In this document: piece by piece, positions 1 to 64,000 of the stretch
Numbering within the stretch: the first letter of the stretch is position 1
How the letters are laid out: every line of letters starts with the position of its first letter
NCBI RefSeq assembly: GCF_044324785.1
Contig: NZ_CP172127.1
Strand: one strand, 5' to 3'
From: Escherichia coli
Lineage (GTDB): Bacteria > Pseudomonadota > Gammaproteobacteria > Enterobacterales > Enterobacteriaceae
DNA length: 64,000 nucleotides
Position numbers and translations under genes: made by a program
Notes under the pieces: model-generated
What the model saw: the letters and a program-made list of their open reading frames with translations, nothing else
Told to the model about the DNA's origin: nothing
The model's database searches: none

Positions 1-12
1 TGCTGGCATTAA
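1..12 (+). CDS. argE: 3' end of acetylornithine deacetylase gene (partial; only the last 3 codons and stop are visible)
   Basis: Window opens in frame on Cys-Trp-His-stop (tgc tgg cat taa); remembered K-12 order puts argE immediately upstream of ppc on the same strand. Very short, so weakly supported. Confidence 0.35.
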   Translation, partial: CWH

Positions 13-46
13 AAAAGCAAATCAGGCTGATGACAAAGCCATGCAA

Positions 47-106
47 GCGCACGGACAGTCCCCTCGCCCCTTCGGGGAGAGGGTTAGGGTGAGGGGAAAA
101 CCGTGC
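47..106. repeat. GC-rich imperfect-palindromic intergenic repeat (boxC-like; family assignment tentative), copy 1 of 3
   Basis: Motif gtcccctcgccccttcggggagagggttagggtgaggggaaaa recurs near-identically at 62581-62625 and in rearranged form at 15603-15706; always intergenic. Confidence 0.6.
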
Positions 107-423
107 CCATACTGACCCGTAAGCGAGTTTGTCAGCAATCTCAAATGATGCCCAAATGGTAACTACAACTCATAACTCTTTGGTGTTAATTGAGGCGATT
201 TTTTAACATTCCCATAAGTTACGCTTATTTAAAGCGTCGTGAATTTAATGGCGTAAATTCCTGCTATTTATTCGTTTGCTGAAGCGATTTCGCAGCATTT
301 GACGTCATCGCTTTTACGTGGCTTTATAAAAGACGACGAAAAGCAAAGCCCGAGCATATTCGCGCCAATGCGACGTGAAGGATACAGGGCTATCAAACGA
401 TAAGATGGGGTGTCTGGGGTAAT

Positions 424-3075
424 ATGAACGAACAATATTCCGCATTGCGTAGTAATGTCAGTATGCTCGGCAAAGTGCTGGGAGAAACCATCAAGGATGC
501 GTTGGGAGAACACATTCTTGAACGCGTAGAAACTATCCGTAAGTTGTCGAAATCTTCACGCGCTGGCAATGATGCTAACCGCCAGGAGTTGCTCACCACC
601 TTACAAAATTTGTCGAACGACGAGCTGCTGCCCGTTGCGCGTGCGTTTAGTCAGTTCCTGAACCTGGCCAACACCGCTGAGCAATACCACAGCATTTCGC
701 CGAAAGGCGAAGCTGCCAGCAACCCGGAAGTGATCGCCCGCACCCTGCGTAAACTGAAAAACCAGCCGGAACTGAGCGAAGACACCATCAAAAAAGCAGT
801 GGAATCGCTGTCGCTGGAACTGGTCCTCACGGCTCACCCAACCGAAATTACCCGTCGTACACTGATCCACAAAATGGTGGAAGTGAACGCCTGTTTAAAA
901 CAGCTCGATAACAAAGATATCGCCGACTACGAACACAACCAGCTGATGCGCCGCCTGCGCCAGTTGATCGCCCAGTCATGGCATACCGATGAAATCCGTA
1001 AACTGCGTCCAAGCCCGGTAGATGAAGCCAAATGGGGCTTTGCCGTAGTAGAAAACAGCCTGTGGCAAGGCGTACCGAATTACCTGCGCGAACTGAACGA
1101 ACAACTGGAAGAGAATCTCGGCTACAAACTGCCCGTCGAATTTGTTCCAGTCCGTTTTACCTCGTGGATGGGCGGTGACCGCGACGGCAACCCGAACGTC
1201 ACTGCCGATATCACCCGCCACGTCCTGCTGCTCAGTCGCTGGAAAGCCACCGATCTGTTCCTGAAAGATATTCAGGTGCTGGTTTCTGAACTGTCGATGG
1301 TTGAAGCGACCCCTGAACTGCTGGCGCTGGTTGGCGAAGAAGGTGCCGCAGAACCGTATCGCTATCTGATGAAAAACCTGCGTTCTCGCCTGATGGCGAC
1401 ACAGGCATGGCTGGAAGCGCGCCTGAAAGGCGAAGAACTGCCAAAACCAGAAGGCCTGCTGACACAAAACGAAGAACTGTGGGAACCGCTCTACGCTTGC
1501 TACCAGTCACTTCAGGCGTGTGGCATGGGTATTATCGCCAACGGCGATCTGCTCGACACCCTGCGCCGCGTGAAATGTTTCGGCGTACCGCTGGTCCGTA
1601 TTGATATCCGTCAGGAGAGCACCCGCCATACCGAAGCGCTGGGCGAGCTGACCCGCTACCTCGGTATCGGCGACTACGAAAGCTGGTCAGAGGCCGACAA
1701 ACAGGCGTTCCTGATCCGCGAACTGAACTCCAAACGTCCGCTGCTACCGCGCAACTGGCAACCAAGCGCCGAAACGCGCGAAGTGCTCGATACCTGCCAG
1801 GTGATTGCCGAAGCACCGCAAGGCTCCATTGCCGCCTACGTGATCTCGATGGCGAAAACGCCGTCCGACGTGCTTGCTGTCCACCTGCTGCTGAAAGAAG
1901 CGGGTATCGGCTTTGCGATGCCGGTTGCTCCGCTGTTTGAAACTCTCGATGACCTGAACAACGCCAACGATGTCATGACTCAGTTGCTGAATATCGACTG
2001 GTATCGCGGCCTGATTCAGGGCAAACAGATGGTGATGATTGGCTATTCCGACTCAGCAAAAGATGCGGGCGTGATGGCAGCGTCCTGGGCGCAATATCAG
2101 GCACAGGATGCATTAATCAAAACCTGCGAAAAAGCGGGTATTGAGCTGACGTTGTTCCACGGTCGCGGCGGTTCCATTGGTCGCGGCGGCGCACCTGCTC
2201 ATGCGGCGCTGCTGTCACAACCGCCAGGAAGCCTGAAAGGTGGCCTGCGCGTGACTGAACAGGGCGAGATGATCCGCTTTAAATATGGTCTGCCAGAAAT
2301 CACCGTCAGCAGCCTGTCGCTTTACACCGGGGCGATTCTGGAAGCCAACCTGCTGCCACCACCTGAGCCGAAAGAGAGCTGGCGTCGCATTATGGATGAA
2401 CTATCAGTCATCTCCTGCGATCTCTACCGTGGCTACGTACGTGAAAACAAAGATTTTGTGCCTTACTTCCGCTCCGCTACGCCGGAACAGGAACTGGGCA
2501 AACTGCCGTTGGGTTCACGTCCGGCGAAACGTCGCCCAACCGGCGGCGTCGAGTCACTACGCGCCATTCCGTGGATCTTCGCCTGGACGCAAAACCGTCT
2601 GATGCTCCCCGCCTGGCTGGGTGCAGGTACGGCGCTGCAAAAAGTGGTCGAAGATGGCAAACAGAGCGAGCTGGAGGCTATGTGCCGCGATTGGCCATTC
2701 TTCTCGACGCGTCTCGGCATGCTGGAGATGGTCTTCGCCAAAGCAGACCTGTGGCTGGCGGAATACTATGATCAACGTCTGGTAGACAAAGCACTGTGGC
2801 CGTTAGGTAAAGAGTTACGCAATCTGCAAGAAGAAGACATCAAAGTGGTGCTGGCGATTGCCAACGATTCCCATCTGATGGCCGATCTGCCGTGGATTGC
2901 AGAGTCTATTCAGCTACGGAATATTTACACCGACCCGCTGAACGTATTGCAGGCCGAGTTGCTGCACCGCTCCCGCCAGGCAGAAAAAGAAGGCCATGAG
3001 CCGGATCCTCGCGTCGAGCAGGCGTTAATGGTCACTATTGCCGGGATTGCGGCAGGTATGCGTAATACCGGCTAA
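424..3075 (+). CDS. ppc: phosphoenolpyruvate carboxylase
   Basis: 883-aa ORF starting [29 protein letters not shown], recognised as E. coli Ppc; length matches. Confidence 0.97.
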
Positions 3076-3089
3076 TCTTCCTCTCCTGC

Positions 3090-3124
3090 AAACCCTCGCG
3101 CTTTTGCGCGAGGGTTTTCTGAAA
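3090..3124 (+). terminator. rho-independent terminator downstream of ppc
   Basis: Inverted repeat aaaccctcgcgc-ttttg-cgcgagggttt followed by a T-rich tail, directly after the ppc stop. Confidence 0.7.
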
Positions 3125-3257
3125 TACTTCTGTTCTAACACCCTCGTTTTCAATATATTTCTGTCTGCATTTTATTCAAATTCTGGATATCCCTTCAGAT
3201 ATCCTTAAGGAATTGTCGGTACATTCGGCGATATTTTTTTCAAGACAGGTTCTTACT

Positions 3258-4991
3258 ATGCATTCCACAGAAGTCCAGGCTAAACCTCTTTTTAGCTGGA
3301 AAGCCCTGGGTTGGGCACTGCTCTACTTTTGGTTTTTCTCTACTCTGCTACAGGCCATTATTTACATCAGTGGTTATAGTGGTACTAACGGCATTCGCGA
3401 CTCGCTGTTATTCAGTTCGCTGTGGTTGATCCCGGTATTCCTCTTTCCGAAGCGGATTAAAATTATTGCCGCAGTGATCGGCGTGGTGCTATGGGCGGCC
3501 TCTCTGGCGGCGCTGTGCTATTACGTCATCTACGGTCAGGAGTTCTCGCAGAGCGTTCTGTTTGTGATGTTCGAAACCAACACCAACGAAGCCAGCGAGT
3601 ATTTAAGCCAGTATTTCAGCCTGAAAATTGTGCTTATCGCGCTGGCCTATACGGCGGTGGCAGTTCTGCTGTGGACACGCCTGCGCCCGGTCTATATTCC
3701 AAAGCCGTGGCGTTATGTTGTCTCTTTTGCCCTGCTTTATGGCTTGATTCTGCATCCGATCGCCATGAATACGTTTATCAAGAACAAGCCGTTTGAGAAA
3801 ACGTTGGATAACCTGGCATCGCGTATGGAGCCTGCCGCACCGTGGCAATTCCTGACCGGCTATTATCAGTATCGTCAGCAACTAAACTCGCTAACAAAGC
3901 TACTGAATGAAAATAATGCCTTGCCGCCGCTGGCTAATTTCAAAGATGAATCGGGTAACGAACCGCGCACCTTAGTGCTGGTAATTGGCGAGTCGACCCA
4001 GCGTGGACGCATGAGTCTGTACGGTTATCCGCGTGAAACCACGCCGGAGCTGGATGCGCTGCATAAAACCGATCCTAATCTGACCGTGTTTAATAACGTA
4101 GTTACGTCTCGTCCGTACACCATTGAAATCCTGCAACAGGCGCTGACCTTTGCCAATGAAAAGAACCCGGACCTGTACCTGACACAGCCGTCGCTGATGA
4201 ACATGATGAAACAGGCGGGTTATAAAACCTTCTGGATCACCAACCAGCAGACAATGACCGCCCGCAATACCATGCTGACGGTATTTTCGCGCCAGACCGA
4301 CAAGCAGTACTACATGAACCAGCAACGTACGCAGAGTGCGCGTGAATACGACACCAACGTGCTGAAGCCGTTCCAGGAAGTGTTGAAGGACCCTGCACCG
4401 AAGAAACTGATCATCGTTCATCTGCTGGGTACGCATATCAAATACAAATACCGCTACCCGGAAAATCAGGGCAAGTTTGATGACAATACCGATCATGTTC
4501 CACCGGGATTAAGCGCAGAAGAGCTGGAGTCATATAACGATTATGACAACGCTAACCTGTATAACGATCATGTGGTTGCCAGCCTGATTAAAGACTTTAA
4601 AGCAGCAGACCCGAACGGTTTCCTGGTTTACTTCTCTGACCACGGTGAAGAGGTTTACGACACGCCGCCGCACAAAACTCAGGGGCGTAATGAAGACAAC
4701 CCGACGCGTCATATGTACACCATTCCGTTCCTGCTGTGGACGTCAGAAAAATGGCAAGCGACTCATCCGCGTGATTTCTCACAGGATGTTGATCGTAAAT
4801 ACAGCCTGGCGGAATTGATCCACACCTGGTCAGATTTAGCGGGCTTATCTTACGACGGTTACGACCCAACCCGTTCAGTGGTGAATCCGCAGTTCAAAGA
4901 AACTACCCGCTGGATTGGTAACCCGTACAAGAAAAACGCGCTGATCGATTACGACACGCTGCCGTATGGCGACCAGGTAGGTAATCAGTAA
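3258..4991 (+). CDS. eptC: phosphoethanolamine transferase (LPS core modification), sulfatase-family membrane protein
   Basis: ORF 3213-4991; the remembered EptC/YijP N-terminus MHSTEVQAKPLFSWKALGW begins at the internal ATG 3258 (577 aa). Multi-TM N-terminus plus sulfatase-like C-terminus. Confidence 0.9.
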   Translation: MHSTEVQAKPLFSWKALGWALLYFWFFSTLLQAIIYISGYSGTNGIRDSLLFSSLWLIPVFLFPKRIKIIAAVIGVVLWAASLAALCYYVIYGQEFSQSVLFVMFETNTNEASEYLSQYFSLKIVLIALAYTAVAVLLWTRLRPVYIPKPWRYVVSFALLYGLILHPIAMNTFIKNKPFEKTLDNLASRMEPAAPWQFLTGYYQYRQQLNSLTKLLNENNALPPLANFKDESGNEPRTLVLVIGESTQRGRMSLYGYPRETTPELDALHKTDPNLTVFNNVVTSRPYTIEILQQALTFANEKNPDLYLTQPSLMNMMKQAGYKTFWITNQQTMTARNTMLTVFSRQTDKQYYMNQQRTQSAREYDTNVLKPFQEVLKDPAPKKLIIVHLLGTHIKYKYRYPENQGKFDDNTDHVPPGLSAEELESYNDYDNANLYNDHVVASLIKDFKAADPNGFLVYFSDHGEEVYDTPPHKTQGRNEDNPTRHMYTIPFLLWTSEKWQATHPRDFSQDVDRKYSLAELIHTWSDLAGLSYDGYDPTRSVVNPQFKETTRWIGNPYKKNALIDYDTLPYGDQVGNQ

Positions 4992-5054
4992 ATGACCTTT
5001 GTATCGCGTCTGGCGCTATTTGCCGGATGCGATACTGTCACAATGTTTACATCG

Positions 5055-5084
5055 AACTCCCCTCAGGCCACACTTTTCAGGTGG
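5055..5084 (+). terminator. rho-independent terminator downstream of eptC
   Basis: Hairpin aggccacac-ttttca-ggtggcct followed by tttttt. Confidence 0.65.
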
Positions 5085-5139
5085 CCTTTTTTAATAATGC
5101 CAGTTACTGTTTTCCCGTCTACATACCTAAGGGAATAAC

Positions 5140-5991
5140 ATGTATCACGACGTCAGCTATCTGCTCTCCCGCCTGATCAACGGCCCGCTGTCCCTGCGCC
5201 AGATTTACTTTGCCAGCAGTAACGGCCCGGTGCCCGATCTTGCGTATCAGGTCGATTTTCCACGACTGGAAATTGTGCTGGAAGGTGAGTTTGTTGATAC
5301 CGGCGCTGGAGCAACGTTAGTTCCCGGCGATGTGCTGTACGTTCCCGCTGGTGGCTGGAATTTTCCACAATGGCAAGCCCCCGCCACTACCTTTAGCGTG
5401 CTGTTTGGCAAACAGCAACTCGGCTTCAGCGTCGTGCAATGGGATGGCAAACAATATCAAAATCTGGCGAAGCAACACGTCGCCCGACGCGGCCCACGCA
5501 TAGGCTCTTTTCTGCTACAAACGCTCAATGAAATGCAAATGCAGTCGCAGGAGCAGCAAACGGCAAGGCTTATCGTCGCCAGCCTGCTTAGCCACTGCCG
5601 CGATTTGCTTGGCAGCCAAATCCAGACCGCCTCACGCAGCCAGGCACTGTTCGAAGCTATTCGTGATTATATCGACGAACGCTATGCCTCCGCGCTTACC
5701 CGCGAATCTGTCGCACAGGCATTCTATATTTCGCCAAATTACCTCTCGCACCTGTTTCAAAAAACGGGGGCCATTGGTTTTAACGAATACCTGAATCACA
5801 CGCGACTGGAGCACGCTAAGACGTTGTTGAAAGGCTATGACCTGAAGGTAAAAGAAGTGGCGCACGCCTGCGGCTTTGTCGACAGCAACTACTTCTGCCG
5901 TCTGTTTCGTAAAAATACCGAACGCTCACCGTCGGAATATCGTCGGCAGTACCACAGCCAACTGACAGAAAAACCGACTACTCCAGAATGA
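5140..5991 (+). CDS. yijO: AraC-family transcriptional regulator
   Basis: 283-aa ORF with a C-terminal AraC-type HTH region (NYLSHLFQK...SPSEYRRQ); position matches K-12 yijO. 3' end overlaps the convergent frwD by 14 bp. Confidence 0.9.
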   Translation: MYHDVSYLLSRLINGPLSLRQIYFASSNGPVPDLAYQVDFPRLEIVLEGEFVDTGAGATLVPGDVLYVPAGGWNFPQWQAPATTFSVLFGKQQLGFSVVQWDGKQYQNLAKQHVARRGPRIGSFLLQTLNEMQMQSQEQQTARLIVASLLSHCRDLLGSQIQTASRSQALFEAIRDYIDERYASALTRESVAQAFYISPNYLSHLFQKTGAIGFNEYLNHTRLEHAKTLLKGYDLKVKEVAHACGFVDSNYFCRLFRKNTERSPSEYRRQYHSQLTEKPTTPE

Positions 5992-6319
5992 GATGGGTTT
6001 GCTGCGGCGCAGAAAGCACTTTGCGTACCGCGCTCATCACCCGCTGCGGCTCACGCAGGAAAGCGTAGATGCTGCATTGCACATAGCGGCAATGTTCAAA
6101 TCGCTCGGCACCGGCAAGCTCGATATCCGTAATCAACAGAGCAACATCCGCGCGACGGATATCCTCGTCCGCTAAACGATTCTCCGTTCCCAACGCGCCC
6201 TGAGTTTCAATGCTGACGCCCCACTTCTCTAACAGGCACAACTTTTCCAGCCGTTCCGCCGCCATATAAGTATGCGCCACGCCGCTTACGCAGGCGGTTA
6301 CTGCCACCAGGTATGCCAT
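5978..6319 (-). CDS. frwD: PTS fructose-like EIIB component
   Basis: 113-aa ORF MAYLVAVTACVSGVAHTYMAAERLE with the EIIB(Fru) active-site Cys motif (TAC.SGVAHTYMAAE). Confidence 0.9.
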   Translation of the reverse strand: MAYLVAVTACVSGVAHTYMAAERLEKLCLLEKWGVSIETQGALGTENRLADEDIRRADVALLITDIELAGAERFEHCRYVQCSIYAFLREPQRVMSAVRKVLSAPQQTHLILE

Positions 6320-6320
6320 T

Positions 6321-7199
6321 TTAACCTCCCACGGTAACCTGAAATCCGGCCCGTTCTGCCATTTCGCGCATCGTTGCTACATCAGCTGACGACGGCGCAG
6401 GCACCTCTTTCATCGACCATGTTTTCCCCAGCAGGCGGTATTTTGGTTCGCCGTACTGATGAAACGGTAAAAGATGGATCTGCCTGATATTCAGCGGGAT
6501 CAGCACGTCCAGCGCCTGCTGCATATTCTCCCGGCTGAGCGTAAAACCAGGGATCAGCGGTAAACGCGGGATCACGTTGACGCCCTCACTCACCAGCAAA
6601 CGCAGATTCTCCAGCACGCGTGGCAGGTTCATCTTCACCACATCCCGCGCCTGAGTCACGTCCATAATTTTTAAATCGAACAACACTTCATCGCACAATT
6701 TCGCCAGCGGTAACAGCTTGCTGGCTGGCGCGTCTCCGGCAGTTTCAATGGCACATGACACACCCCACAGCCGCAGTCGCTGTAAAAAACGGGTAGCAAA
6801 TTCCGCCTGCATTAACACTTCGCCGCCAGAAAGCGTGACGCCGCCGCCGGACGTGCGAAAGAAAATGTCATCTTTCATCACTTCCCGTTCCAGCGCGTCA
6901 AGGCTGATATCGCGACCAATCCGTTCAAACGCCCCGGAGGGGCATTCATCCGCATCACGCAAACATTTCGCACAGTGCAGACATTTCGCCTCTCTGCGTA
7001 CCGTCTGGATTTTGCCTGAGATCGACTCCGGATTAGCACACCACGGGCAAAGATGCGGACAGCCTTTAAAAAAGACCACCGTACGAATGCCCTCGCCGTC
7101 ATTCAGTGAATAACGCTGAATGTTGAAAATGCGCGCCACATCATCGCGGCGCGTTTCCACAACGTTACAGCTGATGCGCTGTCCGGCGGATGATGTCAT
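6321..7199 (-). CDS. pflC: glycyl-radical enzyme activating protein (radical SAM; pyruvate formate-lyase 2 activase)
   Basis: ORF track gives 315 aa; the remembered PflC start MTSSAGQRISCNVVETRRDD corresponds to ATG at 7199 (292 aa). Radical-SAM Cys cluster CPHLCPWC present. Overlaps the pflD 3' end. Confidence 0.9.
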   Translation of the reverse strand: MTSSAGQRISCNVVETRRDDVARIFNIQRYSLNDGEGIRTVVFFKGCPHLCPWCANPESISGKIQTVRREAKCLHCAKCLRDADECPSGAFERIGRDISLDALEREVMKDDIFFRTSGGGVTLSGGEVLMQAEFATRFLQRLRLWGVSCAIETAGDAPASKLLPLAKLCDEVLFDLKIMDVTQARDVVKMNLPRVLENLRLLVSEGVNVIPRLPLIPGFTLSRENMQQALDVLIPLNIRQIHLLPFHQYGEPKYRLLGKTWSMKEVPAPSSADVATMREMAERAGFQVTVGG

Positions 7200-9462
7200 C
7201 CTGGATCTCCTTCGACAGTTCGACAAAGAAGGCGCTGTATCCGGCAACGCGCACCACCAGCCCGGCATAATCTTGTGGGCGCTGTTGCGCTTCCCGCAAC
7301 GTGTCGGCGTTCACCACGTTAAACTGAATGTGTTGTAACTTAAGCTGGGTAAATGCCCGTAAGAAGTCGGCCAGTTTGCGTAATCCCGCTTCACCTTCCA
7401 GGGTCGCCGGAGTGAATTTCACGTTCAGCAACGTACCGTTAGACAGCAGCGTATTATCGAGCTTACTGACTGACTTCAGTACCGCCGTTGGCCCTTGTGC
7501 GTCCTGACCCAGCATAGGTGACAAGCCGCCGTCTGCCAGTTGTTCCCCGGCAAAACGACCGTCTGGCGTCGCGCCAACCACCGATCCCAACGGGACGTGA
7601 GCAGAAACGGTATACGATCCCGGCGTGAAGTAGCCGCCGCGCGGGTTTTGGTATTTTTCCACTTCTTTGCAGTAGTGGCGTAACAGTTCGGCGCTAATGT
7701 TATCCACCTCGTCGATATCGTTACCGTATTTCTCGAAGCGGTTAATTAAGCGAGCGCGGACTTTTTCGCCTTCTGGCGTTGCGAAGTTGGCTTTTAATAC
7801 CGACAGCAATTCGTCAAAACTTAAACGCTGTTGATCAAAAACCATCCCTTTCAACGCATGGAGAGAATCGCTCAGGTTGGCGATACCAATTCCCTGTACG
7901 CCGGAGAAGTTATAACGCGCGCCGCCATCGGTAATATCGCGACCTTTTTCCAGACAATCGCTGATAAAAGACGAGAGCAGCGGTACAGGTGCCCAGTCGC
8001 GATGGCCGATATCACAAATATTGCTGCCCTCTACCATCAGGGTGATGTAGTGGCTGATCTTGGCGCGGATCTGCTCCAGTAAACCTTCATAAGTCAGCGC
8101 AGCATTGCCTTCATTTTCATGCAGGCAGATTTCCATCACTTTCAGCAGATTAAACATCGCGATGTCATGCAAGCCGTAGGTTCTGCCGGGAATAGATAAT
8201 TCCACACAGCCCACTACGGAATAGTCGCGCGCATCTTCCAGCGAAACGCCACGGTTGAGGAACGCTGGTACCACCACTTCATCGTTAAAGATTTGCGGAA
8301 TGCCGGTGCCGAGGCGAATGGTTTCTGCGGTTTTCATCAGGAACGGCGTGTCGATCAAGGCGTTAGTTCGCACACCGAGGTTCGGTTGCGGTAATTGCAC
8401 GCTTTGATAAGCGTCAAGGCAGAGGAACGAAAGCACGTTCACCGCGCTACGTCCGTTTTCGGTTAACCCGCCGAGCAGTGCGGTATAGCCGGTCGGGAAA
8501 CCTGCGAAATAACGCGCACTGCTGGTGGAGCGCAACAGCACGATGTCGTTGCATTTCACCCATAAAGATTCGAGCAGTTCTTTCAGGAACGCCGGATCTT
8601 CGCCCTGGGTTAATGATGCCTGATAGAACGGCAACATATACTGGTCGAAGCGCCCCAACGATAGCGAACTGGCGTTGGATTCGTATTGCAGAATGATGTT
8701 CATGTACCAGAATAACTGGCACGCCTGCCAGAACGTCTGCGGCTTATGTTCGGCGTTATGGCGAGAGATCTCCGCAATAGTCAGCAGTTCTTCGCGACGC
8801 TGGGCATCTGTGCAGTTTGCCGCCATCGTTTCCGCCAGTTCGGCGTAACGCAAAATGTGTTTCTGCGAGGCTTCGAGCAGTAACAGCGCTGCCTGATAAA
8901 AGTGATTCTCCGGCTGTTGCTGACAATGTTGCTGCATTTGCGCTACCAGCTCACCCAGCCCGTGATTCAGCAGGCGCGGGTAATCAATAATAATGTGCCC
9001 CTGGCCTTTATCCGTCTGGTTGATGCTGAAAATCTGCGTGCTGGTCGCGGCTTTTACTTCATCCGTCATCTGCCCGTTAATGAAATCTTTCATCGAACGT
9101 TTTTCCCAGTACGGGAACAACTCTTCGCGGTAGATACGTTTATCTTCTTCGCTGATAGCAAAGCGGTCCTGCGGACGCGTCGGGAATTGATCCAGCTCTT
9201 TCAGCAGCCAGTAAGGGTCCATTTCCGGCGACATAATCCCGGCGCGTGGTTTTACGGTGCGGTTACCGGCAATCAGTTCTTCATCACGAATCGAAATTTC
9301 AACATGTTCAAGGATATACGCTGTTGCTTTCGCCCGGCGCAATATCACCGGTTCGCCTTCGGTTTGCCGATGGCTGGCGGTATAAAGCAGCGCCCGCTCC
9401 AGCGAGATTTCACGGGTATTGGCAAACAGTGCAGTTTTGAGGCGAGAGATACGATTCGTCAT
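7165..9462 (-). CDS. pflD: glycyl radical enzyme (putative formate acetyltransferase 2), substrate unknown
   Basis: 765-aa ORF MTNRISRLKTALFANTREISLERALLY; C-terminal glycyl-radical motif region VRVAGYSAFFVEL. Confidence 0.95.
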   Translation of the reverse strand: MTNRISRLKTALFANTREISLERALLYTASHRQTEGEPVILRRAKATAYILEHVEISIRDEELIAGNRTVKPRAGIMSPEMDPYWLLKELDQFPTRPQDRFAISEEDKRIYREELFPYWEKRSMKDFINGQMTDEVKAATSTQIFSINQTDKGQGHIIIDYPRLLNHGLGELVAQMQQHCQQQPENHFYQAALLLLEASQKHILRYAELAETMAANCTDAQRREELLTIAEISRHNAEHKPQTFWQACQLFWYMNIILQYESNASSLSLGRFDQYMLPFYQASLTQGEDPAFLKELLESLWVKCNDIVLLRSTSSARYFAGFPTGYTALLGGLTENGRSAVNVLSFLCLDAYQSVQLPQPNLGVRTNALIDTPFLMKTAETIRLGTGIPQIFNDEVVVPAFLNRGVSLEDARDYSVVGCVELSIPGRTYGLHDIAMFNLLKVMEICLHENEGNAALTYEGLLEQIRAKISHYITLMVEGSNICDIGHRDWAPVPLLSSFISDCLEKGRDITDGGARYNFSGVQGIGIANLSDSLHALKGMVFDQQRLSFDELLSVLKANFATPEGEKVRARLINRFEKYGNDIDEVDNISAELLRHYCKEVEKYQNPRGGYFTPGSYTVSAHVPLGSVVGATPDGRFAGEQLADGGLSPMLGQDAQGPTAVLKSVSKLDNTLLSNGTLLNVKFTPATLEGEAGLRKLADFLRAFTQLKLQHIQFNVVNADTLREAQQRPQDYAGLVVRVAGYSAFFVELSKEIQDDIIRRTAHQL

Positions 9463-9512
9463 GAGGAACTCCTGTGGGAAAGCGAACCCGCCCTTGCGAG
9501 CGGGAGAAGAAC

Positions 9513-9833
9513 TTAAGCGGTTTGTGCCAGGTGAGCTTCAATTTTGCTCATAATGGCATCAGCGCGTTTTACCGCGTCGCTGATGTTGACGCGCACGATG
9601 GTCTTGCCAGCAAAACGCTCTTCAAACTTGATGCCGATATCTTTGGTCAGAATCACCATATCGGCGCTCGCCACGTCTTCCGCAGTCAGTTCATTTTCCA
9701 GACCAATTGAGCCCTGGGTTTCTACTTTCACTTCCCAGCCTTTCGCTTTCGCGGCACTTTCCAGCGCCTCTGCCGCCATATAGGTATGGGCAACACCAGA
9801 TGGACACGCGGTTACTGCAATAATTTTCGTCAT
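9513..9833 (-). CDS. frwB: PTS fructose-like EIIB component
   Basis: 106-aa ORF MTKIIAVTACPSGVAHTYMAAEALE, EIIB(Fru)-type. Confidence 0.92.
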   Translation of the reverse strand: MTKIIAVTACPSGVAHTYMAAEALESAAKAKGWEVKVETQGSIGLENELTAEDVASADMVILTKDIGIKFEERFAGKTIVRVNISDAVKRADAIMSKIEAHLAQTA

Positions 9834-9847
9834 GGCTCGTTCCTCAA

Positions 9848-10927
9848 TTAATTAATTTCAAAATCCAAATCCAGGTCGTCTTCCTTCTCATCAGTCGAAG
9901 ACCCATTTTTACGCGCCAGACTTTTCAGCACGTTCACGCAGACTGCTGTCACAACCGCCCCGACAGCCACTGCTGCGATATAACCCAGCTTGCCTTCAAC
10001 CACCGGCAGCACAATCAGACCACCCCAGCCTGCATAGCACTGCGCACCGACCAGCGCCGCAGTTACCGCACCACAAACTGAACCGACCATGATGGAAGGA
10101 ATGACACGCAGCGGATCGGCAGCGGCGAAAGGAATCGCCCCTTCAGTAACGCCAACACAGCCCATCACCAGTGCCGCCTTGCCGGTTTCGCGCTCTTCTG
10201 CGGAGAAATTTTTACGACCAATCAGCGTCGCCAGCCCCATCCCCAGCGGCGGGATACAAATACCCACGGCAGCAATGGCCACCACGGTATAAACACCCTG
10301 AGCAACGCAAATCAGCATGAAGGCATAGGCCACTTTGTTAACCGGGCCGCCCATATCGAACGCCAGCATCAGACCCATGATCACCGCCAGCATAACAATG
10401 CTGCCCTGCTGCATCCCCTGAAGCCACTGAGTCAGGCTGTTGGTCAATGCCCCCACAGGCTCGCCCAGCCCCCACATCATGACGCCAGCGGTAATCAGTG
10501 TGCCGACGATAGGAATAATGAAGATTGGCATCACCGAGCGCAGAACTTTATGCACCGGAATTTTCTTCAGGTAATGCACCACGATGCCGCCGATAATCCC
10601 GGCGATCAGCGCACCAAAAAAACCCGCACCAAAGCTGTTACCGACCCAGGCACCGATAGCGCACGGGGCCAGCGCAGAGCGTTCTGCAATGGAATAACCG
10701 ATGTAAGCGGCGAGGAAAGGCACCATCAGCGTCAACCCCGCAACGCCGATATCAAACAGTTTTTTCAGATTCGGATCGGCTACGGCATCCGGCACTGCGC
10801 CTTTGCCATACAACATGACGGAAACCGCCAGCAAAATACCGCCCGATACCACGAAGGGAATCATGTGTGAAACGCCCGTCATTAAATGCTGACGGGTATT
10901 TTTCAGGATCTGCACCAACTCATTCAT
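9848..10927 (-). CDS. frwC: PTS fructose-like EIIC permease
   Basis: 359-aa polytopic membrane ORF, immediately upstream of frwB in the same operon orientation. Confidence 0.92.
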   Translation of the reverse strand: MNELVQILKNTRQHLMTGVSHMIPFVVSGGILLAVSVMLYGKGAVPDAVADPNLKKLFDIGVAGLTLMVPFLAAYIGYSIAERSALAPCAIGAWVGNSFGAGFFGALIAGIIGGIVVHYLKKIPVHKVLRSVMPIFIIPIVGTLITAGVMMWGLGEPVGALTNSLTQWLQGMQQGSIVMLAVIMGLMLAFDMGGPVNKVAYAFMLICVAQGVYTVVAIAAVGICIPPLGMGLATLIGRKNFSAEERETGKAALVMGCVGVTEGAIPFAAADPLRVIPSIMVGSVCGAVTAALVGAQCYAGWGGLIVLPVVEGKLGYIAAVAVGAVVTAVCVNVLKSLARKNGSSTDEKEDDLDLDFEIN

Positions 10928-11235
10928 AAGCTGCTCCCGGGCTTGCGAAAGCCCATGTCCATATTTTTGATGGAAGAAACAATAGGCAATCGCAGGCGGA
11001 GCAAACAGTGGATAAAAAGGCCATTTACTGGACTTTTGTAATATCAGTACAAAAATGCGATCCGCCTCATAACTTGCGATAATCCGGAAGTACGCCGCAA
11101 AACGGCGTCTTGTGAGACGCGTCGCAAATTGACGGTTACATTACATTTGTCCAGCTTTTGGCAGATTTGTCACATGGCAGGCCGTTGTCGTGCGCTCTTA
11201 TCCTGTAAACAGAAAACCGTACCGGGAGAAAGGCA

Positions 11236-13737
11236 ATGGCCCTGATTGTGGAATTTATTTGTGAGCTACCTAACGGCGTCCATGCGCGTCCGGCAAGCCA
11301 CGTTGAAACGCTGTGTAATACTTTTTCATCACAAATTGAGTGGCATAACCTGCGCACTGACCGCAAGGGCAACGCCAAAAGCGCCCTTGCGCTGATTGGC
11401 ACCGATACGCTGGTGGGCGATAACTGCCAGTTGCTGATTTCCGGGGCCGACGAACAGGAAGCGTACCAGCGTTTAAGCCAATGGCTGCGCGATGAATTCC
11501 CCCACTGCGACGCACCGCTGGCGGAAGTTAAATCTGACGAGCTGGAGCCGCTGCCGGTTTCACTGACCAACCTGAATCCGCGAATTATCCGCGCCCGCAC
11601 CGTGTGCAGCGGTAGCGCAGGCGGCATTCTGACGCCGATCTCTTCTTTAGATCTCAATGCGCTGGGTAATCTTCCCGCTGCCAAAGGCGTTGACGCCGAG
11701 CAATCCGCGCTGGAAAACGGCCTGACGCTGGTACTGAAAAACATTGAGTTTCGTCTGCTGGATAGTGACGGTGCCACCAGCGCGATTCTGGAAGCGCACC
11801 GCTCCCTGGCTGGCGATACTTCCCTGCGCGAACATTTACTGGCAGGCGTCAGCGCCGGATTAAGCTGCGCCGAAGCAATTGTTGCCAGCGCGAATCACTT
11901 TTGTGAAGAGTTCACCCGTTCCAGCAGCAGCTACCTGCAAGAACGTGCCCTGGACGTACGCGACGTCTGCTTCCAGTTACTCCAGCAAATCTACGGTGAG
12001 CAACGCTTCCCGGCACCGGGCAAACTGACGCAGCCCGCCATTTGTATGGCTGATGAACTGACCCCCAGCCAGTTCCTCGAACTGGATAAAAATCACCTCA
12101 AAGGATTGTTGCTCAAAAGCGGCGGCACCACCTCACATACGGTGATCCTTGCCCGTTCGTTCAACATTCCGACGCTGGTTGGTGTGGATATTGATGCCCT
12201 TACCCCGTGGCAACATCAAACGATTTATATCGACGGCAACGCCGGAGCGATTGTGGTTGAGCCAGGGGAAGCCGTAGCCCGTTATTATCAGCAAGAAGCC
12301 CGCGTACAGGATGCCCTGCGTGAGCAACAGCGTGTCTGGCTGACCCAACAAGCCCGTACCGCTGACGGTATCCGCATTGAAATTGCTGCTAACATCGCTC
12401 ACTCCGTGGAAGCGCAGGCCGCATTCGGCAATGGTGCGGAAGGCGTTGGTTTGTTCCGCACTGAAATGCTCTATATGGATCGCACCAGCGCACCGGGCGA
12501 AAGCGAGTTGTATAACATTTTTTGTCAGGCGCTGGAGTCCGCCAACGGGCGCAGCATTATTGTGCGCACTATGGACATTGGCGGTGACAAACCCGTTGAT
12601 TATCTGAACATTCCCGCAGAGGCAAACCCGTTCCTCGGTTATCGCGCCGTGCGTATTTATGAAGAGTACGCGTCGTTATTTACCACACAACTACGGTCGA
12701 TTCTCCGTGCCTCCGCTCACGGCAGCCTGAAAATCATGATCCCGATGATCTCTTCAATGGAAGAGATCTTATGGGTGAAAGAAAAACTGGCGGAAGCCAA
12801 ACAGCAACTGCGTAACGAACACATTCCGTTTGATGAGAAGATCCAGCTCGGCATCATGCTGGAAGTGCCGTCGGTGATGTTCATCATCGATCAATGCTGT
12901 GAAGAGATTGATTTCTTTAGTATTGGTAGTAATGACCTGACGCAATATCTGCTGGCAGTGGATCGCGATAACGCTAAGGTTACTCGTCACTATAACAGCC
13001 TGAATCCAGCATTCTTGCGGGCGCTCGATTACGCCGTGCAGGCGGTGCATCGCCAGGGCAAATGGATTGGTCTGTGCGGTGAACTGGGAGCGAAAGGTTC
13101 CGTGCTGCCATTGCTGGTCGGTTTAGGGCTGGATGAACTCAGCATGAGCGCACCATCAATTCCGGCGGCGAAAGCGCGAATGGCGCAACTTGATAGCCGT
13201 GAGTGCCGCCAGTTGCTCAACCAGGCAATGGCCTGCCGTACTTCGCTGGAAGTGGAACACCTGCTGGCACAATTCCGCATGACCCAACAGGACGCACCAC
13301 TGGTCACCGCCGAGTGCATCACGCTGGAAAGCGACTGGCGCAGCAAAGAAGAAGTGCTCAAAGGCATGACCGATAACCTGCTGCTGGCAGGGCGCTGCCG
13401 CTATCCGCGTAAACTGGAAGCCGACTTGTGGGCGCGCGAGGCCGTTTTCTCTACCGGTCTGGGCTTTAGTTTTGCCATTCCACACAGCAAATCAGAACAC
13501 ATTGAGCAATCCACCATCAGCGTAGCGCGTCTGCAAGCGCCGGTGCGCTGGGGCGATGATGAAGCGCAATTCATCATTATGTTAACCCTGAACAAACACG
13601 CTGCGGGCGATCAGCATATGCGCATTTTCTCGCGCCTCGCTCGCCGCATCATGCACGAAGAATTCCGTAACGCGCTGGTTAACGCCGCCTCTGCCGACGC
13701 TATCGCCAGCCTGCTGCAACATGAACTGGAACTGTAA
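11236..13737 (+). CDS. ptsA: multidomain PEP-protein phosphotransferase (HPr-like / Enzyme I / EIIA-like fusion)
   Basis: 833-aa ORF; N-terminal HPr-like region (GVHARPASH), central Enzyme I PEP-utilising region, C-terminal EIIA(Fru)-like region; divergent from frwC. Confidence 0.93.
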
Positions 13738-13748
13738 AAGGAAACATC

Positions 13749-14411
13749 ATGGAACTGTATCTGGACACCGCTAACGTCGCAGAAGTCGAACGTCTGGCAC
13801 GCATATTCCCGATTGCCGGGGTGACAACTAACCCGAGCATTATCGCTGCCAGCAAGGAGTCCATCTGGGAAGTGCTGCCGCGTCTGCAAAAAGCGATTGG
13901 TGATGAAGGCATTCTGTTTGCACAGACCATGAGTCGTGATGCGCAGGGAATGGTGGAAGAAGCGAAGCGCCTGCGCGACACCATTCCGGGCATTGTGGTG
14001 AAAATCCCGGTGACTTCCGAAGGTCTGGCCGCCATTAAGATGCTGAAAAAAGAGGGTATTACTACACTTGGCACCGCAGTGTACAGTGCTGCACAAGGGT
14101 TACTGGCCGCGCTGGCAGGGGCAAAATACGTTGCTCCGTATGTTAATCGCGTAGATGCCCAGGGCGGAGACGGCATTCGTACGGTTCAGGAGCTGCAAGC
14201 ACTGTTAGAAATGCACGCGCCAGAAAGCATGGTGCTGGCAGCCAGCTTTAAAACGCCGCGTCAGGCGCTGGACTGTTTACTAGCAGGATGTGAATCCATC
14301 ACCCTGCCCTTAGATGTAGCGCAACAAATGCTCAACACCCCTGCGGTAGAGTCAGCTATAGAGAAGTTCGAACACGACTGGAATGCCGCATTTGGCACTA
14401 CTCATCTCTAA
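13749..14411 (+). CDS. fsaB: fructose-6-phosphate aldolase 2 (transaldolase-like)
   Basis: 220-aa [35 protein letters not shown], recognised as FsaB/TalC. Confidence 0.95.
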
Positions 14412-14421
14412 AGGAGCAATT

Positions 14422-15525
14422 ATGGACCGCATTATTCAATCACCGGGTAAATACATCCAGGGCGCTGATGTGATTAATCGTCTGGGAGAATACCTGAAGC
14501 CACTGGCAGAACGCTGGTTAGTGGTGGGTGACAAATTTGTTTTAGGTTTTGCTCAATCCACTGTCGAGAAAAGCTTTAAAGATGCTGGACTGGTAGTAGA
14601 AATTGCGCCGTTTGGCGGTGAATGTTCGCAAAATGAGATCGACCGTCTGCGTGGCATCGCGGAGACTGCGCAGTGTGGCGCAATTCTCGGTATCGGTGGC
14701 GGAAAAACCCTCGATACTGCCAAAGCACTGGCACATTTCATGGGTGTTCCGGTAGCGATCGCACCGACTATCGCCTCTACCGATGCACCGTGCAGCGCAT
14801 TGTCTGTTATCTACACCGATGATGGTGAATTTGACCGCTATCTGATGTTGCCAAATAACCCGAATATGGTCATTGTCGACACCAAAATCGTCGCTGGCGC
14901 ACCTGCACGTCTGTTAGCGGCGGGTATCGGCGATGCGCTGGCAACCTGGTTTGAAGCGCGTGCTTGCTCTCGTAGCGGCGCGACCACCATGGCGGGCGGC
15001 AAGTGCACCCAGGCGGCGCTGGCACTGGCTGAACTGTGCTACAACACCCTGCTGGAAGAAGGCGAAAAAGCGATGCTTGCCGCCGAACAGCATGTAGTGA
15101 CTCCGGCGCTGGAGCGCGTGATTGAAGCGAACACCTATTTGAGCGGCGTGGGTTTTGAAAGCGGAGGTCTGGCTGCGGCGCACGCAGTACATAACGGCCT
15201 GACCGCTATTCCAGATGCGCATCACTATTATCACGGTGAAAAAGTGGCATTCGGTACGCTGACGCAGCTGGTTCTGGAAAACGCGCCGGTGGAGGAAATC
15301 GAAACCGTAGCTGCACTTAGCCATGCGGTAGGTTTGCCAATAACTCTCGCTCAACTGGATATTAAAGAAGATGTCCCGGCGAAAATGCGAATTGTGGCAG
15401 AAGCGGCATGTGCAGAAGGTGAAACCATTCACAACATGCCTGGCGGCGCGACGCCAGATCAGGTTTACGCCGCACTGCTGGTAGCTGACCAGTATGGACA
15501 ACGTTTCCTGCAAGAGTGGGAATAA
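14422..15525 (+). CDS. gldA: glycerol dehydrogenase (iron-containing ADH family)
   Basis: ORF 14383-15525; internal ATG at 14422 preceded by aaggag gives [24 protein letters not shown] (367 aa), the GldA N-terminus. Confidence 0.93.
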
Positions 15526-15529
15526 CCTA

Positions 15530-15564
15530 CTCCAAACTCCCGGCTTGTCCGGGAGTTTGAGAGT
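15530..15564 (+). terminator. stem-loop downstream of gldA (possible terminator; no clear T-tract)
   Basis: Perfect inverted repeat ctccaaactcccgg-cttgt-ccgggagtttgagag. Confidence 0.4.
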
Positions 15565-15602
15565 GCAGGCAAAGTGGCTCACTCGTCACTGCGGGCATGT
15601 TT

Positions 15603-15706
15603 TTCCCCCTCGCCCTTTCAGGGAGAGGTGCGGGGTGAGGGTAAATATTCGCCCCGGAGCTGGCCTGTTCCCCTCACCCTAACCCTCTCCCCAAAGGGGA
15701 GAGGGG
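15603..15706. repeat. GC-rich intergenic repeat (boxC-like), copy 2; two inverted partial units
   Basis: Contains tccccctcgccctttcagggagaggtgcggggtgagggtaaa and ccctcaccctaaccctctccccaaaggggagagggg, related to the copies at 47-106 and 62445-62625. Confidence 0.6.
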
Positions 15707-15855
15707 ACTGTTCGAGCACTTTTTATACGTTATCACCCGTCTGAAACTCCCACGTTGTTCAGGAATTTTTTATCCGCTTCTGGACATTTTCTCTACAGAA
15801 CAATCGTTAGCCCGGTAGGTCGAATCTGTGACTCTTATTTTCACGGACGAACCAG

Positions 15856-16473
15856 ATGAAAGCTTCACTGGCGCTGGTCAGCCTGCTAACGGCATTTACC
15901 AGCCACTCCTTAAAATCTCCCGCCATTCCACCAACCGTGGTACAAATTCAGGCCAACACCAACCTTGCCATCGCAGACGGTGCCAGACAGCAAATTGGCA
16001 GCACTCTATTTTACGATCCGGCGTATGTGCAGCTTACCTATCCTGGCGGTGATGTCCCACAAGAACGCGGTGTATGTTCCGATGTGGTGATCCGTGCATT
16101 GCGCAGCCAGAAGGTTGATTTGCAGAAACTGGTTCACGAAGATATGGCGAAGAATTTTGCCGATTATCCGCAAAAGTGGAAGTTAAAGCGCCCGGACAGC
16201 AACATCGATCACCGTCGGGTGCCTAATCTGGAAACCTGGTTTACCCGCCACGATAAAACACGCCCCACCAGCAAGAACCCCAGTGACTATCAAGCGGGCG
16301 ATATTGTCTCCTGGCGACTGGATAACGGGCTGGCGCATATTGGGGTGGTGTCAGATGGCTGTGCCCGCGACGGTACGCCGCTGGTGATACATAACATTGG
16401 CGCAGGCGCGCAGGAAGAAGACGTGCTGTTTAGCTGGCGGATGGTGGGGCACTATCGGTATTTTGTTCAATAA
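15856..16473 (+). CDS. yijF: DUF1287-family protein with N-terminal signal peptide
   Basis: 205-aa ORF MKASLALVSLLTAFTSHS; synteny between gldA and yijE. Confidence 0.88.
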   Translation: MKASLALVSLLTAFTSHSLKSPAIPPTVVQIQANTNLAIADGARQQIGSTLFYDPAYVQLTYPGGDVPQERGVCSDVVIRALRSQKVDLQKLVHEDMAKNFADYPQKWKLKRPDSNIDHRRVPNLETWFTRHDKTRPTSKNPSDYQAGDIVSWRLDNGLAHIGVVSDGCARDGTPLVIHNIGAGAQEEDVLFSWRMVGHYRYFVQ

Positions 16474-16499
16474 GCGATCGCCCCACATGAAGAAAAAAT

Positions 16500-17405
16500 T
16501 CAGATGCTTTTTACACTGACAGCTTCTTTTTTCTTACGGCTCACCAGCGCCAGTGCCAGCACAATCAGCACAATACCGCTACCTTCAACGGCCCCCGGAT
16601 TCTCACCGAGCAGCCACCAGGAAAAGAGTACGCCGCAAACGGGAACGGCCAGTGTGCTTAAACTGGCAATACTGGCAGGCAAGTTTTTCAATACAAACAA
16701 CCATAAGCTCCACGCCAGCGCCGTCGCCAGAATCGCACTGTAGGCCAGCGCCCAGAACACGGTAGGCTGCCAGTCAATTTCACGTTGCGGCACCAGTAAA
16801 GCGACCACACTCATCACCAGCGCCGCATACAGCATCTGCCAGGATGTTAACGACAATAAATCCACGCGCGGATGACGGGCATACAGACGTTTAGCAACAA
16901 TCGCGCTCGCCCCCCAACTAACACCGGAGAGGATTGCCAGCATGGCACTTTTCATCGAAGAGAAATCGAGTTGCCACGGCTGCAACACCAAAAATAAGCC
17001 GAAAGCGGCAATCAGTATCGCGAAATATTGCCCACGTCGCAGGCGTTCACCGAGAAACAACGCGGCGAAAATCACCACCCAGAACGGCATGGTATAGCTC
17101 AGGATCGCCACCTTCCCCGCTCCTCCGCTGACCAGCGCCCACTGCGCCAGGCCAACCATCCCACAGGTTTGTAACAGGGCAATGGCTAAGGTGTATTTAA
17201 ACGGTGTCGGGCGCATTCCGCGACCACGTAATAAAAGGACAATGAATAAAACGAGAGCGCCGAAAATGCAGCGTAAGGCGGTAAAGTCGAAGGCACCGAT
17301 GTAGCTGGTGACTTGCTTCATGAAAATCCAGCTATAACTCCAGATAAGTGTGAGCACAACCAGGCCACTGATTGCCAGTGGGTTGCTCTTTCCTGCGGCA
17401 GACAT
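16500..17405 (-). CDS. yijE: EamA/DMT-family inner-membrane transporter
   Basis: ORF 16500-17438 (312 aa); start placed at the internal Met ([17 protein letters not shown], 301 aa) to match the remembered annotation. The upstream ATG at 17438 is an alternative; neither has a strong SD. Confidence 0.85.
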
Positions 17406-17497
17406 GAGAGATCCAGTGTGTAGTTTTCCTGTGGACACTATACGCCGGTAAAGAAACTTCAGCGACTGCCATCAGGCAGTCGCTGAAGAAGGTCAGA

Positions 17498-19790
<2,293 letters not shown>

Positions 19791-20006
19791 GAGATGTAGA
19801 TCAAATTGATCGTAATTAAGACTTTTTGATTATGTCCGATTTAGGACAAATGCTTTATAAAAAAGGGTTTTAGATTTGTATCCTTCAAGTAATGAGGGAG
19901 AAAACAAGGCTGATAACCTTATTTTCCCGCCCTCATTTCGAGGCAGCATTTTGTGCTCTGTTTAAAATTTGTGATCACTGTGTGATTTTCACAAAAGGCA
20001 CAATAC

Positions 20007-20900
<894 letters not shown>

Positions 20901-20939
20901 TTACCTCATCAATCGCTTGTCGTTATATGTTGTGTTGTG

Positions 20940-20980
20940 CACATCTATCCGTTTAGACGTCCAGATGTAAAGATGAAGGA
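20940..20980 (-). promoter_or_regulatory. candidate MetJ operator (tandem met-box-like 8-mers) in the metF promoter
   Basis: Minus strand reads ...tacatctggacgtctaaacggatagatgt, i.e. tandem degenerate AGACGTCT-like boxes 45-85 bp upstream of metF. Confidence 0.5.
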
Positions 20981-21189
20981 AAAGCTAAAGGGCGTCAACC
21001 GAAAAATGACCAATGATAGTGAGGAAAAATCAGGGAAGATGAAAAAAACTCATCTTAATTAGAGGCGATAAGAGATTTCTCTATAGCGCAATCCATCTCG
21101 CACGTTTTGACTAATATTCTGACAACACAGCGACACCTGGGCTAATTCGAAAAACAACCTCCTGCCACCGGATGGTGATGCTAAGGCAT

Positions 21190-21222
21190 CTGATTCGGCC
21201 TGCGCTCTCACGTAGGCCGAAT
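21190..21222. repeat. REP-like palindromic unit near the left edge of the metF-metL insert
   Basis: Inverted repeat attcggcctgcg...cgtaggccgaat. Confidence 0.4.
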
Positions 21223-21279
21223 AATGGATCTGCAAAATCAACTGGTAGCAAACAGATGAATCAACTTAATACATACTTT

Positions 21280-22833
21280 TTACTTGATATCCTTCACACG
21301 CATACCGTTGATCTGTTCATCCGTGATGGTATTGCCCGCTTTGAAGTAATCAACCACGGCGTGATAAACGTAATAACCGCCCGTTGTGTTACGCGCTCTC
21401 CCTTCGGTGAAGGCGCTAAAACCATCGCCACCATCAGCAAGGAAACTCTGAGTAGCAATGTGGTAAACCGTCGCATCTTCAATGGGTTTGCCATTCAGAG
21501 TCAGCGAGATAACCCGCTGACCAACCGGCTTACTGCTGTCGTACTTCATTTCCAGGCCTTTCGATACCTGTAAAACGCCATTACTTAAACTTGCGCCGTG
21601 TTCCATCAAACTGCGTAATTGTTTACCCGTGAGATCCATCGTCACCAGTTCGTTGGGGAACGGGAAGGTACTGATGACGCCGCCCATCGTAATCGCCCCT
21701 GCGGGGATCTCATTGCGAATACCGCCAGAGTTGGTTAAAGCCAATTGAGTGTTTTTACCCGCCGCTACCAGTAAAGCGTCCGCCGCCAGGTTCCCCAGGG
21801 ATGCCGATTCACCATAGGCACGTTTTAATTCAACCGGCGATTTCGCGACCGTTTGTTGCACCACTTCATCAAGCTTTTTATTCCAGCCGTCGATCACCTG
21901 TTTCGTTTGCGGATCGGGCTTCCACTCGTCGGCGTAAATGGTTTTAAGCTCGAAGTTTTTCACCGTAAAATCATGCGGCTTCTCTTTGTAGTCGAGAACC
22001 AGTTTGCCCACATCAATCCCGCCACTGTCAGTGGAAAGGATGAGCGTATTGCCGACTTTAATCGGTTCCGGCGTACCCACATGTGCATGTCCGGTGATCA
22101 AAATATCCAGCCCTTTCACCTGACTTGCCGTCTGAATATCTTTATCCAGTGCGCGACGCACATCAGTCCCTCCCATACTGGACTGGCGGGCCGGAACACC
22201 TTCGTGGATCAGGGCGACGGTCAAATCAACCTTGCCTTTGAGTTCATCGATATAACGTTGTAGCCATTTAATTTCATCACGCGCTTCAATACCCACTCGC
22301 GTGGCAGCAGATACTGTGTCATTAAAGGCAAATACACCGTGCAAACCTATAACGCCTATTTTCACACCGTCTTTTTCGATGATGGTATAGGGCTTATCCC
22401 AGAATGATTTACTGCTGTTCTGATAAAAAACATTGCCCTGCACAATCGGGAATTTTGCCTGACTCAACTGTAATAATGTGTTGTCCCAGCCGTGGTCAAA
22501 TTCATGGTTACCCATCGTGACAGCATCGAATGGCATGGTATTCATAATATCGATAATAGCCTTGCCTTTGGTCAGGCTGCTGATATATGGCCCGGTAAAA
22601 TAGTCGCCCGCATCAAAAAACCATGTCGCCTTATTTTTTGCTTTTTCTTGCTTAACCAGCGTAGTGATATTTGCCCAGCCGCCAATATCCCGTTTACCGT
22701 CCGCAATCCACGGCACTTTATAAGGCTCTACATGTGCATGGAGGTCGTTGGTATAAATAATGGTGACATCTTTAGCGCAAGCCCAGAATGGCAGTGTTAA
22801 TGCGATACCCGCAGCAAGTATTTTAATTTTCAT
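21280..22833 (-). CDS. secreted bifunctional metallophosphatase / 5'-nucleotidase (UshA-like)
   Basis: 517-aa ORF with signal peptide ([20 protein letters not shown]), calcineurin-like metallophosphoesterase motifs (DLHAHV, GNHEFD, GHAH) and a C-terminal 5'-nucleotidase-like region. Low-GC; absent from the K-12 metF-metL interval as I remember it. Confidence 0.8.
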
Positions 22834-22965
22834 AAACAGTCCCTTTCAGTGAGATAAAGGATTGCTACATTACGTTCTGAAAGAGTTATTTATGTGAGAG
22901 TAATCACATCCACAGGGGAGCGTTGCCGGACAAAATCAACGACCATGTGAAATCGTTGGTGATAT

Positions 22966-24096
22966 ATGTCGACTCTGTTTACGATTAATGCCTGCAAGTC
23001 GTTTGGTTGCCGTAATTTAGGGCAGCCAACATCGACAGATTATAGCTGGCCCGACTATCGACTGGGTTATCCGGCACTGCACTGTCGGGCATGTGGCAGT
23101 TACCCGCCGTTGTTTGACGAGCAACAATTTCGTGACTGGTTGACAGTTCACTTATCTACTTTTGCAACAGAGAAAGGCCATTTTTGCCCGGTATGTTATG
23201 GTACAGATACGATTTGTTATGGTCACAATCCACAGGGTTCGCAACGCATTCAATGCCGTAACTGCAAAAAAGTATGGACACCCAAACAATATCAGAAAGA
23301 AATAACGACTCCCGAAATAATCGAAACGGTTGCTTTTCTCGTGCCATTTCAGGGAGTCAGCAGCGGGCAGAAACTGTATGTTTTAATCAGTTTTGATGCT
23401 CTTCGCGGTAATATTCTTCATCTTTCTACTAATTACACGCAGCATCAGGCTGGAGAAAGTCTGCATTATCGATACAGAGGGAATGCAGAACCAGAGTTAC
23501 ACGAGAGTAATATTGTACAACGCGTTGATATGCGGGAAGCACAATTTCTACGCCGCAGTCAGTTTGATGAAATTCAGTATGGCAGCGCAGCGCTCAAACG
23601 CAATGCTAAAGGTGTTATTCTGCGTCCGGTTATCACTGCACACGGGCATTTCAGAGTACTGAATATTTTATTCCCTACAGTAAAAACACATGTAATTTCA
23701 CACGAGTGTTTTTTAAGAGGTGCCATTATTACGGCATGGGCTGATCTGTTTCGCCAACAGCAAGGTGAGATTTGGTTTATTGAAGAGGAAATAGCTGACG
23801 ATACCGATAATATGCCCTGGAGTTTTCAGGGAACAACTTATCACGGCTGGTGGAAAAATCAGTGGCAACTTTGGGGTCAGGGCAAAAATCGTAAAATGGT
23901 ATGTGCATTAACGGGCGGAAAGAGTAGCAAAGCAGAAATGCTCTCTTTAGCAACCAGCAGACATTTTATCGACTGGCTACATAAACAAGCAGTATTTACT
24001 CACAGCACCCCGCTTTCCGCAGGGCGCGTTACGCAAATACTGCTTTCTCTGGCTCAGGATTACAACAACTGCGCCAGGCGGTTAATATCCGACTGA
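22966..24096 (+). CDS. hypothetical protein with N-terminal Cys-rich zinc-ribbon-like motifs
   Basis: 376-aa ORF; N-terminal CxxC pairs (CKSFGC, CRAC, CPVC, CRNC) within ~100 aa; no recognisable catalytic motif in the remainder; low-GC; 3' end overlaps the convergent metL by 37 bp. Confidence 0.55.
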   Translation: MSTLFTINACKSFGCRNLGQPTSTDYSWPDYRLGYPALHCRACGSYPPLFDEQQFRDWLTVHLSTFATEKGHFCPVCYGTDTICYGHNPQGSQRIQCRNCKKVWTPKQYQKEITTPEIIETVAFLVPFQGVSSGQKLYVLISFDALRGNILHLSTNYTQHQAGESLHYRYRGNAEPELHESNIVQRVDMREAQFLRRSQFDEIQYGSAALKRNAKGVILRPVITAHGHFRVLNILFPTVKTHVISHECFLRGAIITAWADLFRQQQGEIWFIEEEIADDTDNMPWSFQGTTYHGWWKNQWQLWGQGKNRKMVCALTGGKSSKAEMLSLATSRHFIDWLHKQAVFTHSTPLSAGRVTQILLSLAQDYNNCARRLISD

Positions 24097-26492
24097 ATCG
24101 CCCCTGCGGTGACGTCGCGCCCCGCGCCAGGCCCACGGATCACCAGAGGGTTATCGCGATACCAGCGGCTTTCGATGGCAAAGACGTTATCGCACGGCAG
24201 CAGTGATGCCAGCGGATGGTCTTCACGCACCGCTTCCACGCCCACACGCGCTTTGCCATTGGCATCGAAACGCGCCACGTAGCGCAGCACCAGCCCCATT
24301 TCGCGGGCCGCTTCCAGCCGTTGCAACATCTGCTCGTTGAGTTCATCGCCGTTTTCAAAGAAATGGTCGATGCTACCGCCTTCGCAATGGGCAGGCACCA
24401 GCGATTCCACGCGCACCTGATCTGGTTCGATGTCGTAACCCGCTTCACGCGCCAGAATCACCAGCTTGCGCATCACGTCTTTGCCGGAAAGGTCATCACG
24501 CGGGTCAGGCTCGGTTAAGCCCTGCTGCCACGCCTGATCCACCAGTTCGGTAAACGGCACGCTACCGTCGAATTGCAGGAACAGCCAGGAGAGCGTGCCG
24601 GAGAAGATCCCGCTGATCGACAAAATAGTATCGCCGCTGTCGATCAGATCGCGCACGGTATGGTTGATCGGCAATCCCGCACCGACGGTGGCGTTGTACA
24701 GCCAGTGACGCCCGGTTTTTTCGAAGGCGTCGTGGATCTGGCGATATTTATTGCTGTCGCTCGCTCCTGCCAGTTTGTTGGCACTGATGACGTGGAAACC
24801 GTGGCTGGCGAAATCAAGATACTGGTCAGCGAGCTGCTGGCTGGCGGTAACGTCCAGCACCACTAAATCATCATACGGATGGGCGCGCATCCACAGGAAC
24901 AGCGACTCTTCATCCTGCTCGACCGCTTCATCGTTGAAGAAGGCTAGCGCGCGGCTGGCATCCAGCCCGCCATAACTCAACAGGCTGCGGCGGCTGTCCA
25001 CCACGCCTGCCAGCACAAATTCAAAGCCGGTACGTGCCGAAAGCGTGCTCTGCTCACGGGCGAACAGTTCCAGCCAGCGGGAACCGATATTGCCCTTGCC
25101 GAACAATACCAGGCCGATGCGTTTTTCTGCGCGGAAGACGGACTGATGCAGCCCCTGAATCAGGCTTTCGGTTGGTCCGGTGCGCAGTACTGCCACCAGG
25201 CTGATGCCGTCATCGGACTGCCAGGTAAATTCGACCGGCTGGCCTTTCAGTTGCTGCCAGAAGCGGTGGCAATGCAGCGGGTTACGGGTGACGCCTGCAC
25301 CGACCATCGCCACCAGCGCCAGCCCCTGACGCAGGCGCAGTTCGCCAGGTAATCCCGCTTCGTCGAGGATTTTCAGCGCACTGTCAGCGACTTCTGAGGT
25401 GTAGCAAAATTGCAGCAACTGGCGATCGTTATGCACGCCAACCGCCAGTGGACGCACCTGGGCACGTTTCAGGATCTGGTCGATCTCTTTATGTGCCAGT
25501 TTGAAATCCTGACTGGCGGGCACCTGAAACTCAATCAAACAGACATCATCGTGGCTGGTGACAATACGCGCACCAGTACCAGAGGCCAGCACGCGTTCAA
25601 TGCGCGTGGAGCCTTGATCCGGCGTGTAGCTACAGCGCAGTTGCAGGTCGATTTCGCTACCGGATACCGGCTGTAAAGTACGGGCGTGAAGAACGGGAGC
25701 CGCCAGACGCGCCAGTTCGCTGGCCTCATCCAGACGCAGCAACGGCAGCAGGCAGGCATCTTTCACTTTACGCGGGTCGGCACTGTATACCCCGGCGACG
25801 TCGCTCCAGATGGTTACACGAGAAACACCCGCCAGCGCACCGATTTGTGTCGCGGAATAGTCGGAACCGTTACGCCCCAGCAGCACCGTTTCACCGGCGT
25901 TGTTACGGCTGATAAACCCGGTCACCACCAGACGTTTGCCCGGATGTTGTACCAGTAGCTGTTGCAGCAACGGGTAAGAAAGTCCTTCATCAACCTGCGG
26001 TTGCGCAGCGCGTTCAGCGCGTAAAAACTCGCGGGCATCAAGCCAGGCCGCTGGCAGCCCTTGTTGATTAAGTACCGCAGACATCAGGCGTGCCGACCAT
26101 ACTTCCCCGTGGCCCACCACTTCCGCATACACCGCATCGTTAATACCACTGTCGAGCAACGCCGCCAGGCGCTCAAGATCGCTGACAAAAGCGCTAATGA
26201 GGCTATCGGCTTCTTCGGCGGGTAACAGGCCGCTAATCAGATCGCACTGATAGCGACGCAGCGTTTGTTGAACCTGATGCGCAGAGAGACGATCGGTCTG
26301 GCTTAGTTTCAACCAGTTAATCAACTGGTTAGTGGTGCTACCGGCGGCGGAAACCACCATCATATCGTCAGGCAGAGAGTACTCCGCCATAATGCCCGCG
26401 ACACGCAAATAACACTTCACATCAGCCAGACTACTGCCACCAAATTTATGCAGTTGACGACCTTTCGCCCCTGCCTGCGCAATCACACTCAT
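24060..26492 (-). CDS. metL: bifunctional aspartokinase II / homoserine dehydrogenase II
   Basis: 810-aa ORF MSVIAQAGAKGRQLHKFGGSSLADVKCYLRVAGIMAEYS; 2 bp downstream of metB (operon). Confidence 0.97.
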   Translation of the reverse strand: MSVIAQAGAKGRQLHKFGGSSLADVKCYLRVAGIMAEYSLPDDMMVVSAAGSTTNQLINWLKLSQTDRLSAHQVQQTLRRYQCDLISGLLPAEEADSLISAFVSDLERLAALLDSGINDAVYAEVVGHGEVWSARLMSAVLNQQGLPAAWLDAREFLRAERAAQPQVDEGLSYPLLQQLLVQHPGKRLVVTGFISRNNAGETVLLGRNGSDYSATQIGALAGVSRVTIWSDVAGVYSADPRKVKDACLLPLLRLDEASELARLAAPVLHARTLQPVSGSEIDLQLRCSYTPDQGSTRIERVLASGTGARIVTSHDDVCLIEFQVPASQDFKLAHKEIDQILKRAQVRPLAVGVHNDRQLLQFCYTSEVADSALKILDEAGLPGELRLRQGLALVAMVGAGVTRNPLHCHRFWQQLKGQPVEFTWQSDDGISLVAVLRTGPTESLIQGLHQSVFRAEKRIGLVLFGKGNIGSRWLELFAREQSTLSARTGFEFVLAGVVDSRRSLLSYGGLDASRALAFFNDEAVEQDEESLFLWMRAHPYDDLVVLDVTASQQLADQYLDFASHGFHVISANKLAGASDSNKYRQIHDAFEKTGRHWLYNATVGAGLPINHTVRDLIDSGDTILSISGIFSGTLSWLFLQFDGSVPFTELVDQAWQQGLTEPDPRDDLSGKDVMRKLVILAREAGYDIEPDQVRVESLVPAHCEGGSIDHFFENGDELNEQMLQRLEAAREMGLVLRYVARFDANGKARVGVEAVREDHPLASLLPCDNVFAIESRWYRDNPLVIRGPGAGRDVTAGAIQSDINRLAQLL

Positions 26493-26494
26493 TT

Positions 26495-27655
26495 TTACCC
26501 CTTGTTTGCAGCCCGGAAGCCATTTTCCAGGTCGGCAATTAAATCTTCGCCATCTTCAATACCGGTGGAGATACGCAGCAGCGTCTCGGAGATCCCGGCG
26601 GCAGCACGCGCTTCTGGTGCCATGCCTGCATGTGTCATGGTTGCGGCGTGAGAGATTAAACTTTCCACTCCCCCTAATGATTCCGCCAGCGTAAACAACG
26701 ACAGCCCGCCCAAGAAACGACGCAGCGTCTGCTCATCGCCATCCAGTTCAAAACTCAACATTGCGCCAAAGCCTTTTTGCTGGCGCGCGGCAATTTCATG
26801 CCCCTGATTTTCCGGCAGCGACGGGTGATACAGTTTTTTCACCAACGGCTGGGTTTGCAGATATTTCACAATCGCCTGCGCGTTGCGCTGGGCCAGCTCC
26901 ATACGCGGCACCAGAGTTCGCAACCCGCGTAGCAGCAGATAGCTGTCAAACGCGCCGCCCGTCACGCCAATATTGTTTGCCCACCAGGCAAGTTCAGTGA
27001 CAACGTCCGGATCTTTAGCAATCACCACGCCGGCCACCACGTCTGAGTGACCGTTCAGATATTTCGTGCATGAATGCAACACCAGATCGGCACCTAATGC
27101 CAGCGGATTTTGTAATGCCGGGCTTAAGAAGGTGTTATCCACCACGCTCACCGCCCCGACTTCCCTTGCCAGATGGCAGATTTTCGCAATATCCACGACG
27201 CGTAACAATGGATTACTTGGGCTTTCTACCAGTACCAGTTTGGGGTTTTCTGCCAGCGCTGCCCGTAATGCCTGTTCATCGCCTTGATCAACAAACAACA
27301 CGCGATAGCAACCGCGTTTCGCCAGGCTGTCGAACAGGCGATAGCTGCCTCCGTAGCAGTCGTGCGGCGCAACCAGCAGATCGCCTGGTTTCAAAAAGAC
27401 GGTCGTTACCAGGTGAATCGCGGACATGCCGGTATTAGTAAGTACGGCACCAGCACCGCCTTCCAGTTCTGCCAGCGCACGCTGAACCACATCGCGCGTT
27501 GGGTTGCCGCGCCGCGAGTAATCATGCGCGCGCGGTTCATTAAATCCGGTAAAGTTATAGGTGCTGGAAAGATGGATGGGAGGGACAACGCAACCATACT
27601 GTTCGTCGTCATTTAACCCGCTACGCACTGCGATGGTGGCCTGTTTACGCGTCAT
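26495..27655 (-). CDS. metB: cystathionine gamma-synthase (PLP-dependent)
   Basis: ORF 26495-27832 (445 aa) is over-extended; remembered MetB start MTRKQATIAVRSGLNDDEQYG is the ATG at 27655 (386 aa). Confidence 0.95.
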   Translation of the reverse strand: MTRKQATIAVRSGLNDDEQYGCVVPPIHLSSTYNFTGFNEPRAHDYSRRGNPTRDVVQRALAELEGGAGAVLTNTGMSAIHLVTTVFLKPGDLLVAPHDCYGGSYRLFDSLAKRGCYRVLFVDQGDEQALRAALAENPKLVLVESPSNPLLRVVDIAKICHLAREVGAVSVVDNTFLSPALQNPLALGADLVLHSCTKYLNGHSDVVAGVVIAKDPDVVTELAWWANNIGVTGGAFDSYLLLRGLRTLVPRMELAQRNAQAIVKYLQTQPLVKKLYHPSLPENQGHEIAARQQKGFGAMLSFELDGDEQTLRRFLGGLSLFTLAESLGGVESLISHAATMTHAGMAPEARAAAGISETLLRISTGIEDGEDLIADLENGFRAANKG

Positions 27656-27724
27656 GTGATGAAGTTCCCTGGGCTTTGTCGGTGAAATGTCAGGCACCAG
27701 AGTAAACATTGTGTTAATGGACGT

Positions 27725-27750
27725 CAATACATCTGGACATCTAAACTTCT
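27725..27750. promoter_or_regulatory. candidate MetJ operator (met-box repeats) in the metB-metJ divergent control region
   Basis: acatctggacatctaaac = tandem degenerate met boxes (consensus AGACGTCT) between the divergent metB and metJ starts. Confidence 0.5.
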
Positions 27751-27931
27751 TTGCGTATAGATTGAGCAAATCCCAAATAGCCGTTAAAATTATATGCATT
27801 ATCACGCCGACAGGTGCATTACACGATGTCACGGTAGCGCCTGTACGGTAAACTATGCGGGTTTACGGTCAGTACCCACATAAATTGTGTGGTCTGGTCT
27901 CAATTTATTGACGAAGAGGATTAAGTATCTC

Positions 27932-28249
27932 ATGGCTGAATGGAGCGGCGAATATATCAGCCCATACGCTGAGCACGGCAAGAAGAGTGAACAAGTCAAA
28001 AAGATTACGGTTTCCATTCCTCTTAAGGTGTTAAAAATCCTCACCGATGAACGCACGCGTCGTCAGGTGAACAACCTGCGTCACGCTACCAACAGCGAGC
28101 TGCTGTGCGAAGCGTTTCTGCATGCCTTTACCGGGCAACCTTTGCCGGATGATGCCGATCTGCGTAAAGAGCGCAGCGACGAAATCCCGGAAGCGGCAAA
28201 AGAGATCATGCGTGAGATGGGGATTAACCCGGAGACGTGGGAATACTAA
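27932..28249 (+). CDS. metJ: methionine repressor (ribbon-helix-helix)
   Basis: ORF 27887-28249; canonical Met[36 protein letters not shown] begins at ATG 27932 (105 aa). Confidence 0.96.
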
Positions 28250-28255
28250 AGCGGA

Positions 28256-28290
28256 AAAGAGCGGCGCGGAGTTAACCAGCCGCTTTTTTC
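28256..28290 (+). terminator. probable rho-independent terminator after metJ
   Basis: agcggc...gccgct inverted repeat followed by tttttt. Confidence 0.5.
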
Positions 28291-28308
28291 ATACATGGAC
28301 GTTTAACG

Positions 28309-28917
28309 ATGAAAATCAGGCTACTGATCCTCAGCCTGCTGGTTTCTGTGCCTGCATTTGCCTGGCAACCACAAACCGGCGACATCATCTTTCAGATCTC
28401 TCGCTCATCGCAAAGTAAAGCGATCCAACTGGCGACCCATTCCGATTACAGCCACACCGGTATGCTGGTGATACGCAACAAAAAGCCCTACGTTTTTGAA
28501 GCGGTCGGCCCGGTGAAATACACCCCGCTCAAGCAGTGGATTGCCCATGGTGAAAAGGGCAAATACGTTGTTCGCCGCGTTGAAGGCGGACTGAGTGTTA
28601 AACAACAGCAAAAACTGGCGCAAACGGCAAAACGTTATCTCGGCAAACCGTATGATTTCAGCTTCTCATGGAGCGACGATCGCCAGTACTGTTCGGAAGT
28701 GGTGTGGAAGGTTTACCAGAATGCGCTGGGAATGCGCGTGGGCGAACAGCAAAAGTTGAAAGAGTTCGATCTGAGTAACCCGCTGGTTCAGGCAAAGCTC
28801 AAAGAACGTTACGGCAAGAATATTCCGCTTGAGGAAACGGTGGTCTCGCCACAAGCCGTTTTCGACGCGCCACAACTCACCACGGTTGCCAAAGAGTGGC
28901 CGCTGTTTTCGTGGTAA
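28309..28917 (+). CDS. yiiX: putative lipid-binding hydrolase (NlpC/P60-like, DUF830), signal peptide
   Basis: 202-aa ORF MKIRLLILSLLVSVPAFAWQPQTGDIIFQ; synteny downstream of metJ. Confidence 0.9.
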   Translation: MKIRLLILSLLVSVPAFAWQPQTGDIIFQISRSSQSKAIQLATHSDYSHTGMLVIRNKKPYVFEAVGPVKYTPLKQWIAHGEKGKYVVRRVEGGLSVKQQQKLAQTAKRYLGKPYDFSFSWSDDRQYCSEVVWKVYQNALGMRVGEQQKLKEFDLSNPLVQAKLKERYGKNIPLEETVVSPQAVFDAPQLTTVAKEWPLFSW

Positions 28918-29021
28918 TGGATGATAAAAAAATAATTCCCGCCGTAGTCTGTTTGTTGCTTTGTAGTTGCACGACCTTTCCGCAAGCTGTCGCTCCGGTA
29001 AACGGTGATGCCTCCAATTAG
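28917..29021 (+). pseudogene. possible 5' fragment of a small lipoprotein-like gene truncated by the IS1-like element
   Basis: ATG overlaps the yiiX stop (taATGg); encodes MDDKKIIPAVVCLLLCSCTTFPQAVAPVNGDASN (hydrophobic stretch plus Cys) then runs into the IS1 left end at 29004. Short and speculative. Confidence 0.25.
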
Positions 29022-29766
29022 TTGAATTAAGGATATAATACTCGCTTCTAAGGTTGTTTCATGGTCACAGTTAACCTTCATTGTCCCCGTTGCCAGTCCG
29101 TTTAGGTTTACCGTCACGGGCAGAACCCCAAAAGACATGATCGATTCCGCGGCCGTGACTGTCACCGGGTATTTCAGCTCAGTTACTGTTACGAGCCCCG
29201 TAAACCGGGAGTTAAAGACCAAATCGCTGAAATGGCTTTCAACGGTGCCGGGGTTCGCTATACTGCCCGTACGCTGAAAATCGGCATTAATACAGTCATC
29301 CGAACTTTAAAAAACTCTCGCCACGAAGAATAACGTCATCCCCGGTCGCTCATGCTGATGTGGCACTCAACTGCGAACTTAGTCAGCAATGGAGCTTTGT
29401 CGGCAGTAAAGCGCGACAGCACTGGCTCTGGTACGTGTACAACACGAAAACTGGTGGTGTTCTGGCCTACACTTTTGGCCCCCGGACTGATGAAACCTGT
29501 CGTGAATTGCTGGCGCTGCTTACCCTTTTACCATCGGCATGTTGACCACTGACGAATGGGGTAGTTACACCAGAGAGTTACCAAAGGAGAAGCATCTGAC
29601 TGGTAAGATTTTTACTCAGCACATTGAGCGTAACAATCTGACCCTGAGAACCCGAATCAAACGTCTGGCCCGCAGAACCATCTATTTCTCGCGTTCTGTA
29701 GAACTTCATGAAAAAGTCATCGGTGCTTTTATCGAAAATATATGTTCTACTGATTGGAGTCATCAC
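29004..29766 (+). mobile_element. IS1-family insertion sequence, degenerate (insA disrupted, insB frameshifted)
   Basis: Left end ggtgatgcctccaa and right end ttggagtcatcac resemble IS1 terminal inverted repeats; ~763 bp; internal ORF fragments resemble InsB. No obvious flanking target-site duplication. Confidence 0.8.
29360..29763 (+). pseudogene. insB: IS1 transposase insB, frameshifted
   Basis: InsB-like peptides in two different frames (29360-29545 WSFVGSKARQHWLWYVY...; 29539-29853 DEWGSYTRE...IERNNLTLRTRIKRLARRTIYFSRSVELHEKVIG); the upstream insA frame is interrupted by a stop. Confidence 0.75.
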
Positions 29767-29866
29767 TCTTCTGATGAGCTTTCCTTGGATGATTACCAGA
29801 CTGAATACACAGCCAAAGATTTTTACCTCATTCTGCTCTTTTTTCTCAAATGACATATATTATATT

Positions 29867-30145
29867 TTACATCATATTCATAGGCATATGACATTCCCCC
29901 GCCCCCATTATGTCATTGTGGGTTGATGTTGGGCTTTCATAAAAAAATACATCTTTTTTTGAACTAGCATTAATTATATTTACTTTATACATTAAAATAT
30001 TTTCTCCATCTGGAAATATTTTAGCCACACAATATAAAGCAGCTAAATCCGAATTACTTAAAAATATATTGTCATCACTCATAACTCCAGCCATTAAATG
30101 ACTGGAGACTAAAGCAAGGAAATAACAACATTGTATTGCCTTCAT
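29867..30145 (-). CDS. candidate Rhs immunity protein (RhsI) for the orphan CT module
   Basis: Small AT-rich ORF immediately downstream of the orphan rhs-CT stop (30206); internal start at 30145 (MKAIQCCYFLALVSSHLMAG...) preceded by SD aagggag; ORF track's longer version starts at 30181. Function inferred from position only. Confidence 0.55.
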   Translation of the reverse strand: MKAIQCCYFLALVSSHLMAGVMSDDNIFLSNSDLAALYCVAKIFPDGENILMYKVNIINASSKKDVFFYESPTSTHNDIMGAGECHMPMNMM

Positions 30146-30205
30146 TTTAATTACTCCCTTGCCTGATAATTGTAACTCCATTCCCTTTAGCTTTGGGATT
30201 ATATT

Positions 30206-31636
30206 TTAGATAGGTGTTATTTGGTGTTCCCAAGTAACTACTGTATTCTTTTTTTCCATTCCATTCATATAAGAATTCGTTAAATCTTTGCTTGAAAAAT
30301 TTAGACTATCATAAACATCATTTTCTTTTGTTACTTTATTTCCTTTATCGTCAGAGTAAAAACCGTGAGTGTGATAATCGCCTACTCTCTCTGAACCTTC
30401 AGGGCGTTTTATATTTCGCAAGTCTACACTATCATTATCATTTGAACTTATCGGATTCATGGGGGAATATTCACCTTGCTTCTTACATATTAGTCCACCA
30501 TATTCTTTATTCTCGTTAATTGATTCTCCATTACACATTGCCAATGCAAATATTCCAATATCATCTATATTTTTTGATTTAAATTCATATAATCCTAATG
30601 GATCCATGCCATTCACCGGGCTCAGCGGATATGTATACAGGTTCCATCCCCCCTTCAGCCCAATCGGATCCTGAGTGATATACCGCCCCTGCAGCGGGTC
30701 ATAATAGCGGTGGCGGTTGTAATACAGGCCGGACTCCTCATCATACTGCTGCCCCGGCAGGCGGATGAGCTGCTGCAGTTGATGCGGGTTCTCTTCATTC
30801 AGCAGATTGCCCCACTCATCGTATTCTGCGCACCATTCTGTTGCCCCTTCCGTGCTGACAAGCGCCAGCGGCAGGCCGCGATGGTCGCAGTGGTACAGGT
30901 GGATTTTTCGCGCCGGCGTGTACACCGGGTCCATCTGGTTTTGCATCTGCTCCACCGTCAGGCCGCACGATGCCAGCCAGCGGCGGCTTTCCTCACTCAC
31001 CCGGTCAGCCAGGATTTCACTTTCCAGCCGGTCGAGCATCTGCACCAGCACCGGCGGGAACACCACACTGCCACCGTCTTCACCGCCGGACTGCTGAAGC
31101 GCATCCGCCAGGCTGCGGCGCTGCGTTTTCGCCAGCTCACCGGTGGCGGTTTCGACCCTGATGAGTGGCGTGAAGCTCCCCGGCTGATAAACCGTCTGGA
31201 TGCGGGTTCTGTCGTTCTGTATCGTGGTCAGCCGGTCGCCGTCCCAGCCGTACCAGGTCACTTCCGGTTTCCGTGACAGCGACATCCAGCCCGTCAGGTC
31301 CCGTTCACGCCGCCACACCCGTTTTGCCACCCTGCGGCCCAGCGGGTCGTAAAGATAGCGACTTTCGACCAGCGGCTCTGCATATTGTGTCCGCGTGTAG
31401 TGCACCAGCCGGTGCTGACTGTCGTAATGGTACCGGTGAGTCCGCTCATCATCCGTGCGGATAACCCCTTCCGGGATGAGGTCGGTTTTCTCTGTCAGCC
31501 TGCCGTGACGGTCATACCGGTAAAGATAGTGCGCGTCACGGGCGATACGGTTATCCGGCCACATGCTGAGGGTGCTGTCCGGGTGCAGCTCCGGGTCGGG
31601 CAGGCGGTTGCCTGCCGGGTCCGTGGCATACGGGAT
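30206..31636 (-). CDS. orphan Rhs C-terminal module: 3' part of the rhs core plus a distinct C-terminal toxin domain (5'-truncated gene)
   Basis: ORF 30206-31564 (452 aa); Rhs-core homology continues upstream to ~31636 with an in-frame stop beyond. Core ends with ...[28 protein letters not shown] (DPxGL), followed by a 127-aa unique AT-rich C-terminal domain ([10 protein letters not shown]...[12 protein letters not shown]...). Confidence 0.8.
30642..31636. repeat. ~1 kb direct repeat (rhs core 3' region), copy A, near-identical to 34963-35957
   Basis: Base-by-base comparison of the two intervals shows the same sequence with only a handful of substitutions at a constant offset of 4321 bp; the ORF track shows identical antisense peptides at 31273-31464 and 35594-35785. 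Confidence 0.9.
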
Positions 31637-31678
31637 ATCAATGCCCAGGTTACATATAATAAGAGCAATTAACTTAAT

Positions 31679-32005
31679 TTATTTGTTTATAATGCGCTTA
31701 CTTAATACAAACCATTGAATATACCCTCCTGACAGAAAATAAAGCCATGTTATTATCGCCATAATATACTTACTATCAATCCTTACGCCAATAATGTCTG
31801 AAACAGTCCCTATAAATATTAGAGCAATAAAGAATACTATGCCTGTTGGAAAACATATTACCATCATTCCATAAGACATGAGACTAATTAACTCGCTCAC
31901 ATCACGAGTGGAGTCTAATAGTGAAAGTCTATGCATGGAAAAGAATAGTATTAAAAGCGATAAAGCCAGCCATGTAGCTCTGAATAAAAAAATAATACAT
32001 TTCAT
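31679..32005 (-). CDS. small hydrophobic membrane protein (about 3 TM segments); candidate orphan immunity protein
   Basis: 108-aa AT-rich ORF MKCIIFLFRATWLALSLLILFF... between the H-repeat element and the orphan rhs fragment; function inferred from context only. Confidence 0.45.
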   Translation of the reverse strand: MKCIIFLFRATWLALSLLILFFSMHRLSLLDSTRDVSELISLMSYGMMVICFPTGIVFFIALIFIGTVSDIIGVRIDSKYIMAIITWLYFLSGGYIQWFVLSKRIINK

Positions 32006-32039
32006 TACATCACTCCGGTGAATACAAATCTAATAAAGC

Positions 32040-33330
32040 GTCCAATGTTATTTCCGGAGCACTTCATCTTACATGTTTCTAAAGAATCATTAGACCAGTC
32101 AGGGCAAGATTACGAAAGCCCGCTCCCCGCAAGGACTGACGCGAGATAGTTTCTGTCCATGGCTGCTTTTCGCATCTTACGTCTTAACCCTGCCTTGAAT
32201 ACCTTATCATTCGTCAAAATATTAATAGCAATGTGCCGTATCCCTGAAAATAATTCTGCTGCGTTTCCTCTTCTTATTTTGCAGTCGTCTTCATTCATTA
32301 CCACGTCCAGACGCCAGTGCAGCTTATTCTCCACGTGCCAGTGGTTTCGGATTGCTGTGGCGAACTTCTCAGCGGTTAAATCAGCAGAACTGATATAATA
32401 TCTGACCGTCATTTCTGGCTCTTTCTTTTATTCTGCTATTATTGACCGAAAGGAGACTGCCACGCATAATTTTTCAGTCCTTTCTATTCAAATGTAAAAT
32501 CAATAAGTTCATCAGCGACATCGCAAACAATATGAAGACGGATTTCTTCTCTGCCGTGACTCTTTTCACTAATTGCGTAACTGTCATGCTCTGGATTATT
32601 TAATTCTTTCAGCGGAAATGTTTCCTCAAAGGCTTTATTCAACCGCCCCTGGTTTCCTTTTACAGCGAATAAGTAATCACCACCCTGTTTTTGTATCTTC
32701 TCTGCAATATCTTTCTGGCAACCTATCGCATCAGTTGTGATGATTTTCCCTTTAATATACAAAATGTTAAGAAGTTCAGGGATAGCTGTGATCTCATTAG
32801 ATTTCTCATCCGTCCTGATCTGCCCCAGGACCAGAATGTGCATTGTTGAGAACGCACTAATAACATGAATCGCTCCCCTTCGGCGACTCTTATCATAAGA
32901 GTGTCGGAGCATTTTTCCATCAATTGCAATGACGTCTTTATCATCTGAAGAATGGCAGTCACGCATCCAGTTAATAAAGCACTCATGAAATTTTGCAGGG
33001 CTGATACAGGATACAACTCTGGCAATGGTATCGTGGACAGGAATACCATTTTCAAAATCACCGTATTGTTTTAAAAAATCGAGATGTGTTTCCCCAAAAT
33101 CCTCTATATCTTCCCAACCTTCTGCACCCGAAATAACGGCACAAATAGTCAACAGTAGAATATCCGATAATTTATGTTCCACTTTCCAGGCTTGTCTGTA
33201 ATCGGGGATAATAGAAATATGCTCCATCAATTTTTTAAGTTCCATTTTGTTCTCCTTAATTATGTAAGGAGTATTTGATCATGTATAAGCAATAAAAAAC
33301 AGCTTTAGGTAATGAGGAATATCTCAATTT
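32040..33330 (-). mobile_element. H-repeat (H-rpt) element, ISAs1-family, with a frameshifted transposase; boundaries approximate
   Basis: Two consecutive minus-strand ORFs in different frames (32484-33245 [55 protein letters not shown]...; 32110-32412 [44 protein letters not shown]...) together resemble the ~378-aa H-repeat-associated ISAs1-family transposase of E. coli Rhs elements. Confidence 0.8.
32110..33245 (-). pseudogene. ISAs1-family (H-repeat) transposase, split by a frameshift near 32413-32486
   Basis: N-terminal 253-aa and C-terminal 100-aa pieces are in different reading frames separated by ~70 bp. Confidence 0.8.
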
Positions 33331-33348
33331 TCAAACATAAAATGCGAA

Positions 33349-33935
33349 TTATTTAGTACAAAAAAGCAGCGTTACGTGATCTTTCCCTGGCATGTCATTA
33401 GATGAACCAGTTATACAACCCTCGGAACAGAATCGAGGTCCTAAAGACGGACCAAAAGCGTTTAAACAACTATGTATTGAAAATCCATTACGATTATAAG
33501 TTCCTGTATTAACTGACGGTACTAATCGTATGCCGTCAGGTTTTCTATTGCTTGCTCCCGGGTCATTAACATTCCAACTCCATAGGCCTTGAGGTATTGG
33601 CCCTCTATTTATAAATGTGTACAACGGGGATTATTTTTACATTGCATATTATTACCAGAAGCGACTGGAATACTAAGCACATCATAAAAATTATCATCAC
33701 CTGGTATATCTGAAACACACGAAAGCATACCTAAAGTTATGCTGTATAAACAGGTGGCTAATCCCAAGGGGATCGATTCCAGAAATCGGGTTCAACGGAT
33801 ACTGATAAAAATTCCACCTACCTTCCAGCCCAATCGGAGCCTGAGTGTTATACCGCCCCTGCTGCGGTTAATGTTACCGATAATAGTTATAGTACAGCCC
33901 TGATTCATCATCATACTACTGCTGCGGCAGTCTGA
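33349..33935 (-). pseudogene. degenerate orphan rhs remnant (diverged core 3' end plus disrupted C-terminal region)
   Basis: 33800-33935 is a diverged, indel-containing copy of the rhs core 3' end (compare 34963-35100); downstream frames are interrupted; the 91-aa ORF 33349-33624 is in a different frame. Confidence 0.6.
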
Positions 33936-33948
33936 TGAATTATTGCTT

Positions 33949-34410
33949 TTACGGATTCTCCTTATTCTTCCTTCTATCCATTCGCTTTAGCTTTTTGAGA
34001 TCTTGAAGTTTGCTCTTTGCATCAATATTACCGTTATTTACAGCGAATTCCATCCAATAAATAGCTTTATTCAAATTATAATGTTCTGATAATATTGGAT
34101 TTGTATCCGATAAAAAAACCCCATAATTAAACTGCGCTGTAACATTCCCCTGAGATGCTGATCTTTCTAAGTATCGCAATTGTTTGTAAATGTTATTTTT
34201 AGTAAAGCAGTAATATTGATATAGTCGAAATGATGCCTCTGAATCACCATGTTGTGATTTATACTTCAGTTTCATCAACTTTTCTTCACTTAAATCATAG
34301 GTCATTGCTGTAGACCCCATCATACTTTCGTTTTGTTTTATTTTCACATCAGCACCATGCAATTGAAAAATAAAAGAAAAATAAAAAAATAGTAACAAGC
34401 ATGCTTTCAT
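33949..34410 (-). CDS. Sel1-like repeat protein with N-terminal signal peptide; candidate cognate Rhs immunity protein (RhsI)
   Basis: 153-aa AT-rich ORF starting 12 bp downstream of the main rhs stop; signal-like N-terminus MKACLLLFFYFSFIFQLHGA; Sel1/TPR-like motifs (...YQYYCFTKNNIYKQLRYLERSASQGNVTAQFNYGVFL...). Confidence 0.65.
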   Translation of the reverse strand: MKACLLLFFYFSFIFQLHGADVKIKQNESMMGSTAMTYDLSEEKLMKLKYKSQHGDSEASFRLYQYYCFTKNNIYKQLRYLERSASQGNVTAQFNYGVFLSDTNPILSEHYNLNKAIYWMEFAVNNGNIDAKSKLQDLKKLKRMDRRKNKENP

Positions 34411-34421
34411 ACATCTACAAC

Positions 34422-37400
34422 CTATCTTATATCACTGGGTTTTTCTGGCGTACCTTGCATATTAGAAATGGGGTGCCCAGATGGCCCATATGTTATCCAA
34501 TTACCAAGGTCTTTTGTTGTTATAGCCATTAGATCCTTATTTGAATTAAGGTTCGTTGGTGCTGTTAGCACTGTATCCATTTTTAACTTACCATTAGTTC
34601 CTCGCCCCCACCACGTCCATAGCGTGTCAGGTCCTATTACATTTGTATGTAACTCTTTAGCTAATTGGCTAGCAAATGAATTTTGTCCTTTACCTGTATT
34701 ACAAGAAAATAACCAAACTGTCATCCCATCTTTATAATTCCCATCAAATTTAATTAGATATGCTAGATCTTTAGCTGTCATGATACTGCGCGTTGCGGAT
34801 TCAATAGATGTGGGGGTACCATGCCCCCCGATTGTGAAAACGCCTGGGATATTAATCTCATCAGCTACAGAATGGATAAGATCACTTTCGGGGTATAAAT
34901 TTATATCAACCAAACCTTGCGGATCTACATTTATGACCGGATTCAACGGATACTGATAAAAATTCCATCCCCCCTTCAGCCCAATCGGATCCTGAGTGAT
35001 ATACCGCCCCTGCAGCGGGTCATAATAGCGGTGGCGGTTGTAATACAGGCCGGACTCCTCATCATACTGCTGACCCGGCAGGCGGATGAGCTGCTGCAGC
35101 TGGTGCGGGTTCTCTTCATTCAGCAGGTTGCCCCACTCATCGTATTCTGCGCACCATTCTGTTGCCCCTTCCGTGCTGACAAGCGCCAGCGGCAGGCCGC
35201 GATGGTCGCAGTGGTACAGGTGGATTTTTCGCGCCGGCGTGTACACCGGGTCCATCTGGTTTTGCATCTGCTCCACCGTCAGGCCGCACGATGCCAGCCA
35301 GCGGCGGCTTTCCTCACTCACCCGGTCAGTAAGGATTTCACTTTCCAGCCGGTCGAGCATCTGCACCAGCACCGGCGGGAACACCACACTGCCACCGTCT
35401 TCACCGCCGGACTGCTGAAGCGCATCCGCCAGGCTGCGGCGCTGCGTTTTCGCCAGCTCACCGGTGGCGGTTTCGACCCTGATGAGTGGCGTGAAGCTCC
35501 CCGGCTGATAAACCGTCTGGATGCGGGTTCTGTCGTTCTGTATCGTGGTCAGCCGGTCGCCGTCCCAGCCGTACCAGGTCACTTCCGGTTTCCGTGACAG
35601 CGACATCCAGCCCGTCAGGTCCCGTTCACGCCGCCACACCCGTTTTGCCACCCTGCGGCCCAGCGGGTCGTAAAGATAGCGACTTTCGACCAGCGGCTCT
35701 GCATATTGTGTCCGCGTGTAGTGCACCAGCCGGTGCTGACTGTCGTAATGGTACCGGTGAGTCCGCTCATCATCCGTGCGGATAACCCCTTCCGGGATGA
35801 GGTCGGTTTTCTCTGTCAGCCTGCCGTGACGGTCATACCAGTAAAGATAGTGCGCGTCACGGGCGATACGGTTATCCGGCCATGCGCTGAGGGTGCTGTC
35901 CGGGTGCAGCTCCGGGTCGGGCAGGCGGTTGCCCGCCGGGTCCGTGGCATACGGGATGCGGATATCAAGGTTCGCTGCCGTGGTGTGGACGCCGGTCAGC
36001 CTGCCGGTGTCGCTGTAGCTGTAACTCCGGGTCTGGCGCGGGCTGCTGATGCGGATGAGTTCGCCGTTGTCGTTCCAGGTGTAATCGCGGTCATACTGCA
36101 GGCTGTTCAGGTGCTGGCTCTGTAACTGCCCGGCAGGGGTGTAAGCGGTGGTGAGTTCATAACGGCCGAAGCTGCGCAGCGTTTCCCGGTGCAGGCGGTC
36201 GCGGGTGTACTCCACCAGCGGTGTGTCGCCGAGTTTCATGCCTGCCAGCCAGCCGCTGCCGTAAGTCAGCCATTCCACGGCGGGCAGGCTGTCCGGTATA
36301 CAGCGGTTCGCCAGCCCCTGCGCGTTGTACGCATGTCTGGTCTCATGCTGCCAGACCAGTGCTTCCGTCTGCGGGTGATGCACCGTCTGGCGCTCACCGG
36401 TCAGGCGGCCTTTCTCATCATACCCGTAATGCACCGTCACCCGGTGGCCTTCGCTGAGATGGCTGATGCCTGTCAGCCAGCCGCGTTCGTCATACTGCCA
36501 CTGCTCTGCAGGTTCACCCTTCACGGTACGCTGCGTGATGCGGTCTGCTTCGTCATAGTGCCAGTGGGTGACCAGCCCCTCATCCTCGCTGCGGATAAGT
36601 TTGCCGGTCAGGTCGTGGTGATAACGCTGTGTACGGCCGTCAAAGCCGGTTTCCTGTATCAGACGGTCAAGTACATCGTAACGGAAGGTGGTGTGGCTGC
36701 CGTTTTCACTGGTCAGGCGGATGACCCGTCCGGCAGCATCGTATTCCATACTGCGCGTCAGACCACCCTGCGTGGTACGGATGGCCTTTCCCCACGTATC
36801 GTACTGTGTCCCGTTTCTGCTGCCGTCCGGGGCAATGACGGCGGTCAGGTCACCGGCGGCGTTGTATTCATACCGCGTTTCATGGCCCTGCATGTCTTTC
36901 ACCGCAATTAACTGTCCACGGCTGTCGTATGCGCGGTACTGGCTCAGGCCTTCCTCGCGGTGCACCGCCGTCACCTGACCAAAACGGTCATGGTCATAAC
37001 GGGTTACATAACCGGAACAGTCAGTGACGGTCAGCAACTGACCGTAACGGCTCCATGTCATGGTTTTCCGGCTGCCGGTGGCATCTTCCGTTGCGCAGGG
37101 TAAGTCACTGTGTGGATTATCATAACGGTAGCGGGTGATATCGCCGTTGTGTGCGGTTTCCTGAATCAGACGGCCGGATTCATCATATTCCCGGCGCAAC
37201 TCCAGCCCGTCAGTCCCGGTGGCTGACGTTAACTGGTTGTGGTGGTTATAGTAAAACGCCGATGCCCTGCCATCCGGTGTGGTGATGCGCGTGATGAGTC
37301 CCGTCACCACATCCGGGCTGTACTCAGTCGTCCGGCCTGCGGCATCCGTCTGTGCCTTAAGCCTGCCCACCGCGTCAAACTGACTCTGCGTGACGCTGCC

Positions 37401-38651
37401 GTCCGCGTGTTCCTTTTTCACCACCCGCTTCAGCCCGCCTTCGCCCTGCGTGTGCAGGACTTCACGGCGGTCCAGGCTGTCGGTGATGGTGATGTGGTCT
37501 TTCTCATACTGATACGTGTAGCTTAAGCCTGCCGGGTTTAGCTGTTCTGTCACCCGCCCGTCACTGTCGTAACGGTAACGGATTTCCGGCCGGCCCGTGT
37601 GACGGTGCGCCACCATCCGGCCCCGGTATTTATCATCGTAAGTAAAGCTGCGCACCTGTGTGCCGCTGCGGTCATACACCGCCGCCAGTTCGCCGCGTGG
37701 CGTCCAGCCATAGCGTACCAGCGGCGCGGCTGGCAGGTTGTCCGGATATTCCGGGTCGTGCGTCAGCCACACGGCAGACAGACGGATGCCGTTGTCCCGG
37801 CCATATTCGGTGTAACCCGGCAGGGTATCAGGAAAAGCGGACGGTTCCGCCCCGCCGGAAATGGCCTGCTGCCGGGCCTCTTCTGCCCGCAACGCCTGCG
37901 TGGTCAGTACCAGCCGGAAGTGACGCCCGGCACCATCCGTCACGCCGGTGATTTCGCCGCTGAATTCGCCGCCAGCCTCACGGTGGAACGTCTGTGTGCG
38001 CCCGAAGCGGTCCACCAGCCCGGTCAGTACCCGGTACGGCGGCAGTGGCGCAGGCAGCACCTCATCCGCCTCCGGCACCCGCTCACACCAGCCGAGTACC
38101 CACCACGGCCCCTGCGGACTGTTCGTCGCCAGATAACGATGCGGACTCAGGCGAAGCTCTTCCGGCAGCGCCTGCCAGAGTGCGGCCAGCCGGTGACCTT
38201 CATCCAGTTTCGCCACGCCGCCGCGCACCAGCCAGAGTGACTCGCTGCGGCTGTAACCGTCCTCACCGGGAAACAGGTGCTCAAAATACAGGCTTCTGCC
38301 GCCGTTATCACTGAGTATCAGTGTGTTATCGCGCAGCTGTAAGCGGATATCCGCAGGCATTTTCCAGCCGGGGCCGAGGCTCCCCACCGGCGCGGGCGTT
38401 TTTGTCCGGTAACTGCTGTAGGTGCGGGAGAGGATGAACGGCAGCGGGCCGGGCAGGGCAAGGTCGGTTTCTCCGGGAAGGACCTTCGCACCGAGCAGCG
38501 GATTGACCGGATGGCCGGACGTCACCCCGCCGGGGCACACCGAACAGGCCACGCCGGTGGGGGCACCAATACGTACCCCGGCTGAACCCTGAACAATGCT
38601 ACCGCCATACTGCGTCATGTCGCCCTGACGCGCCGCCGGTTTTCCGCTCAT
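34422..38651 (-). CDS. rhs: full-length Rhs protein (PAAR-like N-terminal domain, YD-repeat core, DPxGL, unique C-terminal toxin domain)
   Basis: 1409-aa ORF; N-terminus [42 protein letters not shown] typical of E. coli Rhs; many YD/RYxYD repeats; core ends ...[11 protein letters not shown]; 162-aa C-terminal domain ([10 protein letters not shown]...FTIGGHGTP...[10 protein letters not shown]...) not recognised by me. Confidence 0.95.
34963..35957. repeat. ~1 kb direct repeat (rhs core 3' region), copy B, near-identical to 30642-31636
   Basis: See copy A; lies within the main rhs gene. Confidence 0.9.
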
Positions 38652-38770
38652 CGTAAAATCCTTTTGAAATAAATAAGAACCAGAAGCCTAGCGCCAGTCA
38701 ACAACAGGAAATGATAATGAGTTAACACCCCGGAATTTTTCAGAATTTATAAAAGGCAAATTACAGGCAC

Positions 38771-38799
38771 AAAAAAAGCGCCGTGCGGCGCTTTTTTCG
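38771..38799 (-). terminator. rho-independent terminator downstream of rpmE
   Basis: aaaaaaagcgccg-tgc-ggcgcttttttc hairpin flanked by A- and T-runs (potentially bidirectional); the 3' end of rpmE is at 38811. Confidence 0.7.
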
Positions 38800-38810
38800 G
38801 AAATCCGGTC

Positions 38811-39062
<252 letters not shown>

Positions 39063-39066
39063 CTAA

Positions 39067-41424
<2,358 letters not shown>

Positions 41425-41579
41425 ACCGCTCACGATGCGAGGCGGATCGAAAAATTCAATATTCATCACACTTTTCATGAAAATTCTGTAACCGTTTTCA
41501 CGCGCTATCTGCTAAAAATGTTGCCGATGTGAAGTAAACATGGATGTAGTACGCCTGACGTGCCAGGCGAGGAGTGAGT

Positions 41580-42605
41580 GTGAAAGCGAAGAAGCAGGAA
41601 ACTGCCGCGACCATGAAAGACGTTGCCCTCAAGGCAAAAGTCTCTACAGCGACTGTCTCCCGAGCATTAATGAATCCCGATAAAGTCTCCCAGGCCACCC
41701 GTAATCGGGTTGAAAAAGCGGCCCGGGAAGTGGGTTATTTACCGCAGCCTATGGGGCGCAACGTCAAGCGTAATGAATCCCGCACCATTCTGGTGATTGT
41801 CCCGGATATCTGCGATCCCTTCTTTAGCGAAATTATTCGCGGTATCGAAGTTACGGCGGCAAATCACGGATATCTGGTGCTGATTGGCGACTGTGCGCAT
41901 CAAAATCAGCAGGAAAAAACCTTTATCGATTTGATCATCACCAAGCAAATTGATGGCATGTTGCTGCTGGGTTCAAGGCTGCCGTTTGATGCCAGCATTG
42001 AGGAACAGCGTAATCTGCCGCCGATGGTGATGGCGAACGAATTTGCACCGGAACTGGAGCTGCCTACAGTTCATATCGACAATCTGACCGCCGCATTTGA
42101 TGCAGTAAATTATTTATATGAGCAAGGGCATAAACGGATTGGCTGTATAGCCGGTCCCGATGAGATGCCGCTGTGTCACTACCGCCTGCAAGGTTACGTT
42201 CAGGCGCTGCGTCGCTGCGGCATTATGGTTGATCCGCAATACATCGCCCGTGGTGACTTCACCTTCGAAGCCGGAAGCAAAGCAATGCAACAACTGCTTG
42301 ATCTTCCACAACCGCCTACTGCTGTCTTCTGCCATAGCGATGTGATGGCGCTCGGCGCACTTTCTCAGGCAAAACGCCAGGGGCTGAAAGTCCCGGAAGA
42401 CCTTTCCATAATCGGTTTTGATAACATCGACCTGACGCAATTTTGTGATCCGCCGCTGACAACCATCGCGCAGCCGCGTTACGAAATCGGTCGGGAAGCT
42501 ATGCTGTTATTGCTTGATCAAATGCAGGGGCAACACGTTGGCAGTGGCTCTCGTTTAATGGACTGCGAACTTATCATCCGGGGATCAACACGCGCGTTAC
42601 CTTAA
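41580..42605 (+). CDS. cytR: LacI-family transcriptional repressor CytR
   Basis: ORF from 41574; remembered CytR MKAKKQETAATMKDVALKAKVSTATVSRAL starts at GTG 41580 (341 aa). Confidence 0.93.
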   Translation: MKAKKQETAATMKDVALKAKVSTATVSRALMNPDKVSQATRNRVEKAAREVGYLPQPMGRNVKRNESRTILVIVPDICDPFFSEIIRGIEVTAANHGYLVLIGDCAHQNQQEKTFIDLIITKQIDGMLLLGSRLPFDASIEEQRNLPPMVMANEFAPELELPTVHIDNLTAAFDAVNYLYEQGHKRIGCIAGPDEMPLCHYRLQGYVQALRRCGIMVDPQYIARGDFTFEAGSKAMQQLLDLPQPPTAVFCHSDVMALGALSQAKRQGLKVPEDLSIIGFDNIDLTQFCDPPLTTIAQPRYEIGREAMLLLLDQMQGQHVGSGSRLMDCELIIRGSTRALP

Positions 42606-42696
42606 AGTAAACCTTTAAGACTGCCGTGACTGGTCAAAGGCCCGCCGCTTAAGTAACATGGCGGGCTGACGAACGAATAAATACAGCGAAACGATA

Positions 42697-43656
42697 GTGG
42701 CACAACGAGATTATGTACGCCGCAGCCAACCGGCACCTTCGCGGCGAAAAAAGAGCACCTCACGGAAAAAGCAACGAAATCTGCCTGCGGTTTCTCCCGC
42801 TATGGTCGCTATTGCTGCCGCCGTTCTTGTGACCTTTATCGGTGGTCTGTACTTCATTACGCATCACAAGAAAGAAGACTCCGAGACGCTGCAAAGCCAG
42901 AAAGTGACCGGAAACGGACTACCACCAAAACCAGAAGAACGCTGGCGCTACATCAAAGAGCTGGAAAGTCGCCAGCCGGGTGTGCGTGCGCCTACAGAAC
43001 CTTCTGCCGGTGGTGAAGTGAAAACGCCGGAGCAACTGACACCAGAACAACGCCAACTTCTTGAACAAATGCAGGCCGATATGCGCCAGCAGCCAACGCA
43101 GCTGGTTGAAGTTCCGTGGAATGAGCAGACGCCGGAACAGCGTCAGCAAACGCTACAGCGCCAGCGTCAGGCGCAGCAATTAGCGGAGCAGCAACGCCTG
43201 GCTCAGCAGTCGCGTACGACTGAACAAAGCTGGCAGCAGCAGACGCGTACGTCGCAAGCCGCACCGGTACAGGCGCAACCGCGCCAGTCTAAACCGGCTT
43301 CTACTCAGCAGCCGTACCAGGATCTGCTGCAAACTCCTGCGCACACGACCGCGCAGTCGAAGCCGCAGCAAGCTGCGCCGGTTGCTCGTGCCGCTGACGC
43401 GCCAAAACCGACGGCGGAGAAAAAAGACGAACGCCGCTGGATGGTGCAGTGCGGTTCGTTCAGAGGCGCGGAACAGGCAGAGACGGTACGTGCTCAGCTG
43501 GCGTTTGAAGGCTTTGACTCGAAGATCACCACCAACAATGGCTGGAATCGTGTGGTCATTGGCCCGGTGAAAGGCAAAGAGAACGCAGACAGCACCCTCA
43601 ATCGCTTGAAGATGGCGGGTCATACAAACTGCATTCGGCTCGCCGCCGGGGGTTGA
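42697..43656 (+). CDS. ftsN: cell division protein FtsN (SPOR domain)
   Basis: 319-aa ORF (GTG start) MAQRDYVRRSQPAPSRRKK; Gln/Pro-rich linker; C-terminal SPOR-like region. Confidence 0.95.
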   Translation: MAQRDYVRRSQPAPSRRKKSTSRKKQRNLPAVSPAMVAIAAAVLVTFIGGLYFITHHKKEDSETLQSQKVTGNGLPPKPEERWRYIKELESRQPGVRAPTEPSAGGEVKTPEQLTPEQRQLLEQMQADMRQQPTQLVEVPWNEQTPEQRQQTLQRQRQAQQLAEQQRLAQQSRTTEQSWQQQTRTSQAAPVQAQPRQSKPASTQQPYQDLLQTPAHTTAQSKPQQAAPVARAADAPKPTAEKKDERRWMVQCGSFRGAEQAETVRAQLAFEGFDSKITTNNGWNRVVIGPVKGKENADSTLNRLKMAGHTNCIRLAAGG

Positions 43657-43680
43657 AACCCTCAAAATCCCCCCCATCTA
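43652..43680 (+). promoter_or_regulatory. candidate sigma-32 heat-shock promoter of hslVU
   Basis: TTGAAA followed 13 bp later by CCCCATCTA, matching the sigma-32 consensus (CTTGAAA ... CCCCATnT), ~70 bp upstream of hslV; a gccccgtac...gtacggggt hairpin lies in the leader. Confidence 0.55.
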
Positions 43681-43748
43681 TAATTGCATTATGCCCCGTA
43701 CTTTTGTACGGGGTTTGTACTCTGTATTCGTAACCAAGGGGTCAGCTC

Positions 43749-44279
43749 GTGACAACTATAGTAAGCGTACGCCGTAACGGCCATGTGGTCATCGCTGGTG
43801 ATGGTCAGGCCACGTTGGGCAATACCGTAATGAAAGGCAACGTGAAAAAGGTCCGCCGTCTGTACAACGACAAAGTCATCGCGGGCTTTGCGGGCGGTAC
43901 TGCGGATGCTTTTACGCTGTTCGAACTGTTTGAACGTAAACTGGAAATGCATCAGGGCCATCTGGTCAAAGCCGCCGTTGAGCTGGCGAAAGACTGGCGT
44001 ACCGATCGCATGCTGCGCAAACTTGAAGCACTGCTGGCAGTCGCGGATGAAACTGCATCGCTTATCATCACCGGTAACGGTGACGTGGTGCAGCCAGAAA
44101 ACGATCTTATTGCTATCGGCTCCGGCGGCCCTTACGCCCAGGCTGCGGCGCGCGCGCTGTTAGAAAACACTGAACTTAGCGCCCGTGAAATTGCTGAAAA
44201 GGCGTTGGATATTGCAGGCGACATTTGCATCTATACCAACCATTTCCACACCATCGAAGAATTAAGCTACAAAGCGTAA
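43749..44279 (+). CDS. hslV: ATP-dependent protease subunit HslV
   Basis: 176-aa ORF (GTG start) [30 protein letters not shown]. Confidence 0.97.
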
Positions 44280-44288
44280 GGATCTCCC

Positions 44289-45620
44289 ATGTCTGAAATG
44301 ACCCCACGCGAAATCGTCAGCGAACTGGATAAGCACATCATCGGCCAGGACAACGCCAAGCGTTCCGTGGCGATTGCTCTGCGTAACCGCTGGCGTCGCA
44401 TGCAGCTCAACGAAGAGCTGCGCCATGAAGTGACCCCGAAAAATATCCTGATGATCGGCCCGACCGGTGTCGGTAAAACTGAAATCGCCCGTCGTCTGGC
44501 TAAGCTGGCGAATGCGCCGTTCATCAAAGTTGAAGCGACCAAATTCACCGAAGTGGGCTATGTCGGTAAGGAAGTGGATTCTATTATTCGCGATCTGACC
44601 GATGCCGCCGTGAAAATGGTACGCGTCCAGGCTATCGAGAAAAACCGTTATCGCGCTGAAGAACTGGCAGAAGAACGTATTCTCGACGTGCTGATCCCAC
44701 CTGCTAAAAACAACTGGGGACAGACCGAACAGCAGCAGGAACCGTCCGCTGCTCGTCAGGCATTCCGCAAGAAACTGCGTGAAGGCCAGCTTGATGACAA
44801 AGAAATCGAGATCGATCTTGCCGCAGCACCGATGGGCGTTGAAATTATGGCTCCTCCGGGCATGGAAGAGATGACCAGCCAGCTGCAGTCCATGTTCCAG
44901 AACCTGGGCGGCCAGAAGCAAAAAGCACGTAAGCTGAAAATCAAAGACGCCATGAAGCTGCTGATTGAAGAAGAAGCGGCGAAACTGGTGAATCCGGAAG
45001 AGCTGAAGCAAGACGCTATCGACGCTGTTGAGCAGCACGGGATCGTGTTTATCGACGAAATCGACAAAATCTGTAAGCGCGGCGAGTCTTCCGGTCCGGA
45101 TGTTTCTCGTGAAGGTGTTCAGCGTGACCTGCTGCCGCTGGTAGAAGGTTGCACCGTTTCCACCAAACACGGGATGGTCAAAACTGACCACATTCTGTTT
45201 ATCGCTTCTGGCGCGTTCCAGATTGCGAAACCGTCTGACCTGATCCCGGAACTGCAAGGTCGTCTGCCAATCCGTGTTGAGCTGCAGGCACTGACCACCA
45301 GCGACTTCGAGCGTATTCTGACCGAGCCGAATGCCTCTATCACCGTGCAGTACAAAGCACTGATGGCGACTGAAGGCGTAAATATCGAGTTTACCGACTC
45401 CGGTATTAAGCGCATCGCGGAAGCGGCATGGCAGGTGAACGAATCTACCGAAAACATCGGTGCTCGTCGTTTACATACCGTTCTGGAGCGTTTAATGGAA
45501 GAGATTTCCTACGACGCCAGCGATTTAAGCGGTCAAACCATCACTATTGACGCAGATTATGTGAGCAAACATCTGGATGCGTTGGTGGCAGATGAAGATC
45601 TGAGCCGTTTTATCCTATAA
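44289..45620 (+). CDS. hslU: ATP-dependent protease ATPase subunit HslU
   Basis: 443-aa [40 protein letters not shown]; Walker [16 protein letters not shown]. Confidence 0.97.
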
Positions 45621-45649
45621 TCGCGTTCAATCATTTTCATCATTGTTTG

Positions 45650-45675
45650 ATGGGGCTGAAAGGCCCCATTTTTAT
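45650..45675 (+). terminator. rho-independent terminator after hslU
   Basis: tgggg-ctgaaagg-cccca hairpin followed by a T-rich tail. Confidence 0.6.
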
Positions 45676-45686
45676 TGGCGCGTATT

Positions 45687-46613
45687 ATGACTGAACAACA
45701 AATTAGCCGAACTCAGGCGTGGCTGGAAAGTTTACGACCTAAAACCCTCCCCCTCGCCTTTGCTGCAATTATCGTCGGGACGGCGCTGGCATGGTGGCAA
45801 GGTCACTTCGATCCGCTGGTCGCCCTGCTGGCACTGATTACCGCCGGGCTATTACAGATCCTTTCTAACCTCGCCAATGATTACGGCGATGCGGTAAAAG
45901 GCAGCGATAAACCTGACCGTATCGGACCGCTACGCGGCATGCAAAAAGGGGTCATTACCCAGCAAGAGATGAAACGGGCGCTCATTATTACCGTCGTGCT
46001 CATCTGTCTCTCCGGGCTGGCACTGGTTGCAGTGGCGTGCCATACGCTGGCCGATTTTGTCGGTTTCCTGATTCTTGGCGGGTTGTCGATCATTGCCGCT
46101 ATCACCTACACCGTGGGCAATCGTCCTTATGGTTATATCGGTCTGGGTGATATTTCCGTACTGGTTTTCTTTGGCTGGTTAAGCGTCATGGGCAGCTGGT
46201 ATTTACAGGCTCATACATTGATTCCGGCGCTGATCCTTCCTGCGACCGCATGCGGCTTGCTGGCAACGGCAGTACTGAACATTAATAACCTGCGTGATAT
46301 CAATAGCGACCGCGAAAATGGCAAAAACACGCTGGTGGTGCGCTTAGGTGAAGTGAATGCGCGTCGTTATCATGCCTGCCTGCTGATGGGCTCTCTGGTG
46401 TGTCTGGCGCTGTTTAATCTCTTTTCACTGCATAGCCTGTGGGGCTGGCTGTTCCTGCTGGCGGCACCATTACTGGTGAAGCAAGCCCGTTATGTGATGC
46501 GGGAAATGGACCCGGTGGCGATGCGACCGATGCTGGAACGCACTGTCAAGGGAGCGTTACTGACTAACCTGCTGTTTGTTTTAGGGATATTCCTAAGCCA
46601 GTGGGCAGCATAA
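45687..46613 (+). CDS. menA: 1,4-dihydroxy-2-naphthoate octaprenyltransferase
   Basis: ORF from TTG 45675; ATG at 45687 gives MTEQQISRTQAWLESLRPKTLPLAFAAIIVG (308 aa), UbiA-family membrane prenyltransferase. Confidence 0.93.
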   Translation: MTEQQISRTQAWLESLRPKTLPLAFAAIIVGTALAWWQGHFDPLVALLALITAGLLQILSNLANDYGDAVKGSDKPDRIGPLRGMQKGVITQQEMKRALIITVVLICLSGLALVAVACHTLADFVGFLILGGLSIIAAITYTVGNRPYGYIGLGDISVLVFFGWLSVMGSWYLQAHTLIPALILPATACGLLATAVLNINNLRDINSDRENGKNTLVVRLGEVNARRYHACLLMGSLVCLALFNLFSLHSLWGWLFLLAAPLLVKQARYVMREMDPVAMRPMLERTVKGALLTNLLFVLGIFLSQWAA

Positions 46614-46705
46614 CTGACAAATATCAATTAACAATTGATGATTTTGCCAACAGCCTACATAGCGCGATATACTGAAAATTCTCGCAGCAACTGAATGTTA
46701 AGCCT

Positions 46706-47191
46706 ATGAAATACGATACTTCCGAGCTTTGTGACATCTATCAAGAAGATGTTAACGTCGTGGAACCGCTGTTCTCCAACTTTGGCGGACGGGCGTCGTT
46801 TGGCGGACAAATAATCACGGTAAAATGTTTCGAGGACAACGGGTTGCTGTACGATCTGCTCGAACAGAATGGCCGTGGTCGTGTTCTTGTCGTCGATGGC
46901 GGTGGTTCTGTTCGTCGCGCACTGGTCGATGCTGAACTGGCGCGTCTGGCAGTACAAAATGAATGGGAAGGTCTGGTCATTTACGGCGCGGTGCGTCAGG
47001 TAGATGACCTGGAAGAGTTGGATATCGGCATCCAGGCGATGGCGGCAATTCCGGTTGGTGCCGCTGGCGAAGGCATTGGCGAAAGCGATGTCCGCGTCAA
47101 TTTTGGCGGTGTTACCTTCTTCTCCGGCGACCATCTTTATGCCGACAATACCGGGATTATTCTTTCAGAAGATCCGCTGGATATTGAATGA
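46706..47191 (+). CDS. rraA: regulator of RNase E activity A
   Basis: 161-aa [49 protein letters not shown]. Confidence 0.95.
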
Positions 47192-47194
47192 TAG

Positions 47195-47221
47195 AAAAGG
47201 CACCGCAAGGTGCCTTTTTTC
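47195..47221. terminator. bidirectional rho-independent terminator between convergent rraA and zapB
   Basis: aaaaggcacc-gcaa-ggtgcctttttt. Confidence 0.75.
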
Positions 47222-47275
47222 TGCGTTACCTGTTGGCCTACACAGTAAAGAAATTACGCGGAAGATGAAGCGTAA

Positions 47276-47569
<294 letters not shown>

Positions 47570-47699
47570 TTACCGGTGACGCCTTAATAAATACGAGCGC
47601 ACTTTAGTTAGCTCCGATTGTATGAAGCCGCGCCATCGCTGTCCAGCGGCACGCCTTGCAGATTACGGTTTGCCACACTTTTCATCCTTCTCCTGGTGA

Positions 47700-47945
47700 C
47701 ATAATCCACATCAATCGAAAATGTTAATAAATTTGTTGCGCGAATGATCTAACAAACATGCATCATGTACAATCAGATGGAATAAATGGCGCGATAACGC
47801 TCATTTTATGACGAAGCACACACATTTTAAGTTCGATATTTCTCGTTTTTGCTCGTTAACGATAAGTTTACAGCATGCCTACAAGCATCGTGGAGGTCCG
47901 TGACTTTCACGCATACAACAAACATTAACTCTTCAGGATCCGATT
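47700..47945 (+). promoter_or_regulatory. glpFKX promoter region with candidate GlpR operator half-sites (about 47826-47867)
   Basis: agttcgatatttctcg and tgctcgttaacgataag resemble the GlpR operator consensus (ATGTTCGATAACGAACAT-like); AT-rich region upstream of glpF. CRP sites expected but not pinpointed. Confidence 0.5.
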
Positions 47946-50322
<2,377 letters not shown>

Positions 50323-50325
50323 TGT

Positions 50326-50372
50326 AAATGCCGGATGAAGCGTTTATGCCGCATCCGGTAGTCCTGAATCGT
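50326..50372. repeat. REP (palindromic unit) element between glpK and glpX
   Basis: atgccggatgaagcgtttatgccgcatccggtagtcctga has the REP-like gccggatg...catccggc palindrome. Confidence 0.7.
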
Positions 50373-50456
50373 GCGGGGGCAACCCCGCACACATCAATAA
50401 TCCCGCCCTTCCCCTGTGCTACACTTCGCGCCATCCCTTACTGCTTAGAGTTTGCT

Positions 50457-51467
50457 ATGAGACGAGAACTTGCCATCGAATTTTCCCGCGTCACCGAATC
50501 TGCGGCGCTGGCTGGCTACAAATGGTTAGGACGCGGCGATAAAAACACCGCGGACGGCGCAGCGGTAAACGCCATGCGTATTATGCTCAACCAGGTCAAC
50601 ATTGACGGCACCATCGTTATTGGTGAAGGTGAAATCGACGAAGCACCGATGCTCTACATTGGTGAAAAAGTCGGTACTGGTCGCGGCGACGCGGTAGATA
50701 TTGCTGTTGATCCGATTGAAGGCACGCGCATGACGGCGATGGGCCAGGCTAACGCGCTGGCGGTGCTGGCAGTAGGCGATAAAGGCTGCTTCCTCAACGC
50801 ACCAGATATGTATATGGAGAAGCTGATCGTCGGACCGGGAGCCAAAGGCACCATTGATCTGAACCTGCCGCTGGCGGATAACCTGCGCAATGTTGCGGCG
50901 GCGCTCGGCAAACCGTTGAGCGAACTGACAGTAACGATTCTGGCGAAACCACGCCACGATGCCGTTATCGCTGAAATGCAACAACTCGGCGTACGCGTAT
51001 TTGCTATTCCGGACGGCGACGTTGCGGCCTCAATTCTCACCTGTATGCCAGACAGCGAAGTTGACGTGCTGTATGGTATTGGTGGCGCGCCGGAAGGCGT
51101 GGTTTCTGCAGCGGTGATCCGCGCATTAGATGGTGACATGAACGGTCGTCTGCTGGCGCGTCATGACGTCAAAGGCGACAACGAAGAGAATCGTCGCATT
51201 GGCGAGCAGGAGCTGGCACGCTGCAAAGCAATGGGCATCGAAGCCGGTAAAGTATTGCGTCTGGGCGATATGGCACGCAGCGATAACATCATCTTTTCTG
51301 CCACCGGTATTACCAAAGGCGATCTGCTGGAAGGCATTAGCCGCAAAGGCAATATCGCGACTACCGAAACGCTGCTGATCCGCGGCAAGTCACGCACTAT
51401 TCGCCGCATTCAGTCCATCCACTATCTGGATCGCAAAGACCCGGAAATGCAGGTGCACATTCTCTGA
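50457..51467 (+). CDS. glpX: fructose-1,6-bisphosphatase class II
   Basis: ORF over-extended from 50328; canonical GlpX MRRELAIEFSRVTESAALAGYKWLGRGDKN starts at ATG 50457 (336 aa). Confidence 0.95.
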   Translation: MRRELAIEFSRVTESAALAGYKWLGRGDKNTADGAAVNAMRIMLNQVNIDGTIVIGEGEIDEAPMLYIGEKVGTGRGDAVDIAVDPIEGTRMTAMGQANALAVLAVGDKGCFLNAPDMYMEKLIVGPGAKGTIDLNLPLADNLRNVAAALGKPLSELTVTILAKPRHDAVIAEMQQLGVRVFAIPDGDVAASILTCMPDSEVDVLYGIGGAPEGVVSAAVIRALDGDMNGRLLARHDVKGDNEENRRIGEQELARCKAMGIEAGKVLRLGDMARSDNIIFSATGITKGDLLEGISRKGNIATTETLLIRGKSRTIRRIQSIHYLDRKDPEMQVHIL

Positions 51468-51489
51468 GTGATTTGATCGATTGAGCCTT

Positions 51490-51517
51490 CCAGTCCTTCG
51501 GGACTGGAATTTTTTTG
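51490..51517 (+). terminator. rho-independent terminator after glpX
   Basis: ccagtcc-ttcg-ggactgg followed by aattttttt. Confidence 0.75.
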
Positions 51518-51563
51518 TTCGGAGAACGAAGATAAGGCAAGTCAATCAAAACAGGAGAAAAAC

Positions 51564-52310
51564 ATGGCTGATTGGGTAACAGGCAAAGTCACTAAAGTGC
51601 AGAACTGGACCGACGCCCTGTTTAGTCTCACCGTTCACGCCCCCGTGCTTCCGTTTACCGCCGGGCAATTTACCAAGCTTGGGCTTGAAATCGACGGCGA
51701 ACGCGTCCAGCGCGCTTACTCCTATGTTAACTCGCCCGATAATCCCGATCTGGAGTTTTACCTGGTCACCGTCCCCGATGGCAAATTAAGCCCACAATTG
51801 GCGGCACTAAAACCGGGCGATGAAGTGCAGGTGGTTAGCGAAGCAGCTGGCTTCTTTGTTCTGGATGAAGTACCAGATTGCGAAACGCTATGGATGCTGG
51901 CAACCGGTACAGCGATTGGCCCTTATTTATCGATTCTGCAACTGGGCAAAGATTTAGAGCGCTTCAAAAATCTGGTCCTGGTTCACGCCGCACGTTATGC
52001 CGCCGACTTAAGCTATTTGCCACTGATGCAAGAACTTGAAAAACGCTACGAAGGCAAACTGCGCATTCAGACGGTGGTCAGTCGGGAAACGGCTGCAGGC
52101 TCACTCACCGGGAGAATACCGGCGTTAATTGAAAGTGGTGAACTGGAAAGCGCGGTTGGCCTGCCGATGAATAAAGAAACCAGCCATGTGATGCTGTGCG
52201 GCAATCCACAGATGGTGCGCGATACGCAACAGTTACTGAAAGAGACCCGGCAGATGACGAAACATTTACGTCGCCGACCGGGCCATATGACAGCGGAGCA
52301 TTACTGGTAA
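51564..52310 (+). CDS. fpr: ferredoxin/flavodoxin-NADP+ reductase
   Basis: 248-aa ORF MADWVTGKVTKVQNWTDALFSLTVHAPVLPFTAGQFTKLGL; FAD-binding motif RAYSY. Confidence 0.96.
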   Translation: MADWVTGKVTKVQNWTDALFSLTVHAPVLPFTAGQFTKLGLEIDGERVQRAYSYVNSPDNPDLEFYLVTVPDGKLSPQLAALKPGDEVQVVSEAAGFFVLDEVPDCETLWMLATGTAIGPYLSILQLGKDLERFKNLVLVHAARYAADLSYLPLMQELEKRYEGKLRIQTVVSRETAAGSLTGRIPALIESGELESAVGLPMNKETSHVMLCGNPQMVRDTQQLLKETRQMTKHLRRRPGHMTAEHYW

Positions 52311-52314
52311 GCGG

Positions 52315-52743
52315 TTACTTATCGATAAACGGCACGATGAGCAAATCCGCACTCAACTTATTGATCATCCCGCGATATGCCGGCATCAAACGGTTGATAA
52401 ATGAGTGGTGATGACCACAGACAAGGAGGTCGCACTGCTCTTTTTGCATAATTTCCAGCAGTGTTTCCGGCATTTCTCCGCGTTCAATACGCAGTTTTGT
52501 CTTCGGCCATTGAATATTTTTCGTCAGTTTATACAGCTTGTTATCCGACTTATTCTTCAACAATTGAAGAATATCTTCTGTTGCAGGGAAGTAGATACCC
52601 GGATACAACTCGCTTAAGCCATCATCAATATGAATTAACGTCAGGTGAGCGTCATTATGTCTGGCAAGCTCCAGGGCTTTATTCACCAGTAAGGCATCTT
52701 CTTCATTCCCGGAAATTGCCACGCCAATGTGTTTATAAGCCAT
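52315..52743 (-). CDS. uspD: universal stress protein D
   Basis: 142-aa [42 protein letters not shown] (UspA family). Confidence 0.93.
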
Positions 52744-52769
52744 GTTTAACTCCTTCTAAAGCAACTCCA

Positions 52770-53069
52770 TCAAGCTAACGAACGCAGTGATAACTCAAAA
52801 ATAATCATCTCGGCCTGGCATGAGAAGGTGAAGGCCGCATCAAGCTCAACTTGCCCCTCCAGATCCTTAATCTTATAGGCCACGCTGGCCCCTTCATCTG
52901 CAGAGGATGCAGCGGCGGCAAGCTCTTTCAGTTTGGTCATAAAGGACTCTGCTTCTTCGCGGGTGGCAAAAAAGCGCGAAAACTTACTGGTACAGTTGTC
53001 GTTATCAATCACCGTACCGATATCAATCGCACATCCTTTAGTACTGCATTTATCTACGACATCTTTCAT
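52770..53069 (-). CDS. yiiS: DUF406-family protein YiiS
   Basis: 99-aa [46 protein letters not shown]; synteny. Confidence 0.85.
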
Positions 53070-53280
53070 AGGGCACCTCTGTATATTCGCCTCTCTGTCG
53101 ATTACGACTTAAGAATAATGCGCCGTTAAGGGAAGAACAAACAAGTAATGATCTTATGGATTACCATTTTTTTTGATATTGCTTAAGGTGAAGAGTTCAG
53201 AAGGATTTTCCGGGCATTGTCATTTGCATCGAGGAAATAACAATCCCGGAAAAAAATAGCAGTAAGAGATATATTAAAGG

Positions 53281-53721
53281 TTAATTACTTGATTTATTGT
53301 CGGCTTTATACTTCACATCCTGAGTATCTTTACCATATTTATTTTCGCCTTGTGTGCCAACAAACGCACCAAGATCGATAAGCATCATCACCAGAATCAA
53401 CGTCGGGACAAAACGCCCCACCGCCCATTGCCAGACACCCGGTAAAATCGCCCAGTTACCCGCCAGCAGCATCCACGCCACAATCATCAGAAATGCCCAT
53501 GCGCCGGAACGCCCGCGATCATGCAAGCGCTTAACGGTTACTGCCGCTGTTGGCCAGAGCAAGCACACAAGGCAAAACGCCGCGGTCTGAATATCGAGTA
53601 AATTTTTACCCGCCAGTGAGAAAAGCACCAGCATGCCTGCGAACCACAGGCCTATCCAAATCCAGAAATCACGGCGTCCAATACGCCCTTTAAATGAGAA
53701 TAACCATTGCTGTATGGTCAT
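53281..53721 (-). CDS. yiiR: DUF805-family inner membrane protein
   Basis: 146-aa hydrophobic ORF MTIQQWLFSFKGRIGRRDFWIWIGLWFAGMLVLF. Confidence 0.85.
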   Translation of the reverse strand: MTIQQWLFSFKGRIGRRDFWIWIGLWFAGMLVLFSLAGKNLLDIQTAAFCLVCLLWPTAAVTVKRLHDRGRSGAWAFLMIVAWMLLAGNWAILPGVWQWAVGRFVPTLILVMMLIDLGAFVGTQGENKYGKDTQDVKYKADNKSSN

Positions 53722-53821
53722 GTAAGTTCCTTGATGGTTGTCTTTTCCAGGATTCTACCCTTTTGACAAGGGCGACAGATATCGTTTTAATCGGAGCCAG
53801 TCATAACAAAAGGTACTGTCA

Positions 53822-54421
53822 ATGAAGCCAGGGTGTACGCTGTTTTTTCTCTTATGTTCTGCATTAACCGTTACAACAACGGCGCATGCACAAACACCAG
53901 ATACGGCAACGACCGCGCCTTATCTGCTGGCTGGAGCCCCTACTTTCGATCTCTCCATCAGCCAGTTTCGAGAAGACTTTAACAGCCAGAATCCCAGCCT
54001 GCCACTGAACGAATTTCGTGCCATCGACAGCAGTCCCGACAAAGCCAATCTCACTCGTGCTGCCAGTAAAATTAATGAGAACTTGTATGCTTCTACAGCG
54101 CTGGAGCGCGGTACCTTAAAAATCAAAAGCATTCAAATGACCTGGCTACCCATCCAGGGGCCAGAGCAAAAAGCCGCGAAAGCGAAAGCTCAGGAATACA
54201 TGGCAGCGGTGATCCGCACACTCACCCCATTAATGACCAAAACACAAAGCCAGAAAAAACTGCAGTCGCTACTAACGGCGGGGAAAAACAAACGTTATTA
54301 CACCGAGACCGAAGGTGCACTGCGTTATGTTGTCGCGGACAACGGCGAAAAGGGGCTGACCTTCGCTGTTGAACCGATTAAGCTGGCGCTATCTGAATCG
54401 CTTGAAGGTTTGAATAAATGA
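53822..54421 (+). CDS. yiiQ: DUF1454-family periplasmic protein (signal peptide)
   Basis: 199-aa ORF MKPGCTLFFLLCSALTVTTTAHAQTPD. Confidence 0.85.
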   Translation: MKPGCTLFFLLCSALTVTTTAHAQTPDTATTAPYLLAGAPTFDLSISQFREDFNSQNPSLPLNEFRAIDSSPDKANLTRAASKINENLYASTALERGTLKIKSIQMTWLPIQGPEQKAAKAKAQEYMAAVIRTLTPLMTKTQSQKKLQSLLTAGKNKRYYTETEGALRYVVADNGEKGLTFAVEPIKLALSESLEGLNK

Positions 54422-54528
54422 CAAAAAGCAAAGCCTTTGTGCCGATGAATCTCTATACTGTTTCACAGACCTGCTGCCCTGCGGGGCGGCCATCTTCCTT
54501 TATTCGCTTATAAGCGTGGAGAATTAAA

Positions 54529-55296
54529 ATGCGACATCCTTTAGTGATGGGTAACTGGAAACTGAACGGCAGCCGCCACATGGTTCACGAGCTGGTTTCT
54601 AACCTGCGTAAAGAGCTGGCAGGTGTTGCTGGCTGTGCGGTTGCAATCGCACCACCGGAAATGTACATCGATATGGCGAAGCGTGAAGCTGAAGGCAGCC
54701 ACATCATGCTGGGTGCGCAAAACGTGGACCTGAACCTGTCCGGCGCATTCACCGGTGAAACCTCTGCTGCTATGCTGAAAGACATCGGCGCACAGTACAT
54801 CATCATCGGCCACTCTGAACGTCGTACTTACCACAAAGAGTCTGACGAACTGATCGCGAAAAAATTCGCGGTGCTGAAAGAGCAGGGTCTGACTCCGGTT
54901 CTGTGCATCGGTGAAACCGAAGCTGAAAACGAAGCGGGCAAAACTGAAGAAGTTTGCGCACGTCAGATCGACGCGGTACTGAAAACTCAGGGTGCTGCAG
55001 CATTCGAAGGTGCGGTAATCGCTTACGAACCAGTATGGGCAATCGGTACTGGCAAATCTGCAACTCCGGCGCAGGCACAGGCTGTTCACAAATTCATCCG
55101 TGACCACATCGCTAAAGTTGACGCTAACATCGCTGAACAAGTGATCATCCAGTACGGCGGCTCTGTAAACGCGTCTAACGCTGCAGAACTGTTTGCTCAG
55201 CCAGACATCGACGGCGCGCTGGTTGGCGGTGCTTCTCTGAAAGCTGACGCTTTCGCAGTGATCGTTAAAGCTGCAGAAGCGGCTAAACAGGCTTAA
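54529..55296 (+). CDS. tpiA: triosephosphate isomerase
   Basis: 255-aa [33 protein letters not shown]; active-site region [16 protein letters not shown]. Confidence 0.98.
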
Positions 55297-55306
55297 GTCT
55301 GACAGG

Positions 55307-55335
55307 TGCCGGATTTCATATCCGGCACTTACTTT
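55307..55335. terminator. bidirectional terminator hairpin between convergent tpiA and cdh
   Basis: gtgccggat-ttcat-atccggcac inverted repeat followed by a T-rich tail. Confidence 0.6.
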
Positions 55336-55350
55336 CCTTAACTCCTCGCC

Positions 55351-56106
55351 TTAACGCAAAATCTCACACTCATGATCCTGGATTTCCTCGGCTGAAGCAC
55401 GGTTCAGCGTCAGTAGATTTCGTTGTGTCGCCAGCAACACAAACGAATTATCACTCTGCCGCACCATCGCCAGCCCGTAGCTTCCCATATGTTCCCGCGC
55501 CTCAGGCACTTCCTCTGCAAGCATCATAAATGGGCTGCGTTGTACCAGTTCGCTTTCCGTTACCCGACGCGCCAGGTATTCATGCCCGCGCAAACCACCT
55601 GGCAGTGGCAACCAGCGGCTGCTGATGTTCGCCAGATTGTTATCCAGCTGTTCGCGCACATCAGGACGAATACAAGAGATATGAATATGAAAATGGTTTT
55701 GCGTACGCCCGGTGCGGGAGTTGATCGCCAAAGAAACCGCGCGATCGGGAACCGACTGACCGTATTTTTTGCTCATAAAATCACGCGCCTGCCAGGCCAA
55801 CCAAAAGAAGTTCGGCGTTGAAGGATCGGTCAACAAAGGACTTTCAGTTCCGTTAATACGATACGTTGGCATCAACAGATATTGCAGTGGGCCATTAAGA
55901 TCTTTTAAAACCACGTATCCGGCATTGGGTTTGACTTCCGCACATGGCGAAGGATTTTGATTTTGCTGCTGATTGGGCAAACATTCCTCAAGGACAATCT
56001 TACGTAATGTATCCGACTCTTCACCGGTTAATTTCCAGTAACCAATACCGGCAGCCACAACGGCGATAACTATCATCACCAAAAAAAGAAGACCCGCTTT
56101 TTTCAT
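55351..56106 (-). CDS. cdh: CDP-diacylglycerol pyrophosphatase
   Basis: ORF over-extended to 56298; canonical Cdh [26 protein letters not shown] starts at ATG 56106 (251 aa). Confidence 0.93.
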
Positions 56107-56212
56107 CTTTTTTTCCCTGTACCTCAAAGAGATGCAAGGGTAACGCAAAATCGTGACAAATAAAAAACCCGGTCGCGAGAAACCACCGGGTTTGATAATT
56201 ATCCTGGAGAAA

Positions 56213-57202
56213 TCAGCGTTTGCTGATCTGATCGAACGTACCGCCGTTAGCAAAATGCTCTTTTTGCGCTTTCGTCCAGCCGCCGAACTCTTCATCAATG
56301 GTGAATAACTTCAATTTTGGAAACGCATTTTCGTACTTTTTCGCTACCTCAGCGTCGCGCGGACGATAGTAGTTTTTCGCGGCAATTTCCTGACCTTCTG
56401 GCGAGTAGAGATATTTCAGGTAGGCTTCCGCCACCTCTTTAGTACCTTTTTTCTCAACCACTTTATCGACCACCGACACGGTTGGCTCTGCGAGGATAGA
56501 CTCACTCGGCGTGACGATTTCGAATTTATCTTTCCCCAGTTCATTCGCTGCCAGCAGAGCTTCGTTTTCCCAGGCAATCAGTACATCGCCAATTCCGCGC
56601 TCGACAAAAGTGTTAGTGGAGCCGCGCGCGCCAGAATCCAGAACTTCGACGTTTTTATACAGTGCCCGAACAAAATCCTGCGCTTTTGCCTGATCGTTGT
56701 TGTTGTGGTGCAGCGCGTAGCCCCAGGCAGCCAGGTAGTTCCAGCGCGCGCCACCAGAGCTTTTCGGATTAGGCGTGATCACCGAAACACCCGGTTTAAT
56801 CAGATCGTTCCAGTCATGGATCTGCTTCGGATTGCCCTTACGCACCAGGAAAACAATGGTGGAAGTGTACGGTGCGGAGTTATCCGGCAGACGTTTGATC
56901 CACTCTTTATCAATCCGCCCGCGTTCCGCAATCGCGTCCACGTCATAGGCCAGAGCCAGCGTGACAACATCAGCTTCAATACCGTTGATTACCGACGTCG
57001 CTTGTTTGCCTGAACCACCGTGGGACTGACGGATCACCACGTTATCGCCAGTTTGCTGTTTCCAGTGGGCGCTGAATGCCTTGTTGTACTGTTCGTACAA
57101 TTCGCGCGTTGGATCATATGAAACGTTAAGAAGCTGAATATCCTTTGCCATAACGCTGGTTGCCGCCAGCAAAAATGTTAACCCTACGCCCCACTTGTTC
57201 AT
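56213..57202 (-). CDS. sbp: periplasmic sulfate-binding protein
   Basis: 329-aa [46 protein letters not shown]. Confidence 0.96.
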
Positions 57203-57315
57203 CGCCCGACTCTCTTATGTTGTGTTGTGATGAGCAAAGCGTGCCAGAAGGTTAACCAAACATTAAAGAATAAAAAAAGATTGGCTATAACTTGCGGGTA
57301 TATGTTGGGGGATTA

Positions 57316-57345
57316 AAAAGGCGGAAGAAATCCGCCTCATATTGC
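57316..57345 (-). terminator. rho-independent terminator of pfkA (minus strand)
   Basis: Minus strand reads gaggcgga-tttctt-ccgcc followed by tttttaatc, downstream of pfkA and the REP pair. Confidence 0.6.
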
Positions 57346-57368
57346 TGACAAAGTGCGCTTTGTCCATG

Positions 57369-57466
57369 CCGGATGCGGCGCGAACGCCTTATCCGGCCTA
57401 CAAAAGTTTGCAAATTCAATAAATTGCAGAATTCATGTAGGCCTGATAAGCGAAGCGCATCAGGCA
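57369..57466. repeat. BIME: two REP elements in inverted orientation
   Basis: gccggatgcggcgcgaacgccttatccggcctac (57369-57402) and gtaggcctgataagcgaagcgcatcaggca (57437-57466) match the REP consensus in opposite orientations. Confidence 0.85.
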
Positions 57467-57521
57467 TTTCTGCTTCTGTCATCGGTTTCAGGCTAAAGGA
57501 ATCTGCCTTTTTCCGAAATCA

Positions 57522-58484
57522 TTAATACAGTTTTTTCGCGCAGTCCAGCCAGTCGCCTTTGAACGGACGCTTCATGTTTTCGATAGCGTCGATGATGTCG
57601 TGGTGAACCAGCTGTTCGTTCTGGATACCTACGCAACGACCGCCGTAACCTGCCAGCAGCAGATCGATAGCGTAAGCGCCCATACGGGAAGCCAGAATAC
57701 GGTCGTAAGGCACCGGAGAACCACCGCGCTGGATGTGGCCCAGCACAGTTGCGCGGGTTTCACGACCGGTTTCTTTCTCGATGAAATGCGCCAGTTCGTC
57801 AACATCACACATATGTTCGGTAATCGCCACGATCGCGTGTTTTTTACCTTTCGCGATACCCGCTTTGATTTCGTTTACCAGGTCTTCACGGCTGAATTCA
57901 ACTTCCGGAACTACAACGAATTCACAGCCACCGGCAATGGCCGCAGCCAGGGTCAGATCGCCACAATAACGACCCATCACTTCCACCACGGAAATACGCT
58001 GGTGAGAAGAAGAGGTGTCACGCAGACGGTCGATCGCTTCTACAACGGTGCTCAGCGCAGTGAAGAAACCGATAGTGTAGTCAGTGCCTTTGATGTCGTT
58101 GTCGATAGTGCCAGGCAGACCGATGCACGGGAAGCCCATTTCGGTCAGACGCATTGCACCCATGTAGGAACCGTCACCGCCGATAACCACCAGCGCGTCG
58201 ATACCACGTTTTTTCAGGTTTTCGATAGCCACGGCGCGGATGTTCTCGTCGCGGAATTCCGGGAAACGCGCAGAACCGAGGAACGTACCGCCACGGTTGA
58301 TCATGTCAGAAACGCTGTAACGGTCTAGCTGTACCATACGGTCTTCATACAGACCCAGATAGCCGTCATAAATGCCCATTACTTCCAGACCTTCTGTCAG
58401 CGCAGAACGAACAACCCCGCGAATTGCGGCGTTCATGCCTGGCGCATCACCGCCGCTTGTCAACACACCGATTTTCTTAATCAT
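57522..58484 (-). CDS. pfkA: 6-phosphofructokinase I
   Basis: ORF over-extended to 58580; canonical Pfk[30 protein letters not shown] starts at ATG 58484 (320 aa). Confidence 0.98.
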
Positions 58485-58664
58485 GACTACCTCTGAACTT
58501 TGGAATGCAAAATGAAATCTGTTGCCGGAAGTCTTCTTGCACATCGAAGTGATCCAACGAATGTGCAAATAGTATAACAATCACTTCCTGCTGAATTGAT
58601 TCAGGTCAGGCCAAATGGCGGTATTTTATACACAAAATGCGGGTCTGGCTCTCTTTTATACTGA

Positions 58665-59567
58665 TTATGAAAGCATAGACCGTTTACCCTCTCTGGGTAC
58701 GACGGAACAGGGGTCCTGATGGATAATCACATCCGATCCCGGAAAACGCCGTAAAATAGCCTGCTCTACCTGATCCGCCACCATATGTGCCTGAACCAAA
58801 GGCAGAGAGTCTTCCATTTCCAAATGAATCTGAATAAAGCGGGTCGGCCCTGACTGCCGCGTGCGAAGATCGTGAGCGCCGCTAACACCCGGCCAGGAAG
58901 TCACGATATCAATAATTTCTTGCCGTTCTTCATCAGGCAATGCGCGATCCAGTAATGACTGTACCGCCTCATATCCCATGCGTAACGCGCTATATAAAAT
59001 ATAGATGCCGATTCCCAATGCAAACAGAGCATCGGCGCGATGCCAGCCGTACCAGGACAACCCCAGCGCCAGCAGAATTGCGCCGTTCATCATAACATCA
59101 GACTGGTAATGTAGCATATCAGCCCGCACCGCCTGGCTTTGCGTCCGGCGCACCACCCACCGCTGAAACGAGACAAGGATAATCGTACAAATTAGCGCCA
59201 CAATTGTCACGATTACCCCGACGCCTGGATCTGTCATCGGTGTTGGAGATATCAAATGTTGAATACCCGTCAAAAAGAGGAATAGTGCCGAACCGGAGAT
59301 AAACATACTTTGCGCCAGCGCCGCGAGGGACTCAGCTTTACCGTGACCAAACGAGTGATTATCGTCGGCAGGTTGCAGGGAATATCGCACCACCAGTAAA
59401 TTCGTCAACGACGCGCCGATATCCACCAGCGAATCCACCAGCGCGGCGAGAATACTCACCGACCCGGTATACCACCATGCAAAAATTTTAATCAGCAATA
59501 GCAGTGAAGCCATCGCCGTTGCAGCAATCGCCGCCCGACTGACCAGCCGTCCATAAGATTGATTCAT
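58665..59567 (-). CDS. fieF: cation-diffusion-facilitator Fe/Zn efflux transporter
   Basis: ORF to 59585; canonical FieF/Yii[37 protein letters not shown] starts at ATG 59567 (300 aa). Confidence 0.95.
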
Positions 59568-59648
59568 AAATACTCCCGCTATCAACTGACGCTAGTATAA
59601 CGGAAGCAAATCATCTGCAATGCATTAAGCAGCAGGCAAATTGAGGAT

Positions 59649-59706
59649 AAAAAAAACCCCCACATCATGTGGGGGAAGACAGGGATGGTGTCTATGGCAA
59701 GGAAAA
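59649..59706 (-). ncRNA. cpxQ: CpxQ-like sRNA from the cpxP 3' UTR (ends at the cpxP terminator)
   Basis: Minus strand reads ...ccttgccatagacaccatccctgtcttcccccacatgatgtgggggtttttttt, matching my recollection of CpxQ; terminal hairpin ccccca-catgatg-tggggg plus U-run. The 5' end is approximate (produced by RNase E processing). Confidence 0.5.
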
Positions 59707-59715
59707 CAGGGTTTA

Positions 59716-60216
59716 CTACTGGGAACGTGAGTTGCTACTACTCAATAGCTTCAACGATGAACTTTTTTGCCATTGCGTCACGTCACGCAACTGCTCCATT
59801 CGTTGTTGATGTTTCTCATTTAAAACCGCTTGCTGCTCCGGCGTTAACAGGCGATACATTTGGTTGCGGACTTTTGCCATCTCAACCTGACGAGCAATTT
59901 GCTCATTCGCCATTTTTTCTGCCTGTGCGCGCACAGCGTTTTCATCAAAATTTTCTGCGGTGACAAGGCGATGCATTGTCTCCAGTTCGCTAACATTAAC
60001 AGGAGGCTGTTCGTGCCGGGCCTGTTGCATAAGATCTCGCATCTGCTGACGCTGATGTTCGGTTAAACTTATGCCGTCGAACATATGGCTCTGCGTACTG
60101 CGCTGCGTAAGTTCTTCACCCGGATGCCAGTTATCGCCTGAACCGACTTCAGCAGCGTGGCTTAATGAACTGACTGCCAGCGTTGAGGCCATGACGGCAG
60201 CGGTAACTATGCGCAT
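59716..60216 (-). CDS. cpxP: periplasmic Cpx-pathway inhibitor / adaptor CpxP
   Basis: ORF MMRIV...; canonical Cpx[37 protein letters not shown] from ATG 60216 (166 aa); two LTxxQ motifs. Confidence 0.95.
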
Positions 60217-60295
60217 CATTTGCTCCCAAAATCTTTCTGTCGCGATTCAACGATAGAGAGTTTACGATTCAGGCTGCAAACATGCGTCAGGGGGT

Positions 60296-60310
60296 GTAAA
60301 ACAACGTAAA
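60296..60310. promoter_or_regulatory. CpxR-P binding box (GTAAA-N5-GTAAA) in the cpxP/cpxRA divergent control region
   Basis: gtaaaacaacgtaaa matches the CpxR consensus tandem GTAAA pentamers with a 5-bp spacer. Confidence 0.75.
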
Positions 60311-60365
60311 GTCATGGATTAGCGACGTCTGATGACGTAATTTCTGCCTCGGAGGTATTTAAACA

Positions 60366-61064
60366 ATGAATAAAATCCTGTTAGTTGATGATGACCGAGA
60401 GCTGACTTCCCTATTAAAGGAGCTGCTCGAGATGGAAGGCTTCAACGTGATTGTTGCCCACGATGGGGAACAGGCGCTTGATCTTCTGGACGACAGCATT
60501 GATTTACTTTTGCTTGATGTAATGATGCCGAAGAAAAATGGTATCGACACATTAAAAGCACTTCGCCAGACACACCAGACGCCTGTCATTATGTTGACGG
60601 CGCGCGGCAGTGAACTTGATCGCGTTCTCGGCCTTGAGCTGGGCGCAGATGACTATCTCCCGAAACCGTTTAATGATCGTGAGCTGGTGGCACGTATTCG
60701 CGCGATCCTGCGCCGTTCGCACTGGAGTGAGCAACAGCAAAATAACGACAACGGTTCACCGACACTGGAAGTTGATGCCTTAGTGCTGAATCCAGGCCGT
60801 CAGGAAGCCAGCTTCGACGGGCAAACGCTGGAGTTAACCGGCACTGAGTTTACCCTGCTCTATTTGCTGGCACAGCATCTGGGTCAGGTGGTTTCCCGTG
60901 AGCATTTAAGCCAGGAAGTGCTGGGCAAACGCCTGACGCCTTTCGACCGCGCTATCGATATGCACATTTCCAACCTGCGTCGTAAACTGCCGGATCGTAA
61001 AGATGGTCACCCGTGGTTTAAAACCTTGCGTGGTCGCGGCTATCTGATGGTTTCTGCTTCATGA
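60366..61064 (+). CDS. cpxR: OmpR-family response regulator CpxR
   Basis: 232-aa ORF MNKILLVDDDRELTSLLKELLEMEGFNVIVAHDGEQALDLL; receiver domain plus winged-helix C-terminus. Confidence 0.98.
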   Translation: MNKILLVDDDRELTSLLKELLEMEGFNVIVAHDGEQALDLLDDSIDLLLLDVMMPKKNGIDTLKALRQTHQTPVIMLTARGSELDRVLGLELGADDYLPKPFNDRELVARIRAILRRSHWSEQQQNNDNGSPTLEVDALVLNPGRQEASFDGQTLELTGTEFTLLYLLAQHLGQVVSREHLSQEVLGKRLTPFDRAIDMHISNLRRKLPDRKDGHPWFKTLRGRGYLMVSAS

Positions 61065-62434
61065 TAGGCAGCTTAACCGCGCGCATCTTCGCCATCTTCT
61101 GGCTGACGCTGGCGCTGGTGTTGATGTTAGTTTTGATGTTACCCAAGCTCGATTCACGCCAGATGACCGAGCTTCTGGATAGCGAACAGCGTCAGGGGCT
61201 GATGATTGAGCAGCATGTTGAAGCGGAGCTGGCGAACGATCCGCCCAACGATTTAATGTGGTGGCGGCGTCTGTTCCGGGCGATTGATAAGTGGGCACCG
61301 CCAGGACAGCGTTTGTTATTGGTGACCACCGAAGGCCGCGTGATCGGCGCTGAACGCAGCGAAATGCAGATCATTCGTAACTTTATTGGTCAGGCCGATA
61401 ACGCCGATCATCCGCAGAAGAAAAAGTATGGCCGCGTGGAACTGGTCGGTCCGTTCTCCGTGCGTGATGGCGAAGATAATTACCAACTTTATCTGATTCG
61501 TCCGGCCAGCAGTTCTCAATCCGATTTCATTAACTTACTGTTTGACCGCCCGCTATTACTGCTGATTGTCACCATGTTGGTCAGTACGCCGCTGCTGTTG
61601 TGGTTGGCCTGGAGTCTGGCAAAACCGGCGCGTAAGCTGAAAAACGCTGCCGATGAAGTTGCCCAGGGAAACTTACGCCAGCACCCGGAACTGGAAGCGG
61701 GGCCACAGGAATTCCTTGCCGCCGGTGCCAGTTTTAACCAGATGGTCACCGCGCTGGAGCGCATGATGACCTCTCAGCAGCGTCTGCTTTCTGATATCTC
61801 TCACGAGCTGCGCACCCCGCTGACGCGTCTGCAACTGGGTACGGCGTTACTGCGCCGTCGTAGTGGTGAAAGCAAGGAACTGGAGCGTATTGAAACCGAA
61901 GCGCAACGTCTGGACAGCATGATCAACGATCTGTTGGTGATGTCACGTAATCAGCAGAAAAATGCGCTGGTTAGCGAGACCATCAAAGCCAACCAGTTGT
62001 GGAGTGAAGTGCTGGATAACGCGGCGTTCGAAGCCGAGCAGATGGGCAAGTCGTTGACGGTTAACTTCCCGCCTGGGCCGTGGCCGCTGTACGGCAACCC
62101 GAACGCCCTGGAGAGTGCGCTGGAAAACATTGTTCGTAATGCTCTGCGTTATTCCCATACGAAGATTGAAGTGGGCTTTGCGGTAGATAAAGACGGTATC
62201 ACCATTACGGTGGACGACGATGGTCCTGGCGTTAGCCCGGAAGATCGCGAACAGATTTTTCGTCCGTTCTATCGGACCGATGAAGCACGCGATCGTGAAT
62301 CTGGCGGTACGGGCTTAGGGCTGGCAATTGTTGAAACCGCCATTCAGCAGCATCGTGGCTGGGTTAAAGCGGAAGACAGCCCGCTGGGCGGTTTACGGCT
62401 GGTGATTTGGTTGCCGCTGTATAAGCGGAGTTAA
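61061..62434 (+). CDS. cpxA: envelope-stress sensor histidine kinase CpxA
   Basis: 457-aa ORF overlapping the cpxR stop by 4 bp; H-box SHELRTPLTRL; HATPase motifs DDDGPGV and GGTGLGLAIV. Confidence 0.97.
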   Translation: MIGSLTARIFAIFWLTLALVLMLVLMLPKLDSRQMTELLDSEQRQGLMIEQHVEAELANDPPNDLMWWRRLFRAIDKWAPPGQRLLLVTTEGRVIGAERSEMQIIRNFIGQADNADHPQKKKYGRVELVGPFSVRDGEDNYQLYLIRPASSSQSDFINLLFDRPLLLLIVTMLVSTPLLLWLAWSLAKPARKLKNAADEVAQGNLRQHPELEAGPQEFLAAGASFNQMVTALERMMTSQQRLLSDISHELRTPLTRLQLGTALLRRRSGESKELERIETEAQRLDSMINDLLVMSRNQQKNALVSETIKANQLWSEVLDNAAFEAEQMGKSLTVNFPPGPWPLYGNPNALESALENIVRNALRYSHTKIEVGFAVDKDGITITVDDDGPGVSPEDREQIFRPFYRTDEARDRESGGTGLGLAIVETAIQQHRGWVKAEDSPLGGLRLVIWLPLYKRS

Positions 62435-62444
62435 ACTCGGCGCA

Positions 62445-62625
62445 GGGCCGTCCCCTTCGGGGTCAAGGCAACAGGTCAGCACTGTGCGAACTGATACCCT
62501 CACCCCGGCCCTCTCCCTGAAAGGGCGAGGGGGAAAAACGTAGCCCTGTTCAGCAACGGAGCTGAGCACCGCTCCGGACAGTCCCCTCGCCCCTCTGGGG
62601 AGAGGGTTAGGGTGAGGGGAAAAAT
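62445..62625. repeat. GC-rich intergenic repeat cluster (boxC-like), copy 3, composite
   Basis: Contains ccctcaccccggccctctccctgaaagggcgaggggg and tcccctcgcccctctggggagagggttagggtgaggggaaaa (the latter near-identical to 61-102). Confidence 0.6.
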
Positions 62626-62689
62626 TCAGCACAATGCAAACGGCACTGCTCTCACCGGAAACCATGCCAGATTTCGTATTAAGACAGCC

Positions 62690-63364
62690 TTATTTTCCCC
62701 ACAACCGGCGGGAAAAATCTTCGATCTTGCCGCTCAGTCGGCGCTTTTGCATCGTCCGCGTCCAGCTTTTCGATAACCCGGCGGCGGAGAGTAAACGGTG
62801 ATACTGCTCGTCATCAAACGGCATATGCCATGCGATGGCGGCAGCCTCCTGCACGGTCACATCACTGACACGGGAAACCAACTCCAGCGGAGCATCAGCA
62901 GATACCAACCCTGGCGCAATCACGCTATACAACCACCCAACTTTACCCGTATTTTGCATCAACTGCGCTATATCGCTGATATCAAAATGGTAATTGAGTT
63001 TATAGCAAGGTGAGCGTGGCTGGCTGACCTGAATTAATGCCTCTCCCCAGCGGAAAATATCGCCAATATAAACATTACTTTCCGTCAGACCGTCGGTTGA
63101 GAGATTTTCGCCAAACGCAGGCGCAACAAACAACTCCGCCTGTTCCGGAAATTCCCGCGCCCAGTAGAGATAATGCTCACGAGGATAATGACACAGCGCT
63201 CTGTCTGGCCCGCCGTGAACCTTCTTCTCCGCCTGCTCGTCACCTTCCAGCCCCAGCTCCGTCAGCATCAACTCACCATCAACCTGGATTTTAGCAATTG
63301 CGCTGGGTTTGCCTTCGGGATAAGCCTGAATCTTGCCTGTGTATACATCAACCGGATATCGCAT
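62690..63364 (-). CDS. yiiM: MOSC-domain protein (N-hydroxylated base analogue detoxification)
   Basis: ORF to 63394; canonical YiiM MRYPVDVYTGKIQAYPEGKPSAIAKIQVDG starts at ATG 63364 (224 aa). Confidence 0.9.
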   Translation of the reverse strand: MRYPVDVYTGKIQAYPEGKPSAIAKIQVDGELMLTELGLEGDEQAEKKVHGGPDRALCHYPREHYLYWAREFPEQAELFVAPAFGENLSTDGLTESNVYIGDIFRWGEALIQVSQPRSPCYKLNYHFDISDIAQLMQNTGKVGWLYSVIAPGLVSADAPLELVSRVSDVTVQEAAAIAWHMPFDDEQYHRLLSAAGLSKSWTRTMQKRRLSGKIEDFSRRLWGK

Positions 63365-63512
63365 CTGTTCCCTCTCCACGAGAAATTTCCCCATTAGACC
63401 ATATTTATTTTATGTCAGGCGTGCTGTTTTCGCGGTAAGTATCCAGGCAAGAACTCAATAGCAAACCGGACGAACGTTAGTTCATCCGGCTGTGGGGATT
63501 AAGGAAGCAGGT

Positions 63513-64000
63513 TTATTTCACCGTACCTAAAATTTCGATTTTCGCTGCTCTGGCTTTGACTTTACGTGACCAGATAGAGGTAAGAATTGGCACCAGAATC
63601 GAAGTCACAATGACCGCCGTCGCGACCAGCGAAGTTGCTGCCGGAGCCATCGGTTTAAACGCAGGCACCATTTCAGCAATCAGCACAGGTGTCGCTACCG
63701 CGGCCCCTGCGGAACTGGAAGCGGCAATTCCGGCAGTGCCATCGCCACCGCCAATCAATTTATCGGCGATAATCAACGGAATACCGGTCACGATAATTAC
63801 TGCCACACCCAACAGGATCCCCAGCAAACCTGTCTGGGCAATTACAGTCAAATCAATGGTATTGCCCAGCGCGAAGGCAAAGAATGGAATCAGCGTCTGC
63901 ACCGCTTTGCTGAAAAATTCTCGTAATTCAGGGTCAAGGTTCCCAAGGGCAAAGCCCACCAGGAACGGTAATACTGCGCCGACGAAAACATGCGGTTCAA
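63513..64000 (-). CDS. kdgT: 2-keto-3-deoxygluconate permease, 3' portion (gene continues beyond the window end)
   Basis: Minus-strand hydrophobic ORF ...[54 protein letters not shown] ending at 63513; open at the window boundary; synteny next to yiiM. Confidence 0.8.

Follow-up and report, generated by a model that had tools for sequence, protein, structure and literature searches.

Tip switching in Rhs proteins is a recognised means for enteric bacteria to change the toxin used on their neighbours. The RhsF element of Escherichia coli was reportedly first described by Wang, Zhao and Hill in 1998. The locus analyzed here is an E. coli RhsF element of the RhsA-B-C-F subfamily and occupies the rpmE-yiiX / yiiX-priA site; yiiX-priA is locus 11 of Jackson 2009 (PMC2935791). 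In that study, core fragments identical to the main core were reported for E. coli and a circular-intermediate model was presented. In Salmonella Typhimurium LT2, recombination between main gene and orphan was demonstrated experimentally across a 522-bp, 95%-identical region, which joins the orphan tip to the main core and so allows deployment of the orphan toxin (Koskiniemi 2014, PMC3967940). The switch in Salmonella was proposed to follow locus duplication, and inhibitor clones retained both alleles (PMC3967940).

The present locus shares with known E. coli RhsF elements the chromosomal site, a GC-rich core that passes the RHS_core equivalog, AT-rich tips, small downstream ORFs (RefSeq name dsORF-f3) and an H-repeat/ISAs1 element. 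Like the Rhs loci of Jackson et al., it contains a downstream core fragment nearly identical to the main core. It is set apart by its particular allele, a composite on an N3-like haplotype, and by the frameshifts in orphan tip and dsORF-f3. [quoted passage not shown] The repeat of this locus exceeds that of LT2 in length and similarity (995 bp, 98.9% identity), however; an IS and older remnants take up the 3.3 kb between its copies, and the orphan pair is damaged. In contrast to LT2, no T6SS genes or vgrG occur among the neighbours, which are housekeeping genes according to the annotation of the orthologous locus. LT2 is known from experiment, whereas this locus is known from its sequence. Two loci of strain K-12 supply the closest relatives of the individual modules. 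From rhsA-yibA-yibJ-yibG-yibS-yibW come the counterparts of the main tip, of its immunity gene and of the remnant behind it; ybfO of rhsC-ybfB-ybfO-ybfC has the ybfB/core junction and the 995-bp orphan core fragment in common with the window. These modules reside at another chromosomal locus in K-12, where the yibJ tip is an orphan and not the main tip, and the ybfO-type core fragment carries a DUF4329 tip here instead of the ybfO tip.

Anatomy of the locus

The window, i.e. the whole 64-kb stretch of DNA that was analyzed, contains the following features of the element. The rhs genes are on the minus strand.

34422..38651, minus strand: full-length main rhs gene of the RhsF element, 1409 aa; one ORF with DUF6531, YD/RHS repeats, core and AT-rich tip
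34963..35957, minus strand: repeat copy A, the last 995 bp of the core within the main gene, 62% G+C (alignment)
34422..34962, minus strand: putative main toxin tip, 39% G+C; in K-12 this tip is the yibJ orphan (identity to K-12 modules)
33949..34410, minus strand: putative immunity gene of the main tip, a Sel1/TPR-like YibG orthologue of 153 aa (RefSeq labels, position)
33390..33938, minus strand: first, older orphan remnant, a 169-bp core end (33770-33938) and, behind it, a yibS/yibW-type tip truncated at the ISEc1 end
32100..33389, minus strand: ISEc1 (ISAs1 family, 'H-repeat'), 1290 bp (NCBIfam transpos_ISAs1; boundaries of population matches)
31637..32099, minus strand: RhsC-type module remnant with the last ~100 bp of the RhsC tip, ybfB and a 42-bp spacer (K-12 identity)
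31679-32005, minus strand: ybfB, 108 aa, putative immunity gene (PGAP label 'protein YbfB' on the orthologous locus)
30642..31636, minus strand: repeat copy B, the 995-bp core fragment heading the orphan; 5' boundary identical to the K-12 ybfB/ybfO junction
30206..30641, minus strand: putative orphan toxin tip, DUF4329, 33% G+C (Pfam)
29867..30181, minus strand: dsORF-f3, which follows the orphan tip and is its putative immunity gene (named 'RHS element protein dsORF-f3' in RefSeq)
29061..29753, plus strand: IS1, defective (IS1H-like, frameshifted), forming the yiiX-side boundary of the element (PGAP of orthologous loci; coordinates transferred from L001)

The main gene scores 2626 bits with the NCBIfam RHS_core equivalog (cutoff 2000, residues 1-1247), and its RefSeq orthologue is named 'RHS element core protein'. 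DUF6531 and nine significant RHS repeats were detected by Pfam in the protein, together with a weak match to the PAAR motif (E=0.23 over 18 residues). T6SS delivery and toxicity of this protein are assumed. Neither a Pfam domain nor a PDB relative was found for the main tip. From 35391 down to 33390 the window is 98.05% identical over 2002 bp to K-12 yibJ-yibG-yibS-yibW. The YibG orthologue is labelled 'sel1 repeat family protein' or 'yibG' in RefSeq and matches Pfam models weakly (TPR_27, E=5e-4; Sel1, E=0.5); we infer its immunity role from its position. Small ORFs (yibG-like, ybfB and dsORF-f3) are present at the expected positions after the tips, and both toxin and immunity functions at the locus are presumptive. 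The older orphan remnant is annotated by PGAP as 'RHS repeat-associated core domain-containing protein, internal stop, partial'.

The first-pass annotation had described two near-identical intervals at a constant offset of 4321 bp. Pairwise alignment of 30642-31636 with 34963-35957 confirmed an ungapped 995-bp direct repeat at this offset. The copies are 98.9% identical, with 11 mismatches located, in orphan coordinates, at 30752, 30779, 30782, 30806, 31009, 31010, 31519, 31562-31564 and 31613. The longest mismatch-free blocks comprise 508 bp (31011-31518) and 202 bp (30807-31008). Beyond the repeat, identity at the same offset is at the random level of ~25%. It is lost abruptly at the high-coordinate end (31636/35957) and fades over ~40 bp at the low-coordinate end, where partial similarity extends to ~30600/34921. 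A third, short and diverged copy (75% identity) of the last 169 bp of the repeat lies at 33770-33938, and no copies beyond these three were found in the window.

The repeat makes up the 3'-terminal 995 bp of the conserved Rhs core, its last 331 codons, and ends just past the PxxxxDPxGL motif. This motif is located at the core end in both copies and is followed by a variable C-terminal tip; main and orphan sequences part five codons past it. The G+C content is 62% in the core, 33-39% in the tips and 31% in the downstream ORFs (31-41% across tips and downstream ORFs). The orphan matches positions 913-1261 of the RHS_core profile only. Its N-terminal part is missing, and its core fragment is homologous to the main gene and has the same orientation. 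The orphan is without a start of its own, as the ATG at 31564 is an ordinary core codon (SMWPDN), likewise in K-12 rhsC, ybfO and O26. One copy of the core end sits in the full-length RhsF gene, and the other heads a displaced orphan tip. With a probability of about 85%, we read the locus as a stack of displaced tip/immunity modules whose two core copies recombine.

Origin of the array

Tip/immunity modules are stacked one after another at the locus. They are, in order, the main gene with a yibJ-type tip and yibG, the yibS/yibW remnant, ISEc1, the RhsC-type tip tail with ybfB, and the 995-bp core fragment with the DUF4329 tip and dsORF-f3. Such a pattern fits 'C-terminal displacement', in which a core fragment with a new tip recombines with the resident core, and the old tip plus part of the core is pushed downstream to a silent position.

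ISEc1 links the yibG module to the ybfB module. Its boundaries were set from population matches at query positions 464-1753, and its ends are imperfect terminal inverted repeats. The transposase is frameshifted; both of its ORFs (32484-33245 and 32110-32412) are matched by transpos_ISAs1 (E=2.9e-85 and 1e-27). The RhsC-type remnant shows 97.5% identity to the rhsC tail-ybfB-ybfO region of K-12. In thousands of genomes the sub-modules are found apart, and the breaks fall exactly at the ISEc1 ends. The composite architecture occurs in 148 of 5,426 complete E. coli genomes with a spacing of 4321-4335 bp, and the defective IS1 on the yiiX side is present in simple and composite forms alike. No whole-locus match above 98.2% to the allele of the window, a composite on an N3-like haplotype, was found among the 5,426 genomes.

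These data bear on the earlier suggestion that near-identity of the copies reflects a recent duplication. A recent tandem duplication of a ~4.3-kb segment including the core end would agree with the 98.9% identity, with the 508-bp perfect stretch and with the N3-like local haplotype that both window copies share in the middle of the repeat. However, the tips that follow the two copies are unrelated, so that the repeat is no duplicated unit, and the 5' junction of the orphan (ybfB-spacer-core) is identical to the ybfB/ybfO junction at the K-12 rhsC locus. The 3.3 kb between the copies are a mosaic of K-12 rhsA- and rhsC-locus modules joined by ISEc1, and the internal modules of the window are 0.6-2% divergent from their counterparts in the other composite strains. 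A recent duplication is contradicted by these observations and is very improbable. Even less credible is an assembly artefact, i.e. a mis-joined or falsely expanded repeat. Short reads can mis-assemble 1-kb repeats, but nothing specific points to such an error here; order, spacing and junctions are alike in the 148 independent complete genomes, and a collapsed or duplicated pile of reads would have neither 11 differences between the copies nor distinct flanks.

Probable exchange between the core copies

The copies are expected to recombine because they are long, highly similar and in direct orientation, and we infer that this proceeds by RecA-type homologous recombination. Non-reciprocal exchange would keep the copies alike. 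Reciprocal exchange would excise the 4,321-bp unit, perhaps in circular form, and leave the main core joined to the orphan tip, while the reverse reaction or an unequal sister exchange would insert or duplicate the unit. A crossover anywhere in the repeat was computed to yield an in-frame chimera of 1374 aa. For this strain, represented by one assembled sequence, neither a recombinant molecule nor a circle was seen. The same architecture, a full-length core with the DUF4329 tip and dsORF-f3, is present at the same rpmE-yiiX site in ~1,864 of the 5,426 complete genomes, so that the tip of the orphan rides on a full-length rhs gene in other strains. This agrees with the earlier proposal that recombination would attach the orphan tip to the main core. 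The natural events between main gene and orphan may have been deletions or insertions.

Ongoing gene conversion, which had also been proposed, is supported by the distribution of alleles. Main and orphan copies share 17 polymorphisms, compared with ~0.26 expected from independent mutation, and show a single fixed difference. In strain CUVET16 the orphan has 3 differences from its own main copy and 6-13 from other orphans (6-10 sites within the common composite lineage, 13 from the window). The orphan of MS69-1 contains a main-type 5' allele, and simple alleles combine main-type 5' with orphan-type 3' sequence in mosaics whose switch points vary. Part of the shared polymorphism could reflect independent assembly of composites in different backgrounds and not direct conversion between main gene and orphan. 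It could also stem in part from exchange with the other rhs cores of each genome, where a median of 9 matching places was counted.

The core fragment might alternatively have been kept mainly for expression signals, namely an internal promoter and a start just upstream of the PxxxxDPxGL-coding sequence. The orphan toxin/immunity pair would then be a self-expressed, toxin-antitoxin-like module, and its value for recombination incidental. The same promoter has been reported upstream of E. coli rhs tips (PMC7043789) and an internal promoter in EHEC rhs genes (PMC7618764); moreover, the oldest orphan keeps only the last 169 bp of the core, which is about enough for such a promoter. However, this accounts for ~150-200 bp and not for 995 bp, and it leaves the patchy sharing of alleles across the whole kilobase unexplained. 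A scan for sigma-70 consensus sites, which is weak evidence, gave no gene-strand site in the repeat and showed no overall enrichment (16 sites, 13.1 expected). This explanation is unlikely as the main cause, yet it is compatible with recombination between the core copies and does not exclude it.

Orphan damage and the meaning of the switch

The orphan tip matches DUF4329 (E=1.4e-11) over model positions 6-93, whereas the intact version from O26 matches over 6-108. In the window, as in strain N3, a G-run near 30258 has lost 1 nt, and the last 35 residues of the tip are replaced. In dsORF-f3, loss of 1 nt from a G-run near 29907 changes the last ~25 residues; the N3 and O26 copies of this gene are marked as frameshifted by PGAP. 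Since both genes are frameshifted, a switch in this strain would probably produce a defective toxin and no new specificity, and it may be without adaptive value here. Plain deletion between the copies would take the main immunity gene too. The first-pass annotation had predicted a change in toxin and immunity specificity; the in-frame fusion product upholds the structural part of this prediction, but the damage to the orphan tip and its immunity gene speaks against the functional part.

More tentatively, and rather doubtful as a whole, ybfB plus the 995-bp core fragment could represent a conserved boundary of a portable cassette that is common to the K-12 rhsC and RhsF loci. The orphan core fragment may then serve as the downstream homology arm. 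If so, homologous recombination alone, via two crossovers or ends-in gap repair, could suffice to move whole multi-tip arrays from one rhs locus or strain to another. Such a transfer would account for the presence of the recipient (N3-like) haplotype in the centre of both window copies. Strain N3 carries the same two frameshifts on a full-length gene. Under the same assumption, N3 would be the natural deletion product of a window-like composite, with a tip that decayed in silence and was then returned to the expressed position.

The mechanism of tip switching is already published (Jackson 2009; Koskiniemi 2014), and the finding is correct but ordinary and adds no new principle. The locus is a clean natural example, with both states common at one site and clear exchange of sequence between the core copies. 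Here the architecture predicted for the recombinant is the majority allele (5,426 genomes), and the orphan junction is an old boundary common to rhs loci. Silent orphans decay by frameshift, and a switch can therefore resurrect a broken toxin.

The RhsF locus and its repeated core end

A near-identical direct repeat of about 1 kb at an offset of 4321 bp, reported in the first-pass annotation, was confirmed as stated. Intervals 30642-31636 and 34963-35957 form an ungapped alignment of 995 bp with 11 mismatches (98.9% identity) at a constant offset, and the longest block free of mismatches measures 508 bp. Beyond the repeat, sequences 4321 bp apart agree at about 25% of positions. The edge at high coordinates (31636/35957) is sharp, and the low-coordinate edge tapers across about 40 bp. 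A third copy at 33770-33938 comprises the last 169 bp only, with 75% identity; no further copies were detected in the 64-kb window. The repeat codes for the final 331 residues of the Rhs core and stops five codons past the DPIGL of the PxxxxDPxGL motif, with the two long copies differing at three residues. The G+C content is 62% in the core and 31-41% in the small ORFs and in the tips, the C-terminal toxin parts that follow the core. One copy (34963-35957) belongs to the main, full-length rhs gene and the other (30642-31636) heads a displaced, orphan tip. The rhs gene, the orphan and the small ORFs are all located on the minus strand.

Features of the locus in gene order, from high to low coordinates
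rpmE: first gene, ahead of rhs in gene orientation
38651-34422, minus: main rhs, 1409 aa; NCBIfam RHS_core equivalog, 2626 bits (cutoff 2000)
34410-33949, minus: Sel1/TPR-like ORF, 153 aa
33938-33390, minus: short core-end fragment and truncated tip
33389-32100, minus: ISEc1 (ISAs1-family "H-repeat"), 1290 bp, transposase frameshifted
32099-31679, minus: final ~100 bp of an RhsC-type tip, followed by ybfB
31636-30642, minus: orphan core fragment, 995 bp
ending at 30206, minus: orphan DUF4329 tip (Pfam)
30181-29867, minus: dsORF-f3
past dsORF-f3: defective IS1, then yiiX-metJ-metB-metL

The main rhs protein contains DUF6531 and nine RHS repeats, and its PAAR match is weak. No Pfam domain was found in the main tip, and a PDB sequence search with both tips gave no match at E<=1. 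RefSeq annotates the same layout between rpmE and yiiX in the E. coli genome that matches best. In Jackson et al. 2009 (PMC2935791) the locus is number 11 of the rhs loci, and older literature knows it as the RhsF element; the "RhsF/RhsFI" of an EHEC paper (PMC7618764) is a different locus (ECs0604, S-loop 44). In the neighbouring region a 376-aa ORF (22966-24096, plus strand), annotated in related genomes only as "hypothetical/cytoplasmic protein", overlaps the 3' end of metL (24060-26492, minus strand) by 37 bp. The locus of strain O26 lacks this ORF, and metF adjoins metL there.

An assembly error, which the first-pass annotation had considered, is ruled out, as the architecture is common to 148 independent complete genomes. 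The triple substitution at 31562-31564 was also considered as a new start codon of the orphan. This was rejected, as the ATG (Met in SMWPDN) is the usual core allele, found in K-12 rhsC, ybfO, O26 and most copies; the rarer GCA allele occurs in the main copy of the window and in strain N3. No Shine-Dalgarno sequence was evident ahead of the ATG.

Provenance of the tip modules and of ISEc1

The near-identity of the copies had been taken to suggest a recent duplication, a reading that proved wrong. The 5' junction of the orphan (ybfB, a 42-bp spacer and the core resuming at ATCCCGTATGCC) matches exactly the ybfB/ybfO junction of the K-12 rhsC locus. The main tip, the Sel1 gene and the next remnant match K-12 yibJ-yibG-yibS-yibW, silent orphans at the rhsA locus, with 98.05% identity across 2002 bp. 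When the unique segment of 3326 bp was used as a query, 145 genomes contained it as a whole. Thousands of genomes carry its three sub-modules apart from one another, with breaks exactly at the ISEc1 ends. The junctions shared with K-12 and the mosaic content of the intervening DNA rule out a recent tandem duplication. Thus, rather than the trace of a new duplication, the repeat is the core part shared by two tip modules that differ in age and provenance. The 169-bp segment at 33770-33938 heads an older tip remnant of the K-12 yibS/yibW type, and its length is close to that needed for the published internal P2 promoter and the PxxxxDPxGL motif.

The ISEc1/ISAs1 transposase (32110-33245) is split by a frameshift into ORFs of 253 and 100 aa. 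The same frameshift is flagged by PGAP in every inspected genome of the composite form (main rhs plus orphan array, as in the window). Thus, ISEc1 is probably immobile and inherited along with the array. The 8-bp sequence TCATTAGA occurs beyond both ends of the element, at a distance of 5 bp (flanks 32085-32099 and 33390-33402). Its interpretation as a target-site duplication, left by insertion into one contiguous tip, is unsupported, since a 5-bp gap separates each repeat from the IS and the flanks are parts of two different tips, one yibW-type and one RhsC-type, which merely have the short motif ACTGGT...TCTAATGA in common. This shared motif may represent a preferred insertion motif or the join of an IS-IS recombination.

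Probable exchange between copies, and the two architectures at the locus

The 995-bp segment was compared among 10 composite loci and several simple loci, the latter carrying one full-length rhs gene with a DUF4329 tip followed by dsORF-f3. Within one genome, main and orphan copies are separated by 3-19 differences (11 in the window). The window main copy differs from the main copies of other composite strains at 18-21 positions, and the window orphan from other orphans at 13-23. Across the 10 composite genomes, 17 polymorphisms are common to the main and orphan sets, compared to about 0.26 expected from independent recurrent mutation, and only one difference is fixed, at 30782 near the tips. 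The orphan of strain CUVET16 has lost an RhsC-like patch (30844-30804) and shows three differences from its own main copy, and that of MS69-1 carries a "C.GCA" 5' allele that elsewhere is a main-copy allele; both look like conversion tracts. In simple alleles (e.g. TUM1886, Survcare321), main-type 5' sequence is joined to orphan-type 3' sequence in a mosaic, at differing switch points. The shared polymorphisms, the single fixed difference and the mosaic alleles support the proposal of ongoing gene conversion. Some of this signal could stem from exchange with the other rhs cores in each genome (a median of 9 matching places).

Recombination between the copies had been predicted to delete the intervening DNA and to fuse the main core to the orphan tip. 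The modelled product (dsORF-f3, orphan tip, repeat and 800 bp of main core) is common in nature: it was found in one contiguous piece in 1,864 of 5,426 complete E. coli genomes. The composite form was found in 148. A fused query from the composite strain KKa019 matched simple alleles at up to 99.4% identity, and the chimera is in frame whatever the crossover point, with 1374 aa. In the inspected examples the simple form occupies the same rpmE-yiiX site, adjoins the same defective IS1 and has one full-length rhs gene with dsORF-f3 behind it. Thus, both architectures circulate at one locus. Full-length RhsF genes of simple loci vary in length (4173 nt in L014-L018 vs 4185 nt in L003), and in the same comparison the identity of their core to the window ranges between 95.3% and 99.1% in different parts of the gene. 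This variation suggests mosaic exchange with other rhs loci upstream of the repeat too.

The IS1-dsORF-f3-orphan-tip segment of the window shares 99.9% identity with the simple strain N3, and the internal modules diverge by 0.6-2% from the sampled composite lineage. Both window copies harbor an N3-like haplotype in the repeat centre. In one possible history, N3 arose by deletion from a window-like composite. In the other, an N3-like simple locus would have taken up a module, accompanied by gap repair or followed by conversion. Diagnostic alleles and the identity of flanking genes fit deletion and insertion alike, because both models predict main-type 5' and orphan-type 3' sequence.

Consequences for toxin switching

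The orphan tip of the window (gene 30206-30641, minus strand) has lost one nucleotide from a G-run near 30258, as judged against O26, KKa019 and six further loci. The resulting frameshift exchanges the final 35 residues for others, and therefore the Pfam DUF4329 match ends at model position 93 rather than 108. Another 1-nt deletion, from a G-run near 29907, alters the last ~25 residues of the putative immunity protein dsORF-f3 (gene 29867-30181, minus strand). N3 shares both deletions on its full-length gene, and PGAP labels its rhs gene and dsORF-f3 as frameshifted pseudogenes. The orphan of MS69-1 has yet another frameshift. In O26 the toxin tip is intact and dsORF-f3 carries a different frameshift (A-run near 29948), which would be unexpected of a true immunity gene were the toxin active. 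Judged from the frameshifted orphan tip, a switch in this strain would probably give a defective toxin rather than the predicted change of specificity. The putative immunity gene of the Sel1 type would also be lost in a simple deletion. For Salmonella, locus duplication was proposed to precede the switch, and inhibitor clones kept both alleles (PMC3967940).

An internal promoter offers a complementary explanation for the retention of the core end; Starsta et al. 2020 located it immediately ahead of the PxxxxDPxGL-coding sequence, in main and orphan copies alike (PMC7043789). A simple sigma-70 and terminator consensus scan, which is weak evidence either way, showed no enrichment and revealed no promoter-like site on the gene strand inside the repeat. 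C-terminal displacement was described in Enterobacteriaceae by Jackson et al. 2009 (PMC2935791). In E. coli, they found no difference between the main core and the core fragments of dissociated tips; their list includes the yiiX-priA locus, and they proposed circular intermediates for excision and integration. Poole et al. 2011 defined orphan rhs-CT/rhsI modules, the orphans of one strain being the main tips of others (PMC3150448), and recombination between main and orphan copies was demonstrated experimentally by Koskiniemi et al. 2014 (PMC3967940). The mechanistic reading of this locus is essentially this published model of Rhs loci.

Follow-up and report, generated by a model that had tools for sequence, protein, structure and literature searches.

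The window, by which we mean the whole 64,000-nucleotide stretch of Escherichia coli DNA that was analyzed, carries an Rhs array in which an Rhs core remnant with its toxin tip, an H-rpt element, and an ORF for a 108-residue membrane protein all lie on the minus strand (Table 1). Upstream of them is a full-length rhs gene, in which a core of 62% GC (38651-34936) gives way to an AT-rich toxin tip (34935-34422); the yibG-type Sel1-repeat protein encoded next to it is a candidate immunity protein for this main tip. Downstream lies a further core fragment that ends in a DUF4329-type tip, CT-f3, with its own candidate immunity gene, dsORF-f3. By nucleotide search, the whole 2.4-kb layout of remnant, H-rpt, and membrane-protein ORF was found in 149 of 5,426 complete E. 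coli genomes, and in the same set the left and right H-rpt junctions were found in 148 genomes each; given this recurrence, the arrangement is not due to chance. In an E. coli genome with the layout, PGAP already annotates a YbfB ortholog in the identical arrangement, and the layout is an ordinary, already known one, annotated in ∼150 complete E. coli genomes. The chromosomal site is constant where we looked at the surroundings: two further complete genomes with the layout also have it between rpmE and yiiX, and six loci retrieved with the YbfB allele of the window show the same gene order, adjoining yiiX and metJ.

Table 1. Features of the Rhs array, in the order in which they are read on the minus strand
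Feature	Coordinates	Strand	Basis
Full-length rhs, 1,409 aa	34422..38651	minus	ORF; PGAP "RHS element core protein" in same arrangement
yibG-type Sel1-repeat protein, 153 aa	33949..34410	minus	PGAP: yibG / sel1 repeat family protein
Degenerate Rhs core remnant	33766..33936	minus	78% identity to Rhs core ends; translation, alignment
Tlde1-type toxin tip pseudogene	33390..33765	minus	Alignment with intact allele and O157 copy; Pfam
H-rpt, ISAs1-family ISEc1-like IS, 1,290 bp	32100..33389	minus	NCBIfam NF033564; ends, inverted repeats
Last 31 codons of RhsC-type toxin tip (DWSNDSLETCKMKCSGNNIGRFIRFVFTGVM) and stop	32005..32099	minus	K-12 rhsC alignment; translation
ybfB, 108-aa predicted inner-membrane protein, intact	31679..32005	minus	ORF; PGAP name; K-12 comparison
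Orphan, putatively displaced: core fragment and DUF4329-type tip CT-f3	30206..31636	minus	Alignments
dsORF-f3, immunity candidate for CT-f3	29867..30181	minus	PGAP "RHS element protein dsORF-f3"; alignment

The tip upstream of H-rpt is of the Tlde1 type

The original prediction had placed a core remnant with a disrupted tip at 33349-33935. Both elements are real, and the tip ends at 33390 rather than at 33349, the last 41 bp of that interval, like the last 13 codons of the 91-residue ORF at 33349-33624, being the left inverted repeat of H-rpt. The core remnant contains in-frame stops and has retained the 12-residue core-end motif at about 33774; together with the tip (39% GC), it forms a degenerate version of the orphan module, that is, a partial core with PxxxxDPxGL followed by an AT-rich tip. 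Three indels distinguish the tip from an intact allele (a 1-nt insertion and deletions of 9 nt and 1 nt), and the final 19 codons have been cut off by H-rpt. After repair of these lesions, the window tip matches Pfam PF10908 (Tlde1_dom) with E = 1.2e-6 (8.5e-8 for an intact homolog) and YkuD only weakly (E = 0.06), and PGAP names the intact homolog "tlde1 domain-containing protein". The tip was found in 3,685 of the 5,426 complete E. coli genomes.

It had been proposed that the tip and the 108-residue ORF once formed a single toxin/immunity pair, that this pair was split by H-rpt, and that the toxin then decayed, in which case Rhs loci lacking H-rpt should show an intact tip leading directly into a homolog of the membrane protein. 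In H-rpt-free loci, the tip instead runs through its 19 missing codons into an immunity gene of the Imm57 family. In the window, no cognate immunity ORF comes right after the tip; H-rpt follows, and the usual Imm57-family partner is absent. The closest comparison is with the rhsA locus of O157:H7, which, as in many other strains, reads main Rhs, yibG, degenerate Tlde1-type tip, Imm57 pseudogene. Window positions 38652-33390 are collinear with this locus at 97.1% identity over 5,263 bp, a similarity that includes the tip with its identical lesions and ends exactly at H-rpt, whereas in O157:H7 the final 19 codons of the tip and the Imm57-family gene stand where the window has H-rpt. Because the same frameshifts and stops are present in the O157:H7 copy, which is without H-rpt, the decay of the tip did not follow an H-rpt split. 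As judged from the Pfam matches and these alignments, the window tip is a Tlde1-type toxin and not the toxin partner of the 108-residue protein.

H-rpt is a frameshifted ISAs1-family element

The presence of an H-rpt element between the tip and the 108-residue ORF was confirmed at 33389-32100, both by a match to the NCBIfam ISAs1 transposase model NF033564 and by its inverted repeats. The ends of the element read CAGGGAAAGATCACG... and ...CGTAATCTTGCCCTG, and the inverted repeats agree at 13 of 15 positions. ISAs1-family elements are ∼1.2-1.5 kb long, with CAGGG inverted repeats and one DDE transposase gene, and all of this is found here, with the transposase gene frameshifted: relative to the intact 1,291-bp ISEc1, a 1-nt deletion (an indel at alignment column 918) breaks it into pieces of 253 aa and 100 aa (33245-32484 and 32412-32110), both of which match NF033564 (E = 2.9e-85 and 1e-27). 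The window copy thus resembles H-rpt/ISEc1 in length, CAGGG... inverted repeats, and transposase, and it differs from intact ISEc1 copies in its frameshift and in being ∼4-5% diverged; it is a fixed scar rather than an active element. An association of H-rpt with Rhs tips has been noted previously (PMC3032704). With the 2.4-kb query, which includes H-rpt, the median number of matching places per genome is nine.

No target-site duplication flanks the window H-rpt, but three control copies (ydcC, the EC19 rhsA copy, and K-12 ybfL) are likewise without one, and its absence is therefore uninformative. A shared TCTAATGA / ACTGGT motif near both flanks was considered as a microhomology or target preference and rejected: the resemblance is no better than chance, with 20% of random pairs of 40-mers drawn from this AT-rich DNA scoring equally well, and its geometry differs between the two sides.

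YbfB is a credible immunity candidate for the RhsC toxin

The 108-residue ORF is intact, as had been predicted, with about three hydrophobic segments and a GGAG ribosome-binding site. It encodes YbfB, differing from the K-12 protein at 3 of 108 residues, with the changes Y3C, I11T, and I86T; the exact allele occurs in 198 E. coli contigs, with an identical context in all six places listed, and the ORF was intact in 10 of 10 loci examined. Between H-rpt and ybfB lies what is left of a second toxin, the last 31 codons of an RhsC-type tip (RhsC-CT), the TAA stop of which shares one base with the ybfB ATG and which PGAP enters as "hypothetical protein, missing N-terminus". From this other end of H-rpt, window positions 32106-30615 are collinear, at 97.5% identity, with the 3′ end of K-12 rhsC, ybfB, and the downstream orphan core. 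The likeness to the K-12 b0700/b0702 region covers ybfB, the 95 bp before it, and ∼1.07 kb after it, including the TAATG stop/start overlap; the window differs in that the first 119 of the 150 tip residues and the whole Rhs shell are missing, with the H-rpt end in their place, and in its location between rpmE and yiiX rather than kdp and ybfA. The ybfB module of the window accordingly has no core and no PxxxxDPxGL motif, just the last 31 tip codons.

In K-12 and ∼2,650 other genomes (a count of the rhsC-CT/ybfB block at a coverage of at least 80%, with rhsC and ybfB annotated together in the matches listed), ybfB stands directly 3′ of an intact rhsC tip with a 1-nt overlap, and in Salmonella a 63%-identical YbfB homolog comes directly after an 83%-identical RhsC-CT homolog. 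The expectation that homologs of the 108-residue protein would be found beside Rhs toxin genes is thereby borne out, and its proposed role in immunity keeps its standing, with a different toxin: on the strength of this conserved adjacency, YbfB is a credible immunity candidate for RhsC-CT. No experimental test of YbfB immunity was found in the literature searched. Since the RhsC toxin breaks off precisely where H-rpt begins, with 31 of 150 residues left, ybfB is here a toxin-less ("orphan") immunity candidate, that is, a gene whose cognate toxin is not functional at this locus, in line with the orphan status proposed for it. Strains with the locus include KE55, C1, CFSAN061763, and, from the window lineage, GCA_053151395.1; at least one genome with the layout, CFSAN061763, has a single ybfB place.

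Neither YbfB nor RhsC-CT matched any Pfam, NCBIfam, or PDB family, the only PDB matches being to the Rhs core end. From an AlphaFold2 model (pLDDT 73), RhsC-CT is tentatively predicted to be a papain-like cysteine hydrolase, of the group comprising permuted NlpC/P60, LRAT/PLAAT, and PPPDE proteins, in which a catalytic Cys at the N terminus of a helix is accompanied by His residues. The candidate residues are H10, H30, and C118, and these three are invariant across 13 homologs. All three lie within the part deleted from the window, so that the RhsC remnant would not be toxic. The fold provides a lead on the uncharacterized RhsC toxin as a putative papain-like cysteine hydrolase, with a three-helix membrane protein as its candidate immunity partner.

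Taken with the results for the Tlde1-type tip, these observations bear directly on the proposal that a simple H-rpt insertion divided one orphan pair, after which the toxin decayed and the immunity gene was kept. The order of tip, H-rpt, and membrane-protein ORF on one strand is real, and insertion sequences are known to disrupt orphan pairs in both CDI and Rhs loci (PMC3150448). The flanks, however, are parts of two different toxin modules that exist in uninterrupted form elsewhere (Tlde1 with Imm57, and RhsC-CT with ybfB), the 31-codon RhsC-CT remnant intervenes between H-rpt and ybfB, the two toxins show no significant similarity (BLASTP E = 0.38), and the lesions of the tip are common to a copy free of H-rpt. 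We regard a simple split as extremely improbable, and the pairing on which it was built is refuted by the gene neighborhoods: the tip and ybfB were never partners.

The added block at the rpmE-yiiX locus

The 1,022-bp core fragment at 31636-30615 is a direct repeat, 98.0% identical, of 35957-34936 in the core of the full-length rhs gene. Compared with the simple locus of strain N3, the window has one extra block of 4,321 bp, bounded by this direct repeat. An extra block lying between core direct repeats is what the circle-integration model of C-terminal displacement predicts (Jackson et al., 2009; PMC2935791). The simple, one-tip form at rpmE-yiiX is that of most genomes (about 2,000); the CT-f3 module, present in 2,169 genomes, ends a full-length rhs at rpmE-yiiX in most of the matches listed. 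In the window lineage, CT-f3 is frameshifted near its 3′ end, and the C terminus of dsORF-f3 is altered through a 1-nt deletion.

The window locus appears to be a multi-orphan form of the RhsF element; its identity with RhsF as historically described we take from the PGAP product name "dsORF-f3". RhsF is Rhs position 10, between rpmE and yiiX (b3936-b3937) (PMC3032704). The window locus shares its chromosomal site, has its added block enclosed by a 1,022-bp core direct repeat, and carries the former tip in a downstream position; nothing material sets the two apart. The "RhsF/RhsFI" of EHEC (PMC7618764) was considered as a match and rejected, as it lies at a different locus (S-loop 44); that study did find internal promoters inside rhs 3′ regions.

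Origin of the junction

In none of the genomes examined do the two flanks of H-rpt adjoin each other, and the junction therefore did not arise by simple insertion into one pair. It is likely that H-rpt marks the place where two unrelated Rhs toxin/immunity modules, each truncated separately, have been joined, in a 4.3-kb block that entered the locus by displacement. The upstream side would come from an rhsA-locus-type block consisting of the main tip, yibG, and an already degenerate Tlde1-type orphan tip, from which the final 19 codons and the accompanying Imm57 gene are gone, and the downstream side from an rhsC-locus-type block comprising the last 31 RhsC codons, ybfB, and the beginning of a further orphan core fragment. 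An H-rpt-associated rearrangement would have joined the two, removing everything between them, after which the 4.3-kb block would have recombined via the conserved core into a simple rpmE-yiiX Rhs locus, and the resident DUF4329 tip with dsORF-f3 would have been pushed downstream as a new orphan by C-terminal displacement. At present the tip and H-rpt would be dead, with ybfB the sole intact piece of its pair. As no intermediate or parental arrangement was found among the 5,426 complete E. coli genomes, we infer the order of these events and the type of H-rpt event from the present structure.

Two types of H-rpt event were weighed. In one, H-rpt would have inserted independently into the Tlde1 orphan tip and into an rhsC-type tip, in one chromosome or in incoming DNA, and homologous recombination between the copies would then have yielded an H-rpt with hybrid flanks. 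H-rpt copies are common in these arrays, as seen in the median of nine matching places per genome and in the 77 genomes with H-rpt directly upstream of a Tlde1 orphan, and one genome has the left end of an H-rpt at most ∼500 bp downstream of the point at which rhsC-CT is cut, where the annotation reads rhsC and ybfB. Against this, neither parental insertion nor the reciprocal product was found in the 5,426 complete genomes: when synthetic chimeric queries representing the reciprocal junctions were searched, neither junction was contiguous in any of them, the only full-coverage matches being in two separate pieces ∼500 bp apart. Nor did a comparison of H-rpt with five other copies, a weak test, reveal a clear left/right switch, the one feature being a single 130-bp patch with 11 differences from KE55. 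On balance we consider recombination between two H-rpt copies possible but rather doubtful.

In the other, a single H-rpt would have inserted into a longer array of orphans (Tlde1 tip, Imm57, ..., core fragment, RhsC-CT, ybfB), and a deletion extending from one end of the element would have taken out Imm57 and the greater part of RhsC-CT. This route asks for no more than an insertion and a deletion within a single lineage, which fits both the strict co-occurrence of the junctions (148 and 148 genomes) and the lack of reciprocal junctions. Adjacent deletion is not known for ISAs1-family elements, which counts against this route, as does the fact that no array was seen in which a Tlde1 orphan precedes an RhsC-CT/ybfB orphan. 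H-rpt transposition itself has reportedly never been observed (PMC3032704), a further point against it and against the H-rpt-associated rearrangement as a whole. Insertion followed by deletion is a serious possibility, if still somewhat short of a probable one.

Present-day role of ybfB

About half of the E. coli species is armed with RhsC, and ybfB, if transcribed by read-through from upstream, could confer protection against such strains. It may instead be a silent hitchhiker, neither expressed nor protective, that is intact only because it is short and the event recent. In K-12, an RNA polymerase binding peak lies ∼130 bp upstream of ybfB (PMC5493296), in a region that falls in the part deleted from the window, so that both the native upstream toxin sequence and the reported binding region are gone. 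A promoter scan was uninformative overall, with 13 promoter-like sites where 10 were expected; within the 95 bp retained upstream of ybfB there was no such site. Between two lineages with the layout, ybfB has accumulated three non-synonymous changes and one synonymous change, compared with no changes in 547 bp of the adjacent pseudogene tip, and thus shows no sign of purifying selection. The distal orphan pair, CT-f3 and dsORF-f3, is also decaying in the window lineage. These points favor a hitchhiker, whereas the integrity of the ORF in all 10 loci examined, its retained ribosome-binding site, and its position on the same strand as the upstream genes, with no minus-strand terminator-like site in 31500-34500, speak for a gene that could still be expressed. 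In addition, orphan immunity proteins can be produced from orphan regions (PMC3150448), and protection would be useful, given that the RhsC-CT module is common (2,650 genomes). We give the hitchhiker considerable credence without thinking it the probable answer.

The orphan immunity genes of T6SS and polymorphic-toxin systems (for example, in Vibrio cholerae, Serratia, and Bacteroidales) offer a parallel, in that an immunity-type gene persists although its own toxin is not functional, while that toxin is common in the species. For its part, ybfB is a candidate proposed from its sequence neighborhood, and its sequence shows no signal of purifying selection.

A more far-reaching scenario is that truncation by H-rpt is a recurrent, selected route for stripping toxins, that the resulting immunity-only blocks spread from one Rhs locus to another by core recombination, and that YbfB made by read-through from the dead H-rpt shields the lineages concerned. 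We think this unlikely; if true, it would mean that ∼3% of E. coli lineages are shielded from an RhsC toxin carried by about half the species.

Beyond correct bookkeeping, the importance of the locus is small. It shows that lying on either side of an insertion sequence in an Rhs array does not mark a toxin and an immunity gene as cognate partners. Such arrays are mosaics, assembled through displacement and through rearrangements associated with insertion sequences, so that partners must be assigned from uninterrupted loci. In ∼150 complete genomes, ybfB provides a clean example of an immunity candidate that has outlived its toxin, and it may offer a natural test of orphan immunity.

An Extended Rhs Locus between rpmE and yiiX

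The stretch contains an Rhs element of the E. coli chromosome, located between yiiX/metJ and rpmE/priA, with all Rhs components in the window on the minus strand. The position (b3936-b3937) is a known Rhs site that in E. coli W and Crooks holds just one rhs gene and no additional tips (PMC3032704). The three objects of the original prediction (a core remnant with a disrupted tip, an H-rpt element, and a 108-residue ORF) are all real; the whole layout, that is, a Tlde1 tip, an H-rpt, a remnant of the RhsC toxin tip (RhsC-CT), and ybfB, is carried by 149 of 5,426 complete E. coli genomes, and the same parts are annotated by PGAP.

Features of the extended Rhs locus, in window coordinates
Feature	Coordinates	Strand	Remark
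priA	39154 onward	plus	
rpmE	38811-39023	minus	
Main rhs	38651-34422	minus	core 62% GC, tip 39% GC
yibG-type Sel1 protein	34410-33949	minus	
Degenerate core remnant and Tlde1 tip	33936-33390	minus	
H-rpt	33389-32100	minus	
RhsC toxin 3' end	32099-32005	minus	95 bp
ybfB	32005-31679	minus	
Core fragment and DUF4329-type tip	31636-30206	minus	core fragment 1,022 bp
dsORF-f3	30181-29867	minus	
IS1 remnant	29000-29849		frameshifted, IS1H-like; between dsORF-f3 and yiiX
yiiX/metJ	28309-28917 and 27887-28249	plus	

Compared with the simple form of the locus, the window has one added block of 4,321 bp, bracketed by two direct copies of a 1,022-bp core stretch (35957-34936 and 31636-30615, 98.0% identical), as predicted by the C-terminal displacement model, in which a core-bearing circle integrates by a single crossover (Jackson et al., 2009; PMC2935791). 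The distal module, the DUF4329 tip with dsORF-f3, is present in 2,169 genomes and, among the matches listed, serves in most cases as the tip of a lone full-length rhs gene at rpmE-yiiX. The layout lies between rpmE and yiiX also in strain KE55 and in two further genomes for which wider context was fetched, and six loci found via the window's YbfB allele have the same gene order beside yiiX and metJ. The IS1 remnant is shared by the simple and extended locus forms and is therefore older than the added block.

The H-rpt Separates Two Different Toxin/Immunity Pairs

The H-rpt, an ISAs1-family element, is 1,290 bp long, its CAGGG... inverted repeats agree at 13 of 15 positions, and both of its ORF pieces match the ISAs1 transposase (NCBIfam NF033564; E = 2.9e-85 and 1e-27), which is split by a 1-nt deletion relative to the intact 1,291-bp ISEc1. 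The tip interval originally proposed, which extended to 33349, holds as far as 33390; its final 41 bp belong to the H-rpt. At the other end, the TAA that ends the transposase (32112-32110) is in frame with the RhsC-CT remnant that follows (32100-32112 region), and PGAP therefore starts the remnant right after the transposase; the shared frame is probably a matter of chance (one in three).

Upstream of the H-rpt, window 38652-33390 is collinear with the O157:H7 rhsA locus (97.1%), and the match breaks off precisely at the edge of the H-rpt. The core remnant, which shares 78% identity with the ends of Rhs cores, contains in-frame stops; it still codes for a 12-residue stretch of core, behind which the tip is broken by indels. 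The Tlde1 domain (Pfam PF10908) is matched both by the intact tip allele (E = 8.5e-8) and by the window tip after conceptual repair (E = 1.2e-6). In the O157:H7 rhsA locus and two others, the tip continues for 19 further codons, after which comes an Imm57-family immunity gene. Downstream, collinearity with the K-12 rhsC region begins exactly at the other H-rpt end, with window 32106-30615 matching the rhsC 3' end, ybfB, and the next orphan core fragment (97.5%). The retained toxin piece comprises the final 31 residues of the 150-residue RhsC tip, and its stop codon shares one base with the ybfB start, as in K-12. The 108-residue ORF is an intact YbfB (3 of 108 residues differ from the K-12 protein) preceded by a GGAG ribosome-binding site, and its product has about three segments that are hydrophobic. 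Because the Tlde1 tip and RhsC-CT have no significant similarity (BLASTP E = 0.38) and each flank has its own uninterrupted counterpart, the H-rpt separates two different toxin/immunity pairs, Tlde1/Imm57 and RhsC-CT/ybfB, and the proposal of one cognate pair split by the element is refuted.

The block formed by the rhsC 3' end and ybfB is present in 2,650 genomes. Homologues of the 108-residue ORF do stand beside Rhs toxin genes: in K-12, ybfB directly follows an intact rhsC, and in Salmonella enterica orphan arrays a YbfB homologue (63%) directly follows an RhsC-CT homologue (83%), with a second full toxin copy again having a small ORF behind it. Both families are narrow, being essentially confined to Enterobacteriaceae and always in an Rhs context. 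A direct test of YbfB immunity was not found in the searchable literature; the genomic evidence, which is of the usual kind, makes YbfB a good candidate immunity protein.

Decay of the Tlde1 Tip Is Not a Result of the Split

The lesions in the window tip (the core-remnant stops, one nucleotide inserted before DPLG, and deletions of 9 nt and 1 nt) are all found in the O157:H7 rhsA-locus copy, the one copy in which lesion sharing was checked. As this copy has no H-rpt, the decay of the tip did not result from the H-rpt split, contrary to the proposed history. Matches to the tip at ≥95% identity occur in about 3,500 genomes, and those at 80-90% in about 174; both of the 87%-identical copies examined are intact. 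The Imm57-family partner is annotated as frameshifted or with an internal stop in 3 of 3 loci (L003:4445-4961, with an intact Tlde1 tip; L004:6436-6957, O157:H7 rhsA; L005:4445-4966, EC19 rhsA), including both loci whose Tlde1 toxin ORF is intact. In the E. coli EC19 rhsA locus (L005:2607-4440) and 76 genomes like it, the Tlde1 orphan is intact and has an intact H-rpt immediately upstream, whose right end meets the core remnant at an 11-residue sequence; the H-rpt thus flanks the orphan on different sides depending on lineage.

Origin of the H-rpt Junction

Each H-rpt junction is found in 148 genomes. The reciprocal junctions (RhsC-CT 5' part/left H-rpt end and right H-rpt end/Tlde1 3' part) are absent as contiguous sequence from the 5,426 genomes, and simple insertion into one gene is ruled out because the flanks are contiguous in none of the genomes examined. 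Two routes remain: one insertion with an adjacent deletion inside a longer orphan array, and recombination between two H-rpt copies. Such copies are abundant in Rhs arrays (e.g., directly upstream of the Tlde1 orphan in 77 genomes). The H-rpt has no clear left/right mosaic against five other copies; a short motif common to both flanks is at chance level. Target-site duplications are missing from control H-rpt copies also, so this test is uninformative.

The Missing Toxin

Among sequences in Pfam and PDB, RhsC-CT has no relatives. In a Foldseek search, an AlphaFold model built with 13 homologues as input (pLDDT 73) matched the fold of Rhs tips from distant bacteria and gave weak PPPDE and amidase hits. 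Residues H10, H30, and C118 are invariant, and C118 begins a helix in the model; fold and residues together suggest a cysteine hydrolase, possibly directed at membrane lipid or the cell wall; a target of this kind would suit a membrane-embedded immunity protein. The H-rpt boundary lies two residues past C118, and the remnant therefore lacks all three candidate catalytic residues.

Present-Day State of the Locus

The Tlde1 tip and the H-rpt are both dead. ybfB is intact in 10 of 10 loci examined, and its exact window allele is recorded in 198 E. coli contigs. When window 38651-29867 is compared with three loci of a second lineage sharing the layout (L001, L014, and L015), no differences are seen in the main tip over 514 bp, in the neighboring Tlde1 pseudogene tip over 547 bp, or in the RhsC-CT remnant, but the two core copies diverge by 2.6-2.9% and the H-rpt by 1.9%, with 11 of its differences clustered in one 130-bp patch; this mosaic suggests gene conversion among the repeated Rhs and H-rpt sequences. 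ybfB itself has 3 non-synonymous and 1 synonymous differences. Neither this two-lineage comparison nor a scan for promoter-like sites gave a positive sign of selection or expression for ybfB, the 95 bp retained upstream having no such site. In K-12, an RNA polymerase binding peak has been reported upstream of ybfB (PMC5493296); its counterpart falls in the part deleted from the window. Transcription by read-through from upstream is possible, since the genes lie on one strand and a scan of 31500-34500 found no terminator-like site on the minus strand. Relative to KE55, the window lineage has lost one nucleotide from a G run in the DUF4329 tip (30206-30330) and likewise in dsORF-f3 (29867-29900); both C-termini are therefore frameshifted, and this pair is also decaying.

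The association of H-rpt with Rhs elements (PMC3032704), orphan tips (PMC3150448), and orphan tip displacement (PMC2935791) have all been described. The rhsC-ybfB and Tlde1/Imm57 modules are already in the PGAP annotation. The product name dsORF-f3 presumably points to the RhsF element, which was reportedly presented in 1995 as a "reshuffling of Rhs components." The finding is thus one already known, in every component and in their manner of combination; within it, ybfB may be an immunity gene retained without its toxin, that toxin being other than the one first proposed.

Follow-up and report, generated by a model that had tools for sequence, protein, structure and literature searches.

An H-repeat with a disrupted transposase gene in an Escherichia coli Rhs element

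Two open reading frames in place of one transposase gene

The window analyzed here is a 64,000-nt stretch of the Escherichia coli contig NZ_CP172127.1, in which the transposase gene (ORF-H) of an H-repeat (H-rpt) is found on the minus strand as two open reading frames instead of one. A gene divided in this way raises the question of what split it, whether a ribosomal or transcriptional frameshift, an error in the sequence, or genuine decay, and of what the element can still do. As argued below, the copy is, with high confidence, a full-length dead H-repeat (ISEc1-like, ISAs1 family) carried inside an Rhs element.

Extent and family of the element

The following features delimit the element and its two transposase fragments:

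32098..33391, minus strand: full-length H-rpt / ISEc1-like (ISAs1-family) element, 1,294 bp, placed by blastn against the K-12 H-rpt copies
33372..33391, minus strand: left terminal inverted repeat, GCCAGGGAAAGATCACGTAA, which agrees with the reverse complement of the right end at 16 of 20 positions
32098..32117, minus strand: right terminal inverted repeat (reverse complement GTCAGGGCAAGATTACGAAA), where the K-12 H-rpt homology ends
32484..33245, minus strand: N-terminal fragment of ORF-H, 253 aa, with PF13808 and the first two thirds of the DDE domain
32110..32412, minus strand: C-terminal fragment of ORF-H, 100 aa, opening at an internal Met codon (EPEMTVRYY)

By blastn, K-12 H-rptB (the yhhI element) matched window positions 33391..32099 at 95.4% with one gap, and K-12 H-rptC2 matched 33393..32100. 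The span of 32040..33330 given in the original prediction covered most of the element, but the true extent is 32098..33391, reaching ca. 60 bp further to the right. Elements of the ISAs1 family are described in ISfinder as ~1.2 to 1.5 kb long and bounded by imperfect terminal inverted repeats of ~14 to 22 bp. The window H-rpt has both the size (1,294 bp) and the bounds, an imperfect inverted repeat (GCCAGGGAAAGATCACGTAA and GTCAGGGCAAGATTACGAAA, 16 of 20 bases matching) of which both ends have been kept. Its GC content is ~0.38 to 0.41, versus 0.59 to 0.67 for the rhs core. No second H-rpt copy that could serve as a source of transposase was found within the 64,000 nt of the window.

The domain content bore out the assignment to the H-rpt/ISAs1 family made beforehand. 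In the Pfam search, the 253-aa piece carried PF13808 (3.8e-34, residues 8 to 94) followed by positions 3 to 130 of the 200-position PF01609 profile, and the 100-aa piece matched positions 140 to 200 of the same profile, which together give the ISAs1 order of DDE_Tnp_1_assoc (PF13808) and then DDE_Tnp_1 (PF01609). The NCBIfam ISAs1 model NF033564, with a cut-off of 70 bits, recognized the 253-aa piece (2.9e-85, 286.2 bits, profile 1 to 221) and, separately, the 100-aa piece (1e-27, 97.2 bits, profile 250 to 314). Both are unmistakably parts of one transposase, and the family match does not arise by chance. When the three lesions described below were reversed in silico, the repaired product was 378 aa long and scored 408.5 bits over the whole NF033564 profile (1 to 314). 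As originally described, the two pieces lie in different frames (253-aa ORF in frame 0 and 100-aa ORF in frame 2, counted from the ATG at 33245) with ca. 70 bp between them, 71 bp by our count (32413..32483). However, this "gap" separates ORFs only, and the homologous coding sequence continues unbroken across it. The catalytic DDE domain is divided between the fragments. Judged by analogy with IS4-like DDE enzymes, using the Pfam and NCBIfam coordinates and knowledge of the family, the two catalytic aspartates would lie in the 253-aa fragment and the glutamate of the HWxVEN motif in the 100-aa fragment.

Three lesions within 60 bp

To locate the damage, the window copy was aligned with the intact K-12 yhhI (378 aa) and with the copy found at the same site in the E. 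coli genome TUM14771. Compared with yhhI, the window ORF-H has three lesions within 60 bp:

32484..32486, minus strand: nonsense substitution at W254, TGG to TAG, which ends the 253-aa ORF; absent from the TUM14771 ortholog
between 32473 and 32472, minus strand: 1-bp deletion of the G of codon AAG (K258), CTGAAGAAATT changed to CTGAAAAATT; shared with TUM14771
32428..32430, minus strand: nonsense substitution at Q273, CAA to TAA, in the reading frame that encodes the C-terminal part

The frameshift to which the split had been attributed is thus a real 1-bp deletion, and the comparison with intact H-rpt copies that had been suggested for finding it puts the missing G between 32473 and 32472. 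It is not the only cause of the split, since there are three lesions and the 253-aa ORF is ended by the TGG-to-TAG change, 13 nt upstream of the deletion. In place of the one continuous ORF of ~378 aa that an autonomous copy would have, the window holds two stop codons and a 1-bp deletion. ORF-H of the window is a pseudogene from which no full-length transposase can be made, and no finding speaks against this status.

The element had been described as probably immobile. It does lack a transposase of its own, but "non-autonomous" fits it better than necessarily immobile because both terminal inverted repeats survive. In principle, an intact paralog could act on it in trans. E. coli genomes have a median of six H-rpt places each, and such a helper may therefore exist in the source genome. 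Transposition of an H-rpt has reportedly never been observed (PMC3032704).

The original prediction also left room for a programmed or slippage-based frameshift, and a split transposase naturally invites the thought that programmed ribosomal frameshifting or transcriptional slippage fuses the two ORFs, as in IS1 or IS3. Such mechanisms are at work in several IS families, and through the deletion five A residues now stand in a row. Nevertheless, we could exclude this explanation, and give it practically no chance of being correct, because stops flank the indel in both frames, a +1 shift would be needed, and the intact relatives are continuous. In frame 0 the TAG comes before the indel, and in the frame that would be entered the TAA comes after it, so that no shift yields a full-length product. 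The 253-aa and 100-aa ORFs do not overlap but are 71 bp apart, and the deletion site has no slippery heptamer of the form X XXY YYZ. A 1-bp deletion calls for a shift of +1 or -2, whereas the programmed frameshifts of IS elements are -1, and five A residues are too few for efficient slippage of the RNA polymerase. Nor is the arrangement conserved. The intact relatives have a single 378-aa ORF, both K-12 yhhI, which was examined directly, and many cluster members of 378 aa (one of them recorded on at least 1,000 contigs), while the indel is not found family-wide, being restricted to a single locus in 148 of 5,426 genomes.

Authenticity of the sequence

A sequencing or assembly error would be another way to split a gene that is in reality one continuous ORF, with the indel or the stops as artifacts. 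Single-base indels beside short runs of A, such as the one in CTGAAAAATT, are a common type of error, and at the same locus the complete genome of E. coli SCU-109 (L012, NZ_CP051733.1 52561-55615) has many extra frame breaks resembling assembly noise; there the H-rpt ORF is in four pieces and the neighboring genes are frameshifted as well, probably for that very reason. For the window, however, this possibility, also raised beforehand, was excluded because six independent assemblies and 148 complete genomes agree, and its likelihood is negligible. The 1,294-bp element is 100% identical to the window in five independent draft assemblies, a sixth differs by one base outside the lesion region, and all six hold the exact 101-nt junction with the three lesions. 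The 1-bp deletion is present in 148 complete genomes, and of the three lesions only this one is an indel, the other two being base substitutions. Seven NCBI contigs have the exact 253-aa protein on record; the six of these that were retrieved belong to at least four WGS projects and all have the same gene order.

The best identity of the window to the 5,426 complete genomes, only 98.2 to 99.0%, raised the suspicion that the window had been mutated artificially. We rejected this idea, given that the differences fall at third positions and are biased toward transitions. In priA, cytR, ftsN, hslVU, and menA, the window and the nearest complete genome differ at 80 coding positions, 73 of them third codon positions, and the 81 differences over this stretch consisted of 61 transitions and 20 transversions. 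None of these genes has an internal stop in the window. We therefore regard the window as natural sequence, judging by its pattern of substitutions. Along 39000..47000 (priA to rraA), none of 5,425 complete RefSeq E. coli genomes exceeded 99.0% identity. Given this ceiling and the natural third-position pattern of substitution, the E. coli lineage of the window would be one that complete genomes sample only thinly.

History of the lesions

The 16 kb around the H-rpt are collinear, at 98.2% identity, with a set of E. coli chromosomes in which PGAP labels the ortholog "ISAs1 family transposase, frameshifted." A query made of the 3' part of the H-rpt and its junction with ybfB found this junction in 148 of the 5,426 complete E. 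coli genomes. A 54-mer centered on the deletion, which cannot seed a megablast match on undeleted copies, was likewise found in exactly 148 of the 5,426, at one place in each. Hence, the deletion appears to be present in all 148 complete genomes that have an H-rpt in this Rhs position, the two sets having been equated because their counts agree and a few coordinates were checked. As far as seed-based detection can tell, none of the other H-rpt copies, at ~28,000 places, has the deletion. A 55-mer representing the undeleted ancestral allele at the locus (G restored, with TUM-type flanking SNPs) had no perfect match in any genome. The deletion is thus an old, inherited, and locus-specific lesion, as it was found in 148 genomes, at one place in each, and nowhere else. 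For the same reason, it can serve as a clean, locus-specific marker of common descent across ~150 sequenced E. coli.

The two nonsense codons have a different history. The TUM14771 ortholog has neither and its ORF runs to ~270 aa, and the window H-rpt allele had no exact match in the complete genomes (best, 98.9%). For these two reasons the stops at W254 and Q273 are best read as later than the deletion and private to the lineage of the window.

A sequence of events can be proposed on this basis. ORF-H (378 aa) would first have been inactivated by the loss of one G in codon 258, and this deletion would have been passed on to every sampled genome with an H-rpt at the locus. In the lineage of the window, the pseudogene would then have drifted and gained the stops at W254 and Q273, which flank the deletion. 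The two visible ORFs would be the debris of this process, an N-terminal piece ended by TAG and a C-terminal remnant opening at an internal ATG.

Mosaic segment and drift

The window and TUM14771 copies are 98.1% identical, with 24 substitutions that are distributed unevenly. Codons 70 to 128 (32862..33038) hold 14 of the 24, of which 13 are synonymous, and here paralogs from other places in E. coli resemble the window more closely (97.2%) than the TUM14771 ortholog does (93.4%). This suggests gene conversion between H-rpt copies. Outside these codons there are seven nonsynonymous changes (two of them the stops) and two synonymous ones, an excess that is expected for a gene free of selection.

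Over the N-terminal 253 codons, synonymous changes number 14 and nonsynonymous ones 6. We considered purifying selection on the fragment that they encode as the cause and rejected it, as 13 of the 14 synonymous changes sit in the mosaic codons 70 to 128. We read the synonymous excess as conversion and not as selection because it is clustered where the window is nearer to the paralogs.

Is the 253-aa product maintained?

K-12 ybfD (H-rptC3) is also 253 aa long and ends at the same TGG-to-TAG codon, W254. A comparison of window positions 32484..32486 with positions 10852-10854 of the ybfD locus (L004) found the identical TAG with different SNPs on its flanks. Because these neighboring SNPs differ, the change at W254 seems to have arisen twice, independently, as far as the alignment can tell. 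The sharing of the TAG is an unexplained coincidence, which we count against our best explanation.

One way to account for such recurrent truncation is that the 253-aa fragment is expressed and selected, either because it acts in trans to inhibit H-rpt transposition or, for example, as a DNA-binding protein that has been domesticated. The fragment retains its start codon, its upstream region, and a complete PF13808, and its codons 1 to 253 have more synonymous than nonsynonymous changes. The synonymous excess, however, is limited to the conversion-like segment, with mostly nonsynonymous changes elsewhere, and the 253-aa form is not conserved at the locus, where the ORF ends elsewhere in 148 related genomes (at ~270 aa in TUM14771). 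Moreover, TGG is among the few codons that one transition turns into a stop, and its recurrence is not very improbable. Promoter-like sites were at the level of shuffled sequence. We therefore consider an expressed and selected fragment very unlikely. In the same vein, that truncation at codon 254 may reflect selection for a DNA-binding domain with a partial catalytic core, acting as a trans-dominant inhibitor of H-rpt transposition or as a domesticated Rhs regulator, is an idea to which we give little credence. An Rfam search over 30000-35000 gave no match, and neither promoter-like nor terminator-like sites were more frequent than in shuffles.

Position of the element within the Rhs locus

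The decayed H-repeat belongs to an Rhs element located between rpmE/priA and metJ. Read along the minus strand, the order is rhs core, sel1-repeat gene, Rhs tip fragment, H-rpt, ybfB, and a truncated rhs fragment:

38651..34422, minus strand: rhs core gene, first in the gene order
34410..33949, minus strand: sel1-repeat gene, second in the gene order
33392..33624, minus strand: left flank, an orphan RhsA-type toxin-tip fragment that the H-rpt truncates 19 codons short of the natural stop
32005..32097, minus strand: right flank, the end of an RhsC-type toxin tip (last 30 codons and stop), leading into ybfB; 98% identical to the 3' end of K-12 rhsC
31679..32005, minus strand: ybfB, 108 aa, a small gene located after rhsC in K-12
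31564..30206, minus strand: N-terminally truncated rhs fragment, 452 aa, matching the RHS core profile at 937-1261; its low-GC tip has the annotation DUF4329

The DNA that follows rhsA/yibG in K-12 matches the left flank at 98.7% identity. The uninterrupted tip ORF of K-12 reads ...SNDM/QKLNELIFSEPDSTLTVTD to its stop, and an Imm57-family gene comes next. The tip on the right flank matches instead the end of K-12 rhsC (WSNDSLETCK...TGVM and stop), and its homology starts at 32098, directly after the H-rpt match. The H-rpt thus sits at a joint between modules of two Rhs lineages, since an RhsA-type sequence lies to its left and an RhsC-type tail with ybfB to its right.

Insertions of ISAs1 elements duplicate 8 to 10 bp of the target. 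No target-site duplication was found at the ends of the window H-rpt, where the flanks read ...CTAATGACAT on one side and CTGGTCTAAT on the other. The lack of a duplication is expected at a rearrangement joint, and it argues against a simple recent insertion but not against membership of ISAs1. A candidate duplication was considered in the octamer TCTAATGA (coding for S-N-D), which occurs at 33395..33402 and 32087..32094, 3 to 4 bp outside each end of the element; joining the two flanks also restores an ORF. Simple insertion with target duplication was nonetheless rejected. The octamer is native to both parental sequences, being already present in the RhsA downstream tip and at the rhsC 3' end of K-12, and the flanks do not come from one continuous sequence. 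Two routes would lead to such a joint, recombination of one H-rpt copy with another or an insertion with a subsequent deletion next to it. Among the complete genomes, 168 have the left junction and 148 the right one, and therefore variant arrangements exist (~20 genomes). At present the window H-rpt would most plausibly have a passive role, as portable homology or as a scar at an Rhs rearrangement joint, because its flanks come from two Rhs tip modules and lack a target-site duplication.

We take the Rhs element between rpmE and metJ to be of the RhsF type, and the annotation "dsORF-f3" at the ortholog agrees with this. Zhao and Hill (1995) are said to have described the RhsF element as a reshuffling of RhsA and RhsC components; their paper and that of Zhao et al. 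(1993) are reportedly the original ones on RhsF and H-rpt.

Some further observations concern the surroundings. The small ORF at 29867..30181 corresponds to "dsORF-f3" and forms, with the rhs fragment at 30206..31564, a further orphan module of this Rhs element that resembles a toxin/immunity pair. Between the Rhs element and yiiX, at ~29100..29860, there is an IS1-like relic, whose ortholog PGAP labels "IS1H family transposase, frameshifted." In the window its insB-like sequence forms two ORFs, of 61 and 104 aa, so that the relic may have more lesions than the usual programmed frameshift alone. The annotation "tlde1 domain-containing" is attached to a distantly related sequence (86.9% identity to the RhsA-type tip), and the exact Rhs protein of the window is WP_395765588.1.

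Comparison with known systems

The element is a decaying, non-autonomous IS relic of a known kind, and the frameshift at the locus had already been flagged by PGAP in related genomes. In annotation, the two ORFs should be given as one ISAs1-family pseudogene with internal stops and a frameshift, neither as two genes nor as a gene with a programmed frameshift. The chimeric flanks illustrate the long-standing idea that H-rpts lie at the joints of reshuffled Rhs toxin/immunity modules. Beyond the corrected annotation of the window H-rpt, the importance of these findings is small.

The likeness to IS1 insAB' and IS3 orfAB amounts to two consecutive transposase ORFs in different frames. Unlike those systems, the window H-rpt has no ORF overlap and no heptamer, its shift is in the wrong direction, stops flank its indel, and the split is not conserved. 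K-12 H-rptB/yhhI, the intact reference copy, is the same element, with 95.4% nucleotide identity over the full 1.29 kb and the same ends, inverted repeats, and ORF layout. However, yhhI is continuous over 378 aa, whereas the window copy has the W254 stop, the 1-bp deletion at codon 258, and the Q273 stop. TUM14771 and 147 other complete genomes share with the window the chromosomal site, the flanking genes, and the 1-bp deletion; the TUM14771 copy differs in lacking both nonsense codons, and codons 70 to 128 are mosaic between the two copies. Defective H-rpt copies in Rhs elements are textbook features of K-12. Like ybfQ, ybfL, and ybfD (H-rptC1 to H-rptC3) of the K-12 RhsC element, the window copy is a decayed H-rpt kept inside an Rhs element, although H-rptC3 (ybfD) differs from it by an internal deletion of ~313 bp that begins ~10 nt after the stop, by other flanking SNPs, and by its location at another locus.

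Follow-up and report, generated by a model that had tools for sequence, protein, structure and literature searches.

The C-terminal tail of an Rhs protein of Escherichia coli is probably a cysteine-peptidase toxin of clan CD, with a predicted His1277/Cys1317 dyad and a YibG-like immunity protein. The data presented below comprise its modelled fold, an invariant His and Cys, its C-terminal position, and its linkage to an immunity-like gene whose products have signal-like N termini. Fold, toxin class, and Rhs context all match earlier predictions, and the known picture is filled in rather than changed. The clan CD assignment gives the tail a testable catalytic dyad (H1277, C1317).

The Rhs ORF was located at 34422..38651 on the minus strand of the window, which is the whole stretch of 64,000 nucleotides of RefSeq contig NZ_CP172127.1 that was analyzed, and encodes a protein of 1409 aa. 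Residues 1-1242 (34926..38651, minus strand) comprise the N-terminal region and the YD-repeat shell for delivery and encapsulation, as assigned with NCBIfam and Pfam. These are followed on the same strand by the DPQGL motif, the Rhs C-terminal autoproteolysis or demarcation site, at residues 1243-1247 (34911..34925), the C-terminal toxin domain, a predicted clan CD cysteine peptidase, at residues 1248-1409 (34425..34910), and the stop codon (34422-34424). In Rhs proteins generally, cleavage after the Leu of this motif is established, and it would be expected here. Since the stop codon directly follows the 162-residue tail, the range of the original prediction, 34422-34925, corresponds to DPQGL, tail, and stop codon, and the 162 aa that had been counted after DPQGL are exactly residues 1248-1409. 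The RHS_core equivalog of NCBIfam matched residues 1-1247 with 2626 bits relative to a cutoff of 2000, YD repeats were found, and Rhs_assc_core (NCBIfam) was assigned to residues 1170-1247. Pfam identified DUF6531 at residues 46-123 and RHS repeats, as well as a weak PAAR motif match at residues 2-20 (E value of 0.21). Because the RHS_core model stops at residue 1247, the tail lies outside the conserved Rhs core, in agreement with the earlier view that the two are unrelated. The tail had also been described as AT rich, and its GC content was 39.1% compared with 62.0% for the Rhs core, while that of the downstream Sel1-like ORF was 31.2%. An RHS_core score above the cutoff, YD repeats, DPxGL, an AT-rich tail, and a small immunity ORF are the features of an Rhs polymorphic toxin, and all were found in this protein. 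The gene encodes a full-length Rhs with an intact tail at the yiiX-rpmE locus (RhsF-type), and no T6SS gene and no vgrG was observed adjacent to rhs within the window.

The original prediction held that the tail had no recognizable fold. Single-sequence searches with the tail gave no Pfam family even at an E value of ≤10, including DUF4347 and Peptidase_C80, and no match in NCBIfam, PADLOC, or the PDB sequences (phmmer); a four-sequence profile of the tail also gave no match to the PDB sequences. A first AlphaFold run with a 4-sequence alignment was too poor (pLDDT of 61) and was repeated with 66 sequences, producing an AF2 model with a pLDDT of 93.1 and a pTM of 0.89. The AlphaFold check named in the original prediction therefore returned a confident alpha/beta fold, and AFDB models made independently for identical proteins of E. 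coli superposed with TM values of 0.90 to 0.98. As modelled, this fold can be superposed on the cores of caspase, legumain, gingipain, or CPD. The structural neighbors were clan CD-like, including GPI transamidase and asparaginyl peptide ligases, but with Foldseek, also named there as a check, the match against the PDB was not significant (best E value of 0.018). In a profile search against the PDB sequences, legumain was the top match (6azt, E value of 0.2), with the HG of the tail aligned to the HG of legumain and the Cys of the tail aligned to that of EACESG. Within the 66-sequence family set, Pfam DUF4347 was matched by 11 members at an E value of ≤0.1 and by 3 at ≤1e-3 (best E value of 1.5e-5), and other members matched Peptidase_C80, C13, CHAT, or C25, with Peptidase_C80 reaching an E value of ≤1e-3 in one of the 66. 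AFDB relatives with 33 to 34% identity (E value of ~1e-11) were named "Peptidase C80 family protein" and "DUF4347 domain-containing protein." Both the model and the Pfam matches of the family thus place the tail in the caspase/clostridial-toxin-protease type (clan CD), contrary to the claim of an unrecognizable fold.

The tail contains both a His-Gly (H1277-G1278) and a Ser-Cys (S1316-C1317), as had been noted. On the basis of conservation, His1277 (His30 of the tail, motif VFTIGGHG; codon at 34821..34823, minus strand) is the predicted catalytic His, and Cys1317 (Cys70 of the tail, motif VWLFSCNTG; codon at 34701..34703, minus strand) is the predicted nucleophile and the sole Cys of the tail. 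Both were invariant in alignment A2, and across 170 aligned family domains the His was present in 168, the Gly in 165, and the Cys in 169. The residue preceding the Cys was Ser in 104, Ala in 47, and Gly in 8, so that a small residue occupied this position in 159 of the 170. In the AF2 model, strands were observed at residues 24-28 of the tail, before the His (VFTIGGHG), and at residues 64-68, before the Cys (VWLFSC). The sequence pattern of clan CD was therefore found in full, with the His before the Cys, each after a hydrophobic strand, a His-Gly, and a small residue before the Cys. Read from sequence, the His-Gly and Ser-Cys of the tail follow this pattern, with His1277 and Cys1317 as the predicted dyad. 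That the two side chains may be neighbors in space is suggested by their strand-end positions and by the superposition on known enzymes. The suggestion of a hydrolase catalytic pair was borne out to the extent that the His and the Cys are nearly invariant, but not with respect to the Ser of the Ser-Cys, which is variable.

A word-indexed protein search with the tail retrieved only E. coli copies and three relatives at 44 to 47% identity. The family, which comprised 729 cluster representatives, emerged only in an exhaustive profile search. The last copy of the domain was ≤90 residues from the C terminus in 146 of 165 fetched proteins, and 51 of the fetched family proteins had a PxGL-D[IL]N[LF] junction. 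Internal copies, two to six per protein, were present in 21 fetched relatives, which were giant proteins such as P0028, a 4395-aa WXG100 protein. A relative with 38% identity, at locus L008, was encoded in a vgrG-PAAR-Rhs operon. The tail-type domain was also found in arrays of orphan toxin-immunity cassettes. The literature searched yielded neither enzymatic nor toxicity data for the tail domain or its close relatives.

The downstream Sel1-like ORF of the original prediction proved to be real, encoding a 153-aa YibG-like Sel1/TPR protein (33949..34410, minus strand; Pfam Sel1, E value of 0.5; TPR_27, E value of 4.9e-4) that is predicted from Pfam and linkage to be the cognate immunity protein. 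Imm36 was rejected as the immunity family, as the protein matched only TPR_27 and Sel1. The YibG-like gene was directly downstream of the toxin in six divergent loci, with 11 nt between toxin stop and YibG-like start in the window and ~6 to 15 nt in each of the six. Homologues directly 3' of toxin homologues were observed in L003, L005, L007, L008, and L011, with pairwise blastp E values of 1e-7 to 1e-38. Residues 1 to ~21 of the YibG-like protein (34348-34410, minus strand) form a Sec signal-peptide-like segment, called by eye and hydropathy only. An M-K/R-hydrophobic N terminus was present in every full-length YibG homologue examined (49 to 66% identity; down to 25 to 50%), even though the sequence had diverged. 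The EHEC annotation z5018 (132 aa) begins 21 codons later, after the hydrophobic segment, and would remove the signal peptide. The presence of a YibG-like gene with a signal-like N terminus in six loci suggests a toxin-immunity pair acting in the periplasm, and the single Cys of the tail is compatible with an oxidizing compartment. We therefore lean slightly toward the periplasm as the site of toxin action.

The module was present in 3510 of 5426 complete E. coli genomes. The yibJ-yibG pair of K-12 is the same module (97.7% DNA identity over 1492 bases); yibJ is, however, a pseudogene in an orphan cassette, broken by an in-frame stop 12 codons past the catalytic Cys, whereas the tail in the window is intact and belongs to a full-length Rhs. 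The "RhsA" tail of EHEC EDL933 (EDL933_4854) together with z5018 is likewise the same module as the tail and its YibG-like partner, and the published EHEC primer rhsA2R exactly matches window positions 34807-34825, over the GHGTPTS codons. In a 2020 EHEC paper, the same tail was modelled on the protease domain of TcdA (3HO6) and read in terms of GTPase inactivation, but 3HO6 is the protease domain. The module is annotated only as "RHS repeat-associated core domain" and "sel1 repeat family protein." The tail had been proposed to be an undescribed toxin family, which is correct insofar as the toxin has no Pfam or NCBIfam model, but the Tox-Caspase class was predicted in 2012 and the tail was modelled in 2020.

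From these features, we infer the delivery route, the compartment, and proteolysis of a substrate as follows. The Rhs shell would enclose the tail and free it by a cut after DPQGL, and the tail would then pass into a neighboring bacterium, probably via a type VI secretion system. The delivered tail would fold into a beta-alpha-beta core with His1277 ending strand VFTIG and Cys1317 ending strand VWLFS, and this dyad may hydrolyze peptide bonds of one or more target proteins. The producer would be shielded by the cotranscribed YibG-like Sel1-repeat protein, and because this protein appears to carry a signal peptide, both neutralization and toxin action would most likely occur in the periplasm or cell envelope. 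More tentatively, and at somewhat less than even odds, the tail may be the first antibacterial toxin of clan CD fold to act in the periplasm, where its substrate would be a protein or peptide linkage of the envelope and where a secreted Sel1-repeat protein would block it and so confer immunity. The literature searched contained no antibacterial toxin of clan CD whose substrate is known, and the two cysteine protease toxins of interbacterial type for which targets are known are papain-like and act in the cytoplasm. If the periplasmic reading is correct, it would provide a function for yibJ and yibG, two K-12 y-genes that about two-thirds of E. coli genomes carry, and a periplasm-acting caspase-fold protease would add a new target class to interbacterial warfare.

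The same clan CD protease toxin might instead find its target in the cytoplasm, in which case the hydrophobic N terminus of YibG would be a membrane anchor or would remain untranslated. The cytoplasm is where most of the characterized Rhs tails work and where the known interbacterial cysteine protease toxins, Cpe1 and StbD-CT, find their targets, and the z5018 annotation starts past the hydrophobic segment. Nevertheless, we regard a cytoplasmic target as unlikely, as the YibG N terminus has kept its character across the six loci, with its start ~6 to 15 nt past the toxin stop. Retention of the M-K/R-hydrophobic character while the YibG sequence diverges would not be expected of an untranslated N terminus. 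It is considerably less probable that the fold performs nonproteolytic envelope chemistry, as a transpeptidase or amidase acting on the stem peptides of peptidoglycan or on its link to Lpp. The probably periplasmic immunity protein would suit this activity, as would the GPI transamidase and asparaginyl peptide ligases among the structural neighbors, since some clan CD enzymes, such as GPI8 and asparaginyl ligases, are transamidases or ligases; however, no specific evidence points to such chemistry, and no clan CD enzyme is known to act on peptidoglycan.

A further consideration was whether the tail is an autoprocessing or releasing peptidase, like the CPDs of MARTX and TcdA/B, rather than the toxin itself. 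Zhang et al. considered the caspase-like domains of polymorphic toxins to be mostly releasing peptidases (PMC3482391), and the internal copies in 21 relatives are consistent with this. In the Rhs protein, however, the tail is the last domain, leaving nothing beyond it to release, the protein has its own cleavage site (DPQGL), and a dedicated, conserved immunity-like gene follows. In addition, the tail is acidic (pI of 5.7), with 13 Lys and Arg residues (10 Lys, 3 Arg), unlike the InsP6 pocket of CPDs, which is strongly basic. A CPD-like autoprocessing role was therefore rejected on the basis of the terminal position and the immunity gene and is very unlikely. An anti-eukaryotic effector directed against host cells, comparable to Tce2, OspB, or the CPDs, is likewise highly improbable. 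Tce1, which is the nearest of the solved structures, and the paralogous Tce2 do come from a T6SS linked to eukaryotic targets, and the toxicity of Tce2 in yeast is Cys dependent (PMC13323088), but neither has an immunity gene, whereas the immunity-like gene of the tail is tightly linked and covarying. Arrays of orphan toxin-immunity cassettes containing the domain are, moreover, typical of interbacterial competition. We assign almost no probability to a serine esterase or lipase of alpha/beta-hydrolase-like type, with the Ser of the Ser-Cys as its nucleophile. The HG and the small residue plus nucleophile superficially resemble an oxyanion HG and a nucleophile elbow, but the Ser is not conserved (104/170), for which reason this reading was rejected, and an invariant nucleophilic Ser in a GxSxG elbow was not found in the tail.

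The preferred reading, a clan CD cysteine-peptidase toxin paired with YibG-like immunity, can be compared with several known systems. Cpe1 and StbD-CT resemble the tail in being antibacterial polymorphic-toxin tails that are cysteine peptidases with dedicated immunity proteins. They are, however, of the papain-like/C39 type (clan CA), in which the Cys precedes the His, and their targets, GyrB and ParE, are cleaved in the cytoplasm. In the tail, with its clan CD fold, the His comes first, and the immunity protein is probably periplasmic. Being papain/C39-type, Cpe1 and StbD-CT are not relatives of the tail. The CPDs of V. cholerae MARTX and C. difficile TcdA/TcdB (family C80) are internal autoprocessing domains that depend on host InsP6 for activation and cleave after Leu. 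The tail differs from these in its shorter length of 162 aa, in being acidic, terminal, and immunity paired, and in having no Pfam Peptidase_C80 match. The closest structure to the tail is that of Tce1 (PDB 9qpe), although the sequence identity is only 12%. Tce1 (PA0256; DUF4347) and Tce2 are Hcp3 cargo effectors of the P. aeruginosa H3-T6SS (PDB 9qpe; PMC13323088), that is, stand-alone Hcp cargo with no immunity gene in contrast to an Rhs tail with an immunity-like gene. Neither was toxic to E. coli, and Tce2 proved toxic to yeast (PMC13323088), suggesting that the two are probably anti-eukaryotic; their lack of toxicity in E. coli and of immunity genes indicates that clan CD effectors are not necessarily antibacterial. 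Finally, Zhang, de Souza, Anantharaman, Iyer and Aravind defined in 2012 a "Tox-Caspase" class of C-terminal caspase-like domains predicted to be toxins, a purely computational prediction with a T6SS-associated listing and Imm36 as the immunity family (PMC3482391). Like the tail, this class has a caspase-like fold with a conserved His and Cys and is found as the last domain of polymorphic toxins, Rhs proteins among them. Giant actinobacterial toxins with arrays of internal copies belong to the class and are also present among the relatives of the tail. The tail thus has the terminal caspase-like His and Cys domain of Tox-Caspase with an immunity gene next to it, the partner being, instead of Imm36, a Sel1/TPR protein of YibG-like type whose N terminus resembles a signal peptide.

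The Rhs protein is encoded on the minus strand as a 1409-residue ORF (34422..38651, -), of which residues 1-1247 are covered by the NCBIfam model "RHS element core protein" (2626 bits against a cut-off of 2000). The DPQGL motif (residues 1243-1247; 34911-34925, -) is followed by a tail of exactly 162 residues (1248-1409; 34425-34910, -) with a GC content of 39% rather than the 62% of the core, so that the original description of an AT-rich tail of this length, distinct from the Rhs core, was correct. A Sel1-like ORF of 153 aa (33949..34410, -) starts 11 nt past the Rhs stop codon. The whole rhs island is flanked by metJ/yiiX and rpmE/priA and has the same arrangement in a near-identical E. coli chromosome, where the PGAP names include "RHS element protein dsORF-f3"; on this gene order the locus is assigned to the RhsF type.

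Between the Sel1 gene and an IS element lies a decayed orphan rhs tail (33349-33910, -), in which an Rhs core end riddled with stops precedes a 91-aa ORF; the latter has weak similarity to Tlde1/YkuD L,D-transpeptidases around GFSIHSC…SEGCI (Pfam Tlde1_dom, E 0.011; YkuD, E 0.12). The island also contains the remnant of an ISAs1/H-repeat transposase, frameshifted into two ORFs (32110-33245, -), a ybfB-like small membrane ORF (31679-32005, -), and a frameshifted IS1 (29352-29853, +), the mobile-element names being taken from the annotation of the near-identical genome NZ_CP026723.1. A 452-aa orphan rhs fragment without an N-terminus (30206-31564, -) carries a different tail after DPLGL, which matched Pfam DUF4329 (E 6e-13) and includes a GDYHTHG motif. 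The ORF that follows it (104 aa; 29867-30181, -) bears the dsORF-f3 name in the near-identical genome, and the two together resemble another toxin-immunity cassette.

Queried alone, the tail had no match in Pfam (even at E≤10), in NCBIfam, in PADLOC, or among PDB sequences. An exhaustive search of 1.84 billion cluster representatives with a profile of the tail and three relatives of 44-47% identity returned 729 proteins at E≤1e-3, of which 116 reached E≤1e-10. Among 170 aligned domains, the candidate catalytic His1277 was kept in 168, the Gly after it in 165, and Cys1317 in 169, while the residue preceding the Cys was Ser in 104, Ala in 47, and Gly in 8. Both candidates are at the ends of hydrophobic strands (VFTIGGHG and VWLFSC, respectively). 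Of the His-Gly and Ser-Cys noted originally, the Ser is not conserved. In 146 of 165 fetched proteins the last domain copy was within 90 residues of the C-terminus, a PxGL-D[IL]N[LF] junction was present in 51, and 21 had several copies. Among these, the 4395-aa WXG100 (type VII) protein P0028 has four or five, and its N-terminus implies type VII secretion.

Giants of 3,100-6,800 aa (P0028-P0032, P0036, and P0040; locus L010) had 3-6 internal copies of the His/Cys domain, and one P0028 copy had a degenerate dyad (VGT for HGS, GH for SC). A paralogous second caspase-like Rhs tail, 33-35% identical to that of the window, was found in AFDB50 entries A0A376S9M4, A0A2U2V405, and A0A9P2VKJ6 (E. coli, including O157). 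It may be the tail of the EHEC "PAAR" protein z0268, whose published 2020 model was based on the RtxA CPD of V. cholerae (PMC7216683). An AFDB entry labelled Capitella teleta, an annelid (R7V9C4, [quoted passage not shown]), was 44% identical to the tail over 102 residues; bacterial sequence contaminating the assembly, or an Rhs fragment gained by horizontal transfer, could account for it.

The AlphaFold model built from four sequences was poor (pLDDT 61), and the one built from a 66-sequence family alignment reached pLDDT 93.1 and pTM 0.89; AFDB models for identical E. coli proteins agreed with it at TM 0.90-0.98. The top 16 structure matches were all clan CD, led by Tce1 (9qpe_G, a DUF4347 protein and P. 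aeruginosa T6SS cargo; score 8.6), the V. cholerae MARTX cysteine protease domain (8.1), the TcdA CPD (7.7), Lys-gingipain (7.2), and CHAT (6.6), followed by TcdB, legumain/asparaginyl endopeptidases, clostripain-like C11, GPI transamidase, RgpB, and caspase-9 (6.5-4.9). Foldseek against the PDB ranked legumain-type entries and the MARTX CPD first, but nothing was significant (best E 0.018). When the 66 family members were scanned singly against Pfam, DUF4347 was matched by 3 at E≤1e-3 and 11 at E≤0.1, and Peptidase_C80, Peptidase_C13, CHAT, and Peptidase_C25 were also among the matches. The best PDB sequence for the family profile, asparaginyl endopeptidase 6azt, was not significant (E 0.2); its alignment placed the HG and C of the family on legumain's HG and EAC motifs. 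AFDB50 relatives of 33-34% identity carry the names "Peptidase C80 family protein" and "DUF4347 domain-containing protein." Since structure and sequence both point to clan CD, the tail does have a recognisable fold, where the original description recognised none, and is a predicted minimal clan CD cysteine peptidase with a putative His1277/Cys1317 dyad.

The module is yibJ-yibG at the rhsA locus of E. coli K-12 (DNA 97.7% identical over 1492 bases), and a megablast of 33900-34950 found it in 3510 of 5426 complete E. coli genomes. K-12 yibJ (NC_000913.3 locus, 6222-7177) contains the whole toxin domain with one in-frame stop (Gln to stop) 12 codons past the putative catalytic Cys (SFAS*LAKEL) and yibG is intact, consistent with an orphan toxin having been lost while its immunity gene was kept. 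The EHEC EDL933 "RhsA" (EDL933_4854) ends in the same tail, and the published primer rhsA2R matches 34807-34825 exactly, spanning the GHGTPTS codons. A 2020 in-silico study reported I-TASSER similarity of that tail to PDB 3HO6 (TM 0.73), read as small-GTPase inactivation, and named the TPR/Sel1 protein z5018 as the immunity candidate (PMC7216683). Because 3HO6 is the TcdA cysteine protease domain and not its glucosyltransferase domain, the small-GTPase assignment appears mistaken.

The Sel1-like protein matched Pfam TPR_27 (E 4.9e-4) and Sel1 (E 0.5). A homologue immediately follows a toxin homologue in five further loci, comprising two from Salmonella (L003, L005), two metagenomic Rhs loci (L007, L011), and L008, with pairwise blastp E values of 1e-7 to 1e-38 across the six. 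This linkage holds while the toxin diverges to <40% identity, the signature of a putative toxin-immunity pair. All full-length versions begin with M-K/R, at least 12 hydrophobic residues, and a small-residue site, as in the window (MKACLLLFFYFSFIFQLHG, then AD), L011 (MKKHQMLLTCLLVSSFNIMQA, then D), and further homologues including MRFVIIFIALMVSFYTFGG and MKIKILLLLLFPLICQSQG; the character of this segment is conserved and its sequence is not. We read it as a putative Sec signal peptide, which would place the immunity protein in the periplasm and the toxin's site of action most likely in the periplasm or envelope. The single Cys of the tail is compatible with that compartment.

From established Rhs biology, the tail would be enclosed in the YD shell, released by autoproteolysis after DPQGL, and delivered by a T6SS. 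The PAAR match of the window Rhs is weak (E 0.21) with no adjacent vgrG; the L008 relative is in a vgrG-PAAR operon (vgrG, PAAR, two small genes, Rhs with this tail, Sel1-like gene). In the target cell, Cys1317 and His1277 would cleave an envelope substrate, and exported YibG would protect the producer by blocking this activity. The parts of this scheme that the analysis shows directly are the clan CD fold, the invariance of His-Gly and Cys with the canonical order and strand setting, the terminal position after the Rhs cleavage motif, and the tightly linked, conserved Sel1-type partner with signal-like N-termini. The family consensus has no conspicuous conserved charged residue in the pocket; a preference for a neutral or hydrophobic residue at P1, as in CPDs, is therefore possible, if speculative.

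Several alternatives were weighed against envelope proteolysis. A cytoplasmic target would make the tail resemble Cpe1 and StbD-CT, which act there and cleave GyrB and ParE, and one EHEC annotation of z5018 starts past the hydrophobic segment (PMC7216683); the signal-like N-termini favour the periplasm. A releasing peptidase, comparable to the CPDs, is disfavoured by the terminal position of the tail and by the immunity-like gene that follows it. An anti-eukaryotic effector has a parallel in the putative CPD-like T6SS effectors Tce1 and Tce2, which lack immunity genes and are not toxic in E. coli, Tce2 being toxic in yeast (PMC13323088); the tail has its linked partner. Non-proteolytic envelope chemistry would put the same fold to another use at the proposed site, and a Ser hydrolase would draw on a Ser that is not conserved.

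The original observation was confirmed and its interpretation partly supported. At class level the tail is already covered by Tox-Caspase, defined by Zhang et al. in 2012 as a caspase-like fold with His and Cys, with delivery routes including the T6SS and with giant actinobacterial toxins bearing arrays of caspase repeats (PMC3482391). The tail is an uncharacterised member of this class, a clan CD polymorphic-toxin domain without a Pfam or NCBIfam match, its fold and class being as already predicted. The module is widespread and includes two K-12 y-genes. No experimental work on the domain, yibJ/yibG, or any antibacterial clan CD toxin was found in open-access papers and bioRxiv, an absence that is not proof. 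The immunity family listed for Tox-Caspase is Imm36, whereas the partner here is of the Sel1/TPR, YibG-like family. Cpe1 and StbD-CT, the interbacterial cysteine protease toxins whose targets are known, are papain/C39-like in contrast to the clan CD tail, which may be the first antibacterial toxin of the caspase fold to act in the periplasm.

Follow-up and report, generated by a model that had tools for sequence, protein, structure and literature searches.

We identify, with high confidence, the region between ftsN and hslV as the RpoH heat-shock promoter of the hslVU (clpQY) operon followed by the 5′-UTR stem-loop catalogued as RF02401. Both elements have already been described and curated, and their recovery confirms that the scan can find, from raw sequence, a heat-shock promoter of textbook type together with a cis-regulatory RNA that is already curated. 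The significance beyond a correct annotation is slight; with a leader of probably 61 nt, five nucleotides of the message precede the hairpin. The region covers positions 43652–43748 of the window (the whole 64,000-nt stretch of Escherichia coli DNA that was analysed), from one base 5′ of the −35 element to the last base ahead of the hslV GTG codon at 43749. In order, it reads ...ggGGG TTGAAA ccctcaaaatccc CCCCATCT ATAATTGCATTAT GCCCCGTAC tttt GTACGGGGT ttgtactctgtattcgtaacc AAGGGG tcagctc GTG. The elements of the locus are the following.

41574–42605, + strand: cytR, from the list of open reading frames
42697–43656, + strand: ftsN coding sequence, a 319-aa open reading frame annotated as ftsN, with its TGA stop codon at 43654–43656
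43653–43658, + strand: σ32 −35 element TTGAAA, seen in the sequence, with the ftsN stop codon inside it; its RpoH dependence is published
43672–43679, + strand: σ32 −10 element CCCCATCT, which takes in the 3′ part of a run of seven C (43669–43675)
43679–43684, + strand: TATAAT, a perfect −10 hexamer of the σ70/σS type that lacks a usable −35, latent or minor
43688, + strand: hslVU transcription start site (A), from SMRT-Cappable-seq (NC_000913.3 position 4122348, reverse strand)
43693–43714, + strand: leader stem-loop with arms GCCCCGUAC (43693–43701) and GUACGGGGU (43706–43714) and a UUUU loop
43694–43751, + strand: match to the covariance model Rfam RF02401 (ClpQY_promoter), from the hairpin through the GTG
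43715–43735, + strand: mostly single-stranded leader segment, highly conserved in the alignment
43736–43741, + strand: Shine-Dalgarno sequence AAGGGG, 7 nt ahead of the GTG; invariant in 43 sequences, which were found with a search pattern that required it
43749–44279, + strand: hslV (clpQ) coding sequence, a 176-aa open reading frame with a GTG start, as annotated
44289–45620, + strand: hslU (clpY) coding sequence, a 443-aa open reading frame, as annotated
45649–45670, + strand: intrinsic terminator after hslU, a 9-pair stem followed by TTTATT, at the end of the main transcript

Genomic context of the hslVU operon

The window is a piece of the E. coli chromosome in which open reading frames and annotation give the gene order cytR-ftsN-hslV-hslU-menA, all on the + strand, with a gap of 92 nt between ftsN and hslV. 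A 1-kb stretch around the feature is 100% identical to E. coli chromosomes and is found in 5425 of 5426 complete genomes, and the matching genomes annotate the genes as ftsN, hslV and hslU. The open reading frames and this annotation confirm the gene names put forward in a preliminary description of the region, and every element named there is present in the sequence at the position it was given. The same genes lie on the reverse strand of MG1655. Published coordinates were converted by subtraction (window position = 4166036 − NC_000913.3 coordinate), and the conversion was verified at the ftsN stop codon and the hslV start codon.

The σ32 promoter of hslVU

A σ32 promoter had been proposed for hslVU, and the motif is indeed the published RpoH promoter (PMC2681174). 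The consensus of E. coli σ32 promoters such as dnaK P1, groE and ibpAB (TTGAAA, a spacer of 13–15 nt and CCCCATNT) is matched exactly at 43653–43679, and both hslVU elements are perfect. The spacer measures 13 nt, or 14 by the convention of PMC10044804. The hslVU promoter differs from these promoters in that its −35 is embedded in the last codons and the stop codon of the upstream gene ftsN, and in that a perfect TATAAT shares the last base of its −10. The −35/−10 pair had been said to overlap the end of ftsN; this is correct for the −35, which contains the TGA at 43654–43656, and incorrect for the −10, which lies outside the gene.

The motif is rare in the window and well kept among relatives. 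A pattern scan for TTGAAA-N12-15-CCCCAT finds a single match in the 64 kb on both strands, and in dinucleotide-preserving shuffles, used to estimate chance, the mean is 0.09 matches, with at least one in 9 of 100 shuffles. In the orthologous regions the −35 TTGAAA is kept in 43 of 43, with a 1-nt insertion in one. The alignment of 43 Enterobacteriaceae sequences shows CCCCCAT and the T.TATA that follows it to be essentially invariant.

Published genetics assign this motif to RpoH. Lien et al. (2009, PMC2681174), whose primers match the window exactly, found that clpQ::lacZ fusions are heat-induced and that clpQ expression falls and its heat induction is lost in rpoH mutants, with rpoS mutants unaffected. 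A C-to-T mutation of the −10 (CCCCCTCATCT), which the sequence of primer F3 places at the sixth C of the run, lowers expression 1.7-fold and abolishes heat induction (PMC2681174). Basal expression persists both in the rpoH mutant and in the −10 mutant, whose drop is only 1.7-fold (PMC2681174), and this residual expression suggests that a second weak promoter or read-through from ftsN contributes.

The TATAAT hexamer stands 20 bp from TTGAAA and overlaps the last base of the σ32 −10. In the heat-evolved E. coli strain BM28 the run of seven C has lost 2 bp, and its authors suggest a shift from σ32 to σ70 control (PMC10044804). Read on the present sequence, the same deletion would give TTGAAA-N18-TATAAT, a good σ70 promoter. 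The hslVU promoter would thus be one 2-bp deletion away from a σ70 promoter, and such a change has been seen in a heat-evolved strain.

Transcription start, transcript classes and terminator

Full-length transcript data fix both ends of the hslVU message. The preliminary description had made its promoter depend on where transcription starts; the capped reads place the start at 43688, 8 nt 3′ of the −10 element CCCCATCT, which is the correct distance for a σ32 promoter, and the assignment stands. Reads starting at MG1655 position 4122348 number 143 in one growth condition (M9 or rich) and 76 in the other (Yan et al. 2018, PMC6131387). The hslV|hslU transcript listed in Supplementary Data 1 of the same work runs on the reverse strand from 4122348 to 4120362 (PMC6131387). 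Its end corresponds to window position 45674, just past the terminator-like hairpin at 45649–45670, and the known terminator centre at 4120376 corresponds to window position 45660 (PMC6131387). In our scan of 42500–46000 this hslU terminator is the only convincing intrinsic terminator.

From A43688 to the GTG the leader measures 61 nt. The start quoted by Lien et al. (2009, PMC2681174, after Chuang 1993) is 71 bp upstream of the GTG, which corresponds to window position 43678. This position lies inside the −10 element, is geometrically implausible, and is 10 nt away from the capped-read start. The commonly quoted 71-nt leader is therefore probably 61 nt long by the capped-read data. The supplementary tables of Kim 2012, Ettwiller 2016 and Cho 2014 that were searched contain nothing relevant to the hslVU start.

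Four classes of transcripts overlap in the interval 42697–45674: cytR-ftsN, an ftsN-hslV-hslU read-through class, hslV-hslU, and hslV-hslU-menA-rraA, the last arising by read-through of the hslU terminator (Yan et al. 2018, PMC6131387). Given this overlap, the σ32 promoter is not the sole source of the hslVU message.

The leader stem-loop

The stem-loop consists of nine pairs, eight of them Watson-Crick and the closing one G-U. It begins after five unpaired nucleotides (AUUAU) at the 5′ end of the message, 37 nt past the ftsN stop codon. The Shine-Dalgarno sequence follows 22 nt downstream. Its predicted minimum free energy is −16.5 kcal/mol, against −4.7 ± 2.0 for shuffled sequences (z = −5.97), and none of 200 shuffles is as good. 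Perfect 8-bp hairpins give 35 register hits in the window, which correspond to about 19 distinct hairpins, and shuffled sequences give about 5.5 hits. With so many distinct hairpins in the window, the mere presence of one is no rarity for a bacterial genome; the hslVU leader hairpin is unusually GC-rich and stable. A second helix predicted in the minimum-free-energy fold around the Shine-Dalgarno sequence and the GTG is weak; the invariance of its columns in part reflects the search pattern, which demanded them.

The Rfam covariance model RF02401 matches the leader over its full length (model positions 1–57 of 57) with 63.6 bits against a gathering score of 42 (E = 2e-13). The only other matches in the Rfam scan are weak chance hits to other families, such as anti-hemB at 15.5 bits. 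The matched element is the one described by Lien et al. in 2009, in the same species, with the same 8-bp core stem at the same position: a conserved, GC-rich stem-loop in a 5′ UTR that ends at the hslV GTG. The family name ClpQY_promoter is misleading, since what the model describes is the transcribed leader, not the promoter. The family match, together with the z-score of the fold, bears out the stable leader hairpin that had been noted from the sequence.

An AUG at 43691, 3 nt past the start site, opens a 28-codon reading frame (43691–43777) that spans the hairpin and extends, out of frame, into the start of hslV. We rejected it as an upstream open reading frame, since the AUG is ACG or CUG in most relatives.

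Conservation of the stem-loop in Enterobacteriaceae

The comparative set was collected with a DNA-pattern scan for the segment from the Shine-Dalgarno sequence to the GTG. It comprises 49 loci, from which 43 distinct sequences were aligned; the genera include Escherichia, Citrobacter, Salmonella, Klebsiella, Raoultella, Kosakonia, Enterobacter, Trabulsiella and others. Across the nine stem pairs, 96.4% of the cells in the alignment (n = 43) hold a standard pair, compared with 29–63% when the 3′ partners are slid by 1–3 columns. The five inner C-G/G-C pairs show no variation in the 43 sequences. The two pairs above them carry compensatory changes, one occurring as C-G, U-G or U-A and the other as A-U (32 sequences) or G-C (10 sequences), and none of 500 shuffles reaches the observed covariation score. 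The loop, by comparison, varies freely among relatives in both sequence and length. These patterns lend independent support to the view that the stem is probably under selection as a structure, within one family and with sequences picked through an adjacent conserved motif. The region had been called an ordinary conserved feature, an appraisal with which we agree; the promoter elements and the stem are both conserved in the 43 Enterobacteriaceae sequences.

Two relatives depart from this arrangement. In Citrobacter amalonaticus S646 (locus L026, positions 4371–4492) and in Intestinirhabdus alba (locus L024, from about position 1170), an insertion lies exactly between the −10 element, CCCCATCTATA, and the rest of the leader. 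The C. amalonaticus insert, 122 nt long, belongs to a repeat dispersed between genes, of which E. coli genomes carry a median of 8 copies at about 80–83% identity; this dispersal makes it ERIC/IRU-like. In the I. alba locus the insert is longer, and no 5′ arm of the usual hairpin can be recognised. In these two genomes more than 120 nt would separate the hairpin from the σ32 start.

Effect of the stem-loop on the hslVU message

Mutational data link the hairpin to the stability of the message. A 40-bp deletion in the leader, which removes the segment 43715–43735 plus part of the hairpin, lowers both β-galactosidase activity and mRNA (PMC2681174). When transcription is driven by pBAD, loss of either the inverted repeat or the entire leader reduces both ClpQ protein and mRNA, and the hairpin-deleted mRNA decays faster than wild type after rifampicin (PMC2681174). 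Replacing the 3′ arm by T residues has the same effect as the deletion, and a hairpin of swapped sequence and equal stability restores the mRNA level (PMC2681174). Lien et al. found no effect of Hfq (PMC2681174). It had been suggested from the sequence that the hairpin could modulate stability or translation: the deletion and restoration experiments (PMC2681174) uphold the first, and the second is not supported, as the hairpin lies 22 nt from the Shine-Dalgarno sequence, the predicted accessibility of that sequence is flat from 30 to 50 °C, and Lien et al. report no thermosensitive segment (PMC2681174).

The start of the 5′ arm, GCCCC (43693–43697), is complementary to the Shine-Dalgarno core GGGGU (43737–43742). 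A 5′ arm freed from its partner may mask the Shine-Dalgarno sequence and so confound the mutant with T residues in the 3′ arm, though not the full deletion of the hairpin.

Published experiments show that RNA polymerase with σ32 recognises TTGAAA (43653–43658) and CCCCATCT (43672–43679). Initiation maps independently to A43688, and transcripts extend across both hslV and hslU and end at the terminator near 45670. For the 61-nt leader that emerges first, folding predicts a 9-bp hairpin of high stability with five nucleotides ahead of it. In the published experiments this stem-loop raises the steady-state level and the half-life of the message by virtue of its structure and not its sequence. It would presumably do so by hindering decay that depends on the 5′ end, either by limiting the access of RppH and RNase E to that end or by standing as an obstacle to RNase E moving from it. 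The Shine-Dalgarno sequence, 22 nt downstream, would remain free.

Stem-loops in the 5′ UTRs of ompA and papA stabilise mRNA against RNase E. They resemble the hslVU element in being stable hairpins near the 5′ end whose structure, not sequence, prolongs the life of the mRNA, and differ from it in starting 0–2 nt from the 5′ end, as opposed to 5 nt in hslVU. Five unpaired nucleotides ahead of a stem are, judging from the work on ompA, at or beyond the limit of classical 5′-terminal protection. Lien et al. drew the analogy with the ompA and papA leaders themselves, and in their pBAD constructs the hairpin is still effective behind extra vector-derived 5′ sequence (PMC2681174). With extra 5′ sequence tolerated and five nucleotides left unpaired, a hairpin that acts as an obstacle to RNase E coming from the 5′ end would fit better than a strict end-cap.

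Alternative readings of the hairpin and of the TATAAT box

The hairpin could serve two purposes, blocking RNase E at the 5′ end of the hslVU message and forming a leaky 3′ boundary or protector of cytR-ftsN transcripts, with TATAAT as a latent σ70 promoter two poly-C slippage bases away from activation. We regard this combination as unlikely; if it were true, the hairpin would set the ratio of ftsN-only messages to ftsN-hslVU read-through messages. That the hairpin is mainly or additionally a terminator or 3′-end protector of cytR-ftsN transcripts, its place in the hslVU leader being incidental, appears to us quite unlikely. The position of the hairpin 37 nt past the ftsN stop codon speaks for such a role, as it is the only strong hairpin in the 92-nt gap and is followed in E. 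coli by UUUGU. SMRT-Cappable-seq also reports a cytR-ftsN class that ends after ftsN, beside the ftsN-hslV-hslU read-through class (PMC6131387); the 3′-end coordinate of this class was not found in the published transcript tables searched.

Several observations argue against a terminator. Our intrinsic terminator scan of 42500–46000 does not call the hairpin, and the Term-seq tables list no sense-strand 3′ end between MG1655 positions 4122200 and 4122499. The tail past the stem is UUUGUACU in E. coli; most relatives have a tail rich in C and not in U (for Citrobacter CCUGUAUUC, for Klebsiella and Raoultella CCCCUAUUCC), whereas the stem itself is conserved. The mutational data further show the hairpin acting within an hslVU message made from a foreign promoter (PMC2681174). 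A minor, E. coli-specific contribution of the hairpin to termination after ftsN may exist alongside its place in the hslVU leader.

That the operon is driven mainly from TATAAT (43679–43684) by σ70 or σS, with the σ32 motif secondary, we consider highly unlikely. The hexamer is perfect and its key positions A2 and T6 are invariant in relatives, and the basal expression in rpoH mutants and the mere 1.7-fold drop of the −10 mutant (PMC2681174) would suit such a promoter. However, no acceptable −35 lies 16–18 bp from TATAAT, and a σ70 promoter scan of 42500–46000 returned no sites. The start at 43688 is only 4 nt past the hexamer, too close for it and at the right distance for CCCCATCT. An rpoS mutation has no effect, heat induction needs rpoH, and mutating the putative RpoS −10 at this place was also without effect (Lien et al., data not shown in PMC2681174).

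It is most improbable that the palindrome functions on the other strand, as the end or the protector of an antisense RNA overlapping hslV. Term-seq places a + strand 3′ end at MG1655 position 4122347, which corresponds to − strand position 43689 of the window and lies 5 nt beyond the antisense hairpin, and the end carries the label 'antisense to ftsN' (Adams 2021, Supplementary file 1). On this strand the hairpin has a predicted folding energy of −15 kcal/mol. Against this, no U tract follows the antisense hairpin, and a σ70 scan of 42500–46000 found no antisense promoter. The signal at 4122347 is 1381, compared with 20168 and 100650 for two of its neighbours in the table, and is comparable to low entries of 1132–1505; the end is listed once in a table that covers three growth conditions. 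It also adjoins the sense start site at 4122348, and by this adjacency a library artefact derived from the 5′ end of the hslVU mRNA is the simpler reading and the probable origin of the antisense 3′ end at 43689.

There is only the slimmest chance that hslV translation is controlled by this hairpin opening on heat shock, as an RNA thermometer or translational regulator would: the hairpin does sit in the leader of a heat-shock gene, with CCCC in its 5′ arm complementary to the GGGG of the Shine-Dalgarno sequence, but the stem includes neither that sequence nor the start codon, Lien et al. found no thermosensitive segment, and transcriptional and translational fusions show the same effect (PMC2681174). 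We rejected a thermometer on the pair probabilities predicted from 30 to 80 °C; every stem pair is predicted to be formed with a probability of at least 0.88 from 30 to 60 °C, and the predicted accessibility of the Shine-Dalgarno sequence stays at 0.51–0.52 from 30 to 50 °C.

Follow-up and report, generated by a model that had tools for sequence, protein, structure and literature searches.

A canonical-looking cpxP-cpxQ/cpxRA envelope-stress locus with a perfect CpxR box in an Escherichia coli chromosome

The 64-kb stretch of DNA analyzed here, which we refer to as the window, was assigned to an E. coli chromosome in reverse orientation relative to K-12, on the basis of the list of open reading frames (ORFs) and a reading of positions 58000-61200, and the region corresponds to the 88-min region of K-12. 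The minus strand carries sbp, pfkA, fieF, and cpxP, in this order, and the plus strand then carries cpxR and cpxA. According to the ORF list and the RefSeq annotation, cpxP (59716..60216, minus strand; 166 aa plus stop) encodes the periplasmic Cpx modulator, with its ATG at 60216 and, in the ORF list, its stop codon at 59716-59718. A divergent control region of 149 bp (60217..60365) separates cpxP from cpxR (60366..61064, plus strand; 232 aa), whose ATG is at 60366 and which encodes the response regulator that binds the CpxR box, and cpxR is followed by cpxA (61061..62434, plus strand; 457 aa), which encodes the sensor histidine kinase; both genes were identified as ORFs and from the RefSeq annotation. 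The segment under study, 59649-60310, comprises cpxQ, the cpxP coding sequence, the cpxP promoter, and the CpxR box, where 59649 corresponds to the terminal U of CpxQ as annotated and 60310 is the final base of the box. On the minus strand, fieF lies directly downstream of cpxQ, and the flanks are identical to those of K-12 through the start of fieF. A 771-nt query reaching from cpxQ through the start of cpxR was found in 5425 of 5426 complete E. coli genomes, under features annotated as cpxP and cpxR, and was 100% identical in many E. coli chromosomes.

The CpxR box of the control region, GTAAAACAACGTAAA, is located at 60296..60310 on the plus strand and reads TTTACGTTGTTTTAC on the strand of cpxP; its distance to the downstream start codon is 80 nt for cpxP and 55 nt for cpxR. 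It reads GTAAA-ACAAC-GTAAA and shows no mismatch to the published CpxR consensus, 5'-GTAAA(N5)GTAAA-3' (De Wulf et al. 2002). The original prediction of a perfect GTAAA-N5-GTAAA box between the divergent cpxP and cpxRA genes was thus confirmed, and GTAAAACAACGTAAA was the sole perfect occurrence on both strands of the window. Boxes with one mismatch numbered six against 3.2 expected; these sites were not above chance, and the perfect site alone stood out. In comparison with the CpxR~P site described at the cpxP/cpxRA promoter (De Wulf et al. 2002), both pentamers were perfect, the spacer was 5 nt, and no difference was detectable. The equivalent box in Yersinia, approximately 55 nt upstream of cpxR, has been reported to bind CpxR~P by footprinting, mutagenesis, and EMSA, and the window box shares the geometry of this validated site, with approximately 55 nt from the box to the cpxR ATG. 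By analogy with this literature, CpxR~P would be expected to bind at 60296-60310 in this strain.

Conservation of the box was counted on the 80 Enterobacteriaceae loci that have upstream sequence. Both pentamers, together with the length of 5 nt and the sequence of the spacer between them, were invariant in all 80 loci, in which the box sits 93-100 nt upstream of cpxP. Across the whole cpxP-cpxR spacer, most positions matched the window in at least 90% of 79 other aligned species. A lone GTAAA half-site was also read on the minus strand at 60259..60265, where it overlaps the hexamer TAAACT. This hexamer is a candidate for the cpxP -10 element, and the transcription start would presumably lie some 35 nt ahead of the cpxP start codon. 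A consensus promoter scan found no sigma-70 promoter in the spacer upstream of cpxP, as would be expected of a promoter that depends on an activator, although this absence of a consensus match is not positive evidence.

We compared the locus with that of K-12. The amino acid sequences of CpxP, CpxR, CpxA, and FieF were identical to those of K-12, with no internal stops, and all of the nucleotide differences in their genes were synonymous (one in cpxP, 7 in cpxR, 20 in cpxA, and 11 in fieF). The cpxP-cpxR spacer was identical at 149 of 149 positions. An 821-nt alignment of the window with K-12 contained two differences, namely a synonymous AAT/AAC change in cpxP and one base in the terminator loop of CpxQ. 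It was also observed that the segment formed by cpxQ, cpxP, and the spacer (59649-60365) differed from K-12 at 2 positions in approximately 720 nt (0.3%), compared with 1.0-1.5%, all synonymous, in the flanking genes fieF (58665-59567; 11/903), cpxR (7/699), and cpxA (20/1374). The lower divergence of the cpxQ-cpxP-spacer segment may reflect an extra constraint on the cpxP transcript and its control region, or chance.

Immediately beyond the cpxP stop lies cpxQ, UUUUCCUUGCCAUAGACACCAUCCCUGUCUUCCCCCACAUGAUGUGGGGGUUUUUUUU, at 59649..59706 on the minus strand, a small RNA of 58 nt that comes from the 3' UTR of cpxP and is co-linear with b4716 of K-12. In the RefSeq record of K-12 MG1655, "ncRNA cpxQ, b4716" is placed at 4106330-4106387, 9 nt past the cpxP stop, and this feature mapped base for base onto window positions 59706 to 59649 of the minus strand with an identity of 57/58. 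It had been suggested that the cpxP 3' UTR matches CpxQ including its terminator hairpin, and both the alignment to b4716 and a hairpin at 59657-59675 upheld this suggestion. The single difference from K-12, C42A, affects the terminator loop, of whose three bases it is the third. The 58-mer of the window was found exactly in approximately 4190 of 5424 E. coli records, and approximately 1220 records, K-12 among them, were off by one or two bases. The window thus carries the majority E. coli CpxQ allele, and C42A is a common loop polymorphism. In most E. coli genomes, RefSeq/PGAP lists no feature under cpxQ, so the value of the present assignment is confined to annotation.

In the predicted fold of CpxQ (-17.4 kcal/mol, z = -2.7), a single-stranded stretch at the 5' end precedes a hairpin of 5 bp, and a G+C-rich terminator of 8 bp with a U8 tail completes the RNA. 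The 5' part, nt 1-13 (59694..59706, minus strand), is unpaired in the minimum free energy (MFE) structure and includes the published seed bases C5, C6, and U7. The mutations C5G/C6G/U7A have been reported to abolish cfa repression, nhaB pairs with CpxQ at U7, and CpxQ is reported to start with U; the 5' end UUUUCCU at 59706 agrees with the numbering of both the published mutants and the nhaB pairing. Downstream, a small hairpin (59677..59693, minus strand), in which nt 14-18 pair with nt 26-30, was predicted in both the MFE and centroid structures. The intrinsic terminator shared by cpxP and CpxQ (59649..59675, minus strand) was recovered both by the terminator scan and by folding; it comprises an 8-bp stem with six G-C pairs (hairpin at 59657-59675), a 3-nt loop, and the U8 tail, and it has the make-up of a typical Hfq-binding 3' module. 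The CpxQ 5' end has been reported to depend on RNase E, and from the K-12 annotation of this end the processing site would be CUG/UUUU (59705..59709, minus strand), with the cut between 59707 and 59706. Compared with the RNase E motif RN/WUU, positions +1 to +3 of this putative site are UUU and fit the WUU half, but position -2 is U rather than the preferred purine.

To place CpxQ in an evolutionary context, we used the cpxP loci of 80 species representatives from 20 named Enterobacteriaceae genera, in which CpxP is 71-100% identical. Across the 80 other species, the mean identity to the window was 0.980 over all 58 nt of CpxQ and 0.998 over nt 1-36, compared with 0.765 over the 3'-terminal 150 nt of cpxP, 0.649 at the third codon positions of these 150 nt, and 0.394 over the 70 nt next downstream of CpxQ. 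This profile agrees with the literature, according to which no other part of cpxP is as conserved as the CpxQ region. CpxQ nt 1-13 were invariant in 81 of 81 loci, an optional extra U aside, as were the seed bases C5, C6, and U7, and the 31-mer CCTTGCCATAGACACCATCCCTGTCTTCCCC of CpxQ was present in every one of the 81. Among 25 distinct sequences, compensatory changes were detected at two pairs of the terminator stem (A-U to U-A or C-G; C-G to U-A or G-C); they cover 15 cells, none of 500 shuffles reached the observed covariation score, and in slid controls the paired fraction fell to 43-61%. All five pairs of the small hairpin were invariant across the same 25 sequences, and because these pairs never vary, covariation is uninformative there and neither supports nor refutes this predicted structure.

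The 3' portion of cpxQ coincides with a phage attachment site. A 47-nt stretch consisting of CpxQ nt 15-58 plus ATC (59646..59692, minus strand) is the attB core of Wphi-type P2-like phages, with 47/47 identity to attP. In a search of phage genomes, this core was identical in 62 records, including Wphi, L-413C, fiAA91-ss, and R18C. Nine of the 62 matched nearly the whole 76-nt query; among those inspected, the match lay at the end of the record or the record was a bacterial contig, and these near-full-length matches have the appearance of junctions between prophage and host, not of attP. A 32-kb circular P2-like phage record showed a 45-nt identity adjoining the integrase. On the bacterial side, searches of E. 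coli returned approximately 670 more places than records (5424 records), and in strain CH436 a P2-like prophage with int, a C-type repressor, and cox begins directly after cpxQ. A P2-type integrase immediately follows cpxQ in 6 of the 80 species representatives, and prophages occur there in several genera. In the window, no prophage and no attL-attR duplication was found at this site, and cpxQ runs straight into fieF as in K-12; the Wphi-type attB is vacant.

The Wphi site has been published as "cpxP-fieF" in E. coli W ("88.6 min"), with an MG1655 coordinate of 4104392 in an older numbering. CpxQ was described later, and in the literature searched we found no link between CpxQ and the Wphi attachment site. 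The small conceptual link made here is that a classic P2-like attachment site lies within a small-RNA gene whose description followed the mapping of the site by 17 years. The table of PMC3032704 gives rybB, cyaR, and cpxP-fieF as the sites of P2-like prophages in four laboratory E. coli strains; with CpxQ, all three of these P2-like sites are 3' ends of Hfq-dependent small-RNA genes. Since the Wphi-type attP holds CpxQ nt 15-58, including the conserved block in the interior and the terminator that binds Hfq, each lysogen carries at attR, beside fieF, an additional CpxQ module that is truncated at the 5' end. In the free Wphi-type phage, this copy is located downstream of ogr. We considered whether termination of ogr in Wphi might be provided by the CpxQ terminator copy in attP; this idea is weakened, because ogr has a terminator-like hairpin of its own directly after its stop codon, approximately 100 nt upstream of the 47-nt core. 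If transcribed, the phage-borne copy could act as a CpxQ mimic or as a competitor for Hfq or targets and thereby alter the Cpx response, a proposal that we regard as speculative and unlikely, and one that does not apply to the window, where attB is empty.

Several other explanations of these features were weighed against the reading of the locus as a CpxR-controlled cpxP gene with a 3' UTR-derived small RNA. For the operator, the GTAAA-N5-GTAAA match might be a product of chance with no regulatory role. Perfect matches occurred at a mean of 0.08 per shuffled window, and at least one was present somewhere in 7 of 100 shuffles. However, the single match of the window falls within the 149-bp spacer, which makes up approximately 0.2% of the window, the site is invariant in 80/80 species with its spacer included, and the orthologous site of Yersinia is bound by CpxR~P in experiments. 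Taken together, these observations leave a chance origin of the box with a negligible probability. For the 3' UTR, the simplest competing proposal is that it functions as a transcription terminator alone and not as a regulatory RNA, and a strong intrinsic terminator does fill its 3' 27 nt. Against this, termination does not require the 31 nt that precede the stem, and yet they are practically invariant in 81 species, when by comparison the third codon positions of cpxP are only 65% conserved. The published genetics and biochemistry also contradict a terminator-only role, as an Hfq-bound 58-nt species and derepression by seed mutants have been reported for K-12 and Salmonella. We consider such a role very improbable.

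The conservation of the 3' UTR could alternatively reflect its use by phages rather than a small-RNA function, given that CpxQ nt 15-58 plus 3 nt form the attP/attB core of Wphi-type phages and that prophages occupy the site in several genera. Yet preserving attB brings the hosts no gain, CpxQ nt 1-14, which are not part of the core, are equally invariant, and the targets of phages are typically sequences under prior constraint, which are restored when the phage integrates; this explanation has next to no probability in our judgment. The strand of the RNA was a further point, since the true RNA might lie on the plus strand, antisense to the 3' end of cpxP. A search of window positions 59000-61000 found no CpxQ family in Rfam 15, and the only meaningful Rfam match was Hrs1 (RF02628), which cmscan placed at 59649-59721 on the plus strand with 44.5 bits and E = 7.7e-7. 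This score is, however, under the gathering score of 56.4, and the consensus of the Hrs1 model, which opens with A7 and then forms a G+C hairpin, mirrors a terminator and lacks a 3' U-tail. In the source paper, hrs1 of Erwinia amylovora (Hfq-regulated sRNA 1) is located between cpxP and fieF, is co-oriented with both ("> > >"), and has a Rho-independent terminator (Zeng and Sundin 2014). Furthermore, a pattern scan found no plus-strand promoter or terminator at the locus. A plus-strand RNA is accordingly rated as highly unlikely, and the minus-strand CpxQ is the RNA considered below. Matches to the Rfam families NsiR1 and anti-hemB were dismissed as terminator look-alikes (E 0.3-0.5).

The same comparison bears on the relationship between Hrs1 and CpxQ. 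Hrs1 was described as Hfq dependent and classed as Erwinia specific (Zeng and Sundin 2014). When reverse-complemented, its consensus shares the blocks CCUUGCCA and UCCCUGUCU and the terminator with CpxQ, with a length of 74 nt compared with 58 nt for CpxQ. From these shared blocks, CpxQ appears to have its Erwinia orthologue in Hrs1, and most simply the Rfam RF02628 model would have been built from the complementary strand. This is of minor value for curation: Rfam is without a CpxQ family, and Hrs1 is apparently this RNA, entered in the reverse orientation.

We propose that the locus is the canonical E. coli cpxP-cpxQ/cpxRA envelope-stress locus and works as characterised, a reading to which we assign a probability of about 0.95. 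Under this proposal, envelope stress would activate the kinase CpxA, leading to phosphorylation of CpxR, and CpxR~P would bind the tandem GTAAA pentamers at 60296-60310, switching on the cpxP promoter and autoregulating cpxRA. Translation of the cpxP transcript would yield the periplasmic modulator CpxP, and RNase E, with the help of Hfq, would cleave the cpxP mRNA 9 nt past the stop to release the 58-nt CpxQ (59706 to 59649), the 3' end of which would be formed by the intrinsic terminator of cpxP. Hfq-bound CpxQ would then use two seeds, the single-stranded one at its 5' end and another that is also conserved, to pair with and repress mRNAs such as nhaB, skp, agp, ydjN, fimA, and cfa. The literature for K-12 and Salmonella describes an Hfq-bound, Cpx-induced CpxQ of approximately 58 nt that represses nhaB, skp, cfa, and others, and it is by analogy with these reports that RNase E/Hfq processing and target regulation by CpxQ are expected in this strain. 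The original prediction that the envelope-stress circuit is intact held at the sequence level, with CpxP, CpxR, and CpxA identical to K-12 and a spacer identity of 149/149; the strain appears to carry an unaltered Cpx core circuit, including the sensor, the regulator, the feedback protein, the small-RNA arm, and the operator. The cpxP-CpxQ locus with its CpxR box is already known, and as judged from its alignment to the reference the strain departs from it there by the common loop polymorphism alone.

Among known small RNAs, the closest counterparts are the CpxQ RNAs of E. coli K-12 (b4716) and Salmonella, described by Chao and Vogel (2016) and by Grabowicz et al. (2016), in which the position, strand, 58-nt length, terminator, and seed bases are the same; from K-12 CpxQ, the window copy differs in the one loop base, C42A. 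SroC, SdhX, NarS, and MicL-S are other Hfq-dependent small RNAs that are derived from 3' UTRs and processed by RNase E. As in these RNAs, the mRNA terminator of cpxP doubles as the 3' end of the small RNA and RNase E would make the 5' end near the stop codon, whereas the parental genes, seeds, and regulons differ.

Among the loci compared, the U-tail of CpxQ is directly followed in several representatives of Citrobacter, Salmonella arizonae, Enterobacter, and Intestinirhabdus by small lipoprotein-like, metallopeptidase-like, or alpha-amylase-like ORFs, in place of fieF or a P2-type integrase. The 3' boundary of cpxQ thus appears to form a junction with variable DNA in general. The cpxA-yiiM spacer (62435-62689; 255 bp) differs from those of K-12 and CH436, which have REP-type repeats; in the window it is G+C rich and hairpin forming, of the CCCTCACCCC...GGGTGAGGGG type. 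The full-length spacer sequence was present in only 160 of 5426 E. coli genomes, but pieces of it occurred approximately 5 times per genome, so that it resembles a dispersed repeat of the MITE/REP-like kind. The ORF at 62393-62665 on the minus strand and the weak Rfam matches to microRNA precursors are probably artefacts of this spacer repeat.
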